Positions 1 through 64,000 of a stretch of 64,000 nucleotides of DNA are shown here, piece by piece (within the stretch, counting starts at the first letter, position 1; every line of letters begins with the position of its first letter). Origin of the DNA: an uncultured archaeon (lineage in GTDB: Archaea; Asgardarchaeota; Lokiarchaeia; Sigyniarchaeales; SOKP01). The stretch spans positions 64,001 through 128,000 of the forward strand of contig CAZALK010000001.1 in assembly GCA_964486045.1 (NCBI GenBank). The letters run 5' to 3'. The notes below the pieces were generated by a model. That model was not told where the DNA came from and did not search any database. It saw only the letters and a program-made list of their open reading frames with translations. Both the position numbers and the translations under genes were made by a program.

Positions 1-1170
1 TGTATTCCAAGCGGTATTATCATTACTGGATCTCACAACTCTCAGGAATGGAATGGCTTAAAATTACTTTCTATAGGAAATTTTCTAGATACATCTGAAA
101 TGGGATATATTAAGAGCAAATTAAACACAATTAATTTAAAATCATTTTCTTTTAGGAAAAAAAAAGTGCATGAGCATGTAAAAAATTTGGATCCGTATAC
201 GCATTATGCTCAAGATATTTTCAAGCACATTGATCTTGAAGATATTTCCAACAGAAATAAGCTCAAAGTAGTGGTTGATACTGGAGCTGGAGCAGGTAAG
301 TTTGTGACTCCTCAAATATTAAAAAAAATGGGCTGCGAAGTTCGATTGATTAATAATAAATTAATTGTTAAAAGCGAATTTCCTCGGGGAATTGAACCGA
401 AAGAAACAAATCTTAGAGATTTAATAATGGAAGTATGGCAATGTAAGTATGATTTAGGATTTGCTCACGACTCAGATGCTGATAGATTATCTATTATTGG
501 GGATGATGGTGCTTATTATCCGGGAGATATTGGTTTGTCACTCATTGCAGAAGACTATCTAAAAAACTATTCTAATTCAAATAGAGAGATTATAATTGTT
601 ACAGATCTAGCTTCTTCCTTACGATTTGAAGCATTAGCAAAAAAATATAGTGCGACAGTAATTAGAACATCAATAGGTGAGAGGTATTTAACCGCAAAAA
701 TGAATATGCTGATGAAAGAAAAGAGAAATGAATCCGGGAATCTATTGGTTTTTGGGGGAGAAGGTTCAGGTGGGGGATTCATGTATCCTTATTTTAATAA
801 AACCAGAGATGGTATTTTTGCAGCAGCAAAAATTATTGAAATATTAGTAGAATCAGGAAAAAAAATCTCAGATCTAGTTTCTCTCCTTCCTAAATATTAT
901 TCCCATAGAAAAAACATAGATGTCAAAAATAAGGATATTAAGTTAATAATCGAATTAGTAAAAAAAGAATTGACTGATGAAGGTGAATATGTGGAGCAAA
1001 TTGATCACGATCTCAGGTGGGGAAAGGAAAATGAATGGTTTATTTTAGTTCACCCTTCAAACACAGAGCCTATAATTAGAGTTGTTAGTGAAGCTAAAAG
1101 AGCATCACTGGCAAGAGTATATTGTGAAGTTACAACCGAACTAATTAGACTATTGATTAATAGAATATAA
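1..1170 (+). CDS. Phosphohexomutase (phosphomannomutase/phosphoglucosamine mutase family), 5'-truncated by window edge
   Basis: Frame is open from base 1 (CIPSGIIITGSHNSQEWNGLK, the catalytic SHN loop); metal loop HDSDADR, sugar loop GEGSGG and C-terminal SNTEP..RV..EA. Confidence 0.9.
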   Translation, partial: CIPSGIIITGSHNSQEWNGLKLLSIGNFLDTSEMGYIKSKLNTINLKSFSFRKKKVHEHVKNLDPYTHYAQDIFKHIDLEDISNRNKLKVVVDTGAGAGKFVTPQILKKMGCEVRLINNKLIVKSEFPRGIEPKETNLRDLIMEVWQCKYDLGFAHDSDADRLSIIGDDGAYYPGDIGLSLIAEDYLKNYSNSNREIIIVTDLASSLRFEALAKKYSATVIRTSIGERYLTAKMNMLMKEKRNESGNLLVFGGEGSGGGFMYPYFNKTRDGIFAAAKIIEILVESGKKISDLVSLLPKYYSHRKNIDVKNKDIKLIIELVKKELTDEGEYVEQIDHDLRWGKENEWFILVHPSNTEPIIRVVSEAKRASLARVYCEVTTELIRLLINRI

Positions 1171-1309
1171 TTTTGTTTTAGTTCTTTAAAGGTTAACTAC
1201 TGAATTTTAACCCATCCTTTTCCCATTTATCTCATTAAATCTACTACCTCAATAAGATTTAAATATTAATATTTCATATATATTCTTTAAACATATTTGT
1301 TGAATATAT

Positions 1310-1403
1310 CATGGTAATTAAAGATCATAAACGGAATGCATTGGTCGGTGGAGATACACTAATCTGTACTCCGTTTATAGGTAATTCAATGGCCATGACA
1401 TTA
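1310..1403 (+). ncRNA. Candidate structured small RNA (long hairpin followed by ACA; H/ACA-like)
   Basis: catggt(1310-15)/gccatg(1392-97) basal stem followed by ACA (1398-1400); upper stem ataaacgga(1327-35)/tccgtttat(1370-78); TTTAAA about 25 nt upstream; no clear K-turn. Confidence 0.3.
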
Positions 1404-1664
1404 ATGTATATGCATTTCTAAGTATATATTAATAATACTTTATCCTAATCGATACACGAATATCAACAAATACTACATTTAACTCTTAGTATTTTCTGCG
1501 TTGTTTACAAAATGATTTAGATTTTTTATCTAAATTCCTGTTTCTCATAATACATCTACACTTAAGACTCTTGGGCTTGGTCCGATTTCAAGTTAGGATA
1601 AATAAATATGTTTTATCTTTAAAAAATAGTTTATATAAAAAAATTTAAAAATTTAAAAATTGAG

Positions 1665-1886
1665 GTGAAAAATTTGTTAGAAATAAAGGAATTGGCAGAA
1701 GAAAGAGGAGATTTTTGGCTAGAAAAAGCAGAACAAGAACCGATTGAAAAGTTGCTCAAGCTCAAAGGATATAAATTACGTGAGCTAAGAATAAAGGAAC
1801 TCTACAATCTTAGATACAGAGAAGAAAAGGAAGGATACTTAAGAAAACTGGAAGCGAAGAAAGCCTGTTTAAATCTTCTTAATTAA
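1665..1886 (+). CDS. Small charged helical hypothetical protein
   Basis: 73-aa ORF with GTG start inside GAGGTG and AT-rich TATA-like upstream region; E/K/L-rich. Confidence 0.5.
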   Translation: MKNLLEIKELAEERGDFWLEKAEQEPIEKLLKLKGYKLRELRIKELYNLRYREEKEGYLRKLEAKKACLNLLN

Positions 1887-2100
1887 TGCTGATATGTATA
1901 ATACATTCCAGGAAAGATAAAAATGAACGTAAATCAAAATATGAAAGATGATGCGTTAAAAAATTTATAATTAAACAATTTTTTTAAGTTCTATTCTAAT
2001 TAATTGAATCCCTTTAATAATTAAAAGAACAGCCTTTATAAGCTCAAGAACGGGAAATATTAAGGAGATTGAGTTTTAAATTTCACGTTTAAATATTTTT

Positions 2101-3927
2101 TTACATATCTAATCCCTTAAAAATTGCAGTTGCTATTTTTTTTCCGACTACTTGCGAGATTTCATTCAAAGCAGCTTTCTTTATGTTATCTACACTCCCA
2201 AAATGATTGAGTAATTTATTTCTTGAAATTGATCCTACTCCTTCAATATCATCTAATAATGAGCCAATCAATCGTCTCTTTCTCTGCTTCTTATGTAATC
2301 TAACAGCAAAGCGATGGGCTTCATCCCGAACTCTTTGAAATAGCTTTAAAAGATATGAGTTTTTTGGAAGTGAAATAGGTTCTTTTTGATCAGGAAGATA
2401 TATTTCTTCGTATTTTTTTGCTAGACCGATAATAGGAATTTCAAGACCTAATTCTTGTAGGACAGAAATGCCTGCATTTAATTGGCCTTTTCCCCCATCA
2501 ACTAATATTAAATCGGGAAGTTCTAAATTCCGTTTTAAAATCATGTTATATCTTCTTTTTATCACTTCTCTCATCATCGCTACATCATCGGGGGTTGATT
2601 TAGTTTTAATTTTAAAATGTCTGTAATTTTTATTGTATGGTTTGCCTTCTAAAAAATAGACCATTGAGCCTGTTGCATCTGTACCTTCAATATTTGATAT
2701 ATCAAAGCCTTCAATAATTCTAGGTTCTATTGGTAGGTTCAATAATGCTTTGGCTTCCTTTAAAGCTTCTTCTCGGAAGTCTTTCTCATCCATTCTAATC
2801 TGTTCAATCTCCGCTTGTTGTTGAACCATAACTTGAGCATTCTTATCGGCGATTCGTAATAGGCTGACCTCGTAGTCATCCTTCGGCACCCGAACTTGTA
2901 TCTCAGCCTTTAAATCTTCAAGATAATTAATTAAAATGTCAAACTTTTCATTTAATTCATTTACTATTATCGTATCTGGCAAATTAGTTTTAAAACCTTG
3001 ATAATATTGTTCTAAAATAGAGGAAAATATCTCGTCTTTGTAAACAAGCTTTTCCCTTAAATCGAAGTTAAAAGAATTTTTTTTGATTATTCTCCCTTCC
3101 CGAATATGGATTATAACCAACGTAATAAAGTTATCTTCAGCAAATTTTCCAATTATATCCTTATTAGTTTCTTGATCTAAAAAAACATGCTGTGGGTCTG
3201 TTGCATGATTAATATCATTCAGTTTATCTCTCCAAATGGCTGCCAGCTCGAAATTTTGTTCTAAAGCAGCCTTCCCCATTTTTTCCTCGATTTGTTTTTT
3301 TAAAACACTCGTTTCTCCTTTTAAAAACAATTCAATTTTTTTAACATTTTCCCTATATTCTTCTCTTGTTATATCAGAGAAACATGGACCAGGGCAAAGT
3401 TTTAATTGGTAGTATAAGCAAGGTCTTCTTTTTTTTCTAACCGGTTTTTTACATGAGCAATAAGGAAATATTCTTCTTAAATCTCTTAAAATTCTAATTA
3501 TCTCCTTTTTATCAGTATAAGGACCTAAAAACACATTTGTTTGTGTGTATTTATGAGGATTTCTGAGAACGCGGATACGTGGAAAATCTTCAGAGTAAAA
3601 AATCGCAACCCAAGGATAAGATTTAGAATCCCTCATGATCACGTTATACCGAGGTAAATGTTTCTTAATTTGAATGTTTTCTAAGAGAAATGCTTCCTTT
3701 TCATTTTCAGTGACGATGTATTCAATGTCCTGAATTTTCTTAACTAATTCTTTTATCTTTTCTTCATAGTAAGGATCAGTATAGCTAGTTTTTAAAAAAT
3801 ATTGATTCACTCTTTTTCTTAGATTCAGTGCTTTTCCTATATATATAATAGTTCCAGCTCTATCTTTAAACAAATATACCCCAGGTTCGTTGGGTAAGCT
3901 TTTTCTAAGAAGGTCTAAGTTTTTCAT
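2101..3927 (-). CDS. uvrC: Excinuclease ABC subunit C
   Basis: GIY-YIG N-terminus (PGVYLF..IYIGKA..LRKRV), Cys cluster, UVR domain, RNase H-like IEGFDISN and DGGKGQ, RDEAHRFA, C-terminal HhH; start probably MKNLDLL at 3927 rather than 3990. Confidence 0.97.
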   Translation of the reverse strand: MKNLDLLRKSLPNEPGVYLFKDRAGTIIYIGKALNLRKRVNQYFLKTSYTDPYYEEKIKELVKKIQDIEYIVTENEKEAFLLENIQIKKHLPRYNVIMRDSKSYPWVAIFYSEDFPRIRVLRNPHKYTQTNVFLGPYTDKKEIIRILRDLRRIFPYCSCKKPVRKKRRPCLYYQLKLCPGPCFSDITREEYRENVKKIELFLKGETSVLKKQIEEKMGKAALEQNFELAAIWRDKLNDINHATDPQHVFLDQETNKDIIGKFAEDNFITLVIIHIREGRIIKKNSFNFDLREKLVYKDEIFSSILEQYYQGFKTNLPDTIIVNELNEKFDILINYLEDLKAEIQVRVPKDDYEVSLLRIADKNAQVMVQQQAEIEQIRMDEKDFREEALKEAKALLNLPIEPRIIEGFDISNIEGTDATGSMVYFLEGKPYNKNYRHFKIKTKSTPDDVAMMREVIKRRYNMILKRNLELPDLILVDGGKGQLNAGISVLQELGLEIPIIGLAKKYEEIYLPDQKEPISLPKNSYLLKLFQRVRDEAHRFAVRLHKKQRKRRLIGSLLDDIEGVGSISRNKLLNHFGSVDNIKKAALNEISQVVGKKIATAIFKGLDM

Positions 3928-4151
3928 TGGTAATTTATTTGTATAAGGGTTTGGGTAATAATAATTAATTAAATCTTTTATTCTTATCAATTAATAATTA
4001 AACTATTTTGATTAATAGGGGAATCTAAAAGATAATTAAAATTTTGCTTTATCTTTGTTAATAAATAATTTCAAATTTAAAGCTGTATATTAATATCAGA
4101 GATGTCAATTTTTAATTATTACGTATTAATAATAAAAATGTAAGCATTAGA

Positions 4152-4346
4152 ATGGTTAATATAAGAATTTGTCCAAAATGCAAACAACCGAAATTAAAAA
4201 GTGCTGTAAATGTCTCGGGATGGTTAGCACCTAACATGTTTGAATGTACCAATTGTGGCTATTTGGGACATTTTTACATTGAGATCGATTCTGAGGATTT
4301 TATGTTAGATCAAGAAAAATCTGCAAATGATAATTCAGAATCATAA
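4152..4346 (+). CDS. Small zinc-ribbon protein
   Basis: CPKC...CTNCG pairs and an acidic tail in 64 aa. Confidence 0.65.
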   Translation: MVNIRICPKCKQPKLKSAVNVSGWLAPNMFECTNCGYLGHFYIEIDSEDFMLDQEKSANDNSES

Positions 4347-4406
4347 AAATATCAAACTTTATAGATATATTTTGATAATCATTAAAAAAAAATTTCCTGA
4401 TAAAAT

Positions 4407-5342
4407 ATGGAACAATTGTTAAAAGACGCAGAAAAAATCAAGTCTTTAGAAATACAAGGTGCTACTAATGTAGCACTTAATGCAATTCAATTTTTAAGTG
4501 AATATGCGAAAAGATTAAAATCTGATAACCTTGAAACGTGTTTTAATAATCTCTACAAAGCTAGGGGTATTTTAATTGAAACTAGACCAACTGAACCCGC
4601 GATGAAAAATGGCTTGAATTATATCATGAAAAAATTAGAAAAAGAAAAAGAAAATTGCTATCCAGAATTTATTTCTGATGTAATTGAAAAGTACAAGAAT
4701 GAGTATTATGATTTGTTGCAAAACTCAAAGAAAAGAATTGCAAAAATAGGAGCCCGTCGTATTCCTTCCGCAAATAGAAAATTCATGGTAATGACACATT
4801 GTCATTCAAGTTTAGTCACAGCTATTCTTTTAGAAGCCAAAAAACAAAATAAAAATTTCAAAGTTATAAATACAGAAACACAACCTAGATTGCAAGGAAG
4901 GAAAACCGCAGAGGAACTACTCAAGGCAGATATAGAAGTAATTCATGTTATTGACAGCGCTATGAGGTGGGCTGTAAGGCATTTTGATGTAGATCTGATA
5001 ATAATAGGAGCGGACAGTATTACAAGTGAAGGAACAATTATTAATAAAATCGGATCAAGATTGCTAGCATTAGTAGCTCATGAAGAACACGTTCCTTTTT
5101 ATGTTGCATCTCCATTACTAAAATATAATCCAGAAACAAATCTTGGAATTTTGGAAATCATTGAAATGAGGGATTCAAGTGAAGTTTGGGAAAATCCTCC
5201 TAAAGGGATTGAAGTTTTAAATCCTGCATTTGAAACTGTGTCTCGACGATATATAGATGGGTTAATTACAGAAGCGGGAATATTTGCTTCGAGTCATGTA
5301 CCAAATTATTTTATGAAATGGTATCCCGAAATGGTACAATAA
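4407..5342 (+). CDS. Ribose-1,5-bisphosphate isomerase (eIF-2B alpha/beta/delta family)
   Basis: IQGAT, TRPTEP, MTHCHSS (catalytic Cys), GADSI, NKIGS and NPAFE motifs; adjacent to Rubisco. Confidence 0.88.
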   Translation: MEQLLKDAEKIKSLEIQGATNVALNAIQFLSEYAKRLKSDNLETCFNNLYKARGILIETRPTEPAMKNGLNYIMKKLEKEKENCYPEFISDVIEKYKNEYYDLLQNSKKRIAKIGARRIPSANRKFMVMTHCHSSLVTAILLEAKKQNKNFKVINTETQPRLQGRKTAEELLKADIEVIHVIDSAMRWAVRHFDVDLIIIGADSITSEGTIINKIGSRLLALVAHEEHVPFYVASPLLKYNPETNLGILEIIEMRDSSEVWENPPKGIEVLNPAFETVSRRYIDGLITEAGIFASSHVPNYFMKWYPEMVQ

Positions 5343-5356
5343 CTACTCAATTGAAT

Positions 5357-6643
5357 TTAACCCCACTTCTCAATGGCTCTAGCTAATTCCGTATGATTTT
5401 TGGCATAATCTTTTAAATCACGATTTTCTAAAGCCGCGTTAATAGCTTGTCTTATAGCTCTAGCTCCAGCTTCAGTGCCATCTGGGTGTCCATGACAACC
5501 TCCTCCGAATTGATACACCATATCTTTACCTAATATTTCTATTAGCTCTAGAGCATCTAGAGGGCTCAAACCACCTGAAGCGACGGGTAATGTAGGTTTA
5601 ATATTATACCAATCTTGATCAAGGATTGACAAATTATTACTTACAATTTTTTGTTCTGTTATTACCTTGTTAATTTCTAGGACTTCTTGTCTACCTCCTT
5701 CCATTTTGCCTACAACCGTTCCTGTGTGAAGTTGATCCATTCCAATTAATCTCATAAGTTTAGCTAAAACTAGCATTGTCATTCCATGTTTTTTACTACG
5801 GGTAAATGCAGCATGCATTGCCCTATGAGCATGGATTATTACTTCTTTGTTATCAAGATAATCTCTAATTTCTTGTAAAGCAGAGAATCCGACTGTAACA
5901 ATATCCACCATAACATATTCCCCACCATTATCAATTACGAAATCAGCTCTTTTTTTCATAGTAGTAAGGGGTGCTGTTATATTAGGCATATAAATTTTCT
6001 TTTCCCCAGTTTCATTTTCAACTTTATCTCGAATTATTAATGTTTCAATGACTCTTTTCTCAAATTTATTAAAGGTCATATTAGTTAAATTTTCGTCATC
6101 TTTTACTATATCCAATCCACCCCTCCAAGCTTCACCACACACTTTTGCATGTTCTAGTTCATTCAACCCAACTTTAGGTTTTACGATTGTTCCTAACAGG
6201 GGGCGATTGTTAACTTTGGTCAATTTTCTTATCCCCATAATTCCATAATTTGGTCCCTTATATTTTTCTACAATTTTTTTAGGAAAACTGATGTCTAATA
6301 GTCTTAGATGTTTTAGTACTTTCATGCCAAATATATTTCCAGCTATAGCACTTAAGATTTGTGGTAAATTTTCTGCTTCGAAGAGTTCTTTTGTATAAGC
6401 AATTTTAACTATATTGCGTTCGGGATCAATATAAAATGCAGAAGGTTTTAGTTTTTCAGTGATATCAGCCGATAGTGTTGCAATTTCGGTCCAAGTGCCT
6501 ATGGAGCTTTCTTTTGCAATTTCATTACATGCTTGTTCTAAATCCTTGCAATTAGGTGATAATTCAACATAATACATAGCAATTAGGTCATTATCATTCG
6601 GTTTATATTGTAAATTAACATAATTTACCAATTTATCCACCAT
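5357..6643 (-). CDS. rbcL: Form III ribulose-1,5-bisphosphate carboxylase large subunit
   Basis: ESSIGTW, KPKVGL, KDDENLT (carbamylated Lys motif), HAHRAMHAA, HTGTVVGKMEG, SGGL, QFGGGCHGHP. Confidence 0.96.
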   Translation of the reverse strand: MVDKLVNYVNLQYKPNDNDLIAMYYVELSPNCKDLEQACNEIAKESSIGTWTEIATLSADITEKLKPSAFYIDPERNIVKIAYTKELFEAENLPQILSAIAGNIFGMKVLKHLRLLDISFPKKIVEKYKGPNYGIMGIRKLTKVNNRPLLGTIVKPKVGLNELEHAKVCGEAWRGGLDIVKDDENLTNMTFNKFEKRVIETLIIRDKVENETGEKKIYMPNITAPLTTMKKRADFVIDNGGEYVMVDIVTVGFSALQEIRDYLDNKEVIIHAHRAMHAAFTRSKKHGMTMLVLAKLMRLIGMDQLHTGTVVGKMEGGRQEVLEINKVITEQKIVSNNLSILDQDWYNIKPTLPVASGGLSPLDALELIEILGKDMVYQFGGGCHGHPDGTEAGARAIRQAINAALENRDLKDYAKNHTELARAIEKWG

Positions 6644-6772
6644 TCTTGAAGCTAAATTTTAATTTTTGGGATACGCTCAAAATTTCATAAGAAAAAATTA
6701 GTTTAATGAATTATATTATTAAAATAATAAAAAATTTATAATATTTTTAATTACCCTATTCAGTGATTTATT

Positions 6773-7084
6773 ATGAGTGAAGGTGATAGCAAAACAATTA
6801 CAATTTTTGTAAAAGATTTAAGTTTTAAGAGCGACCAGCATGTAGTTGACTTAATTAGGTTTTTAGCTGAAGCGCTACCACAAATCAGTCTCGATCGTGA
6901 TGGAAATGAGCTTAAGGTTTTACTGCCAACACACCTATCGAGACGAGTTTTAAAGCTTAGGATTAAAAAATTCTTACATAAAAAAGGATTGTCTAAGGAT
7001 TTTAGACCCATTTCGTATAAATCGACTGATAGGGAAGGATATTCGATAGAAGAAAAGAAATTAATTGATTTGAGTTATTACTAA
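6773..7084 (+). CDS. rpl22e: Ribosomal protein eL22 (L22e) homolog
   Basis: LSRRVLKLRIKKFLHKKGLSKDFRPIS..EGY resembles eukaryotic eL22 [27 protein letters not shown]..ESY; size fits. Confidence 0.7.
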   Translation: MSEGDSKTITIFVKDLSFKSDQHVVDLIRFLAEALPQISLDRDGNELKVLLPTHLSRRVLKLRIKKFLHKKGLSKDFRPISYKSTDREGYSIEEKKLIDLSYY

Positions 7085-7134
7085 TTCTATTTATTTCTCA
7101 AATTTATTATATAAATTGAATATTACATCTGGAT

Positions 7135-8109
7135 GTGGCAATGGAAAAACCCAACCTCAGTTTATCTATCAAATCTATTGATGATTTGACGAGATTCATT
7201 AATTTAGCTAGCCTTTTAGAACTATCGGGTTGGCCAAAACCAGGTAATGTACACCGTACGCGAGATTTTCACGATACCAAATTTGAACATTTTTTAGCGG
7301 GAATTGTAGCAATCCAACCAGACTTTAAGAGATTGTGTGAAAGAATCTTCGAGTCATCATATAACAACAAGAACGATTACAAATCTATAGGATTAGGTCT
7401 TTTTTACAAGAGTGCTGCTAAGGAAATGATGAAATGGCAAGATGGGGGTAATGTTCTACTTGGACACATTTTAATACTAGCTCCTCTCGCTGCAGCTGCT
7501 ACATTATGTTTAAGAGAAAACATGTTTAAATTTGTTAATTTTAGATATTTTTTACTAAAAGTAATTAATGAGTCAACGGTAGATGATACACTAAATTTAT
7601 ATGAAGCTATTAGATTTTGTAATCCCGGGGGATTAGGGAAAGTAGAAAAGTATGATATTAATAATATGAATTCGTTTAACGAGATTCGGACTGATAACGT
7701 TAATTTGAAAAAGATTTTTGAATTATCAAAAGAATATGATTTAATTAGTTCTGAATATTCAACAGGATTTAATATTATTTTGAACGAGGGATTACCGTAC
7801 TTCCTTAAAACTTTTAATCAACTTCATAATCCCAACATCACAATTGTAAACACCTATTTGAAAATACTTTCTGAACACCTTGATACCCTAATAATCAGGA
7901 AATCCGGTAGAGTTGCCGCTATCTATGTTAAAAAAGCTGCAATAACAATACTGCAACATGGAGGAATCTCATCTAAAAAAGGTTTAGAATTAGCTTTTAA
8001 ACTAGACAGTGAACTTCATGAGAAAAAAGGGAATCTAAATCCTGGGTCCACTGCTGATCTCCTTGCAGGAATAATATTTTGCGCTTTAATTTTTGGATTA
8101 AAAATATAG
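7135..8109 (+). CDS. citG: Triphosphoribosyl-dephospho-CoA synthase (CitG/MdcB family)
   Basis: LLE..PKPGNVHR at the N-terminus, NPGSTADL at the C-terminus. Confidence 0.85.
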   Translation: MAMEKPNLSLSIKSIDDLTRFINLASLLELSGWPKPGNVHRTRDFHDTKFEHFLAGIVAIQPDFKRLCERIFESSYNNKNDYKSIGLGLFYKSAAKEMMKWQDGGNVLLGHILILAPLAAAATLCLRENMFKFVNFRYFLLKVINESTVDDTLNLYEAIRFCNPGGLGKVEKYDINNMNSFNEIRTDNVNLKKIFELSKEYDLISSEYSTGFNIILNEGLPYFLKTFNQLHNPNITIVNTYLKILSEHLDTLIIRKSGRVAAIYVKKAAITILQHGGISSKKGLELAFKLDSELHEKKGNLNPGSTADLLAGIIFCALIFGLKI

Positions 8110-8178
8110 ATTCTTAAAAACTATTTGGGATAATTAATTTATTTAAATTAAAATCAAATTTAAAAACATTAGACATTT

Positions 8179-8529
8179 ATGGAATACTGCGACGATTGTG
8201 GAGCCATGATGCTCCCTTCTAAATTAAATGGAAAAAATATTTTTAAGTGTAAATGTGGAGCTACAAAAGGTTTAACTGAAGAAAACTCTAGAGCTTATAA
8301 GTTAACAACAAAAATAGAGCATTCAGCAAGAGGAGAAGTTACTAATCTATCAGAATTCATGGCTTGGAAAGAAGAGAATCTAAGGAGTAGTATAAAGGAT
8401 TTCATATGTCCGAAATGCGGATATAATAAAGCACATTTAGAAACTCGTCAAACCAGAAGCGCTGATGAAGGGATGACCCATTTCATAACATGTTTAAAAT
8501 GCGGTAAAATGAAGAAAATTGGCAGTTAA
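8179..8529 (+). CDS. tfs: Transcription factor S (TFS / RpoM family)
   Basis: N-terminal CDDCG..CKCG zinc ribbon; C-terminal CPKCG..QTRSADEG..CLKCG. Confidence 0.92.
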   Translation: MEYCDDCGAMMLPSKLNGKNIFKCKCGATKGLTEENSRAYKLTTKIEHSARGEVTNLSEFMAWKEENLRSSIKDFICPKCGYNKAHLETRQTRSADEGMTHFITCLKCGKMKKIGS

Positions 8530-8537
8530 TCCTTTTC

Positions 8538-8831
8538 TTAGATGAGTTTATCATAGATTTCTTGTTCTTGAGTGACTTTCGAGAAATTAATTTGAATTAC
8601 CTTATTTGAACTTTTTAATCCAGATATAATTTGAATCTGAGTTGAAGAGATCTCAAGTTTTTTCTTTATAAGATTTATTAATTCTATATTTGCTTTATTA
8701 TGTATTGCTTTAGATCGAACTAAAATTGTAAGAAATTCACCATTATCAATGATAGTTTGTTTTTTTGAGTTGGATTTAATTTTAACATGCACCACATATG
8801 AAAAATCCCTTATTTTTTTAAGAAATTTCAT
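8538..8831 (-). CDS. DUF167/YggU family protein
   Basis: VKIKSNSK..KANIEL..IISGLKSSNKVI pattern. Confidence 0.75.
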   Translation of the reverse strand: MKFLKKIRDFSYVVHVKIKSNSKKQTIIDNGEFLTILVRSKAIHNKANIELINLIKKKLEISSTQIQIISGLKSSNKVIQINFSKVTQEQEIYDKLI

Positions 8832-8862
8832 GTCAAAAATAGAAATCTATTCTTAGGATATA

Positions 8863-10242
8863 TTAAATAAAATCTTCAGAATTTTCTCTTAAACGATTAT
8901 ATGATGGTACAGATAACCTGATACCCCCAGCGAGTTTATGTCCCCCCCCTACACCTCCTAATTCTTTCTTTATTCTAGAAATAATATTATTTACACCATC
9001 ACCATTGCTATTTTCAAGATACTTCCTGGAACATCTGATGCTTAATTTGATTGTCCCTGATTTTTTTTCTAGACCACCTAGAAATAGAATTTTCTCAGGG
9101 TTAAAAAGTTCGTTAACAGCGCTGAAACTGGCTGTATCTGACCAATTACTGGGAGGAATTTTTCCTCTCACTTCCATAAAAACGGCTTTTTCTGTTTCAT
9201 GGCTGGGGGGAGCAGTTGAGATAGTTTTTAAATTATTCACAAGGTTGTTAATATATTCTGCATACAAATCCTTGGCATAACGAGTAATTGTCTTTGATTG
9301 TGTAATTGAGAGAGCTGCACTAATGTTTTTAAAACATAGGATATTAATTAAGAGTGCATGCTCAAAGGCAAATCTCAATAATCCTCCTTTTTGAGGTAGT
9401 AATGAATAATGGCCATAACTTTCGATATTTGCTTTTTTCTGAATTGTTTCGATTTGTTGATTATTTAAATCAACAAGTTTTATTTTTGGATCTATCTGTA
9501 TTGTTTGTAAAAATGATTTTATTTGTTGATCGGATGTCCCCCCAAAGTTCTTAACAAAGGGTAAAATGCTATATTTTAAGCCATTTTTAATGGATTCATG
9601 CATATTTCCGAATAAAATTAAACCTTCTTTATCTTCTATAAGATCTTCACTGACTAATTCTTCGTATACCTCTCGATTAAAGGATTGAAGCTTATCCATA
9701 GTCTTTAATGAATCACCTGCAATTCCTATTATCGTTAACCATCCTTGTTTCATTACGGAGCGTTTTATTTGCTTCGCAAACATGTAAGCAAGAGTTGCTC
9801 CAGAGATGTGTTCAAGCCCATCAAACCCATGAATAGTTGGATTTACAAAAAACAGATTTTCAGGTATTTCATCTCTTTCAATTACATTTTCTACCTCATG
9901 ATGATCAAGAATAAAGAATTTTTCCTTTCTATTTCTTATTATAGGAATTAACTCTGCTAAATTAGAACCTAAGTCAGTAAAAATGAAGGCTGTTTTTTCA
10001 CTCTGTCTTTTAGATAGAATTCCATTTAAATAATTTTCCCAAGAAACAGATCGATTATAAATAAAATAATCATAATCTAAATTTAGCTTATATAATAGAT
10101 TTTGGATAATGTGTAAGCAACTTATTCCATCAGCATCATTATGGGAAATGTTTATAACTCGAGTAAATGAGTGATCAATAAAATTATCGACTGCATGGTT
10201 AAAATCCTCTAAAAATTTAACTCTGTTTGGTTTCTTGGTCAT
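8863..10242 (-). CDS. DHH-family phosphoesterase (archaeal RecJ/Cdc45-like)
   Basis: SHNDADG, TDLG, LDHH and DHHA1 GGGHKLAGG motifs. Confidence 0.88.
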   Translation of the reverse strand: MTKKPNRVKFLEDFNHAVDNFIDHSFTRVINISHNDADGISCLHIIQNLLYKLNLDYDYFIYNRSVSWENYLNGILSKRQSEKTAFIFTDLGSNLAELIPIIRNRKEKFFILDHHEVENVIERDEIPENLFFVNPTIHGFDGLEHISGATLAYMFAKQIKRSVMKQGWLTIIGIAGDSLKTMDKLQSFNREVYEELVSEDLIEDKEGLILFGNMHESIKNGLKYSILPFVKNFGGTSDQQIKSFLQTIQIDPKIKLVDLNNQQIETIQKKANIESYGHYSLLPQKGGLLRFAFEHALLINILCFKNISAALSITQSKTITRYAKDLYAEYINNLVNNLKTISTAPPSHETEKAVFMEVRGKIPPSNWSDTASFSAVNELFNPEKILFLGGLEKKSGTIKLSIRCSRKYLENSNGDGVNNIISRIKKELGGVGGGHKLAGGIRLSVPSYNRLRENSEDFI

Positions 10243-10495
10243 TTACATCAATTAATTATTAGGATACAAAGAGTTTTAAATTATTTATGTAAATTATTAG
10301 AATATCAAAAGTATATTCTATTTTTTTTTATTCGGAGTGAAATTTGATAAATTCCAAATAAATTCAATAATTATAAATATTCCTATTTAACATTGGTTTT
10401 TTGAAGAAATCAAGATAAAAGTTAAAATCTATAGAAAAATTATTTAATTTGTTTATATTTTCTGATTTTAAGATTTTAAAACTAAAAGTGCAACA

Positions 10496-12178
10496 ATGTC
10501 AAACAGAAAACAAATTTATTTCATATTTTCTATAAAGAATTTGTTAATTGTATTGCTAATTATTTCACTTATAATTCCAGTTTTTGTGGGAAATTTAAAA
10601 AACAAAACTATATACGATGATCAACCTTCTGAAAGTGCTCTCAGCAGTAGTGAGTTCACAAAAGATAATTATAGTGCTATATTGACCGAAGATGATCATG
10701 GATTAGGATCTGTTTCAGTTGATGATATGCATTTTCCCCTACATCCATGGGGTATTGTAAATCATACTGAATTCTATCCTCTACTTGACAATGATTGGTC
10801 ATCAGGGGCTTTAACCATGGAGGAACCTAAAATTGATTTCATTGAAACTATCAAACCAGCCATTAATGACAATATAAATGGCACCAATATAATCACGATC
10901 ACCGTCAAATTAAATGAAAGTATGTCTGTTTCATATAATAACTCACAGGAAGGTTATCTGATCTACTTTCCTCGTTTTTCTCGAGCAAAACTACTGGAAT
11001 TTTATGTAAATGACGGTAATTCTATAATTAAACTGACTGAAGGAATAAACTATACAATAGATGAAACTGGATTTCTTGTTTTCTATTATGAGGACTATTT
11101 CCAACAAGGATCAATCTTTAATTTTAAAATGGACCTAATTTGGGAATATGATCTTGCTCTTGGGGATTGGACATTGGATCAAAGGGAAGAAACTCCTTTA
11201 ATAATGAGGGAATCTGAGCAAGAATTTACTTCACGATTTACTTACCAATTCTTCCTAATAGGATGGGCAGTAACCTCAAATCTGGAAGAATCCCAGCCAT
11301 TTGACTATATAAATGCTGCTTTAACAATACACCCCCCGGATAAGGATTTATTGACTTATCAAGACTTTATCATTAATGGGGATGATGTGAATATTAATAA
11401 TTATGTAAATCCTGATAAAAGTATTAGTATTGAATTATCTGATTTGTTCGGACTAAACAGAAGTTTTATCTCGTTGAATTTTACTTTTCCTTTTAGTTTA
11501 AAGTTTGGAGAATCAGTTGGAAACTCTTGGGCTATTGACAGACTTGTAGCTGAGAGGAATATAAGGGAGAGAATTTACTTTATTTCAATATCTACTGGCC
11601 CAACACATGTTTTTTTGAAGAATGTAGCACTTTATGACACTGGGATTCTTATTGATGAAGTTTTAGGTGCTAACTCGTTATTCAATAGAGAGGTTCTCTT
11701 TTTTGATGCAAATGCTTCAGTTCCGAGACAGTCGGGTTTGAAAGTGAATATGCCGTATCTGATATTTGGTGAAACATGCCCGTTTACGATCAAATATCTC
11801 GCTACACAGACACTTAATATCATCGTTACGGATGTAATTAAAATGCCATTAGTAGGAGTTACTATTGAAATCCTTCTTTTTGGGGCAATGTACGGAACAT
11901 ATGTTTCCAACAAGAGTATACAACCAATTAACCCGGGTATAACTGATGTAAATGGGCAAGTTGTGTTAGATGATGTTCCTCGTGGAAATTATACTGTGAG
12001 AGTGATATGGCAAGGAAAAGTAGTAAAAGAAACCACTGTTACAACAGATAAGGAAATAAATTATGTTTTTACAAGTGTTCCTCATTTCCCTCTTTGGATA
12101 TTAATTTTTGGGATGACAAGTGGAATTATTTTAGCTGTAGGTGCCATACTCTATCTTAAAAATAAAAAATTTCGTTAA
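10496..12178 (+). CDS. Secreted, C-terminally membrane-anchored protein with a carboxypeptidase-regulatory-like beta-sandwich
   Basis: N-terminal hydrophobic signal, many N-x-S/T sequons, TDVNG..L..VPRGNYTV motif, C-terminal TM helix plus KNKKFR. Confidence 0.7.
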   Translation: MSNRKQIYFIFSIKNLLIVLLIISLIIPVFVGNLKNKTIYDDQPSESALSSSEFTKDNYSAILTEDDHGLGSVSVDDMHFPLHPWGIVNHTEFYPLLDNDWSSGALTMEEPKIDFIETIKPAINDNINGTNIITITVKLNESMSVSYNNSQEGYLIYFPRFSRAKLLEFYVNDGNSIIKLTEGINYTIDETGFLVFYYEDYFQQGSIFNFKMDLIWEYDLALGDWTLDQREETPLIMRESEQEFTSRFTYQFFLIGWAVTSNLEESQPFDYINAALTIHPPDKDLLTYQDFIINGDDVNINNYVNPDKSISIELSDLFGLNRSFISLNFTFPFSLKFGESVGNSWAIDRLVAERNIRERIYFISISTGPTHVFLKNVALYDTGILIDEVLGANSLFNREVLFFDANASVPRQSGLKVNMPYLIFGETCPFTIKYLATQTLNIIVTDVIKMPLVGVTIEILLFGAMYGTYVSNKSIQPINPGITDVNGQVVLDDVPRGNYTVRVIWQGKVVKETTVTTDKEINYVFTSVPHFPLWILIFGMTSGIILAVGAILYLKNKKFR

Positions 12179-12184
12179 TTCATA

Positions 12185-12511
12185 TTGATCGTTATTTTTT
12201 GTGATAATATTGATGATTTCATTATATTTTTAGACAAACGTACTATGAATGAGATATTTTACGAGTTTAAAGAAATCACAAGTGATTCTCTTGCCAGTCA
12301 AATAAATATCGAAATTATTCTTCATTTTCTTGCCAAAGTAGAAAGTACTATGATTTTATTCGAAACTAAACAAAACATTACGAAATCAAAAAACTCTGAT
12401 ATTGATATTGAAGTAGTAAAAACATTAAAAAGTTTATTTGGGAGTGTTGACCCGTCATTAAGACTAATTAAGGGAAAGATACGAGAAATTTTTCTCTCAT
12501 TTTCTTCATAG
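12185..12511 (+). CDS. Hypothetical protein
   Basis: 108-aa ORF 6 nt after the upstream stop, probably co-transcribed. Confidence 0.6.
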   Translation: MIVIFCDNIDDFIIFLDKRTMNEIFYEFKEITSDSLASQINIEIILHFLAKVESTMILFETKQNITKSKNSDIDIEVVKTLKSLFGSVDPSLRLIKGKIREIFLSFSS

Positions 12512-12549
12512 ATTTGGTGTATCTTTTACTTTTAACCGTTTGTTTTTTG

Positions 12550-14154
12550 CTAATTATGGTTTATTGCTTCACCATAACCTATTAAACGATAACGTCTATT
12601 TATGATTCGAGATATTGCGTATATGAAATCTTCAGGAGGACAGATAGGTGGTGTGAGTTTTATTATTGTACTGTTCTTCAAAATTTTTGTCACAGTTCCG
12701 GCTGTTTTTTCAGTTCCAACAACTAATAGCAATTTTTCACCATGTTTAAGTGGTTGAACCTTCATTTGAACTTCTGATCCAATTACGTTATCTAACAGAT
12801 TGACTTTTAATTCAATTTCTTTAAGGATCTCGGGGAGCGTTCCTGGTTTTCCAACTAAATTTCCAATTAGATGATCACCTTTGGTTAATGCTGGATCTAA
12901 ATTCGTACCTAAACCAATCAGCCCACCAGGTTTAGCTCTTTTTAATTGTTTAGTTCCCTGGCTAATGCTTACAACATTTGATTTGATTGGGATATATTCA
13001 TCTTTAATGTGTATACCAGGCTTTATTTCGATTTGAGATCCAATTTCAACATTACCTTTCAGAACAGAACCCCCAATCACTCCACCTTGTAAATCTACAA
13101 GTGCCTTTCCAGGTTTATTAATATCAAATGACCGTGCAATTAAAAATTGAAAAGTTTCCGACTCATTAAATGTAGGAGTGGGGATTATTTCCTCAAAAGC
13201 TCTAACGACTAAATTTAAGTTAGCTTCAAAAACTGCCGAGAGTGGTATGATCGGAGCATTTTCCGCAACAGTCCCTTTTACAAATTCTTTAATCTGTTGA
13301 AAATTCTCTAAAGCTTGGTCTCGGGAAACAGCATCAATTTTATTCTGTAAAATGATAATTCTTTTAATCCCTGCAATATTTAATGCAGCTAAATGCTCGC
13401 GTGTTTGAGGTTGGGGGCATGATTCATCTGCAGCTATTAGTAAGCAAGCCCCATCCATTAATGAGGCACCACTTAACATAGTTGCCATTAAAATCTCGTG
13501 ACCCGGTGCGTCAACAAAAGATATATTTCTTTTAAACTCTAAATTCCTTTTACATTTTTGACATGTAAACCGAGGTTGACCTTTTGCTCTTCTCTGCTCG
13601 ATTAAATGAGCCGTAGTATATTCATCACAGGCAGGACAATACAGAATTGTGGCATTAGAATAGCCAAGTTTTATTGAAATGCCCCTTTCTTGCTCTTCAG
13701 AATGTCGGTCAGTCCAATCTCCAGTTAAAGATTTAATAAGAGTTGTTTTTCCATGGTCTACATGCCCAACAAGCCCAATATTGCATTCTGCTTGTTGTCC
13801 TATCAAATCTTTTATTTTTTTTCCCTTATCTTTTGAAGCCGATTTTAGCTTAGCTTTCATTGTTGGTTTCGGTTTAGGAATTGGTTTAGACTTAGGAGTT
13901 GGTATTGATTTTTTACTTTTTTTTTCTGCTACAGATGTAGTGGATTTTTCTTTTTCGCTTATTTCTTCAAGGAATTTTTTTGCTTTTGCTATAATTTTTT
14001 CAGCAGTTGCTTTACCAACACCTTTAATTTTTAACTTTACTAAATCTACGATCTTTATTCTAACTAATTTTTCAATTGAATCTATCCCAGCCGCTTTCAT
14101 TTTGTCTGCGAGGGTTTTCCCAATTCCTGATACATCTTCTAATTCAAAAGACAT
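12550..14154 (-). CDS. eif2g: Translation initiation factor aIF2 gamma subunit with N-terminal HhH domain and Lys/Pro-rich linker
   Basis: QAECNIGLVGHVDHGKTT, RGISIKLGY, zinc knuckle CPAC..CQKC, DAPGHE, QPQTREH, NKID, RSFDINKPG and RLIGYG; about 120 extra N-terminal aa. Confidence 0.95.
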   Translation of the reverse strand: MSFELEDVSGIGKTLADKMKAAGIDSIEKLVRIKIVDLVKLKIKGVGKATAEKIIAKAKKFLEEISEKEKSTTSVAEKKSKKSIPTPKSKPIPKPKPTMKAKLKSASKDKGKKIKDLIGQQAECNIGLVGHVDHGKTTLIKSLTGDWTDRHSEEQERGISIKLGYSNATILYCPACDEYTTAHLIEQRRAKGQPRFTCQKCKRNLEFKRNISFVDAPGHEILMATMLSGASLMDGACLLIAADESCPQPQTREHLAALNIAGIKRIIILQNKIDAVSRDQALENFQQIKEFVKGTVAENAPIIPLSAVFEANLNLVVRAFEEIIPTPTFNESETFQFLIARSFDINKPGKALVDLQGGVIGGSVLKGNVEIGSQIEIKPGIHIKDEYIPIKSNVVSISQGTKQLKRAKPGGLIGLGTNLDPALTKGDHLIGNLVGKPGTLPEILKEIELKVNLLDNVIGSEVQMKVQPLKHGEKLLLVVGTEKTAGTVTKILKNSTIIKLTPPICPPEDFIYAISRIINRRYRLIGYGEAINHN

Positions 14155-14278
14155 TTTGGTATAAAATCTAAGTATTGTAACTGCCGTATAATTAGTTTCC
14201 TATAAAAGATAAGTAAAGATTTTTTATTAAATTAATCAATAAACCGTTTTAATTTATAAAAATTTAAGTAAAAATTAT

Positions 14279-14497
14279 CTATCTAGTTTGAATTGTAGTT
14301 TTACCGCCAGATTTCTTTTCTAGCTCCTTATATGAAACTCTCAAAAGGCTATCTACATAGAAAGTTGATAATTTATTACAAGTGTGACACGTAATATAAA
14401 AAGGGGCCGGATATTGGCTAGAATCTATATCTTTCGTTTCAATATTAAACGTAATTTTATTATTACAGTGTGGGCAGGTGTTGAATCTCAAAGGCAT
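14279..14497 (-). CDS. Small zinc-finger protein
   Basis: CPHC...CHTC in 72 aa. Confidence 0.6.
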   Translation of the reverse strand: MPLRFNTCPHCNNKITFNIETKDIDSSQYPAPFYITCHTCNKLSTFYVDSLLRVSYKELEKKSGGKTTIQTR

Positions 14498-14603
14498 GAT
14501 ATAATAATCCGACTTTTTCTTTTTATAATAAATAGATTCTTATTCTTTTTTTATTATTTCTTAAATTAAATAAAAGTTAAATACATTTTATTATTGAGAT
14601 TAA

Positions 14604-16796
14604 ATGTTAAATTTCTATTCAAAGAAGCTCAAATTTTTTTGCATATTCCTTTTGATTTTTTTACCGATTATTGGCTTAACCTTTAAAATTTCTTCTCATA
14701 ACATGAAAACAGCAAATCGTTTAGAAGTAAATCCTTCCATAAGCGGATATCCTGAAGTCGATTTATCATTTATCCCTGAAACTGATTATAGTTACTTAAA
14801 TGATTCATGGTATAATCCCAAAATTGAAATGTTGATTATTTCACCGAATGAAAATTTTTCTGCCGAGTTAAACCGCTTAATGGAGTGGAAAAATGAAAAA
14901 GGAGTAAAAACCGTAATTTTGGACGATTTTTCATTATATGAAGGCGTAGATAAGGCAGAAAAAATCAGAAATATGATTAAAACTTATTATGAGAAAGAAA
15001 ATATACAATGGGTTCTTTTAGCAGGTGATGCTCAAGACGATTTGATTCCAATTAGAGAAGTTTATAATCCCGATGTTATTAGGTACCAACCCTCAACAAG
15101 AGAATCTGTTGGTGGTGAGAATTATAAACCTACGGATCTTTATTATGCCGATTTGACAGGTAGCTGGGATAGTGATGGGGATGGTAATTGGGGGGAAGCT
15201 CCTCAAGATAATTCATTTGGATTAGACGAAATCTCATGGATTCCGGAAGTTTATGTTGGACGATTTCCAGCAAACGATGTTAACGAACTTGGAATAATGG
15301 TTAATAAAACATTAAAATATGAAATTGATCCGTTTATTGGCCCTTGGTTGAATAAAATGCTGTTAGCTGGTGCGATTTCAGGCTTAACTCCATCAGTAGA
15401 GGATGAAGCAGTTCTAATGTCATATATTTCTAGTAACTACGTGCAAAATGAGATGGATTTCACTCATTTACATAGAACCGTTTCACCTTATGATCCCCCA
15501 GTACCTCCTGCACCAAACCGTCAAGAAGGTCTTACAAAGGAGAATATCTTTGATGAGATGAATTTAGGATATTCTACTGCTATTATTGGAAGTCATGGAT
15601 ATTTTTTAAATTTTCAGGACAGTTATGGTGGAAATATTTTAACCCTTCAACAAGTCAATGCCTTAACTAACACTAATATGCCTTTTTTATTCTATGGTGA
15701 TGCTTGTACTACCTCCAGTTATGATATTAATGATAATAGTATTGGGGAAGCATTGATAAAGAAAGATAATGCAGGTGCGATTGGAGTGATAGGTTCATTA
15801 AGAGTTAGTTGGTATTTTGAAGAGGATTATAGTCTAGCGGCGTTAAATCGGGGGAATGCAAAATTATTTTGGAAAGAGTTCTTTGAAAATAAAAAATTTC
15901 AACAAGGAAGAGCTTTATATGATTCAAAAGTCGCATATATCAACAGCGATTATTATAAAATTGGAAGTCAAATAGGAGATAAAATTATACAAGGATCAAC
16001 TATTTATGATTATGAACGTAAAAACTTATTAACATATAACCTCTTAGGTGATCCTGAGGTTGATATTTACACAAATATACCACAAAACGCATCAAATCCT
16101 TTTAATATGAGCATTTATGAAGGACAATTAATTTCAGTTATTATTAAAGATATAAATGGTAAAATTATTCCCCGCGCTAGAGTTCACTTAGAAAGCTCTG
16201 ATGGTAAAGATTATACTGAATATGCTGACGAAAATGGATTACTGAAGCTTCAACTTCTAACCCAAGAAAATGAAACTTATAATGTAACAATAACTGGTCA
16301 CAACCTGAAACGATCTTCATTTAATTTTACCACAATTCCCGATAATGATAAACCTGAATTACGCAAGTTGACACGCACTCCTAAACATCCCTTCACTTCA
16401 GATAAAATAACATTCGATATTGATGTTGTTGATAATTATTCGGGAATAGAAAGTGTATATTTGATTCTCTCTAAAGATAATTTTACAACTTTTAACTACT
16501 ACTCTCTCTCAAATATTCTCTTAGAGAATAATGATAATTTAGCAATTACTATTGATCAATTATTTTCAGGGGATTACTCCTTCCTCATTTATGCAAGAGA
16601 TTATGCAAATAATACGAATATTTTTTATAATGACAGTTTCAGATTTTCTATCCCAAAACCTATTATGGACTATATTCTCCCTGTTTCTTTGGTAGTTATT
16701 ATTGGAATTACTGGAATTTCTAGTTATGTCTTATTTAAAGGTATGAAGAAACATTCTCTTATGAGTAGGGATCCAGAATCATCTGAAGTGATTTAG
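14604..16796 (+). CDS. Peptidase C25 (gingipain) family secreted cysteine protease
   Basis: Signal peptide, WVLLAGD, TDLYYADL, VYVGRFP, catalytic SHG and DACTT, YNLLGDPE; C-terminal TM anchor. Confidence 0.88.
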   Translation: MLNFYSKKLKFFCIFLLIFLPIIGLTFKISSHNMKTANRLEVNPSISGYPEVDLSFIPETDYSYLNDSWYNPKIEMLIISPNENFSAELNRLMEWKNEKGVKTVILDDFSLYEGVDKAEKIRNMIKTYYEKENIQWVLLAGDAQDDLIPIREVYNPDVIRYQPSTRESVGGENYKPTDLYYADLTGSWDSDGDGNWGEAPQDNSFGLDEISWIPEVYVGRFPANDVNELGIMVNKTLKYEIDPFIGPWLNKMLLAGAISGLTPSVEDEAVLMSYISSNYVQNEMDFTHLHRTVSPYDPPVPPAPNRQEGLTKENIFDEMNLGYSTAIIGSHGYFLNFQDSYGGNILTLQQVNALTNTNMPFLFYGDACTTSSYDINDNSIGEALIKKDNAGAIGVIGSLRVSWYFEEDYSLAALNRGNAKLFWKEFFENKKFQQGRALYDSKVAYINSDYYKIGSQIGDKIIQGSTIYDYERKNLLTYNLLGDPEVDIYTNIPQNASNPFNMSIYEGQLISVIIKDINGKIIPRARVHLESSDGKDYTEYADENGLLKLQLLTQENETYNVTITGHNLKRSSFNFTTIPDNDKPELRKLTRTPKHPFTSDKITFDIDVVDNYSGIESVYLILSKDNFTTFNYYSLSNILLENNDNLAITIDQLFSGDYSFLIYARDYANNTNIFYNDSFRFSIPKPIMDYILPVSLVVIIGITGISSYVLFKGMKKHSLMSRDPESSEVI

Positions 16797-16942
16797 GAGT
16801 TTTTTTGGCTATTAAGGTTTAAGCCAAAGGAAGTACCATTCTAGGTAAGCTAAGTCAGCTTTTAAAATGGATTCTAATCATAAATAGAAAATTTAAATTA
16901 CTCGTTTTATTTAATAGTTTATAAAAAAAGAAAATAGCAACA

Positions 16943-17635
16943 ATGAAAAGAAGGAAAATTAAAGCTCCGATTAAACGAGTAAAAGAACACTCGACTAAGA
17001 GAAAAATCATTGTAACCGTAATATTACTTGGATTAGCCTTCTCTGGAGCCTTTATAGTATATTTCTTTATGCAAGTAGTTTTAAACACTAAAACTCCGAT
17101 GGTAGTAGTTGTTTCAGAAAGCATGAGACCTAATTTACTCGAAGGAGATTTGCTATTTTTAAGAGGAGTCAATCCAGAAACAATAAGGAATGGTACAATT
17201 GAAGGAAAAGAGGGGGATATAATTGTGTTTGATGCGCGTGGATTACAAGGCTTTAATGACGACTTAGTAGATCCTATCGTTCATAGAGTTATTGATAAGG
17301 AATATGACAATGGCTGGTTTTTTTTGACAAAGGGGGATCACAATGATCACCCTGATCAGGGGTGGGTTCCAGAAACGAGAATATTAGGAGTAGTCGTAGG
17401 TAGAATTCCGTATATTGGTTGGGTAAAAATCATTCTTACTAACTCAGGACTATTAATTCCGTTGTTAGTAATTGTCTCCATTTTACTTGTTGTAAGTGTA
17501 GTATGGGATATTGTTAAGAAAGACCCAGATAAAACAAGTGAAGATGCTAAAAATATGATTTACGATGAGAAGAAAATAAAAACGGTAATTGAATTTGATT
17601 TTACCAAGTCCGAAGAACATAAACCTTTCGAGTAA
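16943..17635 (+). CDS. Signal peptidase I (Sec11/SPC18 type)
   Basis: N-terminal TM, VVVSESMRP (Ser), IVHRVI (His), TKGDHN, GRIPYIGW. Confidence 0.93.
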   Translation: MKRRKIKAPIKRVKEHSTKRKIIVTVILLGLAFSGAFIVYFFMQVVLNTKTPMVVVVSESMRPNLLEGDLLFLRGVNPETIRNGTIEGKEGDIIVFDARGLQGFNDDLVDPIVHRVIDKEYDNGWFFLTKGDHNDHPDQGWVPETRILGVVVGRIPYIGWVKIILTNSGLLIPLLVIVSILLVVSVVWDIVKKDPDKTSEDAKNMIYDEKKIKTVIEFDFTKSEEHKPFE

Positions 17636-17741
17636 AAAATAATGGTCTTAACACTTCTAACAATTATCATCATTAACGTTTTGATATTCTTCGTATTTTT
17701 TGTTCTTGTAATATTAACATTCTTGCCAATTTAAACTCTTT

Positions 17742-18033
17742 TTCACCAAAGAAAATTTTATAGGTTATTCAAATTATTTGAGGAAATAATCCCAGGTTAT
17801 CAATCAATATTGATCAATTATTCTCAGGTGATTACATATTCTTTATTCTGGTAAGAGATTCTGCGAACAGTACTCAAAAATTTCTGGACATTGCTTTCAA
17901 ATTTAATATTCCAACACCTATAATAGATTATATTTTTCTTATCTCTTTAATCTTTATTGTTGGAATAACTGGAATTTCTACTTTCCTAGTTTATAAAGGT
18001 ATAAGGAAATATCCGAGTACTTTTGGAAATTAA
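17742..18033 (+). pseudogene. Remnant of the 3' end of a peptidase C25 paralog
   Basis: 17782-18033 translates ..INIDQLFSGDYIFFILVRDSAN..IPTPIIDYI..VGITGIS..YKGIRK*, matching the C-terminus of 14604-16796 (..ITIDQLFSGDYSFLIYARDYAN..IPKPIMDYI..IGITGIS..FKGMKK); no start, frameshifted upstream. Confidence 0.8.
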
Positions 18034-18184
18034 GAATGAATTTCTTAGGTTAATTAGAATGACTTGAATCCTTTCTTTTTCCAGATAAAGTAAATGTAAA
18101 ATTGAATTAATTATTCCAAAGATACTAAATCAAAAAAATAGCTACAAGTTCGTTTTTAACCTTTTAAATTTAACCTTTCTAATG

Positions 18185-18200
18185 AAAAAATTTAATTATT
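18185..18200 (+). promoter_or_regulatory. Putative BRE/TATA promoter of the 5S rRNA precursor
   Basis: A-rich run followed by TTTAATTA just upstream of the structured leader (starting about 18225). Confidence 0.3.
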
Positions 18201-18420
18201 AAGCTTTATTATTTCTATTTACTTTTTACCAAATAAGAAGGTATTTACCAAGTAAATAACCAGACTTATTGGATGGTAAAATTGTGGTTTTATGACCACA
18301 TAAATAGATAACGTTAAGTTAAGCGCTGGAAGTTAAACTTATTCGCGTTGTAGATAGTACTGCAGTTGATATCTGTGGGAAACTACAAACTGTGAGTTCG
18401 CTCACGGTCATGGTGATTTA

Positions 18421-18464
18421 GGATAATACCCGGTCCCATTGGGGCAGGGATAATACCCGGTCCC
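18421..18464 (+). repeat. 17-bp direct repeat GGATAATACCCGGTCCC (exon copy and intron copy)
   Basis: Identical copies at 18421-18437 and 18448-18464. Confidence 0.95.
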
Positions 18465-18470
18465 GGGAAA
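18440..18470 (+). other. Predicted 31-nt BHB/BHL-type intron in loop C of the 5S rRNA
   Basis: 4-bp helix tccc(18434-37)/ggga(18465-68), bulges att and aa(c), and an internal hairpin ggggc-a-ggg/ccc-g-gtccc. Confidence 0.7.
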
Positions 18471-18605
18471 CCGAACCCGGAAACGCTTATTTATGTGGTT
18501 ATATAAAACTTACTTACTGATATTATATATTTTTGATTAAAAATAATTTTTTTATGTGATCAATTATGATATAGATCATAATAATTAGTGCTAAGGTAAA
18601 AGAAT

Positions 18606-19148
18606 TTGCCTAAAAAATACATTGTTTTTTTTAAAACTATTGGTCGGAAATGGTTCGCTTTTCTTGTGATAATCATCGTAATTATTGCTTTTTTTAACCT
18701 AATTGCAGCAATCTGGATGGCTGCTATTACTATAGTATTGTTTGCTTTATCATATATTCCTAGATTTTTCTTTAAAAATAAATTACACAAATTCATGAAG
18801 GGGTTTTATAAAATCGAAGACGAGCTAATCGCACGGAAGCTCAGAAAACCTCTTGAGAAAGTTAGAGAAGAAATGTTTGAATTGTCGCAAAATCAAGAGA
18901 AAAGAAAATGGTTAATTGTATTTTTAAATAAACAGTATATATACTACCATATTGAAACTATTGATGTATTTAAAAAAGTCTACAATAAGGGATATACTGA
19001 AAAGGAGATACTCGATAATTTAAAAGATTACAAAGTAAATACCAGGATGGAAATAAAAGCGATAAGTGAGAATTTAATAAAACTTAAAAGGCTTAACGAG
19101 AGAGAAATCTCAGTAAAAGAACGTAAACAAAAGCAGAGATTTACGTAG
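18606..19148 (+). CDS. Hypothetical membrane protein
   Basis: Two N-terminal hydrophobic helices and a basic soluble C-terminal domain. Confidence 0.7.
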   Translation: MPKKYIVFFKTIGRKWFAFLVIIIVIIAFFNLIAAIWMAAITIVLFALSYIPRFFFKNKLHKFMKGFYKIEDELIARKLRKPLEKVREEMFELSQNQEKRKWLIVFLNKQYIYYHIETIDVFKKVYNKGYTEKEILDNLKDYKVNTRMEIKAISENLIKLKRLNEREISVKERKQKQRFT

Positions 19149-19209
19149 AATAATTAAATAATTATTATTATTAATGAAAATTGGACGTCCCTATCGATTT
19201 CTGGTATTT

Positions 19210-20475
19210 TCAATCCGCTTTTGGGACTATTATTATGAAATTACTACCTTTTGAATGATCTCCTTTAACTCTATCCTCAACCATCAGCTGTCCTTCATAG
19301 CTTTCAACAATTTTTTTTACAAGCGACAATCCTAATCCCATTCCGGTAGAAATATCTCTTTTTTTATATTCTCTTTGAAAAACTCTCTCTTTGCGATCAT
19401 CTGGAATCCCAATACCATTATCTATAATTTCAATTTTAATATTTTTATCTCCTGTCTTGTGCATTGTGGAAATCTTCACGAGAATTTTTGCTACTAAATT
19501 TGCATTGTATTTTATTGAATTAACGAATAAGTTTTCAAAAATGTCTAATAATAAGTCATTAGCTTGAATAAATTCCCTCTCACTTGCTGACTCGATTTTT
19601 ATATCGACTTTTTTATTTTGAAAACTTTTATCAATGAAATCTATGGCATCGCGTAAATATTTCAATATTTCAATTTTCTTTGTGGAAGTCTTATTTTCAT
19701 CAAGTTGTGATAATTTTTGAATAATAGTAATTAATTTATTACCTCTATTTACCTGTCCTCTGATTAAATCTAATATTTCTTCTGTTTCGTTTAATTTTTC
19801 CGGATTATCTAAATACAATGAGAGAATTTCTGAGGAAGTAGTAATATTTTGAAGAATATTATTAATGTCATGAGCAAAAAGATCTTTATAAAGTTTTGTT
19901 TGTTCATATGCGATTTGATATTTATATTGGGATTCTTTTAATTTCCGAGTTCTTGCTTTCACCTTTTCTTCAAGCTCAAGATTTAATGATTTTAACTCTT
20001 TTTTAGATTTGCTTACCTTATGTGAAGTTTCTCTTTGAATAAGAGTATTTCTTAGACGAATTACGATTTCATTAATCAATTTCGTTTCTTCTTGAAGAAA
20101 GGGTTTATCTTCCTTATAATAAACCTCCAATTGGAAATTTTTCCAATGGACTTTAGCAATAGAACTTATTTTCCAAGGTGTTTCTTCAAAATTTTCTGAA
20201 ACATAGATTTTCTTGTTGTATTTTATTCTTGAGGAGGTTATTTCTGGAAATTGGAAAGCTACGGGAATCAATCTCAAAGTTCCATTTAAAATTTTGTTTA
20301 TTGAGGTATACGGACCTTCAATAAATTTTGATATCTCATATAAACATGTAAGTTCCTTTAATCTCTCCCTAAGTAGGAATTCTGATTCTTTCAGCCTCCT
20401 TTGGGTATCCAATTCCTCAAAATCTTTAATTTTTTCTAAGTTCTCAATCCCAATTTTGCTCTTTGTAAGGGTCAT
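19210..20475 (-). CDS. Sensor histidine kinase
   Basis: H-box FAHDINN, N-box ENLFVNSIKY, DNGIGI, GMGLGL. Confidence 0.9.
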   Translation of the reverse strand: MTLTKSKIGIENLEKIKDFEELDTQRRLKESEFLLRERLKELTCLYEISKFIEGPYTSINKILNGTLRLIPVAFQFPEITSSRIKYNKKIYVSENFEETPWKISSIAKVHWKNFQLEVYYKEDKPFLQEETKLINEIVIRLRNTLIQRETSHKVSKSKKELKSLNLELEEKVKARTRKLKESQYKYQIAYEQTKLYKDLFAHDINNILQNITTSSEILSLYLDNPEKLNETEEILDLIRGQVNRGNKLITIIQKLSQLDENKTSTKKIEILKYLRDAIDFIDKSFQNKKVDIKIESASEREFIQANDLLLDIFENLFVNSIKYNANLVAKILVKISTMHKTGDKNIKIEIIDNGIGIPDDRKERVFQREYKKRDISTGMGLGLSLVKKIVESYEGQLMVEDRVKGDHSKGSNFIIIVPKAD

Positions 20476-20697
20476 TTCGTTTTTGCTTTCTAAATTTTTA
20501 GTTTGTACAATTTATGAAATTGTGATACAAAATCTGGTCTATACTAGATAAAAAAAAAATTGATAATATATAATTTTTGTTATCTAAAAAGATTGAATTG
20601 AATTTATTAACAAATTAAGGGTTTTCTGATCCCAAAAGAGAAAATTTGGTCAAAAAATTGTAAATTATTAGTGAAGAAGAAAAAAAAGGATTTGAAT

Positions 20698-20991
20698 TTA
20701 ATCTATAGCACCAAAATCCAAATTAAAATTAAAGTATTTTTTTACAGGTTTTTTCACATTCCAGACACATTTTAGACCTTTTTCAAACTGGACAAGATCA
20801 CCTTTCTTGAATTCAATTTTCTCTCCAGTTTTAGAATCGGTTACCTCTACTTCTCCATCAAGTAAATAGCACGTCTCCGTATCATCATAGGACCAATCAA
20901 ATTCACTTACTTCTTTACTCCAAGTGCCCCATGATTCTACATTTAAATTTTTTAAATTACCTTCTGTGGGTAGTTTCTTTTTCATTTTCAT
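20698..20991 (-). CDS. Cupin protein (DUF861/EutQ-like)
   Basis: W..WSKE...FDWSY..ETCYLLDG...GDLV.F.KG..C.W. Confidence 0.85.
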   Translation of the reverse strand: MKMKKKLPTEGNLKNLNVESWGTWSKEVSEFDWSYDDTETCYLLDGEVEVTDSKTGEKIEFKKGDLVQFEKGLKCVWNVKKPVKKYFNFNLDFGAID

Positions 20992-21112
20992 CTTTAATCA
21001 CAATTCATCGTTTTATAAATGATTAGTAGAAAGTATTATTTCATATTAATAAAATTTATTTTGAAATTGTTTGTTTAAGAACAAATTCATAGTAAGTAAG
21101 TGGCTTAAAAAT

Positions 21113-21712
21113 TTAATACGTTTGTCGCTCTAATATTTTTCGTGTTAATTGTTCAAAAGCTTGACCAATATTTTCACCCGTTTTAGAGGAGATTTTAAGA
21201 TAGTCAATTAAATTATATTCACTAAGAAAAGATTGGGCATAATCATCGTCTACTTGAATTTCATCAACCAAGTCTAATTTTGTGCCCAGAAAAAGAACAG
21301 GAAGACTTGGGTCTCCCTTACGCACTATGTTTAACCATTGTTCCAAATTCTCCAAGCTGGATATTCTTGTAAGGTCAAACATGAGCATAGCTCCTTTTGC
21401 TCCTAATACATAACTTTCAAGCAGGAATCTAAACCGTTCTTGGCCACCGAAGTCCCAGAGCTGCAAGGTACAGTGTTTATCGTCAATCTCCGTCTCTTTT
21501 AAAAAAAACTCAACCCCAATGGTCATCTTAGTTTCTGCTGAGAATTTCCCCTCCACATATCGAGTAAGGAGCGTTGTCTTCCCCACACCTCCTTCTCCCG
21601 CAGTCAATATTTTGAGTATGAACTTTTTTGGCACGTTACTTACCCGGTTTCGTTTTCTGGTTGAGAATCCTAAAGATCGATCCAAATTGAAAGTACTGTT
21701 TGATTTGCCCAA
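21113..21712 (-). CDS. Rab/Ras-like small GTPase
   Basis: G1 GEGGVGKT, G2 TIGVEF, G3 WDFGGQE, G4 TKLD, G5 ISSKTG; the true start may be the GTG of VPKKF. Confidence 0.93.
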   Translation of the reverse strand: MGKSNSTFNLDRSLGFSTRKRNRVSNVPKKFILKILTAGEGGVGKTTLLTRYVEGKFSAETKMTIGVEFFLKETEIDDKHCTLQLWDFGGQERFRFLLESYVLGAKGAMLMFDLTRISSLENLEQWLNIVRKGDPSLPVLFLGTKLDLVDEIQVDDDYAQSFLSEYNLIDYLKISSKTGENIGQAFEQLTRKILERQTY

Positions 21713-21994
21713 TTTAGAAGGATTTGATTAATTTTAATGTTTGATTAATTCTATTTATTACATTTGTTATACAAACTAATATATTAAAATAATCAGAGTT
21801 TTGTTAAATAAATTTATTTAATTCCCAACAAATTCTAAACCACCTTTTTTTGAGTATTGATTTAAAATCGATTTAACATTTCATTGAAGATAATCAATAA
21901 AGATTCAATTCATAAGAAATCGTTCCTAAAATAGCTTTTTCCATGCTTTTTCGACAGATTTATAGGTTTTTATTCACTGATAATTTAGTATAAA

Positions 21995-22432
21995 ATGCAT
22001 CAGAAAATAATTGTCGTTGATTCAAATTTCATTCTCCTACCTTTTCAATTTAAGGTAGATTATTTCAATGAAATAAGGCAATTAATTGAGGGTAAGCTTA
22101 TGTTTATTATATACCGCCAGGTGTTAAACGAACTTGAAGCTAAGAAGAGGAGAGAATCTAAATCACCAAAATTTGTCAGGTTACTTAATTTTGGTTTATC
22201 ATATTTAGAAAGAAATAGCACAAATTTTAGTATTGAGTATGTTGAAGAAGTAAAAGAGGAGACTGAAATTACAGATGATTTTCTCTTGAGAAAGTCACTA
22301 GAATTAAAACAAAAAGGTAATTCTATCTTTCTAGCAACAAATGATTCAGAACTACGCAGAAGGGCAAAAGAATTAGGGTTAAGCACAATATATCTTCGAC
22401 AAACAAAATATTTATCTATAGAGAGAGCTTAA
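21995..22432 (+). CDS. PIN-domain protein (Fcf1/Utp24-like)
   Basis: VVDSNF, V..EL, TDD and LATND..LRRRA acidic tetrad. Confidence 0.82.
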   Translation: MHQKIIVVDSNFILLPFQFKVDYFNEIRQLIEGKLMFIIYRQVLNELEAKKRRESKSPKFVRLLNFGLSYLERNSTNFSIEYVEEVKEETEITDDFLLRKSLELKQKGNSIFLATNDSELRRRAKELGLSTIYLRQTKYLSIERA

Positions 22433-22570
22433 AAATATGTATTTTGAAAAAAATACACAAATAAATTTTAATCTAAATTCTCTTTATATTATTAAAGTAA
22501 TTAGTTATATTTTATTCACAGAATTGCTCATATAATTTACATTGAATTTATTAGAAAGTGATATTCTACA

Positions 22571-23086
22571 ATGACAAGTCCCATACTTTTAAAAGTGATC
22601 ACAGCGGGAGAAGGAGGGGTAGGCAAAACAACGCTCCTTTATCGATACGTGGAAGGAAGGTTTCTGGTTAACACTAAAATAACACTAGGAGTCGAATTTT
22701 TCATGAAAGAGCTAAATATCGAAGGAAGACAAATTAATTTACAAATTTGGGACTTCGGTGGACAAGAACATTTTAGACCCCTATTAAAAAACTATTCTAT
22801 GGGGGCAAGAGGGGCTCTATTACTCTTTGATCTCACTCGTCCATCCAGTTTAGAGAAAATTGATGAATGGGTGAACATTTGTAGAGGAGAAAATCCAGAA
22901 ATTCCTATAATTTTCTTAGGAACTAAATTAGATTTAACAGAATCAATTTCTGTCGATGATGAATTCGCCTTAAAGTTTCCTAAGAAGTATGATTTCTTTG
23001 AATTTTTGAAGATTTCCTCTAAAACGGGAAAGAATGTGAATTTAGCATTCGAGTTATTAGCAAGTAAAATATTAAAGAAGCTTTAG
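22571..23086 (+). CDS. Rab/Ras-like small GTPase
   Basis: GEGGVGKT, TLGVEF, WDFGGQE, TKLD, ISSKTG; paralog of 21113-21712. Confidence 0.93.
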   Translation: MTSPILLKVITAGEGGVGKTTLLYRYVEGRFLVNTKITLGVEFFMKELNIEGRQINLQIWDFGGQEHFRPLLKNYSMGARGALLLFDLTRPSSLEKIDEWVNICRGENPEIPIIFLGTKLDLTESISVDDEFALKFPKKYDFFEFLKISSKTGKNVNLAFELLASKILKKL

Positions 23087-23103
23087 GAATTTTGCTTATT
23101 AAT

Positions 23104-24291
23104 TTACAGTCGATTTATTATAATCTTTTTGATATCTTCTCTGTTTAAACTAACGGGGTTATTTTTTATTCCAGTTTTATTAATAATTATATCAACGTCA
23201 TTTATTTTAATGCCGTATTTACCTAGTCGGTCTAATCCTAATTGATTAGTCAAATTTTCAAGAAAGGTTATTAAATTCAAACAGTATTTCTCAACTTCTT
23301 CGTTTTTAACAAAATATTTTCCCATCATTAGTGCAGCTACTAGGGCATACTTTCTTAGCGCCTTCTTCCCACTCACCCCGCTTTCATGTAATTTTTTTAC
23401 ATTCATTTTAGTCGCTTCAGATAATAAAGTTCCACAAACGACACCGTGAGGTATATCAAAAAATCCCCCAATTGAAGAAGCTAATCCATGGACTATGCCT
23501 AGCCCCGCGTTAGCAAGGGATATTCCAGAGATAAGTGATCCATATGCCATTTCAGTCCTCACCGAAATATCAGATGCTCCCGTTGAGCAAACCTTTAATA
23601 AATTTTTGCCTACAAACTTCATACCGCTGATGGTTAAAGCATCGGTTATCGGATTTGCTATGGGTGATACGTATGCTTCGATTAATTGAGTAAAAGCATC
23701 CATTCCACACGCAGCAGAAATTGAGGGTGGGCAAGAGAGCATTAGTTTAGGATCGATTATTGTGACATTAGGAATTAGATTGTCATGTCGTAAGGATTTT
23801 TTGAAACCAGTTGATCCAATTTCACTAATCACAGCATTTTTTGTAGCTTCGCTTCCAGTACCAGAGGTTGTTGGAATTGCAATAAATGGAATTTTCTTTC
23901 CATCATGGGTTTTATTTCCTACTCCTTCTAAATAGTTCTTTATAGAACCAACTTTCGACATCATAGCAGATATTGCTTTACCTGCATCGGTAACACTTCC
24001 ACCACCTATACTAATAACTAAGTCAATATTCTTGTTTCGGGCCATCTCCACGGATTTATCGATAAGATGTGGAGATGGTTCTTCTGAAATAGATATTATG
24101 GAATAAAGCATAGATCTCCGGTCTAATTCAGAAACTATCTCAACCCATTTTCCTGAGTTTTTGAGTGAGTTTTCACCAATAACAAAAAGTATTTTTTTCC
24201 CAAATTTAGGAATAACTTCAAAAAGTTCACTTAGTTTTCCAGGACCAAAAATTATAGTCGGAATCTGAGCGAATTGGAAAGGCTGAATCAT
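23104..24291 (-). CDS. Iron-containing alcohol dehydrogenase
   Basis: GGGSVTDAGK, PTTSGTGSEAT, GMDAFTQ, GIVHGL, PHGVVC. Confidence 0.93.
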   Translation of the reverse strand: MIQPFQFAQIPTIIFGPGKLSELFEVIPKFGKKILFVIGENSLKNSGKWVEIVSELDRRSMLYSIISISEEPSPHLIDKSVEMARNKNIDLVISIGGGSVTDAGKAISAMMSKVGSIKNYLEGVGNKTHDGKKIPFIAIPTTSGTGSEATKNAVISEIGSTGFKKSLRHDNLIPNVTIIDPKLMLSCPPSISAACGMDAFTQLIEAYVSPIANPITDALTISGMKFVGKNLLKVCSTGASDISVRTEMAYGSLISGISLANAGLGIVHGLASSIGGFFDIPHGVVCGTLLSEATKMNVKKLHESGVSGKKALRKYALVAALMMGKYFVKNEEVEKYCLNLITFLENLTNQLGLDRLGKYGIKINDVDIIINKTGIKNNPVSLNREDIKKIIINRL

Positions 24292-24486
24292 AGTACATAC
24301 CTCTTATCAATTTATGTATTCATCAAAACAATAATATTACAGTTAAATTATCATTCTTAAAAATGGTTGATATTTGACAGAGAAATCAAACTATGAATCC
24401 CTTTATAATAGATAAGATTTATAATTTACTCTAGATAATTTGTCTCATAGCAAAAATTACAACCTTGTTGATTTCATATTAAAAAA

Positions 24487-24813
24487 GTGCATGAAACCGA
24501 TTTTGAATATAGAGGTGGAACTTCTGGTGTTAAATATTTGATGCGTGGTCCCTCTATTGATTGGGGTGTTATCTTGCTTAATTCTGGTGACTTGATGGGG
24601 GATAAACCACATGGTCATAAGTTCATAGACGAAACTTTTTATTTTGTTGAAGGGGATGGGATAATGATTATTGATGATAAAGAATATGAAGCTCCCCAAG
24701 GAACAGTATTCTTATGTGAGCCAAAAGAAATGCATAATATAAAAAATAATTCGGATAATCCTATAAAAATAATTTTTATTAAGGGAGAATATAAACCGGA
24801 AGATAAAATTTAA
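24487..24813 (+). CDS. Cupin-2 domain protein
   Basis: PHGH..DETFYFVEG...P.EMH metal-binding cupin motifs. Confidence 0.85.
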   Translation: MHETDFEYRGGTSGVKYLMRGPSIDWGVILLNSGDLMGDKPHGHKFIDETFYFVEGDGIMIIDDKEYEAPQGTVFLCEPKEMHNIKNNSDNPIKIIFIKGEYKPEDKI

Positions 24814-24855
24814 AAATAAATTTCTTCATTAAAAATAATATATTGAGGAAGAATC

Positions 24856-25251
24856 ATGGCAAAAAAAAAAGGAAAACAAAGTAAAAGGGGAAAAGGAGGA
24901 AGAGGAGGAAAGGGGTATGTACCTCCCGTTATTACAAGAGTTAAATCCCCGAATAGAAGAATAGGTGAAATATTCGCAATCGTAGTTGAAATCCTCGGTG
25001 GTGAGAGAATGCGAGTATTTTGTGAGGACGGAGAGTTTAGAATAGGAAGAATTCGTGGAAAAATAAAAAAACGGGTATGGGTTAGGCGTGGAGACTTAGT
25101 TGTTGTAAACCCTTGGGAATGGGAGACAAAAACCAAAGATAAATTAGGGAAGTGCGAAATATCATGGAGATATACAAGAGCTGAGATCTCTTGGCTTAAT
25201 CGAAATAATAAAGTTCCTGATATTTTAGATATTAATAACATTCAATTTTAA
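24856..25251 (+). CDS. eif1a: Translation initiation factor aIF-1A
   Basis: LGGERMRVFCEDG..RIGRIRGKIKKRVWVRRGDLVVV.PW..WRYT. Confidence 0.95.
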   Translation: MAKKKGKQSKRGKGGRGGKGYVPPVITRVKSPNRRIGEIFAIVVEILGGERMRVFCEDGEFRIGRIRGKIKKRVWVRRGDLVVVNPWEWETKTKDKLGKCEISWRYTRAEISWLNRNNKVPDILDINNIQF

Positions 25252-25424
25252 TCCCCATTTAAGTGTAAATTTCCAAAAAAGCATGCTTCCTATAAATTCA
25301 TAACCACTACTGGTTTCTCATTAAAAAACATAATTTTATAATTTAGTTTTTCCTTTCTAGCTTATACTCATTTTTCTATATAATTTTTTAAAACCCTTAA
25401 TTCAAATGAGATTCGTGAGAAAAA

Positions 25425-26150
25425 GTGGCTGGTCAAGAAGAAGAAATTAAAATTGATGAAAGCATGATCAAGGAAGACTCTGAAGACTTAACTACACTTT
25501 TTGCTGTAAGGACTACAATTAATCAGGAAAGTAATATTCTCAGACAAATTTTCTATCGATTTAAAATACTAGATACAATTCCGGATATTAGAGCCATGTT
25601 AGTTTCCCCTTTGCTACCAGGATATCTATTCTTCGAGGCACCAACGAAGAGAGAAGTGCAGATAGCGGTTCAAGGAATTCCTCATATTAAAGGAAGAATT
25701 GTACAGAATATAGAATTAAGCGAACTTAAACATGTCTTATTACCAAGGAGTGTAACAGAGTACTTAGAGGAAGGAGATACGGTAGAAATTATCAGTGGTG
25801 TGTTTGAGGGATCACGAGCTTTAGCAATACGTCTACCTCATGACTCTTCCCAAAGTGAAGAAGTAGTTGTAAGGCTTCTACAAGAAGAGACTCCAATAAC
25901 AATCAAGATTCATGGAGATTATCTAAAATTAGTTGAAAAGAAAAAACCAGTAAAAAGACCTGTCCCTGAAATAAAAGTAACAGCGGGAGTTATAACTGAT
26001 TTAGCTAAGTCAATTACTTTTGAAGATGAGTTTGAGGAATTTGAGGAAGATGTAACAGAAAGCTACAAAAGCAGTAAAGTTGAAGTTTATTCTGATGACG
26101 AGGAAGAAACCGATGATGAAGATGAATGGGCTAAATTTGATGGATTTTAA
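25425..26150 (+). CDS. spt5: Transcription elongation factor Spt5 (NusG) with acidic extensions
   Basis: NGN domain (FAVRTTINQE..LPGYLFFEA), KOW (GDTVEIISGVFEG), long acidic C-terminal tail. Confidence 0.9.
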   Translation: MAGQEEEIKIDESMIKEDSEDLTTLFAVRTTINQESNILRQIFYRFKILDTIPDIRAMLVSPLLPGYLFFEAPTKREVQIAVQGIPHIKGRIVQNIELSELKHVLLPRSVTEYLEEGDTVEIISGVFEGSRALAIRLPHDSSQSEEVVVRLLQEETPITIKIHGDYLKLVEKKKPVKRPVPEIKVTAGVITDLAKSITFEDEFEEFEEDVTESYKSSKVEVYSDDEEETDDEDEWAKFDGF

Positions 26151-26382
26151 GGACAGTGTGATTAAATCTACTACCATTCAAGAAAAAATAATGAGCTAAA
26201 AACAAATTTCAATCCGAAAAATTATCCTTTCTTTATGTCACGAGAATGAATAAATGAAATATTAACCGTAGGTTACATTCACTTTTAGAAATAGAATAAT
26301 AAAAGGATTTTTATATCTAAACTTTTTTTAAAGAAATAACAAGGTTATTTAATTTCTTTTTGAATAAAAAACTCTGAATTCG

Positions 26383-27135
26383 ATGATTAAGAATATCTTC
26401 ATAATGAAAGGTAACACCGGTGAATTAATCTTTTATAAAACTTATGAAGATATCTTTAATGTTAAATTAACAAGCAGCTTTCTGAGTGCTATTTTTTCAT
26501 TTGTAAAGCAAACCTTAAAAACTGAAGAATTATCTGAAATTGAAGTAGGGCTCTTTCGATTTATCTTTGAAATTGAGAAAATTAAGAAGGATGAATTACT
26601 CTTTGCTCTATTTAGTGATCGCACAGATAATTTAGTTGAGCTAAGAAACCAATTAAGAGAAATAAAAAATCAATTCTTAAATAAATTTGATATCAATCTA
26701 TTAACTGATAATTTCGATGGTGAGATTTCACAATTTCTCGATTTTGAAGACAATATTGATAATATAATGGAAACTGGGAATCAATTAGTCTCAGAAGACG
26801 TGAAAAAGGACTTATTGAGCATCTTCAATGAATTACACACTTTTTCTTCTTTCGTCGTAGCGTCTGGTTTATTAACTCAAACAGGAAGGGTTATAGTCTC
26901 TAATTTAGAACCGAATATCATTTCAGAAATTATAAAACTACTAGAGGGTAGGTTCCTTTCTGGAAATTATAGAGTTAATGAGCTTGTTTCACTCGAGAAA
27001 TTTGGCATTTTAGCCTTAATTGGCATTGATGAAAATTTCATTTCGGTTATTCAATTTAAAAAAAACTGCCCCTTCGAAACGAGTCTTGTTATATCAAAGA
27101 GATTTTCAAACCGGCTCCAAAAGATAATTTGTTGA
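26383..27135 (+). CDS. Longin-like plus roadblock/LC7-like two-domain protein
   Basis: N-terminal IKNIFIM..TGELIFYK..LTSSFLSAIFSF longin-like pattern; C-terminal VVASGLLTQTGRVIVSNL roadblock-like pattern. Confidence 0.6.
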   Translation: MIKNIFIMKGNTGELIFYKTYEDIFNVKLTSSFLSAIFSFVKQTLKTEELSEIEVGLFRFIFEIEKIKKDELLFALFSDRTDNLVELRNQLREIKNQFLNKFDINLLTDNFDGEISQFLDFEDNIDNIMETGNQLVSEDVKKDLLSIFNELHTFSSFVVASGLLTQTGRVIVSNLEPNIISEIIKLLEGRFLSGNYRVNELVSLEKFGILALIGIDENFISVIQFKKNCPFETSLVISKRFSNRLQKIIC

Positions 27136-27300
27136 GTTTTTAGTTCGAAAAGCGTATATTATTATCATTCCATAACACCGTTTTTTTAAAAAACGAAATA
27201 AAAATGTACAAATTTGAACAAAGATTTAGATTTCCAAAAATTAAAATTACTTTTTTCATAAAAGTAATTAACTATCTTAATAATCTAGAGGGTAAAAATT

Positions 27301-28584
27301 ATGTCTAAATATATGGATAAAGTCATAAATGATGAGATTTTAGAGAAGCTTAGCCTAAAAAATCGTTACAGTTTTGTAAATAACAATTTGATGGCAATTC
27401 TGACTCCTGAGCAGTTTAATCATTTCAAAAAAGTTCAAAAGTTTTGTCAAAGATTTGAAAAAAAAAATGGGATCACACACGGGCCTGAGGAAGACATATA
27501 TGATTGGATCCCCGCATTTGGAGCTGAAGGGTATATTACAAGAGCACTTAATTTTGAAATGATCGATTTAAATTATAATTATTACGGAATGGTTGCAGAT
27601 TTCCTTCGGTATTTAGCTGTTGATTTTTTTGATCCACAATTTGCAATGGGAAGCGGTGCAACGGTTTTAGCAATAAATCCTATATATGAACATCATGAAA
27701 ATATTCCTGTAAGATTAGAGGCGTTGGAAGACCTTGCTACGGGAAAGTCACCGGGATGTATTTGTATAACGGAACCGGAGAGAGGTTCAGATGCAGTGCA
27801 CCAATTAACTACATGTGATGAACAAGAGAATGGTTCATTTATCTTAAATGGTGAAAAAGTTTATACCACAAACGCACCCAAATCAAAATGGGCAGTTGTT
27901 TACGCTACGGCTGAAAAAAATAACGGCAATCTCATGGCACAATTTTTAATTAACACATCTTGGGATGGCTGGAAGTGTGAAAGAGTTGGAATAAATTTCG
28001 TTCCGAAACTGTATTTAGGTCATGAGTATTTTGAAAACTTGAGAGTACCAAAAGAATACATACTCGGTGCAGTTGGGAAGGGGAGAGATCATCTGTTTGA
28101 AGGATTAGTACCGGAAAGATTAGGAATTGCGATTGGTGCTATTTCCCAATGTTGGGGTGCTGTTTCTCATGCTGCAATATATGCTAATATGCGAAAACAA
28201 TTTGATCAAGAAATATTAAAGTTCCAAGGAGTTGGATTTTTATTAACAGATCTCTGGGCACGCACAACTAATTTAACATTAGGTTTGTTAAAATTTGCGG
28301 AAGCATACGATGATAAAATGGTGAAATTTGCAGGGAAAATACCTGGAAATATCTCACGAGCTATGGTGGCAAGCGCTTCACAGTTTAAATACCATACCAC
28401 TAAACTTTCAAAGGAAGTATGCTATGAAGCGGCTAATCTTATGGGAGGTGCAGGATTATCAGATAACACAATGATGGAAGATTACGTGAATATTTCAACA
28501 ATACAGGAAATAGTTGGTGGAAGTCGGCAGATCCAGCAATATATTATGAGCATGGCTCTGCGACAGCTGTTTAAAATGCTGTGA
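27301..28584 (+). CDS. Acyl-CoA dehydrogenase
   Basis: CITEPERGSDA, LNGEKVYTTNA, RKQFDQEI..FQGV, MGGAG, EIVGGSRQIQ. Confidence 0.92.
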   Translation: MSKYMDKVINDEILEKLSLKNRYSFVNNNLMAILTPEQFNHFKKVQKFCQRFEKKNGITHGPEEDIYDWIPAFGAEGYITRALNFEMIDLNYNYYGMVADFLRYLAVDFFDPQFAMGSGATVLAINPIYEHHENIPVRLEALEDLATGKSPGCICITEPERGSDAVHQLTTCDEQENGSFILNGEKVYTTNAPKSKWAVVYATAEKNNGNLMAQFLINTSWDGWKCERVGINFVPKLYLGHEYFENLRVPKEYILGAVGKGRDHLFEGLVPERLGIAIGAISQCWGAVSHAAIYANMRKQFDQEILKFQGVGFLLTDLWARTTNLTLGLLKFAEAYDDKMVKFAGKIPGNISRAMVASASQFKYHTTKLSKEVCYEAANLMGGAGLSDNTMMEDYVNISTIQEIVGGSRQIQQYIMSMALRQLFKML

Positions 28585-28729
28585 AGTCAATACTCCCTTT
28601 TTTTTTTGTTTCAGTTTCATCATATTTAATTAAAATTTAAACTATACTTCCTTTTAATTCATAAAATATTACTAAAAAATAATTTAATTCTAAGAATTAT
28701 ATTAATTTTTACTTAAAAGAGATTTAGAT

Positions 28730-30973
28730 ATGGAAGAATTATTAAATATTGCTAAAAATGCGTTTCCAGAAGTATCTGGTTCTGAAAAAGTAAAAGGTAT
28801 TCATGAAAATGTTGAAATTCTGTGGGATAAATGGGGCATCCCGCATATTTATGCAAACTCTGTCAATGACGCCTATTTTGCCCAAGGTTACATCCATGCT
28901 AGTCATAGGTTATGGCAATTGGAATTTTTTAAGAGAGTAACTTCAGGAGAATTATCAGAAATTGTTGGAGAAGCAACTTTAGATCGAGATAAACACTATA
29001 GAATAATTGGGTTACATCGAATTGCAGAAAAAAGTGCGAAAAATTTAAGAAAAGACCCTAATAACGAAACTTTGCAAGGACTGAATTCCTTTATTGAAGG
29101 AGTAAACGCTGGAATTAAAAAAGCCATGAAAAATTTACCTATCGAATTTGCTTTGCTTAATATTAAACCAAGAGAGTGGACTCTAGAAGATTCACTTAAA
29201 ATTATGAGTCTAATAGAATGGGGATTGGGAGGTTGGAGTTATACTTTAGAGTTACTACGTGAGCATCTGGTTATAAAATTAGGTGTTGAAATGGCAGATA
29301 AAGTAATTCCTCTCTATTCTGGGGCAAATATAGATATGTCTAAGGGCAGTAATGGATGGGTTGTTAGCCCCAACAAATCAGAATCAGGAGCAGTTTTATT
29401 TGCTAATGATCCACACTTACCACATACTCTACCATCAATCTGGATACTCATGCATCTAGTTTACCCTGATTTTAATGCAATTGGTTCCTCATTTCCTGGT
29501 ACATCAGGTATTATATTAGGGCACAATGAAAAAATAGCCTGGGGAGCAACTACGGTAACTTCAGATAACGTTGATCTTTTCAAACTCGAGATTAATCCAG
29601 GAAATAAAAATCAGTATAAGTATAATGACAGATGGGTTGATTTTGAGGTTGTTGATGAACCAATAAAAGTTCAAGGTTCTTCTAATCCGCTTGATTATAA
29701 AGTAAGATTTACGAAATTTGGACCAGTTATGGAGTATATCGAACTTGGAACTAAATTTCATAAAATTCAACTTCCCGGAAAATATGCTTTGCAGTGGACT
29801 AGCTATATTGCAAATTTAGAAGATACAATTGATGGTTTTAGAATGATCAATACAGCATCTAATTGGAATGAGTTTCGTAACGCAGTAAGTAAAATAACGA
29901 TTACACCTCAGAATTTTATATATGGTGATATAGACGGAAATATTGGTCATCAGCATGGTGGAAGACTTCCTCAGCGTAGATTTGGTGATGGAGCAATGGT
30001 AACCCCTGGAACTGATGAGAGATTTAATTGGAACGGTCTTGTTCCCTTTGAGAAAATGTTTTCTATATATAATCCAGATTACGGTTTTGTATATACTGCT
30101 AATTATAATGAGAATAAGGCACCAAACGGGATATTAATAGCTCAGGATAGGGCTAAACCTTACCGACAAATGAGAATTAAAAAATTACTTCAGGGAAAAG
30201 AAACTTTTTCTTTTGAGAATTTTAAAAGCTTTCAGTTAGATTTTTTTACCGAAGAAGCACAAGAGTTATTACCAATTATGCTAAAGCATGTGAAAGATAA
30301 ACTATTATCAAATCATCAAAAAGAAATTTTTACTTTATTAGAAAATTGGGATTATTATTTAACAAAAAATAGTGTTGCGGGTACAATCTATAAAATCTGG
30401 TTCCAAGAATCTTTAAAAATAATATTGGTTCCATTAATCGGGAAGGAACTCTTCTATCTCTATTTAACATCAAACCCATTTGAACTCAAAAGATTATTTA
30501 AGATCTATGAGGACAATGTAAAGGAACTTGAGGAAAAATTATTAATTGCATTAGAAAATACAATAAAATTCCTATCAGAGAAACTATCACTAGATATTAA
30601 TAAATGGAAATGGGGAAATCTTCATAAAATTGTTTTAACTCATCCTTTTTCTCAAGTTAATGAGGCTGCTAAAATGTTGAACATTGGTCCATTTAAAATT
30701 GGGGGGGATAGCAATACTCTTTGTAATGGTTCCTATGATCCAACAAATAACTATAATAACATTGTTGGACCCTCATACCGTCAAATTCATGATTTATCGG
30801 ATTGGGATAAGTCCATAGGAGTCATTCCAGGAGGGCAATCAGGTTTACCTTTCCATAAGCATTACAAAGATTTAATGAAATTATGGGTAAAAGGGAAATA
30901 TATTCCTTTATTATTTACTAAAGAAGCAATTTCTAAAAATCTCGAAGGAACCTTTAAGTTAATACCAAACTAA
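28730..30973 (+). CDS. Penicillin acylase family Ntn amidohydrolase
   Basis: WDKWGIPHIYA, HRLWQLE, catalytic G|SNGWVV, ANDPHL, PGGQSG..HY.D. Confidence 0.92.
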   Translation: MEELLNIAKNAFPEVSGSEKVKGIHENVEILWDKWGIPHIYANSVNDAYFAQGYIHASHRLWQLEFFKRVTSGELSEIVGEATLDRDKHYRIIGLHRIAEKSAKNLRKDPNNETLQGLNSFIEGVNAGIKKAMKNLPIEFALLNIKPREWTLEDSLKIMSLIEWGLGGWSYTLELLREHLVIKLGVEMADKVIPLYSGANIDMSKGSNGWVVSPNKSESGAVLFANDPHLPHTLPSIWILMHLVYPDFNAIGSSFPGTSGIILGHNEKIAWGATTVTSDNVDLFKLEINPGNKNQYKYNDRWVDFEVVDEPIKVQGSSNPLDYKVRFTKFGPVMEYIELGTKFHKIQLPGKYALQWTSYIANLEDTIDGFRMINTASNWNEFRNAVSKITITPQNFIYGDIDGNIGHQHGGRLPQRRFGDGAMVTPGTDERFNWNGLVPFEKMFSIYNPDYGFVYTANYNENKAPNGILIAQDRAKPYRQMRIKKLLQGKETFSFENFKSFQLDFFTEEAQELLPIMLKHVKDKLLSNHQKEIFTLLENWDYYLTKNSVAGTIYKIWFQESLKIILVPLIGKELFYLYLTSNPFELKRLFKIYEDNVKELEEKLLIALENTIKFLSEKLSLDINKWKWGNLHKIVLTHPFSQVNEAAKMLNIGPFKIGGDSNTLCNGSYDPTNNYNNIVGPSYRQIHDLSDWDKSIGVIPGGQSGLPFHKHYKDLMKLWVKGKYIPLLFTKEAISKNLEGTFKLIPN

Positions 30974-30983
30974 AATATTTTTT

Positions 30984-32320
30984 TTGATATTCATATTTAT
31001 AAATAGTAAAAACAAAACAATGAATAATATGAACGAAAATAAGCGATTTGAAACGCAAGTTATTAGTGATGAAATATTAGCCAAATTAAGTCTTCAAAAC
31101 CGATATAAATTTGTGAACGATAACTTAAGAACAATACTTTCTGAAAAACAATTTAGTTTCCTTAATCAAGTCCAAGATTTCTGTCTGAATTATGAAATTA
31201 AGAATAAAATAACGCATGGACCAGAAGAAGACATATATGATTGGGTACCAGACTTTGGAAAAGAAGGATATATTACACGTCAAACACCCTATGAATGCAT
31301 CGATTTAAATTATGAATATTATGGAATGGCTATTGAATTTATGAGAATTTTAGCTTTAGATAATTTCGATCCCCAATTTGCGATGAGTACAGGTGCAACA
31401 GTTATTTGTCTCAATCCTATTTATGCCCATCATGAAAATATTCCTGTGAGATTACAAGCCTTAAAAGAACTCGTCACAGGTCAAGAAGTAGGATGTTTAT
31501 TAATTACAGAACCCGAAAGAGGTTCTGATGCAGTACATCAATTAACCACTTGTGATGAGCAGGATGATGGTAGTTTTCTGCTAAATGGGGAGAAAATTTT
31601 TAATACAAATGCCCCAAAAGCGAAATGGGCTGTTTCCTATGCTACCGCAGAAAAAATCAGGGAAATTTAATGGCACAGTTTTTAATTAACACTTCCTGGG
31701 AAGGTTGGAACATAAAACGGGTCAACATTCCTTGGACACCGAAGTTATTTATAGGAAGAGAACGACTTGAGAACCTGCGAGTATCAAAAGAATATGTATT
31801 AGGAGGAATCGGAAAAGGGAGAGAACACCTTTTTGAAGGCTTAATTCCTGAGAGAATCGCTATAGCTGTGAGATGCGTCAGTGCGTGCTGGGGAGCTTTA
31901 GCTCATTCTGTAATATATGCAAACATGAGAAGACAATTCGATAAAGAAATTTTACTTTTTCAAGGAGTTGGATTTACCTTAGCAGACCTTTGGGCAAAAA
32001 CTGCTGCTATAACTCACGGAGTACTAAAATTCGCAGAAACCTATGATGAGAAGTTTAAAAAATACGGTGGAAATTTACCAGATCCAATAGCTCAATCAAT
32101 GGTTTCTTCAGCGAGTCAATACAAATATATTTGTGCTAAATTAGCAAAGGAAGTATGCTTTGAGTCAGCCCAAACCATGGGGGGGGCCGGAGTGTGCGAT
32201 AATACCTTAATGTATGATTATATTGGTGTTTCGAGGATTTTGGAAGTTGTTGGAGGCACGAAGGAAGTCCAAAAACTGATAATGTCAAGGGGTTTAAGGC
32301 GATTATTCAAAAACCTTTAA
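30984..32320 (+). pseudogene. Acyl-CoA dehydrogenase paralog split by a 1-nt frameshift
   Basis: ORFs 30984-31670 and 31625-32320 are the N- and C-halves of a paralog of 27301-28584; the A6 run at 31651-31656 corresponds to A7 in the intact paralog (ATAEKNNGNLMAQF). Confidence 0.85.
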
Positions 32321-32397
32321 AAATCTTATTTTTTATAAAAAGAAAAGTATAAGTAAGAAAATAAAGGATAAAAAATTTAATTTAGAAATTTGAGTAG

Positions 32398-32616
32398 TTA
32401 TTCTTCATCTTCGGCCATTAAACCTTCGATTTTAGTTTCAAATTCTTCTACTTTAGTAGAAAGGCCTTCAATTTTAGCGTAAGTTTCACATTTGTTGCAA
32501 GCTCCTTCCTCCTGACATTTCTCCTCGGTATCGCAATTTTCTTCTAAGGCTTCTATTTGATCCAATAACCCATCTTTCTGTTCTTCAAGTTCCGTTATGC
32601 TCATAATTCTCACCAA
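32398..32616 (-). CDS. Small acidic coiled-coil protein with a central 4-Cys motif
   Basis: Heptad-like helices flanking C-x5-C-x5-C-x2-C. Confidence 0.65.
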   Translation of the reverse strand: MVRIMSITELEEQKDGLLDQIEALEENCDTEEKCQEEGACNKCETYAKIEGLSTKVEEFETKIEGLMAEDEE

Positions 32617-32749
32617 ATTATTATGAATAAAATAGTATGTGATTCCTTATTTTTTTTTTTATTTTATTATGTAAATATCAAGAATTAACATATCAATAAA
32701 AATAATTATGAATATTACCAAAGCTACTATTAATCGATAAATAAAAAAT

Positions 32750-33403
32750 TTAACCGGCTGAAGTAGTTTGCACTTCTTCCTCTTTTCGAATCTTTTTAAT
32801 TCTTTTCTTTTTAGTGGCGTTTTTTATAAAATTAAGAGTTTCATTTGGTACATCCAATTCTTCAATCTCAAGATCATGTATCATAAAATCCAACCCAACT
32901 GTTAATTTATAATTTTCTTCAAATCTTTTTTTGGTAACAACGTTTATTAATGTGGATTTTCCGACAGCTGCAGCTCCTACGAGAAGAATTTTGAACCTAA
33001 AATGCTTCGAATCTACGACTTCACCTAATCTTGGCTGTAAATCTATTAAAGATGTTAAAGCTAATCTGTGAAATAATACTTCCACGTTTAAATTTTTTAA
33101 TGCTGATGTCTCTATATACTCAAATAGATTATATTGGTTTACCATTTGGATTATTTTTTCTCGTGGAATGGTTTCCCCAATATCTTTTTGTAAATCATCT
33201 TTATTTCCAACTAAAATAATAGGAATATTTCCAGAACGTTCCCGGATATCGTTGAAGTATTCGTTAATTGAATCAAATGTATTCGGGCGTGATAAATCAA
33301 AAACCAGAGCGACTGCTGCTACACCTTTGAAAAAATCAGTTTTAAAAAAACTAAACCTCCCTTGTCCTCCAGTATCCCATAAAGATAATGTAATGGTTAT
33401 CAA
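32750..33403 (-). CDS. Circularly permuted Rab-like small GTPase (G3-G4-G5-G1-G2)
   Basis: WDTGGQ (aa 9), GNKDD, ETSAL, then FKILLVGAAAVGKST and TVGLDF near the C-terminus. Confidence 0.88.
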   Translation of the reverse strand: MITITLSLWDTGGQGRFSFFKTDFFKGVAAVALVFDLSRPNTFDSINEYFNDIRERSGNIPIILVGNKDDLQKDIGETIPREKIIQMVNQYNLFEYIETSALKNLNVEVLFHRLALTSLIDLQPRLGEVVDSKHFRFKILLVGAAAVGKSTLINVVTKKRFEENYKLTVGLDFMIHDLEIEELDVPNETLNFIKNATKKKRIKKIRKEEEVQTTSAG

Positions 33404-33473
33404 ATTTAGTTCAAAGCCTCTTTAGTGTCTCTTGAATCCCAAACAATAATTTTTTCATCAAAGTCTTATGTTA

Positions 33474-35522
33474 TTATTTAATTGAGAGCAAATCCATTTT
33501 ATCGGCAATAGTTTTATTTAATTCTGTCATCTTTTTCTCTAATGTTTTAAGTTCTTTCTTAATTTCCTCATATCTACTCTCTTGGTTATTCAATTTTTTA
33601 ACGTATCTTTCTTTTAAGGAAACGGATTGGCTATCATCACCTAAAACAGAGATATTATCTCGTAACCTAGCTTGCTCATCAGTCATTAAATCTCGTTCTT
33701 CATTCAGCTTCTCTTGTTCATCTCTTAAATTGTTTAGGGTGTGAATTAATTCTGCGATTTCTTTTAATTGATTTTCAAGATCAGGATCTATAAATTTTTG
33801 TTTAACATAAAACCCAATTCTCTTGAAGAAATCGTCTTTGGAATAATTCCAAAGATAATTACTGGAATAATTTTCTTTTTGTTCTTTTAATTTAAAATTT
33901 ATTGCATCTTTTGGTTTTAAGGTTATCTTAAACCGCCAATAATTTGGGGTTTCTTCAGGATCCACAGGCTTTTCGACAATTTTATAGCCAGAAGATTTAG
34001 GATGATCTAAGTATAGCTCTTTCTCTTCTTCCGTTTTATTTCGAATTTTATAAGTCGTCATTGAATTTGTATAATAATATTCATAGGAATATCCACCACC
34101 AAATTTAACTCTATGAACATTCAGATTTTGAATTCGTTGCTCATGAATAACAATTACAGCCTGTTCAACAGCATAATTTAACAATCTCGTATCATCTTTA
34201 TTTAAAAATGGAATTATGGCTTCCCCGGCTAGATTATCATCATATATTATTGTAACGGGTCCACTCTCTAAAGTTAGGTTAGTGTTATTGGTTATTTCAA
34301 GGCAAGCATTTGGATTTTTATCATGATCGTTTTTATTATAAAGTAAAATCCTTTTTGCTTTAATCGACTCTGTAAGAATTGGAACCAGAGCCGATTTCTT
34401 TCTCTTAATGGTTACTGGATTTGTAATATTATACTCAAATAATTCTCCCAAATCTTTCGTTTGAGTTTTTGCTCCAGCCTTCAGTTTATCCATGATCACA
34501 CCATCAGATATATCCCCTCCGATTCCTCCAGTTGCAGCAGCTGGCGCACCAAGTGAGCGTTTGGCCATTCCTCTATTCCTTGAGCTCTCTGCTTTAGCCA
34601 TTCTTGGTGCGGGAGCAGGCATTGCGATATCGTAATCGTCAAATTCTTCCATAGCCAATCCTTCCTCAATTTCTGTTGGTCTGGCACTTAATACTTTCGG
34701 GGGTTGGATTACAGGACGCTGAATATATATTGGGAAATAAAAATTATATCGAAAACTGACAGGGAGACCACTTATTAAAGATAACTCAATATCTTCCCAG
34801 TCCTGATTTGTAGTGTTTTCTATGAGCCCCCAACCAGACAATAAACACTTCTGCTCCATAGCTTGTTTTTTGCTCATTATTAATCTATAGGAAGTCTTCC
34901 AGATTGGTGCCTCACGAATATATGAGACAAAAATATTTCTATCAATATCGTCCACTCCCCCAGATTCACAGTTTATCACTATCTTCTTAGAATCTTTTTT
35001 CTTTCCAGCAATTACAGTATCTAAAAAGAATTTTAAGTCTTTCTTGATCTCTTCATTTAATATCTCAAAAGATCTGACTTCTGAGAATGGGATCTTTACT
35101 ATAATATCATCATCCTGTAGGAGAACTAATATCTTCTGGATGATTTTATCGAATTTGCTTAATTTTTCAACAGTTTCAGTTCCTATTATCTTACCTGTAA
35201 CACTTTTGTTTCCACCAATTGTTAAACTTACGCTGGCACCTTTTATTTGGGTAACAAGTGAGGAGAAAGAATCTATATCAGGTATATTTAACATTATTGA
35301 TTTTAAGAGTTGTGAAGTCTCTAAAGCTGCGTCGTAAGAAATAGACGATATATATCCTTTTTCACTAGTATCTAAAACAAAAAGAGATTTTAAAACATCA
35401 TTCATCTCATCAATTTTGAACTCAAGCTCAAATGTGCTTGATCCTTTTAATGTACCCTCAAGGATATAATAGGAAACACCATGTTTAAAAATTATAACTT
35501 TTTTAACTTTGAGTTTCGACAT
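33474..35522 (-). CDS. DUF4139-like protein with C-terminal coiled coil
   Basis: VIIFKHGVSY, MNDVLKSL, PIWKTSYRL, ENTT..DW, GELFEY..PVTI..SALVP. Confidence 0.7.
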   Translation of the reverse strand: MSKLKVKKVIIFKHGVSYYILEGTLKGSSTFELEFKIDEMNDVLKSLFVLDTSEKGYISSISYDAALETSQLLKSIMLNIPDIDSFSSLVTQIKGASVSLTIGGNKSVTGKIIGTETVEKLSKFDKIIQKILVLLQDDDIIVKIPFSEVRSFEILNEEIKKDLKFFLDTVIAGKKKDSKKIVINCESGGVDDIDRNIFVSYIREAPIWKTSYRLIMSKKQAMEQKCLLSGWGLIENTTNQDWEDIELSLISGLPVSFRYNFYFPIYIQRPVIQPPKVLSARPTEIEEGLAMEEFDDYDIAMPAPAPRMAKAESSRNRGMAKRSLGAPAAATGGIGGDISDGVIMDKLKAGAKTQTKDLGELFEYNITNPVTIKRKKSALVPILTESIKAKRILLYNKNDHDKNPNACLEITNNTNLTLESGPVTIIYDDNLAGEAIIPFLNKDDTRLLNYAVEQAVIVIHEQRIQNLNVHRVKFGGGYSYEYYYTNSMTTYKIRNKTEEEKELYLDHPKSSGYKIVEKPVDPEETPNYWRFKITLKPKDAINFKLKEQKENYSSNYLWNYSKDDFFKRIGFYVKQKFIDPDLENQLKEIAELIHTLNNLRDEQEKLNEERDLMTDEQARLRDNISVLGDDSQSVSLKERYVKKLNNQESRYEEIKKELKTLEKKMTELNKTIADKMDLLSIK

Positions 35523-35602
35523 AGAATTATTATAATGTTAGAATAATTTAAATTTTAATACGTTAAGAAATAGATTTTTTAAAAACAACATAAACAATTT
35601 TG

Positions 35603-36064
35603 TTATAGCTTTTCTTCCAAGATTTCAAGCAAATCTTCTTCTAGAGTTGAAGATTTTTTTGGATTTTCTACGATAATACCCAGAAGATCACCACTTTCAT
35701 TGAAGAAGTAAAACGTTGGGAACCTTTTTAAATTAAACTTGGTTTTGACTGCTTCTGGAGGAGAATATAGAATTTTAAAATTCTCATCTTGATTTTTCAT
35801 CAACTTCATTATTTTTATCATTCTTGGTACATTTCTGGTACAATCTGGACACCCATTTTTCCCTAAAACAACAATCTTTAATGTTTTTTTTTTTTCGTTA
35901 AGAAGCTTGTTAATTTTTTCTAAAATATCTAATTTTGGTTCATAGGTTTTATAGTTTAAAGCGATTTTTTCTTTATATTCTTTTAAGTATTCTTCAGGGT
36001 TCATTGTTGGTGAAACAAGATCTCCCCATTTCAAATTTTTTAAATCAATTTTTATGTTTATCAT
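35603..36064 (-). CDS. Thioredoxin-family protein (paralog 1, internal deletion)
   Basis: GCPDC active site, cis-Pro FPTF; lacks the ~19-aa insert present in the paralogs. Confidence 0.8.
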   Translation of the reverse strand: MINIKIDLKNLKWGDLVSPTMNPEEYLKEYKEKIALNYKTYEPKLDILEKINKLLNEKKKTLKIVVLGKNGCPDCTRNVPRMIKIMKLMKNQDENFKILYSPPEAVKTKFNLKRFPTFYFFNESGDLLGIIVENPKKSSTLEEDLLEILEEKL

Positions 36065-36072
36065 AAAATCAT

Positions 36073-36576
36073 CTATAGCTTACGTTCCAAGATTTCAAGT
36101 AAATCTTCTTCCAGAGTTGAAGAATATTTAGGATTTTCAATGATAATACCCAGAAGATCACCACTTTTATTAAAAAAGTAAAACGTTGGAATTCTTTTTA
36201 AATCAAATTTAGGGTCGTTTGCTTCAGATGGTGACCATTCTTTATGCCAAATAGCTTCTCCGGGCATATGTGAAGCATTTGTCATAATACCAAATAGAAT
36301 TTTAAATTTTACCTCTTTATTTTTCATCAACTTTACTATTTTTATCATTCTTGGCATATTTCTTCTTGAGTCTGGACACCAGTTTGCTCCTAAAGCAACA
36401 ATTCTTAATATTTCTTTTTTTTCTTCCAGAACCTTGCTGATTTTTTCTAAAATGTCTAATTTTGGTTTGTATGTTTTATAGCTATCCCGGATTATATCCC
36501 CATATTCTTTTAAAAAGTCATCAGGGCTCATTGTGGGTGAAACAAGATCTTCCCATTTCAAATCATCTGTTGCCAT
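36073..36576 (-). CDS. Thioredoxin-family protein (paralog 2, monothiol CPDS)
   Basis: WCPDS, IPTF. Confidence 0.85.
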   Translation of the reverse strand: MATDDLKWEDLVSPTMSPDDFLKEYGDIIRDSYKTYKPKLDILEKISKVLEEKKEILRIVALGANWCPDSRRNMPRMIKIVKLMKNKEVKFKILFGIMTNASHMPGEAIWHKEWSPSEANDPKFDLKRIPTFYFFNKSGDLLGIIIENPKYSSTLEEDLLEILERKL

Positions 36577-37405
36577 ACGTTATAAGATATTCATTTAAGG
36601 TTAAAAAAATGATCATAATAGTTCATAAAATCATATTTGAAACCAATATAAAAATAGAAATAAAAAACAAAGAGAATAAATCAAAGAGGAATACTTAATT
36701 CCAATTATAACTAAGGAAATCTTATCTGATTTTAACATTCATAAAGTTTTGGGCGGTCAATTGCTTCATGTTGATATTTTTATGATAAGTTAAGCAAGGA
36801 TACTGCTTTCTTTCACCTGAGAATATTTTAATGATTATGACTGTTATAGCTTACCTTCTAAGATTCCAAGCAGGTCTTCTTCTAGTGTCGAAGAAAATTT
36901 AGGATTTTCAACAATTATGCCTATTAGATCATCATTTTCATTAAAAATGTAAAAAGTTGGGATTTTTTTTAAATCAAATATGGCTTTAACTGCTTCTGGA
37001 GGAGAACGTTTTTTATGCCAAATAACTTCTCCAGGACGATGCAGTGCATTTACGACAATACCATAGAGGATTTGAAGATTTACGTCTTTATTTTTCATCA
37101 ACTTAATTATTTTTATCATTCTTGGCACATTTCTTCCACAGTCAGGACACCATTTTGCCCCTAAAGCAACAATCTTTAATGATCCTTTTTTTTTGGTAAG
37201 AAGCTTGCTGATTTTTTCTAAAATGTCTAATTTTGGTTTGTATGTTTTATAGTTATCCCCGATTATATCCCCATATACTTTTAAATATTCATCAGGGCTC
37301 ATTGTGGGTGAAACAAGATCTTCCCATTTCAAATCATCTGTTACCATACGTTATAAGAATTCATCCAAGATTATAAAAATTATCATAATAGTTCATAAAA
37401 TCATA
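36577..37405. repeat. Duplicated upstream/promoter segments of the thioredoxin paralogs
   Basis: 36577-36635 and 37348-37405 are near-identical (acgttataaga..atcataatagttcataaaatcata). Confidence 0.85.
36844..37347 (-). CDS. Thioredoxin-family protein (paralog 3)
   Basis: WCPDC, IPTF. Confidence 0.87.
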   Translation of the reverse strand: MVTDDLKWEDLVSPTMSPDEYLKVYGDIIGDNYKTYKPKLDILEKISKLLTKKKGSLKIVALGAKWCPDCGRNVPRMIKIIKLMKNKDVNLQILYGIVVNALHRPGEVIWHKKRSPPEAVKAIFDLKKIPTFYIFNENDDLIGIIVENPKFSSTLEEDLLGILEGKL

Positions 37406-37452
37406 CTATAAACCATTTTTTTATATAGAACTCTTATCCAAGAAAAGAGATA

Positions 37453-38007
37453 TCATTTTTTTTGAGGAATCTTATTTTTTAAGATTAGTTTTGTTAATAA
37501 TTGATAAATTTTATGAACGTTCTCTCCAGTCTTAGAACTACACTCTATAAATCCGTCAGCACCTTTAGAATGTGCTACTTCCATTGCCTTTCTTGTTGAA
37601 ACTTCCTTAAGGTGAATTAGATCTGTTTTACCACCAACAAAAATAATAGGAATTTCGTAACTTATTTCTTTATTAATTATTTCATACCAATCATCAACGT
37701 GTGCTAAGGAGCCATAGTTGGTAATATCAAACATAAAAATCGCTCCATTAGCGCCTCGAATATAAGAAGGAAACAAAAATCTAAAGCGTTCTTCACCAGC
37801 AAAATCCCAAATCTGAAGTTTTACGTTGAAGTTATCTATAATTATAGCTTTAAGTAAGAACTCTACTCCAATCGACATTTGAATGTCTGCTTTAAAAAGA
37901 TTTGTTAAGAATCTATGAGTTAAAGTGGTCTTTCCAGTTTGAGAATCTCCGAATATGACAATTTTAAAAGTGTATATTTCACTTGACAACCCTAAAACCC
38001 AAATCAC
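37453..38007 (-). CDS. Rab-like small GTPase
   Basis: GDSQTGKT, SIGVEF, WDFAGEE, GKTD, ECSSKTG. Confidence 0.92.
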   Translation of the reverse strand: MIWVLGLSSEIYTFKIVIFGDSQTGKTTLTHRFLTNLFKADIQMSIGVEFLLKAIIIDNFNVKLQIWDFAGEERFRFLFPSYIRGANGAIFMFDITNYGSLAHVDDWYEIINKEISYEIPIIFVGGKTDLIHLKEVSTRKAMEVAHSKGADGFIECSSKTGENVHKIYQLLTKLILKNKIPQKK

Positions 38008-38176
38008 TAAGATTTTTTCTATGTTATTTACCTGATTAATAAGGCATCTGACATATATTAAATATAATATTGTTTTACGGCTTAAAAATTTAACATTAAA
38101 ATCAAAAGAATACTCTGTGCTAAAATTTAGATTCAGAATAAGTAGAACTTGTATTTTTTTTTATGCAAATAATTAA

Positions 38177-40507
38177 TTAGTGCAAATCCTTATTGATCAG
38201 ATTACCTAACAAAGATAATGCTCCTTGTTTATCTAATGGTTCGTTTGAGTTACCACATTTTGGAGACATAATGCATGCTGGACAACCATTCTTTGTTCTA
38301 CAACTACATGATTTAATTAACTTAAAAGCCATTAATATTAGTTCATTTAAGTTAAAATAAAGTGATTCTGAAACCCCAATGCCACCTCTATAAGCATCAT
38401 AGATATAGATTATTGGCTGTTGCTTAATAGGATCGAAATCTATTGAAACTCCACCTAAATCCCAACGAGATATCTGGGCTAGTGCTGGAGCCATCGCAAT
38501 CATCGCATGTTCAATAGCATGAATGGTTCCTCCTAAATCATATCCGTTCAATTCTAATTCTTTTTGAGATTCAAATGGAATTGTGAACCATACGGCTTGT
38601 GATTCAAATCTTATGATTGGGATATCCTCAAGTGGATGCCTTGAGCGGATCTCTTGAGTTAAAGTGTCAACAACTTTGTAGGAATAATATTCATACTCTA
38701 CTTTCACTTTTCCAAAAAACGAGGTTATTTTATCATCCTCTCCTGCTACACCTTGATAAATTACTTCAAGAGGAGTAATGTCCGTATGCTTTAAAGATTG
38801 AGTATAATAATCCACATTTTTTTTAGAAAGATATACCATTCTCTCTTCCATATCGAGATCTTCCACTAGATATGATTCAGTTTCGTAAAGATAAACTGCA
38901 CCGGGGTGTAAATCTCGATACACAAAGCTATCACCTTCAACAGTTAATAGTTGTTCACCAAATTCAGTTCTTAGCATAACTTTGAAACTTTTAGCAGAAA
39001 GATCATTTAATCCATACTTTTCATTTGGAAAAAAATCACTATTCCAATAATACCGATCTCCCCTCTTCATGAGCAACGATTCTGAAACCAATTCTTCTAG
39101 GCATCCCAAAAAGTAATTTTTATCCGGGACTCCAAATTTCTCATATTCATCGATTTTAATAGGAATCTCCTTAGACGCACAGCAGAGGTGGTTCTTAGTA
39201 ATATATTTATTATTTAATGTAATCAGAGCTTCTTCTTGAATGGGTCCAAATAGTTGATCAGGATTATGAATGTAAAATAAATCTAATGGATCTGCCATAG
39301 GTATCAGAGTTGAGATGGAGAGATCAGTCCCCCTTCCAGAACGACCAATTTGCTGTTTGAAGCTTGAAATTGTCCCAGGGAAACCAGAGCTTATTGTAGC
39401 ATCTAGAGAACCGATGTCAATTCCTAATTCAAGAGCATTGGTAGAACTTACGCCTAATATTTTTCGGCTTTTGAAGCCTTGTTCTATCTCTCTTCTTTTC
39501 TTTTTGCTAATGCCGGCTCGATAACTGAAAATTTTATCCTTTATGATTGGAAGAGCTTTTCTTGTCCAAATTGCCTGCAATTCAGCCATTTTTCTAGATA
39601 ATGTAAAAGTTAATGTTTGTAATCCACCTTTGAATCTTAAATGGCTATTAAATAGGTTTTTGGTTTCCTGATGGGGTGAACGATATTTTTTTGAAATAGT
39701 GTCATAAGGTAAGTCCCATAAAATAACTTTCTTAACTCCTGAAGGGGAATCATCTCGATCTATAACCTCAAATGTTTCTCCAACTAATTTTTCACTAAAT
39801 TCTTTGGGATTATAAATAGTAGCACTGGATAAAATCCACTGTGGTTCTACATTGAAAGCGTCAAGCATTCTTTTAAATCTTCTGAGAAGGAGTGCAAAAT
39901 TTGAACCAAAAATACCGCGATATATGTGAATCTCATCTAGAACGACATATTTCAAATTCTTGCATATCCGACTCCATCTCTTTTTAAAACTTGGCAAATA
40001 GAAATGAAGCCCATAAGGGTTAGTTATAATAATATTAGCATTGTTTAAGACGAACCTCTTTTCATTCGCATCTATATCCCCATCATAAACTCCAATTCTA
40101 TTTTGTTTTATATTAGTATCTGTTAATAACTGAGATAAGACAGTGAATTGATCTCTCGCTAAGGCTTTAGTTGGAAAAATATAAATAGCCGTTGTTTTTG
40201 GGTTCTCTAAGATTGACTGTACTACAGGAAGATTATAACAGAGTGATTTCCCAGATGCTGTAGAAGTTACAATAACTGTATTCTTCTCTTTACGAATTAA
40301 ATTTATTGCATCTGTCTGATGACGCCACAGATTTAAATGATTATTATCTAACCAACGTTGAAGTCGTTTTCTTAATGGCTCCTCTAATTCACCATATTGA
40401 GCTTTTTTTTGGGGAATATGCTCAATATGATAAATCTGATTGGAATAATAATCTTGAGACTTAATATAGCGTAAAAAATCTTCGAATTCAACCATAGATA
40501 GTTTCAA
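38177..40507 (-). CDS. DEAD/DEAH helicase with DUF1998 (Hrq1/MrfA type)
   Basis: TASGKS, PTKALARDQ, DEIH, SAT, LELGIDIG, QQIGRSGR; C-terminal CSC...GCPAC...C. Confidence 0.93.
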   Translation of the reverse strand: MKLSMVEFEDFLRYIKSQDYYSNQIYHIEHIPQKKAQYGELEEPLRKRLQRWLDNNHLNLWRHQTDAINLIRKEKNTVIVTSTASGKSLCYNLPVVQSILENPKTTAIYIFPTKALARDQFTVLSQLLTDTNIKQNRIGVYDGDIDANEKRFVLNNANIIITNPYGLHFYLPSFKKRWSRICKNLKYVVLDEIHIYRGIFGSNFALLLRRFKRMLDAFNVEPQWILSSATIYNPKEFSEKLVGETFEVIDRDDSPSGVKKVILWDLPYDTISKKYRSPHQETKNLFNSHLRFKGGLQTLTFTLSRKMAELQAIWTRKALPIIKDKIFSYRAGISKKKRREIEQGFKSRKILGVSSTNALELGIDIGSLDATISSGFPGTISSFKQQIGRSGRGTDLSISTLIPMADPLDLFYIHNPDQLFGPIQEEALITLNNKYITKNHLCCASKEIPIKIDEYEKFGVPDKNYFLGCLEELVSESLLMKRGDRYYWNSDFFPNEKYGLNDLSAKSFKVMLRTEFGEQLLTVEGDSFVYRDLHPGAVYLYETESYLVEDLDMEERMVYLSKKNVDYYTQSLKHTDITPLEVIYQGVAGEDDKITSFFGKVKVEYEYYSYKVVDTLTQEIRSRHPLEDIPIIRFESQAVWFTIPFESQKELELNGYDLGGTIHAIEHAMIAMAPALAQISRWDLGGVSIDFDPIKQQPIIYIYDAYRGGIGVSESLYFNLNELILMAFKLIKSCSCRTKNGCPACIMSPKCGNSNEPLDKQGALSLLGNLINKDLH

Positions 40508-40790
40508 TACCTATAATGCGCAATCTCAATTAAAAATTTCAATGGGAATAGATTTATTCATTTATCTAAGACTCTAACCTTACCATCTATAGATATCATC
40601 CTAAGCCTAATCTTTTTTAATAGTTACACTTTAATGCTAAAGATTTATTTCAATGAGTTTTAAAATCAAACCTAATCTTTTAGTTTTATGAATCGTTCAT
40701 TAAACTCTTAAAACTTTTTAACAATCTTTTAACAACCTTTTTATAAAATAAAATCAAATTTAAATAAGCAAATTACCTTTCCTAGTACAC

Positions 40791-41798
40791 ATGCTTGATT
40801 CTGAATGGAATAAAGTTGATTATGATAAATTCGTAGAATCCTATAATAATGAAATCATAGTTGATTCTGCACCAATCATACTTTATTCAAAAAAGGATAA
40901 AGAACATGAAGCTTTTACCTCATTAATAGCCTTCTTTTTCATTACTGGGTTTTTACTCATTTATATAGCTGTATCTTACTTTATGGCATCAATTTTTTTT
41001 AGTCTTCCTGTTTTTATTATTCTCATTGTAATTGGGGCAATCAGTGCTGTTCTTCTTATGGTCAATTATCTTAAAACTAATATTTTTATCAAGCCGTTAG
41101 AATGTTGGTTTGAAGTCTTTGAAGGAAAACCTAAAAATGGGACTCGTTTCTACTGTCTATCATACTATCCAATATTTACGGGTATGTGCCATCCAAACAA
41201 AGTAAAAAATGTGGTTTACAAAATTTACCAAGAGCAGGTTTTAAAAAGTAAAATTTCCATCTCCCAAATTGAAATTTATATTAAGATGGATCAAATAAAT
41301 AAAAAAATCACTGAAAAAATTGGCTATTTCATCCAATATGGAGAAGGTAGTCCATTTACTAATGAAAGCATTGAGCAAACATCTTGGAAATTTTTTCCTT
41401 ATGATAAATCAAAAAAAGAGAATTTTCTTGCTATAGCTAATTGGATACATCAATATGAGTGGAGAGATGATCTTGAATACGATTTTGACAAATTACACGA
41501 ATATGCTCCTTGGATAATTCAGAGATGGGATGAACTTAATTTAAAACCCTTGACCGATGATTTTAAAGAAAAAATTAATTGGCCTTTAAGAAATATTGAG
41601 GTTTTTCCGAAATTAAAGCCATGGGAAGAAGAATTTGAGCTACAGATTTATAGTAACCCAAAAGCTTATGAAGACCTTACAATAGTAAATAAAGCATTAG
41701 AAAAATTTATTGGTCCGGAAAAAAACGTCGAAAAAATAAGAGAAGTTAAAGATAAACTAATGTTGATTAAAACATATTTTAGAGATTTAAATTCTTAA
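40791..41798 (+). CDS. Hypothetical membrane protein
   Basis: Two TM helices near the N-terminus followed by a ~240-aa soluble domain. Confidence 0.7.
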   Translation: MLDSEWNKVDYDKFVESYNNEIIVDSAPIILYSKKDKEHEAFTSLIAFFFITGFLLIYIAVSYFMASIFFSLPVFIILIVIGAISAVLLMVNYLKTNIFIKPLECWFEVFEGKPKNGTRFYCLSYYPIFTGMCHPNKVKNVVYKIYQEQVLKSKISISQIEIYIKMDQINKKITEKIGYFIQYGEGSPFTNESIEQTSWKFFPYDKSKKENFLAIANWIHQYEWRDDLEYDFDKLHEYAPWIIQRWDELNLKPLTDDFKEKINWPLRNIEVFPKLKPWEEEFELQIYSNPKAYEDLTIVNKALEKFIGPEKNVEKIREVKDKLMLIKTYFRDLNS

Positions 41799-41925
41799 AC
41801 ACTGTTTTTACAACTACCTCATATAAATAGAGTCACTACTTTATTATTTATAATTTCAATAAAAATCTTAGATAATAAATATAAAAATACTTATCAAATA
41901 AGCAAAAAAAGAGGTAAGAGTAAAA

Positions 41926-43326
41926 TTGGAACTATTACAGAATGTTACCAACATTGAAATTCCAACTAATAAGATATCCTATGACAAGAAGACTAATGTA
42001 TTTTCTGTAGAAATATTAAATTTCATGTTTGTAGGAATTTATAAGAAATCTGTGAGAATAAGCAAAATTCTGGATGATATTTTCGCTTCCTTAGGAGATA
42101 TTCCATTTGAACGTGATGACGTTTATTTCTTAGATTATACTACACAAATTAAAATTCATGGAAATACAAAATTAAAAAACTTAGATCTCTTAGGTAAAAA
42201 GAAGCTTGAAAAACAGAAGGGAAAAAGGGGAAAAAAGGCAAAGGAAAGTACACCTACAAAATTCAAAGAAATATTGGAGGCTGAAGAGGAAGATTTTGAT
42301 GAAGATATGATTGGGTTAGCTTCAGTCGGAAAGGATGTTAAATTTGAAGATGAAGAAGCTATGGAAGAGGGGGGTTTAATGAGAGATGAACGAGAAAAAC
42401 GAGATGTTGCAAGAAAAGTAGAATCCCCAAAAGCCAAGAAAAAGTCTATGCCCCCTGCTCCAGGAGGTGGAGCATTAATAGAGCCTTCTGAACCTATAGT
42501 ATCTGAATCTAAACCAGCAGAACCAGCAGCGCCACCGCCCCCATCTTCTGATGCATATGGAGGAGTTAGAACTCCCTCACCGGAGAAACCTACACTTTCG
42601 ACTACCGAAGCCGAAGTACCTCAAACTACAGTTTATGATATTAATATGGGGCTCCAATATTTTTCAGTCATGATGGAGAAAAGAAGCTATCTGTTTTATG
42701 TATATTTTTCACATGAGGAATTGAAAATACTGGACGAGGAGGGGAAAACGATTTACAAAACGACTATTAAAATAGTGACAACAAAGAAAGAACCTCCTGT
42801 TTTAGATCTCAAAATTGAAGGAGAAGGATTTGAAGCTCATCCCCTATTTGGAAAAGTCGAAGTTAGCAAAGATGCTGTAAATCCCCCGGTTATGATTTTC
42901 TCGATAATGCCATTGAAATCTAAAGAAAAAAAAAAGAAAAAAAAAGAACATGAAAGAAGATTTTTAAATGTGTATATCGAGTTTGAAGAGAAAATAATTA
43001 GCCATACAATTCTTTCAATAATAGTGCAACCTAAATTTTTCCGTCTTGATATTGGCCCTTTAAATTTGAACCTTAGTAAAGGAACTGCATTTATAATTTC
43101 CTTTATTTCTATTTTAATCGCTGGAATTTCATTAGTTTGGATATTACTTTCCTTAAATCCTTCTTCAGGCTTTATGGATTACCTGGGTGGATTAGTACCC
43201 GGCTTAGGTTCGATAATATTTATAGTTATTTTCTTATATACGCTACTAAAAGAGGGAATTTATCCTCTTAAAGAAAAGATTAGTGCTTTCTTAAATTTTG
43301 ATCAGTCCGGTGTACTTATAAAATAA
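41926..43326 (+). CDS. Hypothetical protein with disordered acidic/Pro-rich middle and two C-terminal TM helices
   Basis: EEEDFDED..PPAPGGG..AAPPPPSS low-complexity region and C-terminal hydrophobic hairpin. Confidence 0.7.
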   Translation: MELLQNVTNIEIPTNKISYDKKTNVFSVEILNFMFVGIYKKSVRISKILDDIFASLGDIPFERDDVYFLDYTTQIKIHGNTKLKNLDLLGKKKLEKQKGKRGKKAKESTPTKFKEILEAEEEDFDEDMIGLASVGKDVKFEDEEAMEEGGLMRDEREKRDVARKVESPKAKKKSMPPAPGGGALIEPSEPIVSESKPAEPAAPPPPSSDAYGGVRTPSPEKPTLSTTEAEVPQTTVYDINMGLQYFSVMMEKRSYLFYVYFSHEELKILDEEGKTIYKTTIKIVTTKKEPPVLDLKIEGEGFEAHPLFGKVEVSKDAVNPPVMIFSIMPLKSKEKKKKKKEHERRFLNVYIEFEEKIISHTILSIIVQPKFFRLDIGPLNLNLSKGTAFIISFISILIAGISLVWILLSLNPSSGFMDYLGGLVPGLGSIIFIVIFLYTLLKEGIYPLKEKISAFLNFDQSGVLIK

Positions 43327-43331
43327 ACTCT

Positions 43332-44237
43332 TTATAATCTTTCCTTTATTTTTTTTAAATCATCCCAAAATTTCATTTTGTTTTTGCTTAAATCCTTTTT
43401 TCTTAGCTTTACAAAGTACAAAAGTCTTTTAGCTATAAAGGGATAATCATTAATTCTTAATGATTTTATTAACCCAGCAGATTCTGCTTTATCAATCATA
43501 ATTTCACTCATAATACCAATATAATTAGAATCACTTACTGTTGTTATAATTGAATCATTGTTATTTATTTCTAGCTCAAAATTTAATTTTTTATAGTCTG
43601 GAAATTGTTGGGTGAATGTTTCTCTCATTCCTGAACCCTTTTCTCTCCACACAAAAGGATATTTTATAAGTTCTTGAAAATCCACCATATTGGGATCTTT
43701 AACTAATTCATGAGAAGGAGAGCAAATAAATTTGATTTCTTCTTCACCAATTGTGATGCAATCGAAATCCTTCTCATTATAATTCATAAAACTACCAATA
43801 CCCGCAAAATCAGCCATCCCCTTTTTTAAGTTTTCAATAGATTTCTTGGAATTGTTAATTATTATTTTAAAGTTTACATGTGAGTTTTTACTTCTGAATT
43901 CTGTAATATAACGTGGTAAAATATGTGAACCTGGAATTGTTGAAGCAGATATGATAATGTTTTCGAGAATAAAATCTTGAGATTTGGCAATTTCTAATTT
44001 GCATTTATCATATAAATCGATTATCTGTCGAGCATTTTCAAGTAATGTAGCTCCTGCTTTAGTTAATTCAAATTTTTTTGTGGACCGATCAATAAGGACA
44101 ACCCCACCAAAATCTTTTTCTAACTGGAAAATTTGGTGTGATATGGTACTCTGAGAGAGAGGAAGCTCCTTTGCAAGTCTCGAGAAACTTTTATATTGAG
44201 TTAACATGATAAAGTTTCTTAAATATTCAATATTCAT
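43332..44237 (-). CDS. LysR-family transcriptional regulator
   Basis: HTH SFSRLAKEL.LSQSTISHQIFQLE..LIDRST..LT.AG; ASTIPG..ILP; REKGSG.R. Confidence 0.93.
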   Translation of the reverse strand: MNIEYLRNFIMLTQYKSFSRLAKELPLSQSTISHQIFQLEKDFGGVVLIDRSTKKFELTKAGATLLENARQIIDLYDKCKLEIAKSQDFILENIIISASTIPGSHILPRYITEFRSKNSHVNFKIIINNSKKSIENLKKGMADFAGIGSFMNYNEKDFDCITIGEEEIKFICSPSHELVKDPNMVDFQELIKYPFVWREKGSGMRETFTQQFPDYKKLNFELEINNNDSIITTVSDSNYIGIMSEIMIDKAESAGLIKSLRINDYPFIAKRLLYFVKLRKKDLSKNKMKFWDDLKKIKERL

Positions 44238-44418
44238 ACTTTTAATCCACTTTAATTAAATTTTTCATGATAACATGATAGTATTCTTATAATATACAGT
44301 TATTAAACTATTTTTATTTATCGATTTTTTTAATAAACCATTACGAAAAAATTAATAAATCTCATATTGTTTATTCAATCAAAGTAAACAATACAACTAT
44401 ATCAAAATTTGGATATTT

Positions 44419-44781
44419 ATGATGAGCGAAAAAAAAAAAACTTTTACTATCATCATCGCAGATGGTCCATATACAAAAGAGCGACCTTTTACAATGCTAC
44501 GATTTGCTTACACCGCATTATTAGAGGATCATAAAATCAATATATTTCTAGTTGAAGATGGGATTTTTGTTGGAAAAAAGAATCAAGATCCCGCAGCTTA
44601 CGAAAATGTTGGAAAATGGATGAAAGATGTAATCGCTGAAGGTGCAACCGTGAAAGCATGCGGTGTTTGTATGAAAGCGCGTGGAGTAGCCGAAGAAGAG
44701 TTAATTGATAACATTAAGAAAACAACTATGAATGGATTAGTTGAAATGTGTGCAGAATCAGATAATGTCCTATTTAGTTAA
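44419..44781 (+). CDS. DsrE/DsrF-family sulfur relay protein
   Basis: DGPY, IFLVEDGI, ACGVCMKARG. Confidence 0.88.
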   Translation: MMSEKKKTFTIIIADGPYTKERPFTMLRFAYTALLEDHKINIFLVEDGIFVGKKNQDPAAYENVGKWMKDVIAEGATVKACGVCMKARGVAEEELIDNIKKTTMNGLVEMCAESDNVLFS

Positions 44782-44803
44782 ATAAAGTGAGGATTAATTA
44801 AAA

Positions 44804-45031
44804 ATGGGAGACTCGCGTAAATTAGACTGTTCTGGACTCGTTTGTCCAATGCCAGTGGCAAAGACAAAAAGAAAACTGCGTGAAATGGAGAGTGGAGAAA
44901 CAATTGAAGTTACCGGAGACTTCGCAGAAGCAGGTGAAAATATAAAGCGGTACATAGAAAAACATGGTGATAAACTTCTAACATTTAAAGTTGATGGCGA
45001 GAATTACTACTTGAAAATTGAGAAAGCATAA
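44804..45031 (+). CDS. tusA: TusA-family sulfurtransferase
   Basis: LDCSGLVCPMP motif, 75 aa. Confidence 0.88.
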   Translation: MGDSRKLDCSGLVCPMPVAKTKRKLREMESGETIEVTGDFAEAGENIKRYIEKHGDKLLTFKVDGENYYLKIEKA

Positions 45032-45254
45032 AGAAGATTTTTTCAGATAAATCACTTTATATTTTTAATATTTTTTTTACGATTTTTGAAATAAAAAGAG
45101 CATATTAAAATTTTAATTTTAAATTCTATTCCTAATGACTAGGTTCATTAGTTTTATGGAGTACTTAGTATTTCTATAAATACTAAAGTTTATTTAAAAA
45201 ATGGTTTTATAAGAATATTAATTAACGCACAATAGTAAATTTTTTACAATAACA

Positions 45255-45914
45255 GTGGTGTGTTCGCAATATTTGAATGCTAATGAAATTTTGGAAAAAT
45301 TAAGAAGAACAATTATAGAGGGAATCCCAGAAGATGCAATTGACTTAGTTAATAAATCTTTAGAAGCTAAGGTTGATCCCAAACAAATACTAAATGACGC
45401 TATATTAAAAGGAGCGGAAGAAGTTGGATTAAAATATGAAAACGGGGAATTTTTTCTTGCTGATATGTTATTAGCTGCAGATGCTATTAACGATTCTATG
45501 GATATTATTAGACCAAAGTTGAAAGAAGGAAAACAAGAAACAATGGGAAAAGTTTTAATTGGGACACCAGAAGGTGACCTTCATGACATTGGTAAAAGTC
45601 TGATCATAGCACTCTTAAATGGAAGAGGAGTCGATGTAATTGATTTGGGAGTTGATATCCCTCCTGAAGAATTTCTAGATGCTGCTAAAAAAGAAAATCC
45701 AGATGTAATAGGATTAAGTGGTTTATTAACCGTTTCCATTTCTAAAATGATAGAAACAGTAATGCTACTCAAAGATGAAGGAATAAAAGCAAAAATTATT
45801 GTAGGTGGAGGTATTCTTTCAGAAGAATCATGTAAAAAGATAAATGCTGATGCTTGGGCTAAAGATGGATGGGAAGGGGTAAAGAAAATCATAAAATTAT
45901 TAGAGGGAGAATAA
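45255..45914 (+). CDS. Corrinoid (B12-binding) methyltransferase cognate protein
   Basis: B12 cap domain, GDLHDIGK (DxHxxG), DLGVD, GLSGL, VGGG. Confidence 0.92.
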   Translation: MVCSQYLNANEILEKLRRTIIEGIPEDAIDLVNKSLEAKVDPKQILNDAILKGAEEVGLKYENGEFFLADMLLAADAINDSMDIIRPKLKEGKQETMGKVLIGTPEGDLHDIGKSLIIALLNGRGVDVIDLGVDIPPEEFLDAAKKENPDVIGLSGLLTVSISKMIETVMLLKDEGIKAKIIVGGGILSEESCKKINADAWAKDGWEGVKKIIKLLEGE

Positions 45915-45915
45915 A

Positions 45916-46992
45916 TTGCCATATGATTGGGATGCATCAAGAAAGAGAATCATCGGAACATTTTTTGGGACCAATAAAATTGATAGAGTTCCTTATTTTC
46001 CATTAGCTTGTGAAGAAATTATATGTCGAATAACAGGTAAAACTTATAGAGAAATCATAGCTTCTCCAAAAAATTATGCAAATGCTGCTATTACAACATT
46101 TGAATTTTTAAAAGCGGATACAATTTCGATTCCAACTGCTTATGCCGGTCCGGGAGAAGCATTGGCTTTTGCTGAAGCAAACAATAAAAAGGAATCTATA
46201 AAATGGTTCGATTATAAAGTATTCATGGCAAAGCAAGGGGTTATATGCAAGACAGAAGAGGATATTGATAAACTAGAAATCCCAGATCATAGAAAAATAT
46301 CTGTGTGGGATACAAGTATATCCGCTATTGAAATAATTAATAAAAAAATAGGAATGGGTGGGTTATGCCTTGGAATTTGGTCTGTAGTTCAAGAATTAAG
46401 AGGTGTACAAGCTTATAGAGACATGCGTCGTAATCCGGATTTATTATTAAAATTATGCGAAAAAGTGTATGAATCACAGATGGATATCCTTAATTTTTAC
46501 CGTGAAAAAGTAGGAGGTGTTGGAATAATTTTCTTTACTGGTTATTCTTTTAACAAACATATGATGAGTTTCGAGGACGCAATGAAATTTGAGGGACAAT
46601 TTATTAAAAGAATCCAAAAAGAAACGAAAGCCGGTATAATTCTCCATAATTGTGGCACGACTCCTTATTTCAATGAAGTTTGTGATGAAATAGATTTATT
46701 AGCTGTGAATGGTTCCCATCCTTTAAATATTGAATATTGGGTAAATTTTAAAGAAAAATTCCCAAATGTGACAATTATAGGTGCAAATATTGATGTTAGT
46801 CGAGAATTACTAAATGGTTCTCCTCAAGATGTTGAAAATAAAGTAAAAGAAAACATCAAGAATTTAGCTACTGGTGGAAAATATGTAGTTGGACCTATTT
46901 GTTGCCTTCCGTGGGGTGTCTCATTAAAAAATATTATGACAATACCAAAAGCGATAAAAAAATGGGGGACATACCCTCTAAATTTTAATTAA
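45916..46992 (+). CDS. Uroporphyrinogen decarboxylase-fold methyltransferase (MtaA/CmuA-like)
   Basis: DRVP, zinc ligands LHNCG and GPICC; 1 nt after the corrinoid gene. Confidence 0.8.
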   Translation: MPYDWDASRKRIIGTFFGTNKIDRVPYFPLACEEIICRITGKTYREIIASPKNYANAAITTFEFLKADTISIPTAYAGPGEALAFAEANNKKESIKWFDYKVFMAKQGVICKTEEDIDKLEIPDHRKISVWDTSISAIEIINKKIGMGGLCLGIWSVVQELRGVQAYRDMRRNPDLLLKLCEKVYESQMDILNFYREKVGGVGIIFFTGYSFNKHMMSFEDAMKFEGQFIKRIQKETKAGIILHNCGTTPYFNEVCDEIDLLAVNGSHPLNIEYWVNFKEKFPNVTIIGANIDVSRELLNGSPQDVENKVKENIKNLATGGKYVVGPICCLPWGVSLKNIMTIPKAIKKWGTYPLNFN

Positions 46993-47088
46993 GCAATTTT
47001 AATAAGTAGCTCAGTTAATATTAATCTTCTAAACATTTCTACCACAGAAAATAACAAAGAATAATATGGACCAGAAATTTATATCCTC

Positions 47089-47877
47089 TTAAGGTATTTT
47101 TCGACAGCGAATAATTAAAAACCAAGGAATTATTAGACTATCATAATATCCTGGATATTTCTTAATAGTATCATCATCAGCATAAGGTTCACAAAATCTA
47201 TCTAAGGTGAAACCTTTTTCAATTAATAAATTCAACCATTCAGACAAAGTTCGGGTAAACCTTGGGATTTTGAAGTTTTCCATTTTTGCGGTAATTTCTT
47301 TAGGAGCTGCGGCAAATAACCATTCCTCAAGTTCCCCATTATGATTCTTAAAATAGTCTTTTACAGTAAACCCAATCTTTAACCCTTCTTCACTCCTAAC
47401 CCATTTATGATCAATACCAGAAAAACACGGGTGGAAGAATTGAAAACTGAAAGAATCCTCCTGATTTTATAACCCTATAGGCTTCTTCTATTGCCCTCTC
47501 GTTTTGTGCCATATCCATAAGACTCATCGTAGCTATAGCAAAGTCAAAATAATTATTTGTAAAAGGAAGATTTGTCCCACTAGCTACTTGATATTTGATA
47601 CCTAATGATTCCTTTTCTTCACTTTCTTTTGCATACTTTATAAACACTTTAGAAATATCAATTGCTGAAATTTTTGCTCCTAATTTTGCGGCTAGACGAG
47701 TATTATATCCTTTTCCACATCCAATATCTAATCCTATTAAATTTGTAACGTCAGGTAAAAGTTCAAAAAAAGCTGGGGAATTGATTAAATTTCTACCTCA
47801 TCATACCCCAATCTAGCAAGTTTCGTCCAGTTTTCAGCATTTCTATCCCAAAATTGACCAACTTCTTTATTATCCAA
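47089..47877 (-). pseudogene. Class I SAM-dependent methyltransferase pseudogene (two frameshifts)
   Basis: TTG DNKEVGQFWDRNAENW.., shift near 47795 into LDIGCGKG..AIDIS..LPF..FDFA..MSLMD, shift near 47435 into HPCF..RTLSEWLN..FCEP. Confidence 0.82.
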
Positions 47878-48021
47878 TTGAATCACTAAAATAAATTTTT
47901 AAATAGATTTTACTTTTGCTGAATAAAAAATTCATATTCAATCTTTATTTCAAATTTGATTATAAATAATAAAAAAAAATAAAAAAAAAAGATTTTTCAG
48001 AAAGCTTGGGTTATTTAATTC

Positions 48022-48918
48022 ATGTCTTTACAAAAAATGACTACAAAAAAGTTTATTGAAAAGAAGAATCAAGGTGAAAAATTAGTTACCATAACGGCCT
48101 ATGACTATTCAATAGCTAAGATTGTCGATATGTGTGGGTTTGATTTAATTCTAGTAGGAGATTCACTTTCACATGTAATTCTTGGACATAAAACCACGTT
48201 AAACGTTACGGTGGATGAAATGATCCACCATACTAGAGCAGTTTCTCGGGGTGTATCAAATGCATTATTAGTGGGGGATATGCCGTTTCTTTCATATAAA
48301 GTAGACATAAAAGATGCTGTATATAATGCGGGAAGGTTTATCCAAGAAGGAGGGGCTGAGGCAGTTAAAGTAGAGGGAGGTACAGAGATTTTACCAACTG
48401 TAAAAGCTATTCTTGATGCAGACATTGAAGTCATGGGACATATTGGATTAACTCCTCAAAAAGTTTATCGATTTGGTGGGCATCTAGTCCAAGGAAGAAC
48501 TGTCGATGCAGCAAAGAAGTTAATAATGGATGCAGTTAATTTACAGAATGCGGGTGTATTTTCGATTGTTTTAGAGGGCATACCATGGCAGATTGCGAAG
48601 TTGGTAACAAGCACACTCGATATCCCAACTATAGGAATTGGAGCGGGACAATATTGTGATGGGCAGATCATAATTATTTATGACATGTTAGGGATTTTCA
48701 CAGAATTCAAACCAAAATTTGTTAAACACTTCGGTAATATCGGGGAAGGTATCAAAAATGCCCTAAATTCCTACAAGGATGAGATAGTTAACAATTTATA
48801 TCCAGATATAGCTCATTCCTATGAATATCCCTCAGAAGATTTAAGTGAAATTAATGATTGGTATGAAAAAGGTGAAGTCGAAGAAGAAGCAAAAAGATTA
48901 AAACAAAATTTAGCTTAA
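48022..48918 (+). CDS. panB: 3-methyl-2-oxobutanoate hydroxymethyltransferase
   Basis: TAYDY, LVGDSL, GDMPFLSY, VKVEGG, GHIGLTPQ, PTIGIGAG..CDGQ. Confidence 0.97.
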   Translation: MSLQKMTTKKFIEKKNQGEKLVTITAYDYSIAKIVDMCGFDLILVGDSLSHVILGHKTTLNVTVDEMIHHTRAVSRGVSNALLVGDMPFLSYKVDIKDAVYNAGRFIQEGGAEAVKVEGGTEILPTVKAILDADIEVMGHIGLTPQKVYRFGGHLVQGRTVDAAKKLIMDAVNLQNAGVFSIVLEGIPWQIAKLVTSTLDIPTIGIGAGQYCDGQIIIIYDMLGIFTEFKPKFVKHFGNIGEGIKNALNSYKDEIVNNLYPDIAHSYEYPSEDLSEINDWYEKGEVEEEAKRLKQNLA

Positions 48919-48985
48919 ATTCAATGTGTTTCATTAATTCTTTTTTAATACATTTTCTAAAAAAAACAGACACCCGCACACAGTT

Positions 48986-49303
48986 ATGAATACTATTTCC
49001 AATTTTTCTGATCTTGAAAATAATCTCGAGAAAAAGGTTGTGATTATTGGAGAAATTGCTGAAGCTATATGGCAGCATCTTACTACAATTGTAGATTCTC
49101 ACCCATTCATGAACTACTTTGATTTGAGTGATGGTTATCAAATTATAATATACACAAAAGACCAAATCTCGTGTAACGATAAAATTGAAGTCATAGGTAA
49201 ATTAATTAAAGTCGAAAGTCGACATAAGGATCCAAGATCTAAAATAAGCGATAAATTTTCCGAGTTTCAACTTATCACTGATTCATGGAAGTGTGTAGAT
49301 TAG
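48986..49303 (+). CDS. Hypothetical protein (OB-fold-like)
   Basis: KVVIIGEI..WQH..YFD..KIEVIGKL beta-rich pattern. Confidence 0.6.
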   Translation: MNTISNFSDLENNLEKKVVIIGEIAEAIWQHLTTIVDSHPFMNYFDLSDGYQIIIYTKDQISCNDKIEVIGKLIKVESRHKDPRSKISDKFSEFQLITDSWKCVD

Positions 49304-49334
49304 TCTATCCCTTTATTATATAATTTAAAAAAAA

Positions 49335-50489
49335 TTAACGCTTTAAATTGGCATTAACCCAGTCAGTGTAGCCTTTTGCTTCCAGTTCTTTTGGTACAGC
49401 TTGAAAGAATTGCGTTGTTATTTCTTTAACGTGCCTTGCAGCAATCGGATGAAACATCATGGCCAAATCTAAGCCGACGAGGCTCAAGCAGAGAGCATTG
49501 ATAATTTCCCACATAGGACCTCTATATTGCCTTAATCCCCACTGAGGAGCTACTTTTTCACTCATCCATGCTTCTCGAGCACCCCATGCGTTTGTTGTTC
49601 CTCCACTAATTGGGTAAGCAAGGTCTGTTTCTCCTAAGAGTCCTGCTATTCTCATGCGTTGGTAGATACTGAAACTATACTCCATCCCGTAACCTAGCGT
49701 AGCACAGGTAGGATCCATTACTATCCGATTAGGAGCAAGTCCAAGCTCCAGGGCATCTTTATTCATCTTAATTTGATTGTTAAGATCTAAACTTGTCCAG
49801 AGTAGGCAGTTATGATCATATTTAACCGCGAGGGGGATAACTTCTTCCCATGTGGCTTTGTCTGCTGCTGAGAGCATAAGAGTTTCGCTTTCTGTTGCTG
49901 CTGCTGTAACTTCAAACAACTCTATATCCTTTTTCTTATTTCCAGAACAACCAATGATGACAGGAACATCAACAGCTTGGAGTATATCTTCAAGAAATTT
50001 ACGAGACTGTGAAACTGGAGCATCTCCCATAGCAGGATCAATTGTCAATGAGTGAAATGTTATACATTCCGCCCCAAATTTATCAACGGCAAATTTGGCC
50101 CATTCAGCGGGATCTGCTAGCACTTCTTTATATTGCTGTTTAATAGGCTTAGGAAGCACCATCTTATCACCCATGTCAAACACGTCATAGGTGACTAAAG
50201 GTGGGTTAGGATTTTTTTTATCCAATCCCAGAAAATTGTAAAAAGGTGGTACCACTTCTCCGCCAATTGTTGCCTTTTTCCCATTTGATCGAATAAGTTC
50301 TATTGTTTCAATTTTCCCTGGATAGTCTAAATCAAGCGAAAATTTAGCTGGAGTCCATTCAGCCTTTCCTGGCACCCCTGGTATTACCGCTTGAGCCATA
50401 GTTTGAACAATACCGGGCAACATTTGAAGCTCGAGATATTCAGCGAATAAATCGACATCGGTAAGCTCAACTTCTTCCGTGTCTTTCAT
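49335..50489 (-). CDS. cdhD: Acetyl-CoA decarbonylase/synthase delta subunit (corrinoid Fe-S protein small subunit)
   Basis: IGGE..PFY, DVFD, DPAEWAK, VDVPVIIGCSG..KD, MDPT..LGYGMEY, NAWGAREAW, RGPMWE, MMFHP; the frame extends 13 codons upstream to an ATA at 50528. Confidence 0.93.
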   Translation of the reverse strand: MKDTEEVELTDVDLFAEYLELQMLPGIVQTMAQAVIPGVPGKAEWTPAKFSLDLDYPGKIETIELIRSNGKKATIGGEVVPPFYNFLGLDKKNPNPPLVTYDVFDMGDKMVLPKPIKQQYKEVLADPAEWAKFAVDKFGAECITFHSLTIDPAMGDAPVSQSRKFLEDILQAVDVPVIIGCSGNKKKDIELFEVTAAATESETLMLSAADKATWEEVIPLAVKYDHNCLLWTSLDLNNQIKMNKDALELGLAPNRIVMDPTCATLGYGMEYSFSIYQRMRIAGLLGETDLAYPISGGTTNAWGAREAWMSEKVAPQWGLRQYRGPMWEIINALCLSLVGLDLAMMFHPIAARHVKEITTQFFQAVPKELEAKGYTDWVNANLKR

Positions 50490-50669
50490 AAATTCTGCTA
50501 ATTTTTTGCTAAGTTCTTCAAACGATATTTAAATCACTTCTATTTTATTATTTAGTATTTTGATAGATAGGGAATTGTAGAATAAAATTTAAGTTTATTT
50601 AAAAGGGGGGTGCGACGAAATTAGTCATATGATGGAGGATTATGATAATCTTCAAATTCATTTGAATGG

Positions 50670-51182
50670 TTAAAATTTTTCCCACTTTTTCTTATACAGG
50701 AAGATTATTATCCCTATAGCGGAGATTGATGTAATTAATATGATCTCCATTTGAAATCCTGGAATTATTGGAAGATAATATCTGGTTAAATCCTCGGTGC
50801 TTGCTAAATTATACGTATCTGGACCCCCTCCAACTAACATTACCTCAATGTAATAAATTTTTGTTTGGGAGGCTGTAAAATTTATATAAGGGTTGTCAAT
50901 CAAACTATAGTCAATCACGCTACTAAAAATTCTATTATCAAGGCTTTTATCTGCTTTTACATACGATTCTATTGGGCGCGTTTCAAAAAGGAAAAGAGTA
51001 AAATTACCAATCTCATTATGTGTAACACTAATTTCTGTACTATTCCCTTCTCCTAAGTCAAACAAGAAAAAAGCATAATTTCCGTCATTAATATAATCTA
51101 CATATGTGAAAGCTTTTACATTGATGATTGGTACTATGAGGAAAAATAAGGAGCAGAAAAATATGATTTTTTTATAATTCAT
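50670..51182 (-). CDS. Secreted protein with C-terminal IPGF-TM-basic sorting motif
   Basis: Signal peptide ending VKA; C-terminal IIPGF, hydrophobic helix, KKK. Confidence 0.7.
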   Translation of the reverse strand: MNYKKIIFFCSLFFLIVPIINVKAFTYVDYINDGNYAFFLFDLGEGNSTEISVTHNEIGNFTLFLFETRPIESYVKADKSLDNRIFSSVIDYSLIDNPYINFTASQTKIYYIEVMLVGGGPDTYNLASTEDLTRYYLPIIPGFQMEIILITSISAIGIIIFLYKKKWEKF

Positions 51183-51413
51183 TATTAATTTACTTCGAAT
51201 TCTATTAAAATAGATATTTTATTCATAATTTTAAAATTTTTCATTTTTAATTTGTTTATAATTGGAAACCTTTTTATTATTTTAGATTAGATTTTACAAT
51301 TATCGCTTATTAGAATTAGTAAAAATCATTTTAGTAAATTATTGTTTACTAATTTAAAATTTGTGTAATGATTGAGCGAGATAAATACATTTAAGTGTTT
51401 TTAATTCTCTTGA

Positions 51414-52331
51414 TTAATATTTTTCAATCTGAATTATGGGTTCAATAATTTCACTTAAAATTTGCCTAGATTCAGCCCAGAAGTAAAATAGCTTGTTATT
51501 AAAGGGCATAATAACTGCTTTTCCAATCTCAAAATAGAGATCGTTTTTTATCTCAAGAGTCTCTTTCAACTCCTCTGAAAAATATTTTGAATTTTGAAGG
51601 TCGCTAATTTCAATTTGCATCTTAAAGCTTTGAAATGTAATGTTAAAGAATTCAACCTTTTCATCAAGTAACTGAATTTGTTTTATATCAAAAAAATATG
51701 ATTTTATTTCTTTAGTTTTTCTCTTTAAACTCTGAGTAAAGAATTCAAGGGCATTCTTATCACTTTGAATATCATAACCGAATGTAAATAAATGGAAGCT
51801 ACAATCTTTTAAGATACTCGCATGAGGTGCATAAAGCATACAGTCATAAACCTCGTAATCAAACATTGGGATATTATTTCTTTTTACATAGGAATGAATC
51901 TTCCAACCTGACATTATCAGTGGTTCAAAATATTTTCTTATAATTGGATCAATTTGATCGAGAGTTATTTCTATACCTTCTTGAAATATATTTTGTAATG
52001 GTTTGGCATTGGTCTCTTTAAATTTCTGCAAGTGGTTTATTTCATCTTTTTTTTTTTGAATGAGGTGGTCAATAAACTCTATCGGTTTAACGGCAATGTA
52101 AATTGCTGCATTTTTAGATTTTTCAGCATATCCACCTTCAATAACGCATCCAAGATCAATTAATTCATGTAAAATAGGGTATATATTAGTCCTTTTGATA
52201 TCAGTAATATGATCTAAATCACGAACTATGCTTCCATTCCTCCCAGCTTTTATTAAAGTGAAATAGATCAAGGATTGATTATGAGTTAAGCCAATGTTTT
52301 CTAACAATTCAATGAAATTTTCTTCTCTCAT
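51414..52331 (-). CDS. TrmB-like winged-helix transcriptional regulator
   Basis: LENIGLT.NQSLIY..L..IKRTNIY.IL.EL...G..Y.AVKP; start probably MREENF. Confidence 0.78.
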   Translation of the reverse strand: MREENFIELLENIGLTHNQSLIYFTLIKAGRNGSIVRDLDHITDIKRTNIYPILHELIDLGCVIEGGYAEKSKNAAIYIAVKPIEFIDHLIQKKKDEINHLQKFKETNAKPLQNIFQEGIEITLDQIDPIIRKYFEPLIMSGWKIHSYVKRNNIPMFDYEVYDCMLYAPHASILKDCSFHLFTFGYDIQSDKNALEFFTQSLKRKTKEIKSYFFDIKQIQLLDEKVEFFNITFQSFKMQIEISDLQNSKYFSEELKETLEIKNDLYFEIGKAVIMPFNNKLFYFWAESRQILSEIIEPIIQIEKY

Positions 52332-52445
52332 GATGGAAATCACACTTAAATATGTATATATGTATATATACACAAATAACATTTAAATTTTAGTATTGAT
52401 ATTATTAAATAATAAGGTTTAATCTATACTCAAGATGATTTTGAA

Positions 52446-53318
52446 ATGAAATTAGAAAACTTAGATTTTGAAAAATATCATGGATTAGGAAATGACTACA
52501 TCATCATTGACGATATTAAATGGAATATCCCAGAAAATAAAAAATCAAAATTAGCATTAACCTTATGTGAAACCCACTTCTCTGTTGGAGCAGATGGGTT
52601 AATCTTTGTTGAAAGTGCCAAGAAAGCCGATATAAAGATAAGAATCTTCAATATCGATGGATCGGAAGCTGAGCTCTGCGGAAATGGCGTCAGATGCTTT
52701 TCTAAGTATGTTTATGAAAATGATATTGTCAAGAAGGAGGAGATTAGTATTGAAACGTTAAAAGGAATTATAGGTGCCAAATTAAATCTCAAAGACGATA
52801 CTGTGGAGAGTGTTCAGATTGATATGGGACCTCCTATTTTAAATTGTGAAGAAATACCAGTTATTTCTGAGGGTCTCTCAAGCAAAGTTGTGAATGAGCC
52901 CATTGTTATAATAGATAAAATATTCAACTTTACAGCAGTATCAATGGGAAATCCACATGCGGTAATTTTTGTAAAAGAACAATTAAATGACGATGAATTG
53001 AATAGGTATGGTTCTACAATAGAAGCTCACGAGCGTTTTCCAAATAATGTCAATGTAGAATTTGTTAAAATTATAACAGAAGAGGAATGTATTTTACGGG
53101 TATTTGAAAGGGGTGTTGGTATCACTAAATCCTGTGGGACAGGTGCTTGCGCTTCAGTAGTAGCAGGCTCTATTCTTGGGATATTAAAAAAAAATGCACC
53201 TATAACAGTACATAACGATGGTGGAGACCTTAGAATAACCTACTTTGGGAAGACAGTTCTAATGGAAGGTCCAATTAAAAAGGTTTTTACGGGAGTTATT
53301 GAAAAATTAGAAATTTAA
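52446..53318 (+). CDS. dapF: Diaminopimelate epimerase
   Basis: KYHGLGNDY, GADG, AELCGNG.RC, SMGNPH, ERGVG.T.SCGTGACA. Confidence 0.97.
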   Translation: MKLENLDFEKYHGLGNDYIIIDDIKWNIPENKKSKLALTLCETHFSVGADGLIFVESAKKADIKIRIFNIDGSEAELCGNGVRCFSKYVYENDIVKKEEISIETLKGIIGAKLNLKDDTVESVQIDMGPPILNCEEIPVISEGLSSKVVNEPIVIIDKIFNFTAVSMGNPHAVIFVKEQLNDDELNRYGSTIEAHERFPNNVNVEFVKIITEEECILRVFERGVGITKSCGTGACASVVAGSILGILKKNAPITVHNDGGDLRITYFGKTVLMEGPIKKVFTGVIEKLEI

Positions 53319-53340
53319 TTAGAATATCTAGATTATTATC

Positions 53341-54654
53341 ATGGATTATACTAAATGGTTAAAAAACAAAGATTTAGAATATAAAGGTGGTATTTTACAA
53401 TTTGCTAATCTGAATACAATAGATATTGCAGAAAAATATGGCACACCGATTTATGTGATTAACGAAGAAATGATACGAAAGCGGTATAAAAAATTAAAGG
53501 AAAACTTGGATTCAGTATATAAGAAGAATTTTGTACATTTTGCAGTAAAATCTAATTCAAATTTATCGGTTTTGAAAATACTAAACTCGGAGGGGGCTTG
53601 TTTTGACTGTACATCTACAGGAGAAATTTATGAATGTTTTGAAGTTGGTATTCCTCCAGAAAAGATAATTTTTACTGGAAATATGTTTACCAATGAGGAT
53701 CTTAAATTTGCTGTTAAAAATAAGGTCCATGTTAACTTAGACAGTATTAGTCAATTAAGACGATTAAATAAAATCCATGATGAATTAGGTTTTGAAAAGC
53801 AAATAATGTCATTTAGAATAAATCCAGAATTCGGAGCAGGTCATCATTCTCATACAATAACAGCTGGAAAAATGATAAAGTTCGGCATATTAGAGAAACA
53901 GGTTATAGAAGCATACTCACTAGCAAAAAAATTAGGATTTAAAAGGTTTGGGACTCATATACATATCGGTTCTGGCATCCTCAATGCTTACGATTATGAA
54001 AAGGCTGTTGAAAAATACTTAACTATTATTACTCAATTAACCGATACGATTAATATTAATTTAGAATTCATAGATTTTGGAGGGGGTTTGGGAATTCCTT
54101 ATCATCCAGAAGAAGAAGAGTTGAATTTAGATATTTATAAAGAAATAGTTGTCAAAAAATTTAAAACCCTAGTTAATAGCGGAGACCTAGGTGAGCCGCG
54201 TTTTATCATTGAACCGGGGAGATATTTATCTGCTGAAGCAAGTATAATTGTATCTCAAATTAACACTATCAAAGATAATGGTTATAAGAAATTCGTAGGC
54301 GTAAATGCGGGATTTAATACACTAATTCGACCTATTATGTATGGATCGTATCATCATATCATCCCGTGTTCAGATAACAAAGAGAGGAGTATGACCAAAT
54401 ATGATGTAGTCGGCCCTATCTGTGAATCTGGAGATATTATAGGTAAAGAAAGAGTATTACCTGAATTAAAAGAAGGAGAGTTTCTTGCTATTTTAGATAC
54501 TGGTGCTTATGGATTTGTAATGAGTAGTCAATATAATTCTAGACCACGGCCAGCAGAAATTTTGATAGCCAATGGTCAAACCTTTAAAATCAGGGAAGAA
54601 GAAACATATAATGATTTATATAGAAATCAAATAATTCCTAAACACTTAAATTAG
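53341..54654 (+). CDS. lysA: Diaminopimelate decarboxylase
   Basis: GTPIYV, FAVKSN (PLP Lys), HIGSG, DFGGG, EPGRY, GPICESGD, GAYG..M.S.YN.RP. Confidence 0.96.
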   Translation: MDYTKWLKNKDLEYKGGILQFANLNTIDIAEKYGTPIYVINEEMIRKRYKKLKENLDSVYKKNFVHFAVKSNSNLSVLKILNSEGACFDCTSTGEIYECFEVGIPPEKIIFTGNMFTNEDLKFAVKNKVHVNLDSISQLRRLNKIHDELGFEKQIMSFRINPEFGAGHHSHTITAGKMIKFGILEKQVIEAYSLAKKLGFKRFGTHIHIGSGILNAYDYEKAVEKYLTIITQLTDTININLEFIDFGGGLGIPYHPEEEELNLDIYKEIVVKKFKTLVNSGDLGEPRFIIEPGRYLSAEASIIVSQINTIKDNGYKKFVGVNAGFNTLIRPIMYGSYHHIIPCSDNKERSMTKYDVVGPICESGDIIGKERVLPELKEGEFLAILDTGAYGFVMSSQYNSRPRPAEILIANGQTFKIREEETYNDLYRNQIIPKHLN

Positions 54655-54734
54655 GGTTTTGTCTAATTCATATAATTCGCAAAAATTATAATTTTAAGAA
54701 TTCAATAATATATTGAGATAAAATTATATCAAAT

Positions 54735-54850
54735 GGGATTATTAGGGCTTGGATACCCCTTATTAATCTCGATGATGTGTTGGCATTATGAAATCTACTC
54801 TTAGTAGTAAACACAAGAGGATTAATGATAATACTGATCTGCACTGATAA
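54735..54850 (+). ncRNA. Candidate box C/D sRNA with 5' hairpin and a hairpin between D' and C'
   Basis: C-like ATGATGT 54772-78, D' ATGA 54788-91, C' ATGATAA 54825-31, D CTGA 54844-47; 9-12-nt guides; lies in the gap between convergent lysA and dapB. Confidence 0.5.
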
Positions 54851-54871
54851 TTTCTATAATTTTATCTCATT

Positions 54872-55708
54872 TTATAGACCGAGAACTTCCCGAGTCGAAT
54901 AAATCTTATCTTCTTTTGCATCCACTATAAATTTAATGGCTATTATGGAACCGTCAGCAAAACATTCTCGACTATGAGCTTGGTGCTTGAATTCAATCCT
55001 CTCTCCTGGTCCCGCATATAAAATTAAATGATCCCCTACAATATCACCTCCTCGAATAGAATGAATTCCAATCTCTCTTTTAGCACCAATGAGACGTTTA
55101 CTAGGTCCGCGTTGCCTTCCAAATTTTGCGATCTTTCCAAAATCAGAACCTATGGTATCGCTTAAGATTTGCCCTATTTTTAGCGCTGTTCCACTAGGAG
55201 CATCCACTTTCCTATGATGATGAGTTTCAAGTATTTCAATATCCCAATCTGCTAAGTAATTAGTTAGTATCGAAGCAATCTTGAATAAAACGTTTACTCC
55301 GGTTGCCATATTTGGAGAAATTACAGAGGGGGTGTGGTTTCTTTTTATTTCCCCCTCAAATTTATCAAGAAACTCTTGAGATAAAGCTGTAGTTCCAATA
55401 ACACATCTGATTCCATTTTCAACACATAACATACAGTTTTTTTCTGTTGCTGCAGCTACCGTAAAATCTACGGCTACATCAGGTTTTGTTTCAGTTATGA
55501 CTTCCCCGAGATTTTCTACATCAGTCACTTCTATTTTATTTGGATCACTTGTACCAACGATGTTAGCTAATTTTTCCCCTATATTTTGGGTGTCACAAGC
55601 CGCAACAACATTAATATCTTTATCCTCTAATGCTAATTTACTAATTAACTTACCCATCGAACCTGTCGGTCCGAAAATCAGTAATTTAATCATATTTAGA
55701 ACCTCCAA
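54872..55708 (-). CDS. dapB: 4-hydroxy-tetrahydrodipicolinate reductase
   Basis: GPTGSMG, DFT, VIGTT, PNMATGVN, ETHHHRKVDAPSGTA, RGGDIVGDH. Confidence 0.96.
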   Translation of the reverse strand: MEVLNMIKLLIFGPTGSMGKLISKLALEDKDINVVAACDTQNIGEKLANIVGTSDPNKIEVTDVENLGEVITETKPDVAVDFTVAAATEKNCMLCVENGIRCVIGTTALSQEFLDKFEGEIKRNHTPSVISPNMATGVNVLFKIASILTNYLADWDIEILETHHHRKVDAPSGTALKIGQILSDTIGSDFGKIAKFGRQRGPSKRLIGAKREIGIHSIRGGDIVGDHLILYAGPGERIEFKHQAHSRECFADGSIIAIKFIVDAKEDKIYSTREVLGL

Positions 55709-55714
55709 GGATGT

Positions 55715-56614
55715 TTAAATAATATCTAAATCCTTTAAAACACTTTTAATTCGTTTTTGATTTTCCTTTAAGGGAGGTGTCATGGGTAATCTCATTCTAT
55801 TATCCATCAAGTCCAATTCATTTGCTGCATATTTGACTGGTCCAGGATTGGTTTCAATGAATAATACCTTAAATAAATCATACAACTGTAGCTGCATCTC
55901 TCTTGCTTTTTTCCAATTATTATTTAGCATACTTTTAGTAAATTCGACTAATTTTGAAGGGATAATATTCGATGCAACGCTTACAACACCTTTTCCGCCT
56001 AATGCCATAACATGATATGTCATACTGTCATCACCACTTAAGACAATAAAATCGTCTGGAGTAGTTTTAATGATTTTCGTTATTTGGTCTATATCACCAC
56101 TAGCACATTTAATCCCTACGATATTATCCTTAGCATATGCGAGTTTTGAAACTGTTTCAGGTTCTATATTTCTTCCAGTACGGCTTGGGACGTTATATAT
56201 AACTATCGGTAGGGATACAGAATCCGCTATTGCTGAGAAGTGATCCATTAGAGAATGTTGAACGGGTTTATTATAGTAGGGTACTACAATTAATGCTCCA
56301 TCAGCACCAACCTTTTCAGCGTATTGGGATAAAGAAATAGCTTCTTTAGTCGAATTACTTCCTGCTCCGGCTAACACAAAAGGATCTTTCCCACTCTTTT
56401 TTGCTTCATCAACAGTAATGTCCATTGCTACATGGTGTTCTTCATGTGACAGCGTAGCACTTTCACCAGTTGTACCCATTGTTAAGAGCTGAGCCCCATT
56501 TTCGATTTGAAATCTTATAAATTCTCTGTATTTTGCTTCATCAATAGTTAAATCTTCTCGAAAGGGAGTAATCATCGCTGTAATTACATTTTTAAGTTTT
56601 TCAATACCAGGCAT
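55715..56614 (-). CDS. dapA: 4-hydroxy-tetrahydrodipicolinate synthase
   Basis: ITPF, GTTGES, GAGSNST, PYYNKP, YNVPSRTG, GIK, SGDD, ETNPGPVK. Confidence 0.96.
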   Translation of the reverse strand: MPGIEKLKNVITAMITPFREDLTIDEAKYREFIRFQIENGAQLLTMGTTGESATLSHEEHHVAMDITVDEAKKSGKDPFVLAGAGSNSTKEAISLSQYAEKVGADGALIVVPYYNKPVQHSLMDHFSAIADSVSLPIVIYNVPSRTGRNIEPETVSKLAYAKDNIVGIKCASGDIDQITKIIKTTPDDFIVLSGDDSMTYHVMALGGKGVVSVASNIIPSKLVEFTKSMLNNNWKKAREMQLQLYDLFKVLFIETNPGPVKYAANELDLMDNRMRLPMTPPLKENQKRIKSVLKDLDII

Positions 56615-56866
56615 GATAATTTTATTTACTAAATTTTTTACTATTCTATTAAAGCAAGTATTAGAAAAAATCCTTTATAAGCCTTATTAATATCATAAAT
56701 AGTTTTTTTAACGAGAGAATGAATTCGACATTTTTAAAAATAAGATTAAGAAAATTGGAGAATTATCTTTTTTAATAATGGATAAATGTTAAATATGTAA
56801 ATTATTACTTTCATATTTATATAGTGAATGATGTATGTGTGGGAAATTAGAAGGAATTAAACTCTT

Positions 56867-58747
56867 TTGAATATAAATCATCCATATCTTCAACTTTCAA
56901 ATGAGAAAGTTAAAGAAATTTTAAATGTAATTCCAAACCCGGTATTTGTTTGGCAAAGAAAAGAAGGGGATTTGGTTTTAGTAGATTATAACAAAGCAGC
57001 AGAAGTCATCACTGAATTTAAGGTTAAGGAGTTAATTAATTTAAAGGCAACAGAGATATATATTGACAGACCTGAAATGATAAAAGATTTAAACCGGTGT
57101 TTAAATGAAAAATTAAATTTTTCAAAAGAAGTGAAATATAAATTTATTAGTACTGGGATGAATAAAACCCTTTATGTAACACTTAGTTATATTTCACCTG
57201 ATTTTGTTTTTGTATATACAGAAGATATTACTGAACAAAAAAAAGGAGAAGCCTATCTAAAAAAATCAGAAACAGAAAAATCAATTATTTTGGCAAGTAT
57301 ATCTGAACTTATTGTGTTTCAGGACCTGGACAATAACATAATACGAGCGAACAAAGCCGCAGCTGACTCTGTTCAAAAAAAATTACCACAATTAATTGGT
57401 CAAAAATGTTTCTCAATATGGCACAATCGTGATACACCTTGTGAAATTTGCCCTGTCAATAGAACTGTGGAAACATCTCAAATAGAAACTGATTCTATTG
57501 CCTCACCAGATGGGAGAAACTGGATAATAACAGGTTACCCCGTGTTTGACAATTCTGAAAAACTAGTTGGTGTTGTTGAAGTAGCGAATGATGTTACAGA
57601 ACGTATTAAAGCACAACTAAAAATTAAGGAATCAGAAGAGAAGTATCGATCACTTTTTGAAAATATGACAGCTGCTTTTGCATATCATGAAGTTGTCACT
57701 GATGAAAACAATAAACCAATTGATTATAAATATGTAGAAGCCAACTCTGCATTTGAAAAACTTACTAGTTTAAAACTAGATGATTTAATTGGAAAAAATG
57801 TAACTGAGGTACTACCAGGAATAGAAAATGACCCTGCTGATTGGATTGGTAGATTTGGTGAAGTTGGACTAACAGGAATACCGCTTTCTATTGAAGATTA
57901 CTCAGAACCTTTAGATCGGTGGTATAAGGTTTCTGGATATTCTCCTAAAAAGGGTTTTTTTGCCGTAACCTTTACCGACATTACCAATCGGAAAAAGACA
58001 GAAGAAAAATTGAAGGAATCTGAAAAAAAATATAGGGACGCCTTTAATCGGAGTAATTTATACAAGGATATATTTACTCATGACATAAATAATATCCTCC
58101 AGAATGTGTTATCGTCATTAGAGCTTTCTAAAGCCTTCTCTCATGAAGTTAATAAAAAACTTGAATACGAAGAAGTCATGAATCTCATTAATAGACAAAT
58201 TATTCGAGGAAAAAAACTAGTAAAAAACATACAAACTCTTTCTCAAGTTGATAAGTATAAGGAAGATCTTTCTTCAATCGAAATATTAAATATGTTAGAA
58301 AAAACAGTTAAAATCTTAAAAGAAAACAATCACGACAAAACAGTAGATATCACAATTACAGCATCTCAAGATGAATATTATATAAAAGCAAACAAATCAT
58401 TAAGAAAAATTTTTGATAACATTCTTGATAATGCCGTATATCATAATGGAAGTTTATTGATAGAAATTGTAATCAGCATCTCAAAAGAACGTAAAGATGA
58501 AACTGATTTCATCAAATTTGAGTTTATTGATAATGGCATAGGAATTCCTGATCCTATGAAAGATAGTATTTTTACTAGAGAAATTAAAGAAAACGATATA
58601 CCCTCAGGTATTGGGTTAGGCTTATTACTTGTAAAAAGATTAGTAGAAAGTTATAATGGAGAGATAAGAGTTCAAGATCGAATTATAGGAGATCATACTA
58701 AAGGAAGTAAATTTATTGTTTTAATCCCAGAAAAACAGATCCATTGA
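56867..58747 (+). CDS. Multi-PAS sensor histidine kinase
   Basis: Three PAS-like repeats, H-box THDINN, NILDNAV, DNGIGI, GIGLGL. Confidence 0.92.
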   Translation: MNINHPYLQLSNEKVKEILNVIPNPVFVWQRKEGDLVLVDYNKAAEVITEFKVKELINLKATEIYIDRPEMIKDLNRCLNEKLNFSKEVKYKFISTGMNKTLYVTLSYISPDFVFVYTEDITEQKKGEAYLKKSETEKSIILASISELIVFQDLDNNIIRANKAAADSVQKKLPQLIGQKCFSIWHNRDTPCEICPVNRTVETSQIETDSIASPDGRNWIITGYPVFDNSEKLVGVVEVANDVTERIKAQLKIKESEEKYRSLFENMTAAFAYHEVVTDENNKPIDYKYVEANSAFEKLTSLKLDDLIGKNVTEVLPGIENDPADWIGRFGEVGLTGIPLSIEDYSEPLDRWYKVSGYSPKKGFFAVTFTDITNRKKTEEKLKESEKKYRDAFNRSNLYKDIFTHDINNILQNVLSSLELSKAFSHEVNKKLEYEEVMNLINRQIIRGKKLVKNIQTLSQVDKYKEDLSSIEILNMLEKTVKILKENNHDKTVDITITASQDEYYIKANKSLRKIFDNILDNAVYHNGSLLIEIVISISKERKDETDFIKFEFIDNGIGIPDPMKDSIFTREIKENDIPSGIGLGLLLVKRLVESYNGEIRVQDRIIGDHTKGSKFIVLIPEKQIH

Positions 58748-58870
58748 TGCTCTACCTTATCTTTTAAGAATCAATGTTGTTTAAATCAAAAAACTCATTA
58801 AAAATATTCATAAACCTTAAAAGAATTGATTTTGATTTATTTACTAATTCATTTCAATCAGCTTGTTAAA

Positions 58871-59872
58871 ATGAAGATAGACTATCTTGACAAATTTAAA
58901 GGTACATTGTTAGGAGTAGCAATAGGAGATACTCTTGGACATCCTTTTGAAGGTGTCTTACATAATGATATTATTTCAAAATTTGAAGATTTTGAAGAAT
59001 TCATTCAAAAAAATAAAAAATTATTTAACACTTATACTGACGATACCCAATTGACAATTCACACAGCAAAAGCGTTGATTCAAGGAAATGGCTATAATAC
59101 AGACAATTTTGTAAGAGAATATATTTTATGGCTAGAAGATCCACCAATTGGACCGGGTTATGGTTGTATATCTTCAATCCAGAAGTTAAAATATGGAATC
59201 CATTGGAAAAAAGCTTCCTCAAATTCTGGCGGAAATGGTACAGTAATGCGAATCGCACCAATTGGATTGTTTTATTGTAAAAACCTTAAAGAGTTAAAAA
59301 GTTCCGCCATTAAATCAAGTATTATTACCCATTCTCACCCGGCGGCTTCAGCTGGAGCGATCGTTATAGCAAGAGCAATAGCTTTTTTAATAGAGAAAAA
59401 TCCAAAAACTGGTTTTTCTATTGACGAATTTTTTAAAGTGATAATTTCTGCGATCTCTGGTTCACAAGAAGAAATATGGGAAGAATTCATTGAAATTTTA
59501 AATAAATTAAAGTCTAATTTAGATATGCCAATCGAAGCAGGTTTGATTAAATTTTCTCAAATTGGTGTTAAATCTCCATATTTTATTGAACAGTATTTGG
59601 GTCAAGCATTTGTTCACCCATATGCAATAAGCACGGTGGTTTGTTCGATTTTTATCTTTCTCAAAAGCCTGTCTTCATTCCAGAGGTGTATTTTTGAGCT
59701 CGCAACCGCAGGAGGAGATAGTGATACAGTTGGAGCAATTGGAGGAAGTTTAGCAGGAACATACTTTGGAAATAATAATATTCCGATAGTCTTAGCTAAA
59801 ATGGTTAAAAACTATAAGAAAATTTTAAAATTGAGTGAGGATCTTCATTATAAATTTACTAAAAGGTTATAA
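58871..59872 (+). CDS. ADP-ribosylglycohydrolase family protein
   Basis: G.AIGDTLG.P.E, YTDDTQ, GNGTVMRIAP, THSH, GGDSDT.GAI.G; start probably MKIDY. Confidence 0.93.
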   Translation: MKIDYLDKFKGTLLGVAIGDTLGHPFEGVLHNDIISKFEDFEEFIQKNKKLFNTYTDDTQLTIHTAKALIQGNGYNTDNFVREYILWLEDPPIGPGYGCISSIQKLKYGIHWKKASSNSGGNGTVMRIAPIGLFYCKNLKELKSSAIKSSIITHSHPAASAGAIVIARAIAFLIEKNPKTGFSIDEFFKVIISAISGSQEEIWEEFIEILNKLKSNLDMPIEAGLIKFSQIGVKSPYFIEQYLGQAFVHPYAISTVVCSIFIFLKSLSSFQRCIFELATAGGDSDTVGAIGGSLAGTYFGNNNIPIVLAKMVKNYKKILKLSEDLHYKFTKRL

Positions 59873-59887
59873 AACACAGACCTTGAT

Positions 59888-60502
59888 TTAATTAAGAACC
59901 TCTTTTATTAAATTTAAGCATGAAATACAAAATTCTGGTAATTTTTTGTCAACATCTTTTAAACTATTAGAAAATCGCATTACACACAAATTATTGCAAT
60001 GTTTTAACCCAAAAGTGTGTCCAAGTTCGTGAATAGCTTCTTTTAATATTCGATCTTCTAAATTTTTTCCAGTTTCATGTTTCCTGTATATCATGCGGGA
60101 TTCCTTATAAAATTTTTCTCTAAGACGAGTTAAGGAAATTAAAGCTACTCCAGATCTCATGTTGGCTAAACCAAATACAAAATTGTGTTTTTTTGAGTAA
60201 ATATCTTCGTCGAGAATTCCAAGTATCCGAAAGAACTCCTTATTTAGAGATTCACTTCTTATTTTCTTTAGTATTGTTAAAGCATTGAATTGTTTCTTGG
60301 ATTTATTATACTCTGAGTCTGTTAACGGTATCATATCCTTTTCTATTTTAACCGTAATATTAAACTCACTTAATTCTCGCTCTAAACGGCTCTTTAAACC
60401 AATTAATAGGTTTTGACCTAATTTACCTATTTTTTGCAGATATATAATTCTTTTCATGCCAATTACAATATAGGCTATAACCGTAAATGGTAATGTTCCC
60501 AT
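59888..60502 (-). CDS. amzA: Archaemetzincin zinc metalloprotease
   Basis: HELGHTFGLKHC..CVMRFS...D.K...FC..C. Confidence 0.92.
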   Translation of the reverse strand: MGTLPFTVIAYIVIGMKRIIYLQKIGKLGQNLLIGLKSRLERELSEFNITVKIEKDMIPLTDSEYNKSKKQFNALTILKKIRSESLNKEFFRILGILDEDIYSKKHNFVFGLANMRSGVALISLTRLREKFYKESRMIYRKHETGKNLEDRILKEAIHELGHTFGLKHCNNLCVMRFSNSLKDVDKKLPEFCISCLNLIKEVLN

Positions 60503-60643
60503 ATAAAAGATATAATTTTAGATTTAAAAATCATATGGTGAACACTAACCCTTAAATAAAAAATTAACTTCTAATTTACTCGTACTGATTAAAAATTTTC
60601 CTAAATTTCACCTTTTAGCAAAATTTCTAGGGTTGGGCTAAAA

Positions 60644-62521
60644 ATGACAGAACTTAATAGTATTCTAGAAAATTCTGTTGAGAAATATCGAAACTTAATA
60701 CACAATATTTCGGATGTTATTGCGGAAATAGATCTCAACGGTATATTTACTTATGTTAGTCCGCAAGTTTATACAATATTTGGCTATAAACCCGAAGAAT
60801 TAATTGGAGCTAAATTCTTTTCTTTTATTCATCCAGATGACATGCCATCTATTATCGAAACTTTTGAAAAAGCAATAAATTCTAAAAAATCTTGGTCTTT
60901 CGATTTAAAGGTAAGACATAAAGAAGGTCATTATATTAATGTCTTAGCAAATGGAAATTTAGTGAAAATTGATGATAATTTAAAAATCGTTTGTATTTTG
61001 AAAGATATCACCGAAAGAATTAAACAAGAACAAGCTCTAAAAGATTCTGAAGAATCTTTTAAAAATATTGCTGACTCCTCTCTGGTGGGAATCAACATAA
61101 TACAAAATAATTATGTGGTTTATACAAATGACGCGAGTTCTGAAATTATAGAATATTCGGTTGAAGAAATTGAAAATTGGTCTATTCAAGACCTCATAAA
61201 TTTAATCGATCAAGAGGATTTACCCCTTATTCAAGAAAAATTAAAATTAATAATGGAAGAACCAAAGGACACTTTAATTCGATATTCATGTAGATTACAT
61301 ACAAAATCAGGTAAATTGAAGTGGGTAGAAATTTTTTCCAAAAACATTTTATTCAACGGAAATGAAGCGATTTTATCTTCCATAATTGATGTCTCAGAGA
61401 AAAAACAAGCTGAGAAGATGTTAAAAGAATCTGAAGAATTATTTAGAAAGGTAAGCGAAAAAGCATACTATGGAATAATTCTCACTAAAAGTGATGGAAG
61501 AATCTACTATTGGAATAAGGCCGCTGAGAACATCTTTGGGTATTCTTATAAAGATACAGATGGAAAAAACATTTATGATCTTATAATACCTGAAGATTAT
61601 AAAGCTGAATTTAAAAAAGGAGTTGAAATTTTTAAAAAAACGGGACAATTATCTCTGGATGGAAAAGTATTGGAATATCCTGGTAAAAAAAAGGATGGGA
61701 CCTTAGTTTCCTTAGAAATTTCTTTTTCTAAGGTTAGAATTAACAATCAATGGCATGCTCTGGCGATCTTCAGAGATATTACAGAAAGGAAAAAAGTTGA
61801 AACAAAATTAAAAGAAATTAACCAGTTAAAATTAGAAATACTTGAAAGAACATCGCATGAGCTAAAAACACCCCTCATTTCGATAAAGGGATTTACAGAT
61901 TTATTGCTTGATTTACATAAAGAAAAATTTGACACCGAAACGGTCGCTATTTTAGATGAAATTAAACAAGGTGCAGAAAAGCTTGAAGCAATAATTAACA
62001 AATTTCTAGAAACTTCTTATTTAGAATCAGGAAAAGTACAAATTAACCCAATTGAAGATGATTTATCATTTTTAATTAAGTTTTGTGTTAAAAATTTACG
62101 CGGCCTAGCGAATACGCGAAATCTTTTTATCAGTTTAGACGTACCAGAAAAATTAATAGTTAAATTTGAGAAAGAGAAGCTACATGAAGTAGTTAGCCAC
62201 TTAATAATCAATGCCATAAAATATACCCCCCCATTTGGAGAGATAAAGGTTCAATCTGAAATTAACGGTGATTTTATAGTTGTGTCAGTTGAAGATAGTG
62301 GAATTGGTCTAACAGAGGAGGAAAAAAACAAAATTTTTAAGCAATTCGGGAAAATCGAACGTTACGGTCAGGGTTGGGATATTGGTATCGAAGGAACAGG
62401 AATGGGTTTATATACTTCAAAAAAAATTGTAGAGCTGCATGGAGGAAAAATCTGGGCTGAATCTGAGGGAAAAAATATGGGTTCTAAATTTTGTTTTTCA
62501 CTCCCTTTTGGCAAAGATTAA
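60644..62521 (+). CDS. Multi-PAS sensor histidine kinase
   Basis: Three PAS domains, H-box SHELKTPL, NAIKYT, DSGIG, GTGMGL, HGGKIW. Confidence 0.93.
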   Translation: MTELNSILENSVEKYRNLIHNISDVIAEIDLNGIFTYVSPQVYTIFGYKPEELIGAKFFSFIHPDDMPSIIETFEKAINSKKSWSFDLKVRHKEGHYINVLANGNLVKIDDNLKIVCILKDITERIKQEQALKDSEESFKNIADSSLVGINIIQNNYVVYTNDASSEIIEYSVEEIENWSIQDLINLIDQEDLPLIQEKLKLIMEEPKDTLIRYSCRLHTKSGKLKWVEIFSKNILFNGNEAILSSIIDVSEKKQAEKMLKESEELFRKVSEKAYYGIILTKSDGRIYYWNKAAENIFGYSYKDTDGKNIYDLIIPEDYKAEFKKGVEIFKKTGQLSLDGKVLEYPGKKKDGTLVSLEISFSKVRINNQWHALAIFRDITERKKVETKLKEINQLKLEILERTSHELKTPLISIKGFTDLLLDLHKEKFDTETVAILDEIKQGAEKLEAIINKFLETSYLESGKVQINPIEDDLSFLIKFCVKNLRGLANTRNLFISLDVPEKLIVKFEKEKLHEVVSHLIINAIKYTPPFGEIKVQSEINGDFIVVSVEDSGIGLTEEEKNKIFKQFGKIERYGQGWDIGIEGTGMGLYTSKKIVELHGGKIWAESEGKNMGSKFCFSLPFGKD

Positions 62522-62760
62522 AACTATATTTTGAGTATCCAAATTCGATTTAATATTATCTCAGATTCCTTCTTTTTTTGTTGAAATTTTCAATGAAAAA
62601 ATTAAAAAATGCGGTTATTAACGATAAAACTTTTTTAGATAATTAGTTTTTCTTATCTATACTAGCTTATAAATAAGAAAAGTTATTTAATTTTTAAATT
62701 ATCTTCCAAATTAAAGAGCTTTTTGAGAAGATCTTTAAAAATGTTAGCCCGTTTAGTAAG

Positions 62761-62862
62761 GGGAGGGTAGTCTAGCTTGGTATGATACTATAGGATGTTG
62801 TTCTATAGCATAAATCTTGGTTTGGGACCAAGGGGTCGAGGGTTCAATTCCCTCCTCTCCCA
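62761..62862 (+). tRNA. tRNA-Pro(TGG) with 28-nt intron at non-canonical position 25/26
   Basis: Acceptor GGGAGGG/CTCTCCC+A, D arm GTCTAGCTTGGTATGAT, anticodon arm CTTGG-TTTGGGA-CCAAG, T arm GAGGG-TTCAATT-CCCTC; intron 62787-62814 in a BHB (tatg/cata helix, bulges ata and aat); CCA not encoded. Confidence 0.93.
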
Positions 62863-62976
62863 TTTTACTATTTTTAATCTTTAGAGAACAGAAATTAAAG
62901 GGTTTTTAATAAATTAACTTTCTTGAAACATCCTTCATCGGATATTTGTATTTTGAAAAACATAAAATAGTGTATT

Positions 62977-63255
62977 TTAAATATTTGGCAAATCTTCAAT
63001 TTCTAATGATTCTTCTATATTAAAATAAATATCTGGAATTAAATCTTGCACGGTAGAGAAGAGGGACAAAATCATTGCGGGGTTTTCTGAAGAAACTATA
63101 TAATATCGCGTAAATCTACTCAGTTTAGAAATGCTTATTTTATTTTCAAAAAATCGAAATATTTGGTGAATACTGTCATTGAAATCTTTATCTTTTTGAA
63201 TGTATGCTACAATTCTTTTTTTTTTATTTTTTTTAATCTTTAATTTCAATATCAT
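62977..63255 (-). CDS. Hypothetical protein
   Basis: 92-aa ORF co-oriented with the upstream ferredoxin gene. Confidence 0.55.
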   Translation of the reverse strand: MILKLKIKKNKKKRIVAYIQKDKDFNDSIHQIFRFFENKISISKLSRFTRYYIVSSENPAMILSLFSTVQDLIPDIYFNIEESLEIEDLPNI

Positions 63256-63343
63256 TCTGATACCTTTAAATAATAAATATTTATTAATTAACTCAATTAA
63301 TGGTAATTAAGACAGAATCTATTTAAACAAGGATAATTTTATT

Positions 63344-64000
63344 TTAGGTTTCTTGATTCAGAAATTTACTTAGTTCCTTTCTTACTTTCTCTGTCTTCTT
63401 ATCTTTAATCCAGTAGCGGATTTTTGAAGATCTTAGGAATGTTTGGACTTTTTCATTTAATTCTGTGAGTTTCTTTTTATCTTCCTTGGATAATTGAGGG
63501 ACATCTTCTTCAATCTTTTCAGTTAATTTTTGGACTTCTTCTTCAATAAGGGGGATTTCAATCTGCTCTTTACCATTAACGAGTCTTTTTCTCATTATCT
63601 CCTTGAAATTTTTTATCCACCCTTTAATCCAAGGATAATTTCCAGATTTTTTAGGATCATTAATTACTACGTCCCTCCTCTTAACAATTATCAAATCATC
63701 TGGGCAGGAGTTTTCACATGCGCCACAATAAAAGCATTCATCCTCATTGCATGCTATTTTTCCGTATTTTTTAACATCTTCTGCTTTTTCTGGTATAAAA
63801 AAAGATTCTGTTGGGCAAATATTAACACAAGCTTTACACCCTTGAGGATCGCACTTATGTAGCATATTCTTTTTAATTATAACCTCCCCTTTGATCGGAG
63901 ATGCAATACGAAAACATTTGGTTGGGCATTCTTTTTGAATTGTAAAATAATCTCTAATATTATTCCTTTCCCTTACTTTTAAGCATAATTGACATATTTC
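63344..64000 (-). CDS. 4Fe-4S dicluster/polyferredoxin-domain protein, 5'-truncated by window edge
   Basis: CKACVNICP and CFYCGACENSCP; frame stays open to base 64000 with further CQLC and ECPTKC. Confidence 0.85.
   Translation of the reverse strand, partial: EICQLCLKVRERNNIRDYFTIQKECPTKCFRIASPIKGEVIIKKNMLHKCDPQGCKACVNICPTESFFIPEKAEDVKKYGKIACNEDECFYCGACENSCPDDLIIVKRRDVVINDPKKSGNYPWIKGWIKNFKEIMRKRLVNGKEQIEIPLIEEEVQKLTEKIEEDVPQLSKEDKKKLTELNEKVQTFLRSSKIRYWIKDKKTEKVRKELSKFLNQET

What the first reader, a model, noticed from the sequence alone, without database searches (positions are those of the whole stretch)
18320..18489. Circularly permuted 5S rRNA gene predicted to be matured into a covalent circle by BHB splicing
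Seen: the gap holds a complete 5S rRNA in the wrong order. The 3' half (18332-18396: GTTAAAC, helix V ttgtag/ctacaa, loop E AGTA/GGAA, helix IV ctgcag/ctgtgg, actgtgag) is joined by TTCG to the 5' half (18401 onward: ctcacggt..ACCCGGTCCCAT..CCGAACCCGGAA), so helix I is a closed hairpin. The new ends sit in a BHB/BHL-like motif: taagcg/cgctta outer helix, AAA bulge (18481-83), 4-bp ctgg/ccgg helix and AAG bulge (18330-32). Established: archaeal EndA cuts after the 2nd bulge nucleotide, and the excised piece is circularised by RtcB-type ligation. Permuted, BHB-circularised SRP RNA is known in Thermoproteus, permuted tRNA genes are known, and permuted organellar 5S rRNAs exist. Inference: cuts at 18331|18332 and 18482|18483 followed by ligation give ...CCGAACCCGGAA|GUUAAAC..., exactly the conserved 5S helix III/loop B sequence. 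The 5S rRNA would thus be made as an excised circular 'intron' of about 120 nt. I know of no description of this for an archaeal 5S rRNA. It would also make standard 5S searches miss or fragment the gene.
Basis: partly seen in the sequence, partly recalled or inferred. Interest (0 to 1): 0.97.

Follow-up and report, generated by a model that had tools for sequence, protein, structure and literature searches.

The report
Back-to-front, intron-bearing 5S rRNA gene
This Asgard archaeon encodes its only 5S ribosomal RNA back half first and with a 31-base intron, between tRNA-intron-type cut signals. Public RNA data from close relatives hold exactly the predicted 120-base closed ring, which explains why standard searches miss the 5S gene in this family.

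Summary
Confirmed. 18332-18482 is a circularly permuted 5S rRNA gene of a Promethearchaeota (Lokiarchaeia) archaeon. It is the only 5S found in a 99%-complete genome that encodes uL5, uL18, two EndA paralogues and RtcB. Helix I is closed by a 4-nt loop and the new ends lie in a BHB. A nested 31-nt BHB intron (18440-18470) must also be removed to give 120 nt. Rejoining lifts a 5S HMM score from 21.9 to 50.4 bits. The closed helix I occurs in 104/135 family genomes, and all five helices covary. Two opening points in the family, and others in sister families, rejoin to the same 5S sequence. RNA contigs of four studies cover only the ring, and two show the predicted 'back 120' joint, which was not found in metagenome DNA. 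These RNAs are from relatives (nearest 3 changes away), not this strain. Not shown: that the ring stays closed in ribosomes, the exact cut, EndA cleavage, and splicing of this intron. The scan noted this system before in other Asgard genomes; I found no paper on it. Closest precedent: Thermoproteus circular SRP RNA.

The parts
18266..18273 (+). TATA-box-like element (degenerate here, TTATTGGA; TTATAAAA or TTATTAAA in relatives), about 25 nt before the inferred start near 18291-18296
   Evidence: position conserved in genus alignment; function inferred
18291..18304 (+). leader arm of the long enclosing stem (pairs with 18490-18503)
   Evidence: fold; the CCACATA / TATGTGG arms are conserved in relatives
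18320..18331 (+). leader half of outer BHB: outer helix 18320-25, central helix CTGG 18326-29, bulge AA|G; predicted cut 18331|18332
   Evidence: 93 of 96 distinct genes keep 4/4 central pairs
18332..18396 (+). 3' half of 5S rRNA (end of helix III, helix II 3' strand, helix V, loop E, helix IV, helix I 3' strand)
   Evidence: matches HMM positions 49-115; covarying pairs in helices IV and V
18397..18400 (+). UUCG loop joining the normal 3' and 5' ends (closes the 7-bp helix I)
   Evidence: 4-nt loop pattern in 104 of 135 family genomes, reversed-pattern control 1 hit; loop variants; RNA contigs run through it
18401..18439 (+). 5' half of 5S rRNA, exon 1 (helix I 5' strand to loop C)
   Evidence: alignment to canonical 5S
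18440..18470 (+). 31-nt BHB-type intron in loop C: central helix TCCC 18434-37 / GGGA 18465-68, bulges AT|T and AA|C, inner helix; holds a 17-nt copy of 18421-18437
   Evidence: only deletion that restores the intronless loop of relatives; shuffle frequency of such a BHB 6e-5 to 4e-3 depending on strictness; position not seen in the other parsed genes
18471..18482 (+). 5S exon 2 (rest of loop C, helix III 3' strand CCGG 18477-80 and its AA bulge); predicted cut 18482|18483
18483..18503 (+). trailer: third bulge base, outer helix 18484-89, enclosing stem arm
   Evidence: the equivalent trailer of a relative has no RNA coverage

Best explanation
The locus is the functional, single 5S rRNA gene. 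It is transcribed on its own as a precursor of about 210 nt (inferred). Leader and trailer pair and present a bulge-helix-bulge. The leader's CUGG stands in for the 5' strand of helix III, and the natural AA bulge of helix III supplies the first two bulge bases. The two-subunit EndA cuts at 18331|18332 and 18482|18483, and also around the nested 31-nt intron. RtcB joins the ends (enzymes inferred). The product is a 120-nt covalently closed RNA with the standard 5S fold, whose normal ends are sealed by a UUCG loop. A 120-nt ring is shown in RNA of close relatives. It most likely enters the 50S subunit without being reopened (inferred, about 70%).
For: No other 5S was found in the genome by Rfam or by HMM, while uL5, uL18, two EndA genes and RtcB are present. 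Rejoining raises the score in 90 of 90 genes. Covarying pairs occur in helices I-V. The BHB central helix is kept in 93 of 96 genes; all 14 genes whose helix III strand changed G to A have U opposite in the leader, none C. Two opening points 16 nt apart (67 class A, 29 class B) and further ones in sister families all rejoin to the 5S sequence. In RNA contigs of 4 studies, coverage is confined to the ring; X4 and X5 show a joint 'goes back 120' at the places computed beforehand. The X5 contig is 150 = 120 + 30 overlap, and it is 3 changes from the window's spliced ring and 14 from the nearest class B ring. The joined form has 0 hits in metagenome DNA against 24 for the gene form. The linker is 4 nt in all genes found. 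An engineered tetraloop-closed permuted 5S, fused into 23S, supports growth of E. coli (PMC7283268).
Against: The RNA comes from relatives, as assembled contigs: no strand, level or ends. The joint is ambiguous by 6 nt on the reference used. Rings are probably favoured over 120-nt linear RNA in random-primed libraries, so a minor intermediate could look dominant. The BHB conformer is not the computed minimum (-66.3 with both BHBs, -69.3 outer only, against -75.0 kcal/mol). The TATA-like box is degenerate in this genome. The search patterns presuppose a 4-nt linker, so longer linkers would be missed. Kin are not independent, so the counts overstate.
Confidence: 0.72

Rival explanations
1. Same gene and same BHB ligation, but the ring is an intermediate: a nuclease opens or removes the tetraloop to give an ordinary linear 5S, as with permuted tRNA genes and P. 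furiosus 23S rRNA.
For: Precedent in permuted tRNAs (PMC3978253 abstract; PMC4267664) and re-linearised permuted 23S (PMC12918454). Contigs cannot give the ratio of ring to linear.
Against: The linker is a short, stable-type tetraloop in all genes found, and helix I covaries right up to the loop. RNA contigs cross the loop in all four studies. No processing signal like the RNase P or tRNase Z sites of tRNA is evident (own knowledge).
Confidence: 0.2
2. [quoted passage not shown]
For: Linear permuted 5S exists in organelles (PMC4267664). Stray 5S circles occur in archaea (PMC12558985).
Against: The break falls in helix III beside the AA bulge (a uL18 contact, own knowledge) in class A and in loop C in class B. 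Different registers converge on one rejoined sequence. The joint seen is at the one predicted ring length, not scattered.
Confidence: 0.04
3. This particular copy is dead or misassembled: the 31-nt insert with its duplicated 17-mer is an assembly error or an unspliced, inactivating duplication, and the true 5S of this strain is unassembled.
For: The insert was seen only in this genome and repeats neighbouring sequence. The MAG has 45 contigs and 7.8% contamination. No reads of this strain were available.
Against: The insert has 14 non-duplicated bases that complete a Watson-Crick central helix and 3-nt bulges exactly at the unique boundary. In 36 of 39 insert-bearing relatives, all inserts are clean 30-31-nt BHB introns. 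The exons are 3 changes from an intronless relative.
Confidence: 0.04

Closest known systems
Permuted, circular SRP RNA of Thermoproteus tenax / T. uzoniensis (Plagens et al. 2015, PMC4731332)
   Same: A seemingly missing universal RNA whose gene is permuted. [quoted passage not shown]
   Different: Here it is a ribosomal RNA, found across a whole family and in sister families rather than two species. There are several opening points and nested BHB introns. It is not experimentally verified.
Circularly permuted tRNA genes (Cyanidioschyzon merolae, Thermofilum pendens; PMC3978253, PMC3218864)
   Same: Swapped halves, BHB at the new termini, ligation to a circle.
   Different: The tRNA circle is reopened and its linker removed; here the linker is a 4-nt loop and probably stays.
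BHB-circularised archaeal pre-16S/23S and circular or permuted mature 23S rRNA (PMC7758197, PMC12918454, bioRxiv 10.64898/2026.03.23.713588)
   Same: EndA excision and ligation of an rRNA; a closed rRNA can sit in ribosomes.
   Different: Those genes are colinear and the circle joins the normal ends; PMC12918454 states that this processing is not described for 5S. Here the gene itself is permuted and ligation is needed to build helix III or loop C.
Permuted organellar 5S rRNAs of brown algae (Valach et al. 2014, PMC4267664)
   Same: Helix I is replaced by a closed hairpin and the ends are moved.
   Different: Those ends lie at the three-way junction and the product stays linear and permuted, with no BHB or ligation.
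Circular 5S species of Halobacterium and Sulfolobus (PMC12558985, citing Danan 2012)
   Same: Covalently closed 5S-derived RNA in archaea.
   Different: Those have heterogeneous ends, come from colinear genes and are proposed to be degradation-related.

Membership tests
5S rRNA (RF00001) | Score above the Rfam gathering cut-off (38 bits) | tested here: inconclusive
   18.6 bits in genomic order. The rearranged sequence could not be given to Infernal. The substitute HMM from 11 canonical sister-family genes gave 50.4 bits rejoined, within the leave-one-out range of true members, 22-104.
5S rRNA (RF00001) | Five helices around a three-way junction, supported by covariation | tested here: met
   The top covarying column pairs fall in helices I, II, III, IV and V across 78 distinct rejoined sequences.
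5S rRNA (RF00001) | About 120 nt with conserved loop C, helix III bulge and loop E motifs | tested here: met
   Ring 120 nt here, 119-123 in 90 genes; alignment.
5S rRNA (RF00001) | Binds uL5 and uL18 in the 50S subunit | not testable with these tools
   Both genes are present.
EndA BHB substrate | 4-bp central helix with two 3-nt bulges on opposite strands and a flanking helix | tested here: met
   conserved with compensation. Not the minimum-energy fold.
EndA BHB substrate | Cut after the second bulge base gives the observed product | tested here: inconclusive
   Ring length 120 and joint places match, but the joint slides by 6 nt. Among offsets only equal shifts keep the top score.
EndA BHB substrate | Cleaved by EndA, ligated by RtcB | not testable with these tools
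   Two EndA paralogues and RtcB are in the genome. Asgard EndA is of the two-subunit type with the L1 broad-specificity loop (PMC5829648).
Permuted gene with circular mature RNA (Thermoproteus SRP type) | No colinear gene; permuted gene present | tested here: met
   Only 2 of 126 family genomes pass the RF00001 cut-off, and both also hold the closed-helix-I pattern.
Permuted gene with circular mature RNA (Thermoproteus SRP type) | Junction-spanning RNA, absent from DNA | tested here: met
   (relatives, not this strain).
Permuted gene with circular mature RNA (Thermoproteus SRP type) | The circle is the dominant, functional form | not testable with these tools
   Contigs give no levels or ends.
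Archaeal BHB intron (insert 18440-18470) | BHB at the exon boundaries; removal restores the intronless allele exactly | tested here: met
Archaeal BHB intron (insert 18440-18470) | Spliced out in RNA of the carrier | not testable with these tools
   No RNA run of this strain was found (all shares 0.12 or less).

The most novel reading that the evidence does not exclude
Ribosomes of a large Asgard lineage carry a covalently closed 5S rRNA with no free ends. It is made obligatorily by the tRNA-splicing machinery from a permuted gene, in this genome by two nested splicing events. The opening point has moved several times in evolution while the flanks stayed, and 30-nt BHB introns have been gained at several sites.
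Probability: 0.68. Interest if true: 0.93.

Novelty: new variant of a known kind. Interest (0 to 1): 0.88.

Why it matters
5S rRNA is one of the most uniform genes of life. In the literature searched I found no cellular 5S gene that is permuted, needs ligation or has introns. The finding explains why most genomes of this family (124 of 126 searched) have no 5S above the Rfam cut-off, and it gives a fix for annotation. It makes EndA and RtcB essential for 5S biogenesis in relatives of the eukaryotic ancestor. It shows how a structural RNA can be re-permuted at natural helix-plus-bulge sites. It offers a direct test of whether a ribosome can run on an end-less 5S.

Tried and rejected
Rfam scan in genomic order: only a misaligned 18.6-bit hit. 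That HMM prefers a 117-nt product with one more U in loop C (57.9 bits). I rejected this as the splice product because it fits no BHB register and the closest relatives have the shorter loop. The sigma-70 promoter scan is uninformative for an archaeon. Thermodynamic folding does not put the BHB at the minimum. The joined ring was not found in JGI metagenome DNA, which serves as a negative control. No sequencing run of this strain was found, and habitats of the small-share runs are not used. Literature searches for permuted or circular or intron-bearing 5S in Asgard gave no matching paper; the library lacks most subscription journals. An October 2026 preprint on Asgard tRNA introns does not mention rRNA. 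One search was a pattern error, corrected. L139 was mis-parsed, and L171 and L172 were not resolved by the intron script. The Fisher p of 5e-5 for leader compensation is inflated by kinship and is not relied on.

Full report
Setting. The element lies alone in a 570-bp gap between membrane-protein ORFs. The genome has 5.18 Mb, 31% GC, 99% completeness and 7.8% contamination. An exact pattern across the closed helix I hits 51 public contigs, nearly all labelled Promethearchaeota or other Asgard MAGs or uncultured archaea. With the eukaryote-like GTPases in the window, the host is a Lokiarchaeia-type Asgard archaeon.

Observation. The 5S 3' half is at 18332-18396, TTCG at 18397-18400 and the 5' half from 18401. 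The BHB has a 6-bp outer helix (18320-25/18484-89), a central helix CTGG/CCGG (18326-29/18477-80) and bulges AAG and AAA. RF00001 gives only 18.6 bits in genomic order. I built an HMM from 11 canonical 5S genes of the sister family. It scores the genomic order 21.9 bits, the rejoined form 40.6 and the rejoined form without the loop C insert 50.4; shuffles reach 0.7. No other 5S is found in the genome by Rfam or by this HMM, while uL5 and uL18 are encoded.

Nested intron. The excised piece is 151 nt because 18440-18470 interrupts loop C. This is the only deletion that restores the loop of intronless relatives. It carries a Watson-Crick central helix TCCC/GGGA, bulges AT|T and AA|C and an inner helix; shuffles of the insert give such a motif at 6e-5 to 4e-3. 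It holds a 17-nt copy of the neighbouring exon, which suggests a recent birth by local duplication (inference). Among 96 distinct parsed genes, ring lengths fall at 119-123 (56 genes), 150-153 (35) and 180-182 (4), with one mis-parse. In 36 of the 39 long genes, all inserts resolve into 30-31-nt BHB introns, at four or more positions. The window's position was seen only here.

Conservation. The closed helix I is found in 104 of 135 family genomes and 12 of 13 genera; the reversed-pattern control gives 1 hit. Only 2 of 126 family genomes have a 5S above the Rfam cut-off, and both also carry the permuted pattern. In the sister family f2, 11 of 13 genomes are canonical. The best covarying column pairs of the rejoined alignment are the pairs of helices I-V, so the fold is under selection. 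The central BHB helix keeps 4/4 pairs in 93 of 96 genes. All 14 genes in which the helix III strand reads CCAG or TCAG have CTGG in the leader, none CCGG. Outer-helix pairing (mean 4.4) exceeds all 2000 partner shuffles (mean 2.8, maximum 3.3), with the caveat of kinship.

Several opening points. Class A (67 genes, including the window) opens after the AA bulge of helix III. Class B (29 genes) opens 16 nt earlier, in loop C, with the same flanks and its own BHB. Both rejoin to the same sequence, and rejoining raises the score in 62 of 62 and 28 of 28 scorable genes. Three genomes of other families open one base later or in loop B, and they also gain score on rejoining. Independent registers converging on one product under the 'cut after the second bulge base' rule are the strongest sequence argument for BHB ligation. 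The two CCGG strands of helix III, either of which can pair with the leader's CYGG, offer a simple route between A and B (inference; mechanism untested).

RNA. I laid four metatranscriptomes on the intronless class A relative L003, whose ring ends (1608 and 1489) I had computed first. Coverage is confined to the ring (pieces span 1489-1614, the last 6 nt being shared with the leader); leader and trailer have none. A joint 1608 to 1489, 'goes back 120', is present in X4 and X5, and wrap-around contigs are present in X1 and X2. The X5 contig is 150 nt with a 30-nt overlap, the form a 120-nt circle takes in an assembly graph. It crosses both the tetraloop and the junction. Reconstructed from the tables, it is 3 changes from the window's spliced ring and 14 from the nearest class B ring. 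The joined form has 0 hits in JGI metagenome DNA, where the gene form has 24. Limits: these are relatives, not this strain; contigs give no strand, level or ends; the joint slides by 6 nt; rings may be over-captured.

Mechanism. Shown: permuted gene, conserved BHB, single copy, 120-nt ring in relatives. Inferred: transcription from a TATA-like box at 18266-18273; cutting by a two-subunit EndA (two paralogues; Asgard enzymes are of the relaxed-specificity type, PMC5829648); ligation by RtcB; retention of the ring in ribosomes. Retention is favoured by the 4-nt linker (TTCG 61, TTAG 16, TTTG 12 of 96) and by an engineered tetraloop-closed 5S that works in E. coli when fused into 23S (PMC7283268). 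Against easy formation of the motif, the BHB conformer lies 6-9 kcal/mol above the computed minimum.

Comparison. It works like the permuted circular SRP RNA of Thermoproteus (PMC4731332). It differs from permuted tRNAs (reopened), from circular 16S/23S (colinear genes; PMC12918454 says 5S is not processed this way), from brown-algal mitochondrial 5S (linear product) and from the heterogeneous 5S circles of Halobacterium and Sulfolobus. Literature searches found no paper on a permuted or intron-bearing archaeal 5S gene. This scan's earlier notes describe the same system in other Asgard genomes; they are unchecked AI notes and are not counted as support.

Verdict. A real, conserved and expressed (in relatives) permuted 5S gene with a nested BHB intron. 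Gene-level permutation about 0.98, BHB ligation about 0.92, closed mature form about 0.7. It is a new variant of a known kind, applied to a ribosomal RNA; interest 0.88.

Noticed in passing
L010-L016 and other class B loci versus window 18332-18482: Class A and class B genes differ only by moving one 16-nt block from the 3' end to the 5' end of the ring, with leader and trailer unchanged. This suggests re-permutation through a duplicated or ring-derived copy at CCGG microhomologies.
   Followed up: partly
L045, L050, L057 (families f3, f6) versus L033-L044 (family f2): Other families of the class are permuted at further registers, while family f2 has colinear, often multi-copy 5S genes. The permutation is either ancestral with a reversion in f2 or arose repeatedly; no tree was built.
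   Followed up: partly
L032 (G094) and L043 (G110): The only two canonical 5S hits in family f1 look unlike Lokiarchaeia 5S and may be binning contaminants; both genomes also hold the permuted pattern.
   Followed up: partly
L124; G014 and G129: L124 shows a partial tandem copy of the permuted gene just upstream; G014 and G129 each have two pattern hits.
   Followed up: no
L171 (G158): A 30-nt insert in the helix II / loop A region, a possible fifth intron position that the script did not resolve.
   Followed up: no
L107: The closed-helix-I pattern occurs on a contig labelled as a Lentisphaeraceae bacterium; probably misbinned or a fragment.
   Followed up: no
window 12550-14154 (-): aIF2-gamma-like GTPase with an extra N-terminal helix-hairpin-helix-like and Lys/Pro-rich extension of about 120 aa (read by eye from the translation).
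   Followed up: no
window 14604-16796 (+), 16943-17635 (+), 21113-21712 (-), 22571-23086 (+), 24856-25251 (+): Gingipain/C25-like protease, signal peptidase I, two Rab-like small GTPases and aIF1A, named by eye from the translations.
   Followed up: no
whole genome: ARAGORN with introns gives only 31 tRNA calls, many doubtful, which fits heavily interrupted tRNA genes.
   Followed up: no

Follow-up and report, generated by a model that had tools for sequence, protein, structure and literature searches.

Short BHB introns are known from the 16S rRNA genes of the Thermoproteales, where non-coding hairpins of less than 50 nt interrupt a conserved rRNA motif, carry the BHB at their junctions, occur patchily in relatives and are removed by EndA and RtcB; these introns have also spread laterally, by co-conversion with homing introns (Jay & Inskeep 2015, PMC4496867). 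The relaxed hBH/HBh' introns of archaeal tRNAs have a 4-bp central helix but lack one outer helix, and are cut past the second base of the bulge by (αβ)2 EndA enzymes bearing an L1/CSL loop (PMC4090602, PMC5829648). How BHB introns originated is a matter of open debate (PMC4090602). Permutation at the level of the gene is seen in the SRP RNA of Thermoproteus tenax, which is repaired by the tRNA splicing endonuclease to give a circular RNA, as shown by RNA-seq (Plagens et al. 2015, PMC4731332). According to a 2026 paper, archaeal 5S rRNA does not as a rule go through the excision and circularisation by which 16S and 23S are processed (PMC12918454). The insertions described in 5S rRNA are expansion segments, some of them hairpins in the helix III-loop C region, for which no splice motif is reported; the survey in question, which discarded sequences with internal duplication, gives 104.1-105 in Halobacteriales as the sole archaeal site and leaves the Lokiarchaeia unmentioned (Stepanov & Fox 2021, PMC7812874). 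Lastly, template-switch mutations, in which a few bases copied from the opposite strand make a stem in one step, are described for RNA hairpins through a mechanism with four switch points and include hairpin insertions in rRNA; in the available part of that report they are not tied to the birth of introns (PNAS 2022, PMC8794818).

The window (the whole 64,000-nt stretch of Lokiarchaeia DNA analysed here) contains a 31-nt insert that splits UCCCAU from CCGAAC in loop C of 5S rRNA (Table 1). Flanking genes, genome size and relatives are indicative of a Lokiarchaeia-type Asgard host. We propose that it is, very probably, an EndA/RtcB intron lying in the single detectable and circularly permuted 5S gene of this genome, with cleavage, ligation and a circular 5S as predicted steps. 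It shares with the short Thermoproteales introns its hairpin form, the interrupted rRNA motif, the BHB at the junctions and the patchy occurrence, and differs from them in its 5S host, its Asgard lineage, the permutation of the gene, the absence of an adjoining homing endonuclease and a sequence that copies its own exon. At 31 nt it has no coding capacity and hence none for the LAGLIDADG endonuclease of homing-endonuclease rRNA introns. With the relaxed tRNA introns it has in common the 4-bp central helix, the missing outer helix and the (here predicted) cut past the second bulge base, but it sits in an rRNA and does not resemble in sequence the tRNA introns seen in this genome. The permutation recalls that of the T. 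tenax SRP RNA gene, which however concerns the termini, whereas here an internal intron is added, in another RNA of another lineage, and the circle is a prediction. An intron in 5S or a permuted Asgard 5S was not found in the literature searched, which excluded most subscription journals. Judged from sequence, the locus would combine known chemistry with an RNA host that we have not found reported and an origin de novo that can still be read.

Table 1. Coordinates of the features discussed (window positions, except for the tRNA loci, which are given by contig)
Feature	Position	Strand	Basis or remark
Whole predicted precursor, with 11-bp closing stem 18295-18305/18489-18499	18295..18499	+	both arms conserved in genus
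Terminal (permutation) splice motif, leader strand: AAGCG, CUGG, AA|G	18321..18332	+	same layout across genus
5S rRNA 3' half, first in gene order (circular permutation)	18332..18396	+	
UUCG tetraloop that closes helix I between its normal 3' and 5' ends	18397..18400	+	sequence; hairpin in folding
5S rRNA 5' half as far as the predicted intron	18401..18439	+	
Exon segment copied into the insert: helix II end, loop B, helix III 5' strand, loop C start	18421..18437	+	
Splice motif, left strand: central helix UCCC (18434-37), bulge AU|U, predicted cut after 18439	18434..18440	+	
Insert, predicted EndA/RtcB intron, loop C, site 1 (CCCAU|CCGAAC)	18440..18470	+	joint 18439>18471 of a relative skips 31
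Hairpin 5' arm, apparent inverted copy of exon 18429-18438	18440..18449	+	
Perfect direct copy of 18421-18437; provides hairpin loop and 3' arm	18448..18464	+	
Splice motif, right strand: central helix GGGA (18465-68), bulge AA|C, predicted cut after 18470	18465..18471	+	
Last exon, 12 nt: loop C remainder, helix III 3' strand, AA bulge; from predicted intron to permutation cut	18471..18482	+	
Terminal splice motif, trailer strand: CCGG, AA|A, CGCUU	18477..18488	+	
Miscalled tRNA loci of this genome (G000)	C1:126761-126862; C1 near 526000 and 626250; C23:44434-44535; C28 near 22000		

Rfam and ARAGORN return zero matches in the window, where the locus as encoded scores 18.6 bits with Rfam, below the cut-off, and RF00001 matches just one of 24 genomes of this organism's family. 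A 5S profile match in normal order emerges only after de-permutation and splicing; the permuted layout with its predicted introns also accounts for the genes being overlooked by annotation tools. Against a profile built from 22 unpermuted Asgard 5S genes, the de-permuted and spliced 120-nt sequence scores 36.1 bits (E 9e-13), with poorer fits for a 30-nt cut (33.8), the unspliced form (30.3) and the gene as encoded (10.0). Dropping one repeat copy (27 nt) in place of the 31 nt was tried and rejected, at 28.6 vs 36.1 bits. The short loop C of the spliced sequence is the same as that of many unpermuted Asgard 5S genes, and joining 18482 to 18332 restores CCGGAA-GUUAAA. No second 5S gene was found in the assembly, a draft of 45 contigs from which another copy could be missing; members of the genus preserve synteny here and mostly have one copy, with a gene for a 180-aa protein immediately downstream. 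Throughout the family this neighbor (18606-19148, plus strand) is conserved directly 3' of the 5S gene, at 44-83% identity; its product has a hydrophobic segment at the N-terminus and matches no Pfam family.

At 37 °C, the minimum-energy precursor fold contains an intron stem that pairs 18441-45 with 18460-64 and, past an A-G mismatch, 18447-49 with 18456-58 under an AUAAUA loop, together with the central helix 18434-37/18465-68 and both bulges. The central helix, UCCC/GGGA, has the four of four Watson-Crick pairs of a BHB intron, and the motif is invariant in the three known variants of the intron (this one, the JGI contig L039 and contig X5), in which the stem varies: the intron-side helix that closes the 5' bulge has 8/9 pairs here and in L039 and 9/9 in X5. 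The exon-side helix past the second bulge has one of three pairs, short of the strict canonical BHB (hBHBh'); going by these folds, the site-1 motif is of the relaxed kind. Of the architecture that a previous sequence-only reading had described, the hairpin, the tccc/ggga helix and the bulges thus recur in the minimum-energy fold, and the BHB-type motif is a relaxed one with one outer pair. When inserts are shuffled, 0.3% of trials have a motif of this kind at the same boundaries (probability 0.003). In the folding ensemble the intron stem reaches a probability of 0.7-0.8, and the central helix a share of 0.2-0.33 at 37 °C that drops to 0.05 at 20 °C, so that the splice-motif fold does not dominate. 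Folding back onto the exon is a rival structure that has a probability of 0.2 and prevails when a short segment is folded, because the 5' arm of the intron is able to pair with either repeat copy; the X5 variant abolishes it. Folding did not support avoidance of exon pairing as a reason for lineages to break the inverted arm, since a perfect arm leaves the balance the same (0.19 vs 0.20).

In the pathway that we propose, the exon UCCC would pair with the intron GGGA in the precursor to leave AU|U and AA|C as bulges, the (αβ)2 splicing endonuclease would cut each bulge past its second base, and RtcB would join CCCAU to CCGAAC, with GGUCCCAU-CCGAACCC as the predicted spliced junction. Cutting both 3-nt bulges at this place does restore the uninterrupted gene. 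The terminal motif would undergo a cut-and-join of its own, which would link 18482 to 18332 and yield a normal 120-nt 5S, probably as a closed ring. Because the gene is permuted, it needs splicing regardless of the insert. The fold in which both splice motifs are formed lies 3.7 kcal/mol above the minimum, a penalty from which the modeling suggests that the two reactions may be sequential. The maturation of 5S in these relatives of eukaryotes would require two or three rounds of tRNA-type splicing.

The genome encodes two EndA genes, for an endonuclease of the broad-specificity (αβ)2 type, and RtcB. Catalytic Tyr, His and Lys are all present in one EndA subunit, whose loop lysine aligns with K44 of Aeropyrum pernix 3p1z; the second is without the catalytic His. 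Asgard archaea are reported to have (αβ)2 EndA bearing the L1 loop, a type of enzyme that cuts relaxed motifs (PMC5829648), in keeping with the suitability for relaxed motifs that we predict for the host EndA. In a rough scan, the tRNAs Thr-GGU, Thr-CGU, Pro-UGG, Ala-UGC and Ala-CGC become normal once non-canonical introns of 28-30 nt are removed. A number of ARAGORN miscalls (Pyl, Val, Asp and others; Table 1) are Pro, Thr and Ala tRNAs once freed of such 28-30-nt non-canonical BHB introns. Elsewhere in the window, the minus-strand gene at 12550-14154 appears, by eye from its translation, to code for a GTPase like the translation factor aIF2-gamma, with a long N-terminal extension that has a helix-hairpin-helix-like start and a Lys/Pro-rich linker.

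A 5S match was obtained in 50 of the 54 genomes of the genus, and 49 of the genes are complete; all 49 are permuted, at either of two points 16 nt apart. Site 1 (CCCAU|CCGAAC) is free of an insert in the 48 other complete genes, among them that of G013, whose mature 5S is identical to this organism's at 117 of 120 positions, and removal of the insert at the predicted cuts reproduces the relatives' junction exactly. The marine sediment run X1, possibly the source sample, also holds a minor relative (depth 8.7) that differs at 22 other letters and skips exactly 18440-18470. The sequence-only reading had set the EndA cuts at 18439|18440 and 18470|18471 and looked to orthologous loci for presence or absence; the boundaries observed there, with 48 of 48 other genes free of the insert, coincide with these cuts, which also have the best profile fit and the encoded enzymes on their side, splicing itself being predicted. 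Two variants of the insert come from elsewhere: L039 has three changes, all in the 5' arm, and X5, from another study, has four (G18444A, A18446G, G18459C and C18463T), each of which keeps or improves pairing and which together give the 9/9 stem, although X5 is a single contig of depth 2.6 and is to be read with care.

Inserts of this kind recur in the genus. The lengths of its 5S genes step by 30 (120-123, 150-153 and 180-182 nt), and 24 of the 49 carry one or two inserts. At site 1 and three further sites we resolved 26 distinct inserts, each of 30 or 31 nt, and all except one (25/26) have a 4/4 exon-intron central helix located two bases before each boundary. A stricter motif test was passed by 23, against 0.11 expected from shuffles; the 26 are not independent and represent about four or five origins. 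At site 3 the exon-intron pairs show double changes, with UUAC/GUGA and UUGA/UCAG vs UUGC/GCGA. An order-wide pattern search of 154 genomes gave no further site-1 intron and only site-2 introns and chance matches. The 25 matches in a scan of genome contigs for the loop C insert pattern were rejected as chance, all being bacterial and none in a 5S context; viral contigs searched gave no match.

The sequence makes it nearly certain that the intron was made from its flanking exon. Segments 18421-18437 and 18448-18464 are identical at 17 of 17 positions, with a period of 27 nt and a match that ends abruptly at both edges; the chance of such a 17-nt repeat is ~4e-8, and its first 13 bases have no other occurrence in the 5.18-Mb assembly. 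A 10-nt inverted, a 17-nt direct and a 4-nt fold-back copy account for all 31 bases. The 5' arm matches the reverse complement of exon 18429-18438 at 8/10 positions here and in L039 and at 9/10 in X5, whereas a 27-nt tandem duplication correctly predicts only one or two of the first eight bases; as the start matches the inverted exon and not the tandem prediction, template switching is the simpler route. We consider a direct-inverted-direct template switch the most likely origin, with reasonable though far from complete confidence. Replication would leave the template after CCCAU, copy 10 bases of the opposite strand and re-enter 17 bases upstream at a GG microhomology, producing the 17-nt direct copy from AUAAUA to CCCAU; a fold-back over 4 bases to give GGGA, which complements UCCC, and one U-to-A change, by which the copied AU turned into the AA bulge, would complete the motif. 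The process would be the mechanism with four switch points mentioned above for RNA hairpins (PMC8794818), here inferred from sequence only.

The chief competitor, which is compatible with the intron reading, is a plain 27-nt tandem duplication in which later point changes formed the hairpin and the BHB. The perfect 17-nt repeat at a period of 27 is what it predicts, selection for the hairpin alone would likewise yield a 5' arm complementary to the exon, and its edit distance of 9-12 is just 2-4 worse than the 7-8 for template switching, a gain similar to that on shuffled inserts. It would however require about seven changes in an essential single-copy gene while the adjacent 17 bases stayed perfect, and it leaves the inverted match of the 5' arm (8-9/10) beside its own 1-2/8; we judge it unlikely, while still to be reckoned with. 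Thus, of what the sequence-only reading had reported, the 31 extra nucleotides between TCCCAT and CCGAAC, the perfect copy within them of the upstream exon and an origin from that exon all stand on rechecking, and it is the plain tandem duplication that gives way, in favor of template switching. Since each base of this intron can be derived from its own exon, the birth of an intron de novo is opened to testing. Exon copying is peculiar to site 1 among the introns at the four sites: the longest word shared with the exon is 17 nt there, and 4-7 nt at sites 2-4, which is equal to shuffles and shows no exon copy, so that exon copying is not demonstrable as the origin of the latter.

The insert follows what we take to be the base equivalent to E. 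coli U40. It could conceivably be a retained expansion segment, a hairpin that stays in the mature 5S and projects from loop C, as clostridial 5S rRNAs have loop C expansion segments at positions 34-37 and the insert of Halococcus 5S stays in the RNA (PMC7812874), and the stem is stable by itself at the probability of 0.7-0.8 given above. Published expansion segments, however, leave the conserved motifs uninterrupted and lack complementarity to the 5S core (PMC7812874), whereas this insert is complementary to the core and, beside the uL5 site, interrupts the conserved CCCAU-CCGAAC motif. In 5S, uL5 blocks positions 42-43 and leaves 34-37 open (Stepanov & Fox, PMC7812874), and the location of the insert, next to the former and away from the latter, disfavors retention. 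Retention also fails to account for the four different sites at which a 4-bp helix joins exon and insert in the geometry of a cut site, for the fixed length of 30-31 nt and for the exon-intron covariation. Fixed length, cut geometry and covariation are predicted by EndA introns and not by expansion segments, which favors the intron and makes retention very unlikely.

Fragmented rRNAs occur in bacteria and furnish a precedent for a cut without religation, in the manner of an intervening sequence, after which the 5S would function as a fragmented RNA. Ligation is a prediction here, which leaves room for such an outcome; yet RtcB is encoded, the last exon is a mere 12 nt and the permuted layout requires ligation to restore the helix III bulge, and we regard this outcome as highly improbable. 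Equally hard to sustain is a damaged gene, with a recent duplication having inactivated this copy and a working 5S lying where the genome is unassembled. In its favor are the draft state of the assembly, the frequent absence of rRNA genes from assemblies and the low Rfam score, but the genus shows synteny and mostly a single copy at this locus, distant lineages retain the insert with changes that preserve its structure and about half of the genus genes (24/49) hold such inserts. As to an artefact from the short repeat, assemblers are confusable by such repeats and the comparison used contigs in place of raw reads, but contigs of depth 265 from X1 and 76 from X2, a second marine sediment sample of the same study, were assembled independently of each other and span the insert with zero differences, and the two sequence variants come from other studies, so that on these sequences the assembly error that the sequence-only reading had wished to exclude is excluded for practical purposes.

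The predicted intron at site 1 is shared by two hosts that are not sisters. In the tree of the downstream gene, this genome (G000) groups with two genomes that lack the site-1 intron (100/98) and L039 with two others that are without the site-1 intron (100/97); a clade of both carriers is rejected (AU p = 0.0002, for one 540-nt gene and 14 rows). Four-fold sites of the downstream gene are saturated between the two carriers (11/28 identical), and the site-4 introns common to the same two subclades are identical at 20 of 30 positions, while the site-1 introns agree at 28 of 31, the loop included. By this comparison the site-1 intron appears to be either young or unusually constrained, and it is probably young, with its origin still readable. 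The simplest reading of these sequences is probably lateral transfer, with the conserved exons as the place of recombination; also conceivable are an older origin under strong constraint followed by several losses, and a repeated origin of the intron at this site. We tentatively put forward, as a composite scenario that may or may not hold in full, that a template-switch miniature inverted triplication of a 5S exon created an EndA substrate, which then spread between species without a homing endonuclease, in a lineage that repeatedly gained 5S introns of 30-31 nt.

Several other features of these 5S genes merit mention. Genes with the second permutation point, 16 nt from that in the window (L010-L016, L018-L020, L022-L027, L045, L046 and L050), begin at CCAUCCGAAC and finish at CCCGGUC, with the terminal motif at the start of loop C, and the two permutation types are intermixed on the neighboring-gene tree. 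In three genes (L047, L052 and L054) loop C is one base longer, with a G, A or C added precisely where the site-1 exons meet, which implies that this position tolerates loops of 12 or 13 nt; these bases are possibly scars of intron loss. Site 2 (CCGAA|CCCGG), five bases downstream of site 1, holds a different 30-nt intron that leaves a last exon of 7 nt; it occurs in four genera of the family, with stems that covary (L006, L008, L009, L017, L029, L037, L042-L044, L048, L052, L053, L082-L087, L100 and L101). Site 3 (L030-L037, L051, L053 and L054) and the neighboring site 4 (L021 and L039) hold 30-nt introns in the helix IV region, those at site 3 with a full canonical BHB and compensatory exon-intron changes; L037, L053 and L039 have two introns each. 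In L049 (G070), a fifth insert of ~30 nt lies right after GUUAAAC, near the 3' strand of helix II, with no splice motif resolved. The introns of sites 2-4 are 30 nt long (one is 31) and in most cases have C-G at positions 15-16, often as UUCG, UCCG or UGCG, which points either to a common ancestor that moved between sites or to a UNCG loop reached by convergence; this C-G is missing from the site-1 intron.

Follow-up and report, generated by a model that had tools for sequence, protein, structure and literature searches.

The locus and its permuted GTPase gene

The window, by which we mean the whole 64,000-nucleotide stretch of Lokiarchaeial DNA that was analysed, carries near its midpoint an open reading frame (ORF) for a Rab-like GTPase whose conserved motifs stand in a circularly permuted order (Table 1). 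A gap of 70 bp separates it from the end of the upstream gene at 33474, and 133 bp lie between it and the next gene downstream. An earlier, first-pass annotation of this DNA had maintained that no N-terminal G1/G2 region is missing from the gene, and the sequence bears this out. Between the upstream in-frame TAA and the TTG start stand six codons (AGA GGC TTT GAA CTA AAT), none of which could serve as a start, and a longer N-terminus containing G1 and G2 is thereby ruled out.

Table 1. Coordinates of the permuted GTPase gene, its elements and its immediate neighbours in the window
Feature	Position	Strand	Details
Circularly permuted Rab-like GTPase, whole ORF	32750..33403	-	217 aa; TTG start at 33403; stop codon 32750-32752
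Upstream in-frame TAA	33422..33424	-	read directly in the sequence
Strand beta3 and G3	33362..33400	-	residues 2-14; Trp9; DTGGQ with catalytic Gln14; true N-terminus of the protein
G4 motif NKDD	33194..33205	-	residues 67-70
G5 motif TSA	33101..33109	-	residues 99-101
New linker, helix 5 to strand beta1	33005..33043	-	residues 121-133; conserved Pro124, Arg125, Gly127, Glu128
G1 P-loop GAAAVGKS	32954..32977	-	residues 143-150
Switch I / G2 (YKLTVGLDF, Thr168) and strand beta2	32864..32911	-	residues 165-180; last element of the G domain
C-terminal tail	32753..32854	-	residues 184-217; acidic turn, then polybasic stretch; helix in the model
Upstream neighbour, 682 aa	33474..35522	-	weak DUF4139 match; coiled-coil C-terminus
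Downstream neighbour, 72 aa	32398..32616	-	acidic, coiled-coil-like; four Cys

Motif order and sequence relationships

Along the 217-residue chain the motifs fall at residues 10-14 (G3), 67-70 (G4), 99-101 (G5), 143-150 (G1) and Thr168 (G2), giving the linear order G3-G4-G5-G1-G2 in place of the canonical G1-G2-G3-G4-G5. This permutation had been proposed at first pass, and alignments of the two halves confirm it. The Pfam Ras profile (PF00071) is matched at E=1e-34 in two pieces, residues 3-115 corresponding to profile positions 47-157, while residues from 138 onward match the first ~40 positions of GTPase profiles. Searched with phmmer against the PDB, residues 5-115 align with Rab11 58-166 (strand 3 to helix 5) and residues 134-181 with Rab11 5-52 (beta1, P-loop, helix 1, switch I and beta2). 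By these alignments the break in the chain falls exactly in the beta2-beta3 turn. The permuted arrangement of the motifs is far beyond chance.

Membership of the Ras superfamily is supported by scores of 119.9 bits for PF00071 (cut-off 21.6) and 66.9 bits for TIGR00231, small_GTP (cut-off 42.5), and all five motifs are present with their key residues: the P-loop Lys/Ser, the switch I Thr, DxxGQ, NKxD and SA. The top PDB sequence matches are Rab11, Rab7, Rab6, Rab8 and a Thorarchaeota Rab, with Rab outranking Ras. The protein possesses a Rab-type switch I (TVGLDF) and WDTGGQ, and both TVGLDF and Trp9 are conserved in the family. The Cys of Rab prenylation is absent, the tail ending ...EEEVQTTSAG with no Cys. 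Two further peculiarities are found in the active site: the P-loop has Ala at both the Ras Gly12 and Gly13 positions, and the window copy has Gly after the catalytic Gln, where the family has Glu. NCBIfam holds no specific model for the permuted family, and an Atlas feature search returned generic Ras/Arf clusters only.

Predicted fold

An AlphaFold2 prediction based on 24 close homologues reached a pLDDT of only 52.8 and was discarded in favor of one built on a more diverse alignment of 55 sequences down to 36% identity. The latter gave a pLDDT of 83.0 and a pTM of 0.81 (79-83 in pLDDT over the five models), with low confidence confined to switch II (residues 15-20) and switch I (160-170). 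The elements follow one another in the model as b3, b4, a3, b5, a4, b6, a5, b1, a1, b2 and a C-terminal helix at 187-216.

Since order-dependent aligners are unable to superpose the whole domain on a canonical GTPase, two overlapping VIA-align comparisons were used. Against Rho, Rab and Ras structures, model residues 1-120/125 superpose over 115-125 aligned residues (Z 12-13.3, rmsd 1.5-2.1). Against YlqF-type structures (YlqF 1puj, YqeH 3h2y and two pre-60S factors), residues 14-179 superpose over 138-149 residues (Z 11.3-13.1, rmsd 3.0-4.3), and against RsgA-type structures (YjeQ 2yv5, RsgA 6h4d and YloQ 1t9h), residues 18-179 over 121-128 residues (Z 9.2-11.4, rmsd 2.6-3.2). The two sets of superpositions overlap and together span the whole domain, including the join between helix 5 and beta1. 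Because the YlqF- and RsgA-type structures share this join, the beta1-helix1-beta2 segment is evidently modelled in normal G-domain geometry. Foldseek is in agreement, as is an Atlas shape search (150 residues aligned to a 170-residue Ras model). Among the best 50 VIA-align rows, no solved structure has exactly the G3-G4-G5-G1-G2 permutation. The protein is thus modelled as one closed G domain, the outcome that the first-pass annotation had left to structure prediction.

Distribution and selection

A search of 5.8 billion proteins returned 378 homologues. The 120 listed among them are 70-91% identical to the query over 88-100% of its length and measure 207-277 residues; in every one of the 120, G3 lies no more than ~27 residues from the annotated start (mostly at position 9-10), and G1 lies near 136-160, mostly at ~142. 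An exhaustive HMMER scan of 1.84 billion representatives yielded about a dozen 50%-identity clusters with a collinear permuted match. Looking through Asgard genomes for the same motif order, as had been suggested at first pass, we found the permuted GTPase in 66 of 400, always as a single copy; a profile from divergent long forms gave a similar distribution (68/400). The 5.18-Mb genome from which the window comes contains 65 small-GTPase matches and one permuted copy only. Within the genus of the window, 49 of 53 genomes carry the gene, the four that lack it being 58-88% complete. Several further genera of the family carry it too, and its occurrence is limited to two families (f1 and f3) of one Asgard order, with none in the other 31 families sampled among the 400 genomes.

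An alignment of 55 diverse members shows Gly13, Gln14, Lys68, Asp70, Ser100, Gly143, Gly148, Lys149 and Thr168 to be invariant. It further reveals a conserved linker, P-R-L-G-E ... H-F-R-F-K, and, after strand 2, a conserved acidic turn followed by I-P-x-E-T and a basic stretch. The Lokiarchaeial permuted family is under strong purifying selection. Estimates of dN/dS (Nei-Gojobori) against the two closest orthologues are 0.062 and 0.053, and by part against the closest orthologue they are 0.063 (beta3-helix5), 0.040 (beta1-beta2) and 0.107 (tail); with dS at 1.2-1.8, near saturation, the ratios are rough, yet they are clearly far below 1. The first-pass annotation had taken the intact motifs as a sign of function, and given this selection and the wide conservation of the family the gene is almost certainly real and functional.

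The genus g12, which largely lacks the GTPase, includes a single genome (G256) with a permuted copy. There the gene sits on a short contig, accompanied by one of two copies of the 72-aa gene; the 682-aa gene is located elsewhere, as is the remaining 72-aa copy (contigs C223 and C19). The permuted copy may be bin contamination from the genus of the window.

C-terminal tail and membrane anchorage

The window copy has no hydrophobic segment after strand 2 and hence no tail anchor in the sense of a single C-terminal transmembrane (TM) helix. Its tail carries a net charge of +9 in 18 residues, and with a hydrophobic moment of 0.04-0.4 it is polybasic, not amphipathic. Many relatives are built otherwise. 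A C-terminal TM or hydrophobic helix is present in P0102, P0119, P0122, P0123, P0126, P0130 and P0140, and a C-terminal TM helix also in L036 and L037 (other genera) and in L030 (the window's genus); most representatives of the 50%-identity clusters have TM segments, as do loci of other genera and of the second family. Judged by open-frame length, longer TM-type copies make up 12 of 49 in the window's genus and 13 of 14 in the family's other genera. No member of the permuted family has a C-terminal Cys, the relatives ending in either a polybasic stretch or a TM helix.

The second family contains forms of 439-755 residues in which an N-terminal permuted domain is followed by a linker rich in Pro and Lys, then by another conserved region and, at the C-terminus, by membrane segments. 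Pfam finds nothing outside the G domain in these long forms, neither a VWA nor an A2M domain. Two of them, at L034:4412-5731 (439 aa) and L035:64-2187 (707 aa), are each followed by a divergently oriented TPR protein, the L035 one matching both JAB/MPN and a SNAP-like TPR.

As most relatives have a TM anchor, or a linker and membrane domain, after strand 2, the ancestral protein was probably a self-anchored membrane GTPase with no need of prenylation. From the sequences we infer that this anchor was then lost repeatedly within the window's genus, as opposed to gained. The window copy, which comes from the anchor-losing lineages and retains a polybasic tail only, would be soluble or peripherally attached; with a tail that is not amphipathic, any membrane binding is a guess from charge alone.

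Phylogeny and origin

A tree was built in which the 55 permuted rows had been re-ordered in silico to the canonical order. All 55 form one clan (SH-aLRT 99) that splits into a short-form and a long-form clade, and within the short forms TM-bearing and TM-less proteins are interleaved. This topology points to a single permutation event for the Lokiarchaeial family. One candidate for a second permuted lineage, P0248 (243 aa; collinear, 32% identity), was rejected: it groups with tandem Rab-like proteins instead and looks like a fragment spanning two tandem domains.

The first-pass annotation had imagined the permuted gene to derive from two tandemly fused GTPases that lost sequence at both ends. 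Such an origin is plausible, since these genomes often contain tandem multi-GTPase proteins as well as GTPase genes lying side by side, but the tandem proteins are not sister to the permuted family in the tree. By identity (42-47%), the nearest canonical-order relatives are P0160, P0168 and P0172, each combining a Ras-like domain with another, degenerate G-like region that begins FRFL(I/V). In P0160 and P0172 the C-terminus carries a TIR domain as well (Pfam TIR_2, E=6e-14 and 2e-15), and such TIR fusions are the closest of all, at 44-47% identity. These nearest relatives are probably archaeal, and some share the P-loop flavour of the permuted family. A word-indexed search for longer proteins produced canonical-order multidomain GTPases only, with no fused forms of the permuted family and no cpRAS; the long forms described above were found by the exhaustive representative search and by genome searches.

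Comparison with known permuted and canonical GTPases

The topology itself is already known. For the eukaryote-specific cpRAS, Elias & Novotny (2008, Biol Direct 3:21, PMC2430557) describe the order G3-G4-G5-G1-G2, with the chain cut between strands 2 and 3. The first-pass annotation had assigned cpRAS the order G4-G5-G1-G2-G3, which is wrong by that paper, and its claim of a different permutation opened at the beta2-beta3 hairpin holds in part: the break is there and the arrangement does differ from that of YlqF and RsgA, but it is identical to that of cpRAS. The likeness between cpRAS and the archaeal protein extends to helix 5 joined directly to strand 1, to the presence of all motifs intact and to membership of the Ras superfamily. 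The differences are equally plain. cpRAS is a typical member of the RAS family with a TIE G2 motif, is always contained in larger proteins (cpRAS-VWA of 840-970 aa or a macroglobulin-like protein of 3933 aa) and has a 40-66 residue N-terminal lead (PMC2430557), whereas the archaeal family is Rab-type with the G2 sequence YKLTVGLDF, has strand 3 at its very N-terminus and consists of small proteins with or without a C-terminal TM anchor, the window protein standing alone at 217 residues. In addition, cpRAS is eukaryotic and the archaeal family is confined to one Lokiarchaeial order.

The fold of cpRAS has been homology-modelled only (PMC2430557), and no experimental study of it was found in the literature searched. 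According to a survey of 2008 quoted in the same paper, cutting the beta2-beta3 turn should prevent folding of the G domain; Anand and colleagues, also quoted there, hold that the cut should hinder folding. To the claim that folding would be prevented, Elias and Novotny offered cpRAS as a counter-example (PMC2430557), and it was the only one. The literature searched, incomplete in its coverage, contains no description of an archaeal permuted small GTPase, which speaks only weakly for novelty. The archaeal Rab-like family is therefore best regarded as a separate, apparently undescribed case of a known topology. Its origin is likely independent of cpRAS, with which it was compared by published description as opposed to aligned sequences.

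The better-known permuted GTPases YlqF/RbgA, RsgA/YjeQ, YqeH and Nog2/Lsg1 (the YRG class) resemble the window protein in having a permuted G domain whose helix 5 runs into strand 1. They differ in their order, G4-G5-G1-G2-G3, opened after strand 3, where the window protein has G3 at its N-terminus, and in being universal TRAFAC ribosome-assembly factors with extra RNA-binding domains. Correspondingly, NCBIfam scores are far below the cut-offs for YlqF (20.4 bits against 208.2) and YqeH (29.7 against 297.4). Canonical Rabs (Rab11, Rab7 and the Thorarchaeota Rab 7ezb) provide the best sequence and structure matches and share the Rab-type switch I, WDxxGQ and the aromatic residues conserved on the Rab effector face. 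The motifs of Rabs, however, run from G1 to G5, and eukaryotic Rabs are prenyl-anchored after helix 5, whereas the permuted family is anchored, where it is anchored at all, by a TM helix after strand 2.

Proposed mechanism and alternative explanations

Taken as a whole, the observations are best explained, at a probability we would put at roughly 80%, by a working, circularly permuted Rab-like switch, one of a Lokiarchaeial family, that forms one closed G domain and was ancestrally anchored. The chain runs from beta3 through switch II and beta4 to helix 5, and from there by a short linker through beta1 and the P-loop, helix 1 and switch I to beta2. The N-terminal strand 3 would pair with the C-terminal strand 2 to give one ordinary G domain, and the protein would most likely bind and hydrolyse GTP as a Rab-like molecular switch. 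Canonical Ras and Rab proteins have three features on the side of the domain that points away from the nucleotide: the N-terminus, the helix 5 end and the turn between beta2 and beta3. With this geometry, the permutation would keep the switch regions exposed, while the C-terminus of the chain, along with any anchor, would be transferred from helix 5 to where strand 2 ends, on that very side. In Arf-type GTPases, the interswitch strand beta2 slides and couples the nucleotide state to membrane binding. By analogy, an anchor or polybasic tail growing from beta2 might mechanically couple the GTP/GDP state of the permuted protein to the membrane, an idea that we regard as attractive but doubtful.

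One alternative, in which the ORF has no function and represents either a solitary relic in decay or a wrong assembly of tandem GTPase genes or of a double-GTPase gene, draws on the abundance of tandem proteins and adjacent GTPase genes in these genomes, whose beta3-to-beta2 span aligns collinearly with the permuted protein. Yet a protein of 207-243 residues, or its TM-extended equivalent, recurs on well over 100 independent contigs with a strand-3 start each time, there is one copy per genome, an in-frame stop lies upstream, and dN/dS is about 0.05-0.06 in both halves, so that the probability of decay or misassembly is practically nil. A lone decayed copy, a misassembly and halves that fail to make one domain had all been envisaged at first pass; each was examined and none holds. 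In another alternative, a domain-swapped dimer or oligomer, the beta1-helix1-beta2 segment of one chain would complete the beta3-to-helix5 part of another, as might be expected where the hairpin tying strands 2 and 3 has been cut, where the linker from helix 5 to beta1 is only ~13 residues long and where, by the argument of Anand and colleagues quoted above, the cut hinders folding. Co-variation is moreover blind to the distinction between contacts within and between chains, and a monomer model is compatible with a domain-swapped dimer. On the other hand, helix 5 ends close to where strand 1 begins in canonical G domains, all five confident monomer models (pLDDT 79-83, pTM 0.81) have the linker in place, and the YlqF-type proteins are monomeric domains with the same helix5-to-beta1 join, across which the model superposes. 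We consider swapping quite improbable.

A closed domain might nevertheless bind nucleotide without cycling, as a locked or pseudo-GTPase that serves as a scaffold. The Ala residues at both Gly12/Gly13 equivalents, which characterize the short-form clade throughout, the window copy included, could slow hydrolysis (the long forms mostly have Gly at the Ras Gly13 position, as GAAGVGK or GAGGVGK), and the neighbourhood contains no evident cognate GAP or GEF gene. Against this, Gln14 (catalytic), Thr168 of switch I and the Asp/Gly of G3 are all invariant or nearly so, and many working Rabs have some other residue than Gly where Ras has residue 12; a non-cycling scaffold is accordingly unlikely. A different kind of alternative concerns history, in that the archaeal family and the eukaryotic cpRAS could stem from one permutation event: CPRas might descend from the archaeal family, or a gene might have passed between eukaryotes and Lokiarchaeia. 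The two agree exactly in motif order and break point, and in a 2026 paper from the Elias group CPRas is counted among what the last eukaryotic common ancestor potentially had. Nonetheless, cpRAS is RAS-type with TIE inside VWA or macroglobulin-like proteins of 840-3900 aa, while the archaeal proteins have the Rab-type LTVGLDF, match Rab structures best and stand alone; they are known from two families of one order and from none of the other 31 sampled; and their nearest canonical relatives by identity are probably archaeal and share their P-loop flavour. A common event is thus very improbable.

Implications for Asgard GTPase biology

Asgard archaea possess many Ras-like GTPases, mostly without lipid-modification motifs. 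A built-in TM tail is one way in which these organisms can tie a Ras-like switch to a membrane. Were the coupling of beta2 to an anchor to prove true, it would constitute a link between a Rab-like switch and a membrane not known from any canonical small GTPase, in archaea without prenylation. In the family, moreover, a small archaeal protein that stands alone has long kept a cut in the beta2-beta3 turn while strong purifying selection acted on it; such a topology is clearly viable and therefore probably arose at least twice. The window copy, being short, anchor-less and probably soluble, is convenient for structural and nucleotide-binding work, and if naturally soluble as supposed, this 217-residue protein would be the first easily tractable one for solving a G3-G4-G5-G1-G2 G domain. 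The restriction of the family to one order speaks for a lineage-specific invention; its inheritance by eukaryotes is unlikely, and it consequently carries limited weight for eukaryogenesis.

Gene neighbourhood

The 682-aa and 72-aa genes flank the permuted GTPase gene in most genomes of the genus, and across the taxonomic family they occur in 105 and 113 of 135 genomes, respectively. In g12 they are found in 38/42 and 37/42 genomes and are directly adjacent. As the two genes adjoin where the GTPase is absent, the GTPase gene appears to sit inside an older pair. Where a genome has both the GTPase gene and the 682-aa gene, the two mostly lie side by side, although the 682-aa gene is distributed much more widely. 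Two 100%-complete genomes have the GTPase and no match to the 682-aa protein. We considered the products of the two genes as partners of the GTPase and set this inference aside, because both are widespread in genera without the GTPase and some complete genomes with the GTPase are without the 682-aa gene.

Farther out, these genes are bordered by an acyl-CoA dehydrogenase gene at one end and by thioredoxin-like genes at the other. The acyl-CoA dehydrogenase gene, at 30984-32320 (+), is split into two overlapping ORFs of 228 aa (middle domain) and 231 aa (C-terminal domain), while its orthologues are single genes of 427-428 aa (L013 8119-9405 and L036 2230-3513); this suggests a frameshift near 31625-31670, due to sequencing error or to a gene that has become a pseudogene. 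Three tandem Thioredoxin_9 paralogues (153, 167 and 167 aa) stand at 35603-37347 (-), upstream of the 682-aa gene; at the corresponding place L013 has just one such gene. A canonical-order Ras-like GTPase of 184 aa (Pfam Ras, E=1e-43) is encoded 4 kb from the permuted gene, at 37453-38007 (-), and the window has three more small-GTPase matches, at about 21143-21469, 22733-23074 and 37489-37824. The stretch 38177-40507 (-) encodes a 776-aa DEAD-box helicase that has a winged helix of the HRQ1 type and ends in an MrfA Zn-binding (MZB) domain.
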